DNA of 18,784 nucleotides from Oopsacas minuta (Eukaryota > Animalia > Porifera). Position 1 is the stretch's first letter. Each line of letters begins with the position of its first letter. The notes below the pieces were generated by a model that was given only the letters and a program-made list of their open reading frames with translations, had not been told where the DNA came from and made no database searches. The stretch lies in assembly GCA_024704765.1 (NCBI GenBank), contig JAKMXF010000070.1, forward strand, positions 18,959 through 37,742, read 5' to 3'. The position numbers and the translations under genes were made by a program. Positions 1 through 18,784 of the stretch are shown here, one piece after another.

Positions 1-748
1 CTCCAAAGAATTGTCAAAAGAGACCTGGGTTTATCCTCATTTAAAAAACATAAAGTGCACTATCTTTCAAAGGTAATGAAGGAGAAGAGGCTGAAGAGAG
101 GCAAAGGTCTCATTGACCGGTTCGCTATCCAAGGTCTTGATCATGTCTTGTTCTCAGATGAGAAATTATTTACAATATAGAGAAAGCTTATAATCAACAA
201 AACGACAGAATATTGTCTTCTACAGCGTCTACCATCCCTGAGGAATACAGATATGTAAAAAGAGTACAGAAACCATGTTCTGTTATGGTTTGGGCTGGAA
301 TATCTTCACTTGGCCGGACTCCAATAGTTTTCATCCCAACTGGGGTAAAAATAAATGCCCAAACTTACCAAAACCTTGTTCTAAAGCCTATAGTCAAAGA
401 TCTTAGCAAGTCGATGTTTAACAATGAACCCTTTGTGTTCCAACAAGACGGTGCCCCTGCTCATACAGCAAATACCACTCAAAGCTGGCTTCACTCCGAA
501 ATTCCTGACTTTATTTCCAAACAGGAATGGCCGCCATCTAGTCCGGCCTTAACCCTCTAGACTTCTCAGTTTGGTCTATATCACAAACAAAGTCTTGTTG
601 TAAATCCCATAAAAATTTGGAGGCCCTGAAGCGATCAATAATACGTGCTTGGAATGAAATCCCCCAGGAAACTATGCGAATAGCAGTAGAGGTGGTTCCT
701 TCACGACTTAGGGCTGTAATTAAGAAAAAAGGTGGATATATTGAATAA
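1..748 (+). pseudogene. DD37D transposase pseudogene
   Basis: Frame 1 reads LFSDEKLFTI. A 2-bp insertion near 176 shifts to VMVWAGIS...FQQDGAPAH...WPPSSP. A 1-bp deletion near 547 hides DLNPLD. It ends KKKGGYIE* at 746-748. There are 37 residues between the second and third Asp. Confidence 0.92.
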
Positions 749-871
749 GCCTAATATATTATTATCCAAGTAATGTGTACGTTATTGTGTGTTAAGATTT
801 TAAGTCATTTCAGTTAGTTTTGTCAAGATTATGACCTTTTATCTGTGGGACAGAACTTATGGGCCACCCTG
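1..871 (+). mobile_element. maT/DD37D (IS630-Tc1-mariner) DNA transposon, 3' part; 5' end lies outside the window
   Basis: Transposase remnant is followed by the right terminus ...gggccaccctg (871) and TA (872-873). Reverse complement CAGGGTGG is a typical maT terminus. Confidence 0.9.
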
Positions 872-889
872 TAGTAAAATATATATATG

Positions 890-1770
890 AATATGCTTTG
901 ACATTGGAAAATGACTGCAATAATTTGTATTGTTAGGTTTCAAAATTTCTATGCGCGAAATGTGAAGCTGACAATCAAATCTTTGTGTAGCTCAGGATTT
1001 CACTCTAAATGTGTTGCTATTGGAAATAGATTGTAATGTATCGTAGAGTAAAGTAATGCATTGAACATGTATTGACATTTGAAATTGACGGACAACAATT
1101 TGTGTTGCTCAGTTTCAGAATGTCTATGTTAATATTTAGTCACACAATTTCAAAGTGGCGATATGTGAAATTGACTGTCAAAAATTTGTATAGATAAGTA
1201 TTTCAATTAACATGTTCGCTAATAGAAATCGAGTGAAAAGTTTTGTGTAGTTCACTAATGCAAGTCATAAGTGTTGATATTAGATATTGCCTGACAGCCT
1301 TGTAAATAGTTTATTCACACAATTTCTAAGTAGTGAAATGTGAAATAGGAGTGTACAAAATTTCACCCAAAATTTCAAATTTCATCATAAGAATTGTGAA
1401 AGTGTATAATACAAAGTATTGTTACTGAAATACAAATGTCACAGCGTAGTCCTCAAATAATGTTCTATACATTGCATTTCACATAATTTCCAATCAAACA
1501 ATTAGCAAGTGAACAGTTGACCAATAGAAATATTTTATGTTCAATTCACTATTTCAACACAATCTTTTTGGAAAAGTATGCTATACAAAGTATTATCACT
1601 CAATTTCAAATGTCACAACATAGTCTCTAATATTGTTCTCTACACTACAGTTCACACTTTTTCAAATCAAACACTGTGGAAGTGAACAGCTGACAAATAT
1701 AAATATATCACATTCAATTCAGTATCTCAACACAATTTTTAGGAAAAGTATATTATGCAAAGTATTATAA
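890..1770. repeat. Diverged ~173-175 bp tandem repeat arranged as two oppositely oriented arms
   Basis: Right arm: aagt..atacaaagtatt..caaatgtcaca recurs at ~1400, ~1574 and partially ~1746. Left arm: tcacacaatttc.aagt.g.ga.atgtgaaat at 1140 and 1315, and tgacatt.gaaa.tgac at ~900 and ~1073. The latter are reverse-complement matches to the right-arm unit. Confidence 0.7.
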
Positions 1771-1910
1771 CCATAGATTCCTTTAGAGAAGGACTGGAAC
1801 GTCGCGATCTCGGGGTTTTTAACTTGAGTCTGAGAGGCTCCAATTACAAAATTGAAAAAGCATTAGAACCTATATTTAACTTATGGTTGGGGGCCAGGCA
1901 CAACCAAGAA

Positions 1911-1911
1911 N
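1911..1911. other. Probable collapsed assembly gap (single N)
   Basis: Sequence class changes abruptly at the N, from an unassigned open frame to a hAT transposase C-terminus. Confidence 0.7.
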
Positions 1912-2078
1912 TACGAATGAAGGACTAGAGTCTGTATATCTCGAAAAAATTGTTGAGTTTTCTATGTCCTTACCAGGGACATCAGCTGCTGTAGAGAGAG
2001 TATTCTCATTAATGAATAATATTTGGACAGACGATAAGGCGTGGCTCAGCATTGATTGCCTGGGGTCAATGCTATTTA

Positions 2079-2695
2079 CAGTCTGTTACATAATTATTTA
2101 GAATGGAGATGTTTTGTTACAAAAGCAACAACGAAGCATGTCCCAAAGATACAAGTGTGGGCTGCATTCTCATCTATAGGTACATTCCCATTGTGCTTTT
2201 TCACTAACAATATGAACAGTGAAATGTTTTTATATATAATGGAAGGATATTTGATAACTCAGGCACAAGTACATCATGAAAGTCACTGGCGATTGGTGAT
2301 GGATAATGATCCAAAACACACCTACAAAAGCTCTGCAACTGGTTGGCACAAATGTACCAAATCAGATTCCATGGCTTTCACAAAGTCCAGATCTTAACCC
2401 CTTTGGAAATTTATTCGCATGGGCGAAGCGAGAGATACTTTAGCTAGGCCCAAGGACAATTCCAGACCTGAAACTCAATTTAGAAGCGGTCTGGAATCGT
2501 ATTCAACCAGATTTTCTCAAACCTTACTGTGAATCAATGTCCAGAAGATGCCAGCTACTAGTAGAAGGCAACGGGTATCCTATTAATTATTAAGATCTAT
2601 TACTTCACTCTCAATTTGGGCATATATGGCAATGTATACTGTGACTTTAATAATTTTCGGCTTAAGTAACAATTCTAAATAAATACGTAACAGAC
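2079..2695 (+). mobile_element. Tc1-family internally deleted element
   Basis: TA(2077-78) + cagtctgttacataattatttagaat at the left. The right TIR attctaaataaatacgtaacagac (2672-2695) lacks the terminal TG and is followed by TA (2696-97). Confidence 0.85.
2105..2593 (+). pseudogene. Tc1 (approximately DD34E) transposase C-terminal half
   Basis: KIQVWAAFS...MDNDPKHT, frameshifts, then WLSQSPDLNPFGNLFAW (catalytic E replaced by G) ...NGYPINY* at 2591-2593. Confidence 0.88.
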
Positions 2696-3057
2696 TATAA
2701 AATGTAATTTCGATTTCTCATGCATGGAATTTTATAAACATATTTACAAAACAAAGAGCTTCTTAAGAAGTCACACTTTCTGAAAAATATGCCAAAAATC
2801 CCTATTATTAGCTGTTATAGTAGCCCACTTCTATATCTGTTTTTCGAAATCTAATTGTTACTTTGTAGTGAAGTAAACATACGTACACTATTTTAATATA
2901 TTCAATTGTTAGTAAATCTATCTTTCTATCACTCTTTACTACATCTGTTGTTAATAAATATATGCAGCAGAAGCTCGTTTAGATACTATTACCCAGTATT
3001 CAGTCAACATAATGCATTCATTATTGTGTTTTAGTAATTTTCAGGTATTTATAGTGT

Positions 3058-3166
3058 GTCCAGGATTTTGTCCAAGATTTTTACAATGCTGTCCAGGAAT
3101 GTCCAGGATTTTTTAAGAAAAAATGGAAATGTACAGGATTTTGATGAAAATCATCTGGTCACCCTA
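3058..3166 (+). repeat. hAT right subterminal repeats and 11-bp TIR
   Basis: About five (gt/ta)CAGGATTTT-like units followed by tggtcacccta. Confidence 0.8.
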
Positions 3167-3758
3167 ATTTAAAGGTACAACTAACAAATCTATAAACAGT
3201 CCAGCGATATATAGTTGTGTAACCTGTATAGTATCTTTGAGCTATCTAATAACTTGTAAACTCTGTAAGCGCTTTAATGATTATACGTGATGTAAGGCGA
3301 AAATGTAGGTCGTAATAGCGCATTCTTCCAGCTAATTCTTGTCCGAAAAGACTGAAGTCAGAAGGTTATGTATTTCATAATATACATCCATAGGTCAGAT
3401 TGTGTACAGTTGTTCCAAGTTGTCAAGTTCGCTATTGCCAATTAACTACGAAAAGCTCTCTTAGATACCATTCAATGATATATTTTATAGACAGATCTTG
3501 CAATGAAGCCAAAATATAGAATTTTTTCTCTAAAAATAGCATTTCTCATAAATCGACACGCTATGAGAACATTGGAGTAAATGAGCAATGTTAACTTTAA
3601 AACAATTATTATGTTCAAAACTAATAATATATGGAATCGATATTTTTTTATTCTGACGCAACCACCCGATCATGAAATTTGGAAATAGCAAATTCAGCTG
3701 CGATATTTCCTACCACTCTTCTTTAATACACCAACGTGCACTAGTAATCAAAGGGAAC

Positions 3759-4268
3759 ATGTCTAATGCTGAAAAGAATGTATTTTCTATGTTTGAAAGG
3801 TCACCATCGCTAGGTGATTGCAGAAGTATTGACTTAGGTATCCTCTAGCATCTTGCGAAATTAAGAGAAGAATTCTAGCAATATTCCACAGATAGAAGAG
3901 AAATGGATTTGGATTAGGTTAGTAATCCTTTTCATCCGAAAACTGAAAAGCAATTCGAGTTGCAAGATAAGTTTAATGATGTTATCATTGACTCAACATT
4001 TAATGTTTCACTTGAAAAGGAAGACTTAGAAACAGCCTTGTCCAGTATTTCTTCTCCATACCCATGAATCAGCAAGCATGTGTTGATATCATTATTATTA
4101 TTCCCAACTACTTACCTTTACGAATCTGCATTCTCAACTCTTTCTCCAATAAAATGCACTACCAGAAATCGTATTAATTTGGAAGATGAAATCCTTTGCC
4201 TAATTTCTAAACTTCAACCTCGAATCTCACTTCTGAGTCAAGAAGCACTATGTCAAGGCTGACATTAA
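3759..4268 (+). pseudogene. Buster/Charlie-type hAT transposase C-terminal remnant (ZBED5/FAM200-like)
   Basis: One frame with several stops: HLAKLREEF*QY...SNPF...LLLFPTTYLYESAFSTLSPIKCTTRNRINLEDE...KLQPRISLL...QG*H*. This matches the Buster-type FPTTYLCExxFS...RNRL...PxI...Q.SH ending. No TIR was located. Confidence 0.85.
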
Positions 4269-5101
4269 TTCTTATATCAGTTAATCTGTATTTCCTTTAA
4301 TTCTCCTCACCCATTCTTGATGGTTACTAGCAATAATTATTAATTAAACCTTTTTGGAAATGGTCCACTATAATATGGAATTGTATTTGCCGGCACAGTG
4401 AATATTTCCAAATGCATATAGTGAAATCCGTGTCGAAAGTAATTTAGAGTCTCGATATGTCTATTTCTTGACTCATCTATCCTCTAAGCGTCAAACAATG
4501 GGTTACTCGATAAAGTAAGTATACATTTTTTGAATCGAATGTCGCCACATTCCTGTCACATTTTGCGTTGCTAGTTAACAAATAATTTAAAAAATTACCT
4601 AGTGACCACTCAGACTATGGTAAATCTTTCAATGAGTTTGATTCAAACTGAAGGAGCTATTTGTATTTATTGGGTCAAAATATGCGCTTTAGAGTTGTAA
4701 GGTACAACTACACCTAATACTTAACAATTGGAATATAGTATTTTGTTAATCAATAAGTGCCATAATATGCACAAAAATCAATTATATTTGGAACAAGCTT
4801 CTTACACGAATGCTAGTTTCAACTTACTATTCAGTCCCTATAATTTAGATCCATTTGAACGAAATCTCATATCGAATGATTTCAAAACTAATCTCAGTGA
4901 ATACAATCTAGTCAAATCATTTTTGAGATATCTGATTTGATTACAGGCCTGATGTTTTACTTTTTGAGTGTCTCCTCAATTCGTGTAGCCACATAATCAT
5001 TGAGACCAGCAGCAATACAAATTTCTATATTTCTCAACATATCACTTTTTGAAATCCGTTTCTTAGAATCCTTATATATTCCTCCTTAATTTCTTCTCAA
5101 G

Positions 5102-6053
5102 GTACGCTGATGATATACAAATTTTAGAGGATCTCTATAGTGAAGTTGAGCTAAAAGCTATAGAAAACCAGAAAAAGAAAGTTCACATAGATTTGGAACT
5201 ATCTGCATTTGTTGATGAATTAAATGGTATTGATTTTTATAATAAAATTGTGGCTGAAGATCTACAATGTTTTTTAAGCTTTCCTGGAATGCTGGAGGTG
5301 TCAGAATTCTTTCGCGAAAAGGTTTTAACCAATAATAGAGAGTGCGCTATATATGGAATACGCGCACATGAACTTCGGGAAGGTGAGGCACAAGAATTCT
5401 TGAACTGTGTTAAAAGATTAACCGATGAAAATATACAATTATCTATTCAACTTATAGATTCTTTTAAAGTTACTCACAATCATTATGAGTTAGAGCTCAC
5501 AAACCTACGAGACGATATAATGGTGAATTCGCTTCTGAATGAAATGCGTAGAGGGGCTAGAGATATATTCAATTTATTGATCAAGAATGAAATGCAATTA
5601 GTAGATCAGATTGAACAAATATTTCAAGATTTCGAGAGAATGTTGAATGAAATGGTTATCCTGTTTTTGGAACAAATTCGTTTTTATATGACTGAGTGCA
5701 GAGATTTATCCCAAAAGTTTGCTGAAAAATTGAATGATATTGCAATGAATACTTTGGAAGAGATCAGCAAGGGTCAGTTAGAAACCGATCTCTCAGAAGA
5801 AATTTTGAGATTGTTGGTGGACAAGGACAATTTAGTCTCAACTTTGTCATCTTCACATGATTGTCATATGAGTACAATCGATAAAAAGGAAGATTATATA
5901 AATGTTGGCGTTAACAACTATGTCATGAAACTCTTATCTCATTTTTCCTCAGTTGAAACTGAGAGGAACAGATTGAGGATTGGAGAAATTGATAATCTTT
6001 ATGAATCCTTTACAGAATTGATCGATGAAATTGAAGAAAACCTTGATAAGTAG
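5102..6053 (+). CDS. DRC3: Dynein regulatory complex subunit 3 (LRRC48), 3' terminal coding exon
   Basis: Uninterrupted frame of 317 codons (stop included) after a pyrimidine tract and AG (5100-5101). The frame is closed upstream by TAG 5064-5066 with no ATG before the homologous region, so splicing is required. Recalled human DRC3 motifs align: AFVDELNG/AFVEHLNG, EMQLVDQIE/EMQLVEQLE, CRDL, LVDKD..V.....SHDCH...ID..ED/FVDKD..V...ASHDIH...ID..ED, RNRLRIGEI/RNRKRVKEI. Confidence 0.9.
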
Positions 6054-6547
6054 GGTTGCTTGATTGATTTTTACTAATGATAATCTTCAAAGTGTATGGC
6101 AGTATATACGAATCTATACATATCGGGGATAACTCGTACTAACTCAGCCAACCCATTTTGTAACTGATTTCCAAATAACCTTGATTTGCATTTTTGCTGA
6201 GATATGTAGCCACCTAAAGATTTCGAGAACGATCTAAAAATTATTTGAAATATTATGTCATTTCGTCCTTAAAACCTGAGAAATTTCTAAAAACCCCTTT
6301 GCATAAGGGCCCCGGTGTAATATGCCGATTTTATAAGAATATGCGAAATGTCAATAAATGCATAGATACTCATTGCACATTATGTTAAATACACTTCATT
6401 GCCCTATCATGCATGGTCTTTGAGATATTCGATACCCAAGGATGAATTTCCACTTTCCCCACTACAACTGAGTTTTCTCTACATTGCCCTACACCCTTGT
6501 GATTACATCATGAATGTTAACAATACTGATAGGTTTCAATCATACTA

Positions 6548-7851
6548 CAGGATGACACATGAATACTATTACAACTTTAAAACTACCATATTGTAGATGA
6601 ATATAATTCAATAGCGTTGAAACTTATCCACTATATTATACTACATATCTATTTTATCTCAATAAATCACACCAGCTATATCTCACTTAGAAGTTTTATT
6701 ATTTCAACATTTTGTAATGGAGACTCGTCGTTTAGTTGTTATTGAGTTATTCAAGCCGGAAAGTGCAGAAGTGAAATTGCCTCTTTGCTCAGTTACAATA
6801 GGATGTTTATTTCGCGAACTTTGTCACAGTTTGCTGATACAGGAGACGTGTTAGACCCGACCACGACCTGGCCGTCCAGGTAGTGCACGGAAAATTTCTT
6901 TAACCAAGAGGGTGCTACACGGATTAAACGAAATCCCGCCCGAAGTATCCGAATAATGGCCATTGAAACAAATACACAGAGAATCGATGCGGAGGCTTGT
7001 TTGTAATGATTTGGGCATGAAAGCGTACAAAATGAAAAAAAGACAACTCCTCACAGCCAAAAATAAGAGTATGAGATTGGGAAGATGCAAGGCTATGCTT
7101 TCACGTTTCACCAATGGTCGACACAAGCAAATCCTTTTCTCTGATGAGAAATTATTTACTGTTCAGCAGGCCCTAAACAAGCAATATCATATGATTTTAG
7201 CCACAGATAACAGTACTTTGCCAGAATCTACTTTCCAGGTATCTAGAACGCAGAAACCAGCTTCAGTGATGGTATGGGCCGGGGTTACTGCAACTGGTCG
7301 GACACATTTGATCTTTATCCCCCAAGGTGTGAAAATCAACCAATCGGTTTATCGGGAATCAATTCTTGGGAATGTTTTGAAGCCTTGGGTACAATCACAT
7401 TTTGGAAACGACCTATGGGTATTCCAGCAAGATTCTGCCCCAGCTCACAATGCTAAAGCCACTCAAATGTGATGCAAGACCATTTTTCCGGGGGTTATTT
7501 TTCCGAAGAGTGGCCACCTTGTTCGCCAGACTTTAACCCCCTCGACTTTTCTATATGGTCCATATTGGAGGAGAGGTTTAACGCTACACCCCATCGTTCA
7601 GTTTCGGTTCTTAAGAGTACATTATTAAGAGAGTGGTCAAAGATTCCGGATGAGCATGGGTGTGCCAGTGTAGACTCCTTCATCGTTCGTCTGAAGAGCT
7701 GCATTAAGGCAAAACGCAATATATTTGAGTAATACTTTCTTAATTTTCAACCCTATAGCATATCTAAACAATTTAGAATATTAGAACGATAGCTCCAATA
7801 GTTTTGTTTTCAGCCCTTTTATATTTGTAGCAGTATTTATATGTCACCCTG
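6548..7851 (+). mobile_element. Full-length maT/DD37D transposon (1304 bp)
   Basis: TA(6546-47) caggatgacacatgaatact ... agtatttatatgtcaccctg TA(7852-53); 17 of the first 20 TIR bases match. Confidence 0.92.
6717..7732 (+). pseudogene. DD37D transposase pseudogene
   Basis: METRRLVVIELF start, RPRPGRP after frameshifts, LFSDEKLF, VMVWAGV, FQQDSAPAH, TGA stop at 7470-72, WPPCSPDFNPLD, NIFE*. Several frameshifts. Confidence 0.92.
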
Positions 7852-8373
7852 TATGTAGTTTTCTTTCTAGAGTTTTAGGCTTATAAATTGGTTATTTCCT
7901 AGATATTTGCAAAATCTGGCTATTTTATTATTAGACAGAAATGGTACAGTTTCATAAAATTTGCTCCAATCCTATTTGATTAGTTAGGCAGCGGCCAATT
8001 TCTTATAAGTAAATTATATTTTGTGGATACCTTCATTGTCAATTTACACTAGAGTTTCGCTAATACGAACACGGTTAAGGGATACAAATTAGACCACATT
8101 ATCGGTCCCATTTGATGCCTTTTCAATCTAAATTAGTTCGCATAACTCGCACTCTGATTATGGGGTAATATTTTGTCATTTCTTTGGTGCACTTATTAAT
8201 TGGAGTCTACTGATGAGGCATATTTCTGGATTTAAATAATAGAAACAAAGGAGAGGAAGGTGAATCGCATTTCGGAATTTGGATTGAATTATTTTAGGCT
8301 TAGCTTTGATTACCTCTTCTTTTGTTTCACAGATATTTGTGAACACATTGGAGTTTATCAACAACATCTACTA

Positions 8374-9594
8374 CCGGTGTTCATTAAGTTCTGATCACTA
8401 CCCCCAAAAGTAACCAAAGGTATATTGTACACAAACTATCAATGTTAATTTTTTTCGAAAGGCTAGTCACCGTTATTTAGACAGCGTTGAAGACGTTCCA
8501 ACCAGTGCACAAAATATTTTATAGTCTTCCGACGGGATCCGTTTTGATACTGGAGAATCGCCCATCCCAGTTCTGCGCTTTTGCCAAAAATGACGACCAG
8601 AGAGGTATTCCTTAAGCTTAGGGAAGAGATAGAAATCACAAGAGCAAGATCTGGGCTGTAGGGTGGATGTTCAGGTTCAATCATCCCCATCCTTAAGAGT
8701 TTTTCTTTAACTTGCTTGGTTTTGTGAAGTCGGAAATTATCATATAGTAATCTCAACTGTTTAGCACCAGTCCTTTTTCTCCTCTTCAACAAGCTTTCTT
8801 CTACTGCACCAAGACAATTACTCATATAGAATCTTCGAGTAAAGTTTGTACCTTTGGAACTATCACCTGGGCCACTGGTCCATCTGCATCAAGAATATGC
8901 AATACATGATCCTCGATGGTCTGAAATCTGGACGCGGTATCATTGGAGGGTCTGAGTGCTTCCTATCCACACCTTATTTGTTTGTTTGGAAAAGGGGTGT
9001 TATACTGAACCCATGTCTCATCACCAGTCACAATCTCAAATATTCTTCGCGGGTCGCATTCTTTGTAGGATTTCTGGAGATTACGACAACATCTTACCCT
9101 TGTCTCTTTTTGGGCCTTTGTAAATAAATGTGGGACCCATCTGGCACAAACCTTCGTCAACTTGGCTATGATCTTAAAATGTGGTCTACATTTTCCATCA
9201 AGATGCCAACACTATTGGAAAGTTCTCTGATAGTTATCTGTGGGTCTAGGTCTATCAGTTTCTTGATAACGGACGATTTAATGGGAGATACAGCCGTAAT
9301 TGGTGCTCCAGGCCGGGGTCATCGTCCATAGACTTTCTTCCCAGCCTGAAACTTTGAGCCCATCATCTGACTCCTGCATAAGATAGACCACCTTTTGTAG
9401 TATAGACTTGAACCCAATCAAGATGTATCTCGTGTGAAACTTTCCCTAGGAGAGTACGAATCTTGACATAAACTCTTTGCTCGATTATAGGATTCTTGCC
9501 AAGTGATGTCATAAATGTAAAGTATAAAAGACACCTGTTGTATAATTTGAGATAACTTGTTGAGTATTTAAGCCATAATGGTTAAATCAATACT
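8374..9594 (-). mobile_element. mariner (DD34D) element lacking its own 5' TIR
   Basis: TA(8372-73) + ccggtgttcattaagttctgatcacta is the presumed 3' terminus. No reverse-complement partner was found upstream of the ATG. Confidence 0.8.
8463..9512 (-). pseudogene. mariner transposase pseudogene
   Basis: EQRVYVKIR, VCARWVPHLFT, IVTGDETWV, LLYDNFRLH, HPPYSPDLAL(C)D with 34-residue spacing. Contains stops and frameshifts. Confidence 0.92.
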
Positions 9595-9918
9595 AAAACG
9601 TTCGATTCATCTATATATTGCGGCTTTCGAAGGAGATTCATCACCGTCAATATCGTGCATTTCACGAAGAATGTATGAGCAGTCTTCCCTTTTTTCCACA
9701 GGTACCAAATTATTTGTCGTTTTTCCTTTGCTAAAATCCATTAGTTGAAAAGTAGCCTATACTATTGAAACTTTATACTGAAGAATATGCTAGTAGGGTA
9801 AAGATTATATTGTATCGAAGTTAGACAAACAAACTTGTAATCCGATATTTGGCTTAGAGCTGTATTAACTAGAATATGAATTTGATTCATGGTCTCATTA
9901 CTTATTAGACAGCCCTTG
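9595..9918 (-). mobile_element. 5' end of a second mariner family
   Basis: Minus strand starts TA caagggctgtctaataagtaatgagac. ATG at 9741 gives MDFSKGKRQIIWYLWKKGKTAH../ILREMHDIDGDESPSKAAIYR*IERF (mariner N-terminal HTH). Similarity is lost near 9595. Confidence 0.75.
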
Positions 9919-9920
9919 TA

Positions 9921-10697
9921 CCTGTTAATTGTCAAAATCACTGTGAATATGTGGTTACATTTGAGATTCATTGCAAATTCCTCCTAGAAGACATTATCAA
10001 GTATAGTGTGGATAATATGGGTACATATATTCGAGAATGAACATGTCTCACGTGATATTTACTTTTAATATGTGCTTATAGTAGGACGTGCAACCAGATT
10101 CTTCAGTAAATGTTTTTGTATACATATATACACGCTGACACTGTTTTGTAATTGGTTTATGCACTAGAATTTCTATTGTATTCAGATATTCACAGAAATT
10201 ATGACTTGTATCTAGTTTTGGCATTCACTTGCAAATGTTTGCACTTGTTCACCGTGATACTGAACAGTAACAGGTATCTTCACTAGAATTTCTACTGTAT
10301 GCACATTTTTACAATAACAATGACTTATAACAGGCTTTTCACTATATTCTCTACTGTTAGCTTATATTCTTATTAAATATTGCTTTTAATCGTTATTTTA
10401 CTCTAAGATCTACTGAAAGCACAAATTTATAGTAACTATGACTTGTATCAGGTCTTTTCACAATAATATCCACTGTAAGCACATATTCACTGGAACTATC
10501 ATTTGTTATAGCTATTTTCACTACAATATCTACTATGGGCCCCTAGTCACTATGACTTTCAACAGCTTTCTTTCATTGGAATATCTACCGTAACCACATA
10601 TTCACACTGACTATAAATTCCAACTGACTTTTGCATTTAATTACTATTATCCGCACTTATCCACAGTGACACTGACTTGAATCAGGTTTATTTAATA
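9921..10697. repeat. Diverged ~58-60 bp tandem array with an internal orientation switch
   Basis: Forward units resembling tttcactagaatatctactgtaagcacatattcacagtaactatgacttgtaacagg run from ~10140 to 10690. About three reverse-complement units lie at 9921-10090, e.g. tgtgaatatgtggttac near 9943 versus gtaaccacatattcaca near 10590. Confidence 0.75.
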
Positions 10698-10699
10698 TA

Positions 10700-11008
10700 C
10701 AGTCTGTCAAGATGAAATAGAGACTTTCGTGTAATTGTGTATATTTCAGAATTTCTTCATTTGCTGTGGTTAGATATGAAACGCATTTGTTTTCTAATTC
10801 ATTTATACATGTATATCAAGTTATCATTAGTTAATTGATTCTAGAATACACGAATAACCTATCAGTCTGTCACTTAGAATACACATTCCCGAAACTATCT
10901 GCTATATTCCTATAGACCGCTCCAATATCTGTTTTTGGCTCATATTTGTATTTGTGTCGAAATACAAAATCAGCATGGTGAGTTAGAACGAAGAGACCTC
11001 ATCCGCAA
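10700..11008 (+). mobile_element. Probable left end of a Tc1/mariner-superfamily element, cut by the gap
   Basis: TA + cagtctgtcaagatgaaatagagact terminus. A possible frameshifted start MVS(L)ERRDLIR lies just before the N. Confidence 0.5.
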
Positions 11009-11009
11009 N
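11009..11009. other. Probable collapsed assembly gap (single N)
   Basis: The transposon ends on either side of the N have non-matching termini. Confidence 0.65.
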
Positions 11010-11168
11010 CTCTAATTAGAAATATTTGTTAGTAATAGAGAGAATGCTTTAGTACTTCAGTAAACATACATCAATATAGATTATGGGCCTATAAGGTTTC
11101 AATTATTCCACTATAGCTATGTATAATTGATTGTCAAACTATGGGACAGAACTTTTGCCGCACCCTTG
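11010..11168 (+). mobile_element. Terminal fragment of a maT-like element
   Basis: tgggacagaacttttgccgcacccttg + TA (11169-70) resembles the terminus tgggacagaacttatgggccaccctg at 846-871. Confidence 0.55.
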
Positions 11169-12174
11169 TATATTAGTGTGGGTTTATCTGTACTTTAGGA
11201 ATGACCTCAATACTTCTTTAAATATGAATTCTTGTTACTATTAAGCACTGGAATATTTTTAACATTTAGTCGTATATACTTATAACTTGTAAGTTATTAT
11301 GTTTATACTATGAATCCTGACAAGATGTTGCTCAGTATGAAACACAGATCCAAGGAGTTGATACAAGATCATTACTTCTAGTGGATAATGAATTAGGTTT
11401 GTTAAGCCGCTATTGAGGAAAGAAATAAGCTTTAGTTAATAAACGTAGATAAACCTCCACTAAATCCAAGTTCAGGAATCAGAGACCACAAGAATCCCTA
11501 TTTATTTTGTTGATGAACAAGTTCGAGTTGCTACTATTATAGTCCCAACGAGTTAAACAATTACTGAAGAATTTCATGACCACCACTGCCTATCAGAAGT
11601 CGCAAACGATATTGGGAGCAAAAGGTAAGCTTGTGCCAAGAGGACACGAACTAATGTACACTGGCTAGGCCCTCACAAAACTAAGCTAGCTTAGTTTGTA
11701 TTACAAAGGATGAAGGTGTATAATAATTCCACAATTGCACCACTAATTCCATCTTCTCTCTCAGTTAATGTTATGTGCGAGCGTGTTAGCATAATAAATT
11801 ATAGGTATTATTGATATTTATTTATCATATCGATGAATCGTTATATTATGGTATAATCCTGAATCTATGAACAGGGGGGCCGTATTCACTAAGCGTAGTT
11901 AAACCGTATTCACTAAGATTGGTATTCACTAAGATTTAAGCTCATACTTAAGTATGTACTTAAGTACAAAAGTTAAGTAAGCTACCGAGGTTGCGTAAGT
12001 TATTCAAGCACTATTTTAAGTTTCCAAATATTATATTTATCGATAACATTAATGTAATCACTTCATTCACTCGTTTTCTTTGATTAATTCATACTTTCAC
12101 TACAAAATTTGATTTTCTATGATGTTACAATATTACTAAATCGTATATCTAAAGCTACTGCTGTTGATCTTTTT

Positions 12175-12917
12175 CTAAAAGTCTTTGCTTTTTATGACGG
12201 TAAACTCCCTCTGCTTTTCAATCAGCTGTAGTTGAGCTGAGAATACTTCCATCTGCTTAAGGACCACTTCTCGTTGCAGAGGAAGTAAATCAGAGACCTT
12301 TGTTGACTGTTCGATGCTCCCGTTACGCCTACGCCTTCCCTCTGGACGACTATTAACTACAGTAACTCCTGGTCCCTCAAACACTGGCGTTACTTCACTG
12401 CTTTCGCTAATCTCGGTATGTGAAGGCAATGCTGTTGGGGCTTGAAACATATAAATACTACCACATGTTCCAGTGAACGCTGGCGTACTTGAGGACATCT
12501 GTGATACTCTCTCCGTCACAGATGTGGACAATTCCCTATCCGAGCTAAGGATCCGGATGCTTTCATCCTCCACTTCACCAGCTTCATTTGGCCCTCCTCC
12601 TGTCCTCCTCGCTTCCCTTCGACTGGAATCCACGTGGGCTTTTGCGAACCTTTTAGATTGTTCCGATTCTTTTATATCTTTCACATCTCGGTTGTTGCCA
12701 TGGATAGAATTGATTTTCTTCATAACGTTGTTCCAAAGCCTCGTATTTTTTAAATTTATTTCCGCGCACTGACCTGCAGTACTTCTCACTATATCTCCAG
12801 CATCCTGGATTGTCTCAATGAGTGTATTCTCTTCCTCCTTTGTCCAATTTACTTTGGACCTTTGTCCTTATTCTTGCTTTGGAATATCAATAACCTCCAC
12901 CAATTTATAGTTTTCAT
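12175..12917 (-). pseudogene. Harbinger Myb/SANT-like DNA-binding protein
   Basis: RSKVNWTKEEENTLIE...RLWNNVMKKINS...RDVKDIK...RRTGGGP and a C-terminal coiled-coil-like LQREVVLKQMEVF. A stop at 12868-12870 lies near the N-terminus; the frame is open from 12867 to 12175. Confidence 0.8.
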
Positions 12918-13098
12918 AATGCAATAACTAGCTCCCAATTCTAGTGCGATACTTGATGTTTCTCATAAGTAAATATCCCAACTTCAAAGATCAACATTCT
13001 GCTTAGAGGTTTCAAAACTACAATTTCCATGTAACCTTACAATCACTAACTGTGCGAAATGTTTATACATCTACATTACAACATATATCTATGTGAAT

Positions 13099-14139
13099 TT
13101 AGTTGCTGAAATTATGAATAGAAAATTGATTGCTGTAATGCTTTGATGCCAAATGCCCAACAGTTTCTTCAAAGTCAAGAACATCATCCGGATAAGAATC
13201 ATCGGAGACTTCATCCTCTAAAAGAGGTTGTTCCCACTGTATGCTATGTTATGCAATACTGCACAAGCAACTATGATGGAACAAATTTTATCTAGACTCA
13301 TCCTGAGCTCTCCATGAAGACAGTAGAATTTTCGTTTCCATCGCCCAAATGTCTGTTCAACAATTACCCTTGTCCTTTTATGTGCATAGTTGTGGTTAAT
13401 TTGAGGAGTGGTTATTGGTTGACGATAAGGAGTGAGTAAATATGGTCTCATCATGTAACCACGATCTCCTAATATATGCTACCCTATTGAAAAGGTATTT
13501 TTAACATGCATCCCAACTACTGAAACCTTCCAAATCCTTGAATCGTGAACAGACCCCGGAAAACGTACCAATACATCACAAAACATTCCATCTGGTTGGT
13601 AAATAGCTTGGACGTTAATTGAGTGGTAAAAATTCCGATTTATATAATCTGCTTCATCCTCAGAAGGTTTTTGGATTCGTATGTGTGTTCCATCAACTAA
13701 TCCAACTACTTCTGGAAAGTGAGCAATCTCATAAAACTTGTTTTTGATTTCTACCCTCTTGAGACCAGCAGGCAGACTATCAAACTGATGGTATACAGCT
13801 TGCAAACCCGAGAAACATCTCGGATATAACGAGAGGGAGAAGCTTGGCTTACCTTTATTCCATCTCCACAAATTATCTGGAACGTTCCAGAAGCGAAAAT
13901 TGAAGTGCCACATAAACTTGCAAGTGGGGGAAGCAGCATAAAACGCTTGGTGAAATTCAATTAGTTAGCTATCAACTCTGTAATTTTAGATATTGAAACT
14001 CTAGAGAAACGGAAACGTCGAACAAGTTCCATATCATCATAACAATCTAGAAGATCATTAAGATCCCTGAAAATCATTGACTTGCCATTGAGGAAGATAT
14101 TTCTTCTTGTGCGAGAAATAATGGAATCATCCATGCCAT
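13099..14139 (-). pseudogene. Harbinger DDE nuclease (HARBI1/DDE_Tnp_4-like) pseudogene
   Basis: FRDLNDLLDCYDDMELVRRFRFSRE, VVGLVDGTHIRI, YHSINVQAI, FPGSVHDSRIW, ILGDRGY..PYLLTP, RVIVEQTFGRWKRKF, CAVLHN. Several frameshifts. Confidence 0.92.
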
Positions 14140-14797
14140 TTGTTTATATTAGAATACTTGAATATTTATGTATTATACTTGGTCATAAATTGTATTTAGC
14201 TTAACATTCATTAGTACACCATGGAATGTATAATTCAGAATGATATTATTTAACATTACATACAAAGTAATGCATTACTTAGTAACACATGTTATATAAT
14301 AAGCGTTCGAGGTATTCCTTGTAACATTATTTATGAAGTATTTCATGAACATAACCACAATATTATAGTGAGATCATTTATAACATGAAAAGTTTGAAAA
14401 TATATTCCTGAATGATTAAAAGTAATTCTACAAAGCAATCCATCAGAAACTCACAAATTCATGAATATAAATGATACTAAAGTATCTACTTAACTAAGTA
14501 TGCTTAGTGAATGCGGCGGAAGATCTTTTTTTCCAAATCAGCACCTTCTTATATTGCTGTCTTCCATTTCCCCCGCCTCTCTTTTGTCTGAATTCATGCT
14601 TCAAACTGGATTAGCACTCAACAAATATCTCGTTTTTCTGAAATTAGGAAAAATAGAGCTTAGCAAATATAATCAGTAGAACTTGCTGGTTTTTCAGGAT
14701 ATTTTACTTTTAGTGCAAGTATTCAAAACTGTCTTTAGAAAATTAGGCATTAACCGAGTTTATTTTATGTTTTTAAAATCTTAATTTTCTTCCTATA

Positions 14798-16106
14798 CGA
14801 GGGGCACTCGAAAGGTTTTTCGTTTATATACTTATATAATAGGTATTACATATTATATGGTCACATTTTTTCAAAATACTCGTCCTGACACTCTATACAT
14901 CTTATCATTCGTTTAACCAGGTATCAAAGCACATTTTCCATTCTCCTTTAGGTTTCTCCCCAATTGCTAAGAAAAGTGCCCCGGTCAACTCTTCATTGCT
15001 GAAATATCTCCTCCCACGAAGTTGATCTTTCAGCTTTGGGGATAACCAAAAATCGCAAGGGGCTGGATCTGGGCAGTAGAGTTGGGTGGGGTAGCGTTCA
15101 GATCCTAGATATCTCTAAAAACTCACAAGTTCTTAGTGCTGTATGTGATGAAGCATTATCGTGGTGAAGCAGGATTCCTCGGACACCCGACTTCTCACGT
15201 TGTTTTCTGATAGCACTGAATACTTTGAGAAGACATATTGTGGTATACCAATCCGCGGTGACTGTCTTCCTATCCTCAAGTGCAATTCCTTCAACAAATT
15301 TACTACGTCTAAAGAAAATCGCCCGCATTTGCTTTCCGACTGATCTAATTCTTCGAACCTTTGTTGGAGGTAAACCACCTTCTTCGACCCACTCCTTAGA
15401 TCGTCTCTTCGTTTCTGGAACATAGTGGTTTGTCCATGTCTCATCGCCTGTGAGTATTTCAGAAACAGCTCTAGAAGTTCCATTAACAAATCTTTTAAGC
15501 ATAATTTTGCAAAAGTCCACTCGGCACTTTTTCTGATCAGACGACAAAGAATGCGGGATCCAACGAGCACATAACTTTCTAAGACCGAGCTCTTTATGTA
15601 AGATGACGTTTATACTCCCCGATGACAATTTGGTTTCCTGTTCTAACTGAGCGTAAGTAACATGAGGGTCTTTTGTTACTTCGTCCAACACCAGCTCTAC
15701 ATTTTGCACCGTTTGTATAATACTGGGCCTACCAGGACGGGGACCATCTTCAAGAATAAAATTTTTATGAATAAACTCTGAGTACCATCGCTCTACTGTT
15801 CTCAGACAAGAGCTGTATTTGGGAAGTGCTTCTGCAAAGTTTCGTGTATTTTCAGACTGGCTCTCCTCAAGTTTAAACAAAATTAAAATCATCGCTCTAA
15901 AATCGCGTCTTGTGAAGTCAGATTCTGGTTGAGGAATCATACAAGCCATAGCTTTTAGAAATCAAGCAATTCGAAAAGTACAAAAGATAAACTGATGAAA
16001 TTTGCTGTGTAGGTAAATAATATGCGTCTAAATATATATGAAATACTTTTATTAGAAAATACTTGTGGTTTAGTAACAAACGACAAAACTTTTCGAATGC
16101 CCTTCG
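14798..16106 (-). mobile_element. Full-length mariner element (1309 bp)
   Basis: TA(14796-97) cgaggggcactcgaaaggtttttcgt ... acaaaacttttcgaatgcccttcg TA(16107-08). Confidence 0.93.
14861..15949 (-). pseudogene. mariner DD34D transposase pseudogene
   Basis: 283 codons are open (RPGRP, LCARWIPHSL, ILTGDETW, LLHHDNASSH) up to a TGA at 15098. Then, after a frameshift, HP..YCPDPAPCDFWL...YFEKM*. Confidence 0.93.
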
Positions 16107-16788
16107 TAGTATTTTTGGCAGTATATCTCCCATCCTAATCGGGATTTGGCATCTAGGGAATTTCCTCCATTTGCTAAAAACTACTCCTTAATTAATATCG
16201 CAAAATCATACATAAGATCTAAACGTAACTTGTGGTTTTTAACTAGGGATTTGACAGCTGATGTAACGAATTGTTCTTGATTACTACTTAGTGCATTTAA
16301 TAAGTTCGTCTCAAAAACAATTTTGCTCTACATGTTAAAATATATTTGGCCTTTCATTTACTACTTTGTTATTCTGAATATTTATGACTATCTATGTTTC
16401 AACTCTTGTTCAGACTCTAGTTCGGTAAAATCTATCAATTCGTTTTTGGCATTAGCTAATTTGTCATACGCATTGAAACAATTTTCCAATAATCCATTAT
16501 CTGAATCAAGTTTGAAATCAAGAATCAATTAGCGATTTTTGATTTGATGGAGTCATAGCGTTGATTTGACATGACCTTAGGAAAGGCTCACGATTATTTT
16601 GACTCCTCGAATAATGTCACTCTGTTTTCCATAATATTTGGGGAAATACGTATGTAGTAATGCACGATTTGGGCGATTACATAAAGTTATCATCGGGAAA
16701 TCTTCATGATATTCAGAGGAAGCAGATTGATTTGGGAAAGGTTTATACTTGCCTACTCCTAAATATGATTATCTAGGAGCATCTAAAG

Positions 16789-16883
16789 TAAGGTGACCAT
16801 TGTACAGGATTTTGAGATTTTTTCTAAGATTTCCAGGATTTTGATTTGTACAGGATTTGTCCAGGATTTCGTTTCTTGTCCAG
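16789..16883 (+). repeat. hAT left TIR and subterminal repeats
   Basis: TIR is 10/11 identical to the reverse complement of 3156-3166. tgtacaggattttga at 16801-16815 is identical to 3130-3144. Confidence 0.8.
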
Positions 16884-17076
16884 CATGAGTATTTTGGGAA
16901 ATATTGGAGAAATTTCCTAGAAATATGTCAATTTTATGTCAATTATATTCTCATGGTACCCAGGAAATCTGTTGTGGGGGGAGTTGCCCAAGTAGTATTA
17001 ACCTAGGTATTATTTATCCATTTTGAAGTATCTTTTTATGTTTTATTCCAACTATTTCAGCTATTTATGCTTTATT

Positions 17077-17701
17077 ATGGCTTTGGATGAGCAAGACTAT
17101 CAATGTTTGGGAACTAGTAAGCGATTAAATGATAAGATAATCAATTCTTACTTGAACCTTGTGGAAGAAATTGACCCACAATTATTTAATGTTTCAATAC
17201 CTTTTTTTACTTCTCTTCAATCTCTCGGCCTTGATCATGTTACTTCATATAGCTGGGTAGATGGTTTGAAGTCTGCTGGATTATCATACCTTATTTTGCC
17301 GATCTTTTCTCAGAATCACTGGGCTATAGCTCTATTCTCGATCATATTTACTATCTTCCTCTTTTATGATCCTCTTTGGTATGTCCGCAAGTTTTAACAA
17401 GTTCAACACTATATTGATGGAATTTGTTGAAAAGGTATTTACCTATCCTTTCTCAGGTTTTACTCTTTGGTTTGAGCACATGCTGGTACAGAATAACATC
17501 TATAATTGTGGTGTTTTGATCTTACAGCTAGCAAAACGGTTTTCTTCTAACTTACATCGAGAATGTAATTATTTTGATATTGAGAATTCATCGGAATTTC
17601 TAAGAGGACAAATGCTCAGTGAATTAAAGACACGGACACTTGCTTTTACTGTGCTTTCTGATTCACAAGATTATATAGAACTTCCTATCGAACAATCATA
17701 A
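17077..17701 (+). pseudogene. Ulp1/SENP-family (peptidase C48) SUMO protease domain
   Basis: RLNDKIINSYLNL, ILPIFSQNHWAIA (His), FYDPL (Asp), VQNNIYNCGVLIL (oxyanion Gln and Cys). One extra T near 17376 splits it into the two listed ORFs. Confidence 0.88.
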
Positions 17702-17782
17702 GATTGTACGGAATTTCCTATCGAGCAATCACAAGATTATACGGAATTTCCTATCGAGCAATCACAAGATTATACAGAATTT
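17663..17782 (+). repeat. 33-bp coding tandem repeat (SQDYTEFPIEQ), ~3.6 copies
   Basis: Units start at 17663, 17696, 17729 and 17762. In unit 2 the CAA codon has become TAA. Confidence 0.95.
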
Positions 17783-17800
17783 TCTTTAGAAAAATATGAT

Positions 17801-18784
17801 ATGGTTCAATTAAACATAGGTGGTAAAAGGGCACACTGTACATTTAGCACAAGTTTACTGGTTAAGTATCCCTTTTTGGCCACCGTTGGTAATGGTAGAT
17901 TGAAGTTTAAGAAGCGCTTTGGAATTTTCCAGTTCAATATGAAGGAAACTAAGCAATATGGAGGCATATGAAATCTAAAAAACATATGGCTACTCTTAAT
18001 ACCAGTTCTCAGAGTCACACCCTAACAAAATTCTGTGACTATGGATCTAAAATTGGCAGCTAACGAAGCAACTTGGTCCTTTCACACAATAGAGTATAAT
18101 CAAACCTTTAGATCAATGGATTGTACTTCTCAGTTACTTCGTAATTATTTTAATCGGAATTTAATTGTGCTAGGACTAAATTTGGGGCTATTGTCAACAA
18201 TGTTCTTGCACCTTATTCTATTTCCCTTTGTTCTGTTGATTTAAAAGTCGCTAATTATATTTCTCTATATACAGATCAATCGAATCATGATGAAATTAAT
18301 TGTTTGCCAATTCTGGTACGATATTTTCTAAAAAGGTATGGAACTTGTGTAAGAATTATTGATTTCAAATCAATTCCTGCAGAAACATCCGGTGTATTAT
18401 GTGACACTTTTTGTGTACTATAAAACGGCATTGTATCGAATCCAAAATCATAGCCCTCTCTGCAGACAATACTAATACCAATTTTGGAGGTGTTCACAGA
18501 AAGGGTAAAAATAATCTACACTTTAGATTGAAAGATCAGCTGAATCAAAATATTTTAAGCATCGGCTGTTCTGTCCACATAGTTAACAACACAATACAAA
18601 CAGCAGTTGATGTTCTTCCTATTGAATTAGATGCTGTTATACAAAAAATCTATTCTTTCTTCTACATTTACACTATCCAAGTAGGATCATTGAAACAATT
18701 CTGTGATGAAGCTGATATAGAGTATAAAAAGCTCCTCGGATACAGTAAGACAAGGTGGCTATCTCTTCTACCTGCAATTGAAAG
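17801..18784 (+). pseudogene. hAT transposase, N-terminal and catalytic regions
   Basis: GKRAHCTFS..LLVKYPFL, degenerate BED-like finger (..RHMKSKKH), TFRSMDCTS, CARTK, SLYTDQSNH (first Asp), SADNTNTNFGG (second Asp), IGCSVHIVNN, YSKTRWLSLLPAIE. Several frameshifts and stops. Confidence 0.92.

Follow-up and report, generated by a model that had tools for sequence, protein, structure and literature searches.

When a protease domain lies between the left end of a decayed DNA transposon and its transposase, does it belong to the transposon's own protein, and what might it do there? The question is raised by positions 16789-18784 of a window of 18,784 nucleotides from the sponge Oopsacas minuta (the whole stretch analysed), which are the left portion of a decayed hAT element. 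A sequence-only reading had described here a SUMO protease (Ulp1/C48) fused in frame to the N-terminus of the transposase. Ulp1/SENP domains have been acquired repeatedly by transposons as unrelated as MULE, CACTA, Crypton and Zisupton elements.

Layout of the window element

From left to right, the element shows a terminal inverted repeat (TIR), a C48 domain in two frames, an acidic linker with a 33-bp tandem repeat, and the transposase:

16781-16788, + strand: 8-bp flank ATCTAAAG, half of the presumed target-site duplication (TSD), adjoining the left TIR
16789-16799, + strand: left TIR TAAGGTGACCA, one mismatch to the family TIR TAGGGTGACCA
16800-17079, + strand: 5' subterminal untranslated region with GTACAGGATTT / GTCCAGGATTT motifs at 16802, 16848 and 16859
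17080-17394, + strand: C48 N-terminal half with start codon, frame of 17080
17122-17124, + strand: Arg at the Ulp1 Trp448 position, C48 N-terminal half
17317-17319, + strand: catalytic His (in QNHW), C48 N-terminal half
17368-17370, + strand: catalytic Asp (in FYDPL), C48 N-terminal half
near 17380, + strand: frameshift inside C48, between the N- and C-terminal halves
17381-17698, + strand: C48 C-terminal half and beginning of the acidic linker, frame of 17366
17489-17491, + strand: oxyanion Gln, C48 C-terminal half
17507-17509, + strand: catalytic Cys (in VQNNIYNCG), C48 C-terminal half
17663-17794, + strand: four 33-bp tandem units of 11 aa each inside the linker, repeat family D2
17699-17701, + strand: TAA in place of the CAA of neighbouring repeat units
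17795-17925, + strand: linker end (…NIGG) and transposase N-terminus (KRAHCTF…KYPFL, decayed zinc finger), frame of the C48 C-terminal half
17926-18784, + strand: hAT transposase body with the second half of the zinc finger, YTDQSNH, ADNTNTNFGG (first and second Asp regions) and TRWLSL, cut by the window end
near 17925, 18030, 18150 and 18409, + strand: at least four transposase frameshifts, plus several stops

The left TIR and the His, Asp, Gln and Cys of the Ulp1 domain are thus all where the sequence-only reading had placed them, and its TAA is indeed a variant of CAA within the tandem repeat. The claim that no frameshift separates the C-terminal half of C48 from the transposase N-terminus holds as well: the frame runs unshifted through SLEKYDMVQLNIGG and KRAHCTFSTSLLVKYPFL up to 17925.

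For comparison we used three loci, L002, L003 and L004, which are related elements from three other assemblies. The 11-mer TIR of the left arm recurs, with one mismatch, at either end of L002 and of L003, both complete elements; the ATCTAAAG flank matches the pattern nnnTAnnn, as does the TSD of L003. The subterminal GTACAGGATTT / GTCCAGGATTT motifs are repeated near the ends of L002 and, at 3058, 3101 and 3131, in a right arm elsewhere in the window:

1883-3166, + strand: right arm of a hAT of the same family with the C-terminal dimerisation region (…AVERVFS…), not assigned to the same copy as the arm at 16789
about 2078-2698: nested Tc1/mariner-like insertion, within the right arm
3156-3166, + strand: right TIR, exactly TAGGGTGACCA
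3167-3174, + strand: flank of the right arm, ATTTAAAG

Each of the two arms shows one end, flanked by ATCTAAAG on the left and ATTTAAAG on the right; the right arm is 80% identical to positions 2159-2380 of L004.

Protease and transposase in one reading frame

L003 is a complete element of 3,512 bp (5439-8950), with the TAGGGTGACCA TIR at both ends and a perfect 8-bp TSD, TTCTAAGA. Within this one TIR pair, its open reading frame P0076 opens at the start codon of C48 and continues unbroken into the transposase. L002, 98% identical to L003 and bounded by a perfect TSD (GATATAAT), has an intact transposase of 594 aa and carries a nested transposable element of 2,631 bp, with its own TIR and 8-bp TSD, exactly at the C48/transposase junction. 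L004 represents a second, diverged lineage nearer to the window, and its reading frame P0021, to which positions 18411-18782 of the window are 77% identical, is open from the Cys box of C48 onward and enters the transposase. Among the copies examined we found no fully intact single copy of about 850 aa; the full reading frame follows from L002 and L003, which are 98% identical and each broken elsewhere. The family gene predicted from these frames has about 850 codons and encodes first a complete SENP/Ulp1-type cysteine protease domain (C48) of ~190 aa beginning at the initiator Met, then a linker, the basic segment KRR…FPFL and a putative BED-like zinc finger of the C2H2 type, and last the DDE catalytic core with the hAT dimerisation domain. 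Of the ancestral protease-repeat-BED-DDE polyprotein that had been proposed, the succession of protease, linker, zinc finger and DDE core is supported by the L003 and L004 frames; the tandem repeat is confined to the window's lineage, with a non-repetitive acidic linker in the others.

GAS-KRRLTKF…FPFL in P0076 is a homologue of the window's transposase N-terminus (KRAHCTF…KYPFL), and so are the N-termini with M-x-KR…FPF in arthropod relatives. Since KRR…FPFL is the N-terminus of the protease-less relatives, the protease was added in frame ahead of the ancestral transposase start. The start of these relatives was taken from a mixed MAFFT alignment (A1) that placed cellular C48 domains wrongly; folding did not rely on it.

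We looked for observations that would have spoken against a fusion. C48 lacks termini and a TSD of its own, and there is neither a fixed stop nor an intron between the domains, L003 and L004 reading through. In sequencing runs from the same organism, summed contig depth was about 85-240 over the C48 and transposase segments alike, against about 34 for unique flank, so that the C48 segment is as multi-copy as the transposase segment; no joints within the element were reported in these contigs. A separate C48 insertion and an intron between the domains are ruled out by the L003 frame and by the TIRs and TSDs of L002 and L003. Chance juxtaposition (an independent Ulp1 insertion or host pseudogene beside a hAT, or two genes split by an intron) might be entertained from the window alone, where C48 is interrupted and agreement of the frames is a 1-in-3 chance, but it is highly improbable in view of the continuous frames of L003 and L004, the one TIR pair and one TSD around the whole element, the lack of termini around C48 and an arrangement common to three diverged lineages.

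The N-terminal half of the window C48, run with HMMER against 1.84 billion representatives, gave 19 matches, none of them a hAT fusion. From fragments among these 19 we traced L002 and two further loci: L001, an isolated C48 fragment with no transposase nearby, and L005, described below. Searches confined to one region, the C48 part of P0076 or the P0021 junction, found nothing but the queries, which indicates that junction-spanning frames are rare in the protein collection. In the ESM Atlas, C48 and FAM200/ZBED5 form separate clusters and no combined cluster was found. The literature search, with Repbase and Dfam outside its scope, found no N-terminal C48 fusion in an animal hAT.

The transposase is a hAT transposase

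Both the 8-bp TSDs, found on either side of L002 and of L003, and the short, 11-bp TIR at both ends of each are hAT traits. Dimer_Tnp_hAT (PF05699) matched 25 of the 28 aligned family members, and the family profile matched the Hermes transposase (E 6e-6) in the C-terminal region including …AaxER.FS. P0020 alone, unlike the family profile, matched no solved structure, and its 15.8 bits fall under the Pfam cutoff of 21.4 for the hAT dimerisation domain. In the family alignment the DDE columns Asp137, Asp201 and Glu532 are conserved. The zinc-finger pattern C-x2-C…H-x4/5-H is likewise conserved in the alignments, with no match to Pfam zf-BED; the window copy has lost both Cys.

The closest transposases are FAM200 / ZBED5 / GTF2IRD2-like hAT proteins of arthropods and vertebrates, which are 38-47% identical to the sponge transposase part over its whole length and share its KR…FPF…C-x2-C…H-x4-H N-terminus and invariant Asp, Asp and Glu columns. 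They differ in being about 620-630 aa long, starting at the KR segment and having no protease: among 120 FAM200/ZBED5-like relatives listed, PF02902 occurred only in the sponge-assembly frame P0076. The sponge family, a multi-copy hAT DNA transposon, falls in this FAM200/ZBED5-like (Buster-type) clade, and the element in the window is one of its dead copies.

The C48 domain and its conservation

On seven pieces of the window, with both decayed halves of C48 taken alone, Pfam found no C48 domain and nothing else relevant. With Pfam silent on the halves, the identity of the window domain rests on the N-terminal half, which matches SENP1 in a PDB sequence comparison (E 5e-5), and on the intact relatives; the C-terminal half alone found no PDB relative. 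The N-terminal half is 55% identical to residues 1-105 of P0076, which scores 35.7 bits against PF02902 (L002 piece 37.9 bits, cutoff 20.7). The C48 domain of the relatives matches SENP5 (E 4e-14) and Ulp1 (E 4e-12), with His, Asp and Cys aligned. In the AlphaFold model residues 1-195 have a pLDDT of about 90, and the best Foldseek matches of the model, SENP5, SENP3, SENP1 and Ulp1 (E down to 1e-12, TM by target 0.8), identify the clan CE fold; the NEDD8 protease DEN1/NEDP1 is also matched, with a TM of about 0.7.

The catalytic residues are retained in three lineages; the oxyanion position is Gln in L002 and the window and Leu in P0076. Trp448 and Trp515 of Ulp1 are the two tryptophans that form the Gly-Gly tunnel, Trp448 being one wall. 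The equivalent of Trp515 is present (NHW). That of Trp448 is Arg in the window, L002 and L003, and Trp in most other aligned C48 domains.

Estimates of dN/dS were 0.16-0.41 for C48, 0.14-0.19 for the transposase and 0.3-0.7 for the linker, values to be read qualitatively since dS is saturated and the alignments came from tblastn HSPs, which favour conserved parts. In this qualitative sense, C48 appears to have been kept under purifying selection during the divergence of the family, with a constraint similar to that of the transposase. The alternative is that C48 is a captured host or transposon fragment without a role, kept only as the source of the start codon of the fused frame. Many transduplicated fragments in transposons are non-functional, and transposon-borne Ulp1 domains have no known function so far (PMC13317346); in addition, one tunnel Trp is replaced here. 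We nevertheless think a passenger rather unlikely, for the whole catalytic set of His, Asp, Gln and Cys has been kept across lineages that are only ~50-60% identical in protein, and C48 dN is no higher than transposase dN while the adjacent linker evolves much faster.

The linker and the possibility of self-processing

The linker is 40-60 aa long, acidic, rich in Ser/Thr and predicted to be disordered. In all three lineages it closes with small residues ahead of the basic transposase N-terminus (…NIGG before KR in the window, …TGAS before KRR in L003, …VKGS before KRR in L004). C48 might cut the fusion at this point, freeing a transposase with the ancestral KRR… N-terminus, where the protease-less relatives begin exactly. 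Self-processing has precedents in the clan-CE proteases of adenoviruses, poxviruses and Polintons, and the change from Trp to Arg in the tunnel could relax the requirement for Gly-Gly. Yet Gly-Gly is not conserved at the candidate motif, and C48 is closest to SENP1/3/5 and Ulp1, not to the viral proteases. SENP/Ulp1 enzymes recognise the entire SUMO fold, and no ubiquitin-like fold lies ahead of the site. Further, in the AlphaFold model the linker is disordered (pLDDT <50) and is not seen to dock into the C48 active site. We consider self-processing unlikely.

Proposed function

The reading we favour, and hold to be probable, is that the protease of this hAT family acts as a deSUMOylase tethered to the element's own DNA. 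The DNA-binding part of the transposase would carry the protease to the ends of its own element and to the chromatin there, and SUMO, or a related modifier, would be removed from the transposase itself or from repressors bound to chromatin. SUMO-dependent silencing would thereby be counteracted, in favour of expression and transposition. The protease is covalently joined to a transposase that binds DNA sequence-specifically, the element is compact at 3.5 kb, and both halves have natural reading frames, which makes the role of the protease directly testable.

The Arg at the Trp448 equivalent means that SUMO may not be the substrate. All hAT copies have it, while the MULE-linked sister of their C48 domain and the cellular SENPs have Trp, and with the DEN1/NEDP1 match it might point to the same architecture acting on NEDD8, ubiquitin or a substrate that is not ubiquitin-like. 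The best matches in both sequence and fold are, however, SENP5, SENP3, SENP1 and Ulp1, and we judge a substrate other than SUMO to be improbable.

Comparison with other protease-bearing transposons

Zisupton elements carry Ulp1-like proteases as well. Ulp1 domains have been reported from MULE, CACTA and Crypton elements, as has anti-silencing by KIU/VANC (PMC13317346, PMC2528002, PMC3212892). Kaonashi (KIU)/VANC-Ulp1 of the plant non-TIR Vandal MULEs resembles the sponge element in being a DNA transposon with a long-kept Ulp1/C48 domain joined to a protein that recognises its own family. KIU/VANC has been reported to act in anti-silencing, the role of its Ulp1 part being not known (PMC13317346). 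With its Ulp1 domain and relief of silencing of its own family, KIU/VANC may be an analogue of the tethered deSUMOylase proposed here. The sponge element does not belong to Kaonashi / KI-MULE: Kaonashi is a plant MULE with Ulp1 on an accessory gene, whereas here the transposase is a hAT transposase and C48 is its very N-terminus, within the same frame.

The CACTA-ULP and MULE-ULP elements of grapevine, rice and melon have plant CACTA/MULE transposases, and their survey reports no hAT case. Gene models of cotton with the order Zf-BED-DUF-Dimer_Tnp_hAT-Peptidase_C48 (classes IX and XI) likewise combine hAT and C48 in one predicted protein, but with C48 at the C-terminus; what is given for these plant models is the order of their domains, with no element ends, copies or signs of selection (PMC9296551). 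Oomycete Cryptons with a C48 peptidase are a further case of a transposon-borne Ulp1-like protease (PMC3212892). Cryptons and Zisuptons differ in having a tyrosine recombinase and a Zisupton transposase, respectively, and their protease is often a separate protein. The element described here extends the carriage of Ulp1-type proteases by transposons to a new superfamily, hAT, and to one of the earliest-branching animal phyla.

The nearest relative of the hAT C48 domain is that of L005, from a sponge-associated assembly (38% identity, sister clade, support 98/95), in a tree computed without host sponge SENPs. In L005, too, a transposase is encoded downstream of C48 and in the same orientation, and a tandem-repeat linker comes after the protease domain, but this transposase is of the MULE type with a FLYWCH finger, and in the decayed copy an in-frame fusion is at most putative. 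The finding suggests that domains have passed between hAT and MULE elements. Tentatively, it is possible that the sponge hAT and MULE elements have each placed the same SENP-like protease lineage at the transposase N-terminus. The resulting deSUMOylase, directed to DNA and changed from Trp to Arg in its Gly-Gly tunnel, would strip SUMO-dependent repressive marks from the element's own chromatin and would be an animal counterpart of VANC/KIU, built into the transposase.

The hAT copy in the window

The left part of a decayed hAT element runs from 16789 to the end of the window, with an Ulp1/SENP-type cysteine protease domain (C48; Pfam PF02902, Peptidase_C48) N-terminal to the transposase.

Features of the hAT copy in the window
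Start 16789, plus strand: left TIR TAAGGTGACCA; 5' flank ATCTAAAG
Next ~290 bp, plus strand: 5' region with three GTACAGGATTT / GTCCAGGATTT motifs
From ATG 17080, plus strand: N-terminal half of C48, 105 aa, MALDEQDY… to …LFYDPL, open frame
17663-17794, plus strand: four 33-bp tandem units, in the frame of the C-terminal half of C48
17926 to window end, plus strand: decayed transposase, 77% identical over the last 124 codons to P0021, the ORF of a related locus (L004)

Taken by itself, the 105-aa piece is similar to the catalytic domains of SENP1, SENP5, SENP2 and yeast Ulp1 (best E 5e-5), in an alignment that spans the His-Trp and Tyr-Asp motifs. A one-base frameshift lies near 17380, after which the domain is completed in the next frame; the oxyanion Gln and catalytic Cys are found there, in …VQNNIYNCG…. 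The sequence-only reading, which had placed a Ulp1 domain with these catalytic residues between the left TIR and the transposase, is accurate in every particular. It also holds for its interpretation of the in-frame TAA as a CAA variant inside a tandem repeat, as the TAA at 17699 occupies the CAA position of the adjacent 33-bp units, and for the unshifted run of the C-terminal half, whose frame continues from the repeats into the transposase start KRAHCTFSTSLLVKYPFL…. The transposase is broken by at least four further frameshifts and several stops; the copy is dead.

A fused reading frame in related elements

The N-terminal half of the window C48, used as an HMMER query against 1.84 billion representative proteins, gave few relatives, among them two short ORFs that pointed to genomic loci. 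Related elements were analyzed at three loci from other assemblies, L002, L003 and L004.

Features of the related elements L002 and L003
L002, 1114-7228: complete element, TAGGGTGACCA at both ends, perfect 8-bp duplication GATATAAT around it
L002, 1674-2410: C48, Pfam 37.9 bits against a cutoff of 20.7
L002, 5057-6841: intact transposase, 594 aa
L003, 5439-8950: element of 3,512 bp, same TIRs as L002, perfect duplication TTCTAAGA

A search with the 594-aa transposase returned P0076, a natural 478-aa ORF of L003 that contains PF02902 and shares 98% identity with residues 1-232 of the query. The L003 frame is free of stops from the initiator Met of C48 through …TSQTGAS and KRRLTKFTPALNSNFPFL… into the zinc finger. 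L004, a third lineage with 74-80% DNA identity to the window, has an ORF (P0021) that runs from the Cys box of C48 (…NNGFDCGVFILQVAKRF…) across an acidic linker of another sequence to KRRLASF… and on over 592 codons. Both frames bear out the earlier proposal of a single polyprotein.

L002 is set apart from L003 by a 2,631-bp insert located exactly at the C48-transposase junction (L002 2370-5000). We rejected an intron between the two domains: inverted ends (CTTCGATCGAAA) and an 8-bp duplication, CCTCAA(G/A)G, belong to the insert itself, which contains a Harbinger-type DDE fragment (DDE_Tnp_4 ORF at 3251-4012), and is therefore a nested transposon, while L003 is uninterrupted. The insert also carries arrays of a 29-bp palindromic unit at 2700-3100 and 4080-4220.

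None of the copies at L002, L003, L004 and in the window is wholly intact; in L003 the late part of the transposase is frameshifted twice, and L002 is broken within C48 and by the nested element. Given 98% identity between the L002 and L003 copies, a single ORF of about 850 codons must have been present in their recent ancestor. Order and frame are common to three lineages that are only ~50-60% identical in protein; the uninterrupted C48-transposase frame is the ancestral state.

Insects, ticks, spiders, snails and fishes have proteins of ~620-630 aa, some of them named FAM200B-like or "HAT C-terminal dimerisation domain-containing", that share 38-47% identity with the sponge transposase along its entire length; Atlas neighbours of the sponge transposase are FAM200/ZBED5/GTF2IRD2-type clusters. 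Dimer_Tnp_hAT is matched by 25 of the 28 aligned members, and the family profile matches Hermes (E 6e-6). The start of the relatives, M-x-KR…FPF…, coincides exactly with the linker end of the sponge proteins, so protease and linker were added in front of the ancestral transposase start. Three of four flanks fit the pattern nnnTAnnn, the target preference of Buster-type hATs.

The protease domain and its origin

P0076 covers positions 2-205 of the 217 in the Peptidase_C48 model and matches SENP5 (E 4e-14) and Ulp1 (E 4e-12) in alignments that pair the His, Asp and Cys positions. In an AlphaFold model from a 23-row alignment, residues 1-195 have a pLDDT of ~90 and residues 196-262 are disordered; the best Foldseek matches are SENP5, SENP3, SENP1 and Ulp1, with TM-scores by target of up to 0.8. 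Unlike cellular SENPs with their N-terminal targeting regions, the hAT-borne C48 consists of the catalytic core alone.

The oxyanion Gln position holds Leu in P0076 and Gln in L002 and the window. The column of Ulp1 Trp448, one wall of the Gly-Gly tunnel in the Ulp1-Smt3 structure, holds Arg in the window (17122-17124), L002 and L003 (P0076 residue 14); Trp is kept in most of the cellular SENPs aligned and in a MULE-linked sister from a sponge-associated assembly (L005). Given this Trp-to-Arg change, a substrate other than SUMO is conceivable.

The hAT-borne C48 domains group as one clade (support 97/93) in a maximum-likelihood tree, with the L005 domain as its sister (98/95). L005 5962-9209 is a decayed element with, on one strand, C48 upstream of a tandem-repeat region (a ~27-aa unit, four times), a FLYWCH finger scoring 45.7 bits and, just short of the cutoff at 24.1 bits, a fragment of a MULE transposase. 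By this sister relationship, one protease lineage sits in front of transposases from two superfamilies, hAT and MULE. Microsporidia and yeasts account for the remaining named C48 matches, all of them cellular SENP1/Ulp1 proteins. In this tree, which contains no host sponge SENP, the domain may have come either from the host or from another transposon.

Ulp1/C48 domains have been described in MULE and CACTA elements (PMC2528002, PMC13317346, PMC12903978), Cryptons (PMC3212892) and active plant TIR elements (PMC12973397). In gene models from cotton, C48 lies C-terminal to hAT domains (PMC9296551), whereas it is N-terminal in the sponge family. An N-terminal C48-hAT fusion, or an animal case, was not found in a full-text literature search, with Repbase and Dfam outside its scope.

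Copies in the same genome

Four sequencing runs from the same organism supplied contigs that were mapped to 14800-18784. In three runs, word depth was ~30-58 on the unique flank (16130-16794), and summed depth on the element was ~85-240, spread evenly from the 5' region through C48 into the transposase. Hence the genome has several related copies with identity of 90% or more, in which C48 is about as frequent as the transposase, a result contrary to the possibility, raised from the sequence, that other copies lack the protease. No joints within the element (candidate splice sites, deletions) were reported in the contigs of the four runs. One sister copy (a loose contig end) retains two zinc-finger Cys codons missing from the window copy.

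In X4, a run whose kind is not on record, depth was 0-6 on the unique flank versus 68-275 on the element, with exact-match contigs over the hAT at depth 44-51. This hints at RNA and would fit transcription of the window copy or an identical one.

A mariner-type element (14800-16129; 283-aa ORF at 15098-15949, minus strand, with weak Mos1 HTH and Transposase_1 matches) has a summed contig depth of ~700-17,000 versus ~34 in the unique flank; its family is very abundant in the genome.

Constraint and proposed function

Codons were compared between lineages on alignments from tblastn HSPs, which, like the saturated dS, limit the values to qualitative use.

Between-lineage codon comparison (dS saturated; values qualitative only)
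C48: dN 0.27-0.37, dN/dS ~0.16-0.41
Transposase: dN 0.29-0.42, dN/dS ~0.14-0.19
Linker: dN higher, dN/dS 0.3-0.7

The linker varies by lineage in sequence and length (39-58 aa) and is always acidic (pI 4.1) and Ser/Thr-rich; the 33-bp repeats occur in the window lineage only. One protein combines a conserved SENP-type catalytic core, a flexible acidic linker and a DNA-binding transposase. The transposase zinc finger and its subterminal binding sites could bring the protease to the element, where it would strip SUMO off the transposase or off repressors bound to chromatin. Alternatively, the protein may cleave itself where small residues (GG, GS or GAS) precede KR, a reading that the data do not strongly support. 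The conservation of C48 argues against a passenger domain. For deSUMOylation at the element, the closest documented analogue is KIU/VANC of plant Vandal MULEs, which has a Ulp1 domain of unknown role and relieves the silencing of its own family (PMC13317346). The C48-hAT family is a compact, testable system.

Right arm and other elements in the window

At 1883-3166 lies a right arm that belongs to the hAT family of the left arm; the flank after it (3167-3174) is ATTTAAAG, which matches ATCTAAAG, 5' of the left arm (16781-16788), at 7 of 8 positions. The arms do not overlap in content and stand in the order right end, 13.6 kb of TE-rich DNA, left end, which could reflect tandem duplication or aberrant (alternative-ends) hAT transposition. 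The C-terminal region of the right arm is interrupted by a short insertion (2075-2701) that encodes a Tc1/mariner-like DDE fragment and ends in 30-bp inverted repeats (2075-2104 and 2672-2701, 90% complementary). A tandem array with a period of ~174 bp (1135-1771) lies directly upstream of this truncated arm.

Two features lie on the minus strand at 12175-13913: a Harbinger/PIF-type DDE_Tnp_4 fragment (13479-13913, 58 bits) and, next to it, a 204-aa ORF (12175-12789) without a Pfam match, possibly the second gene of that element. At 10163-10690, 57-nt units form an array with a spacing of ~59 or 118 bp.
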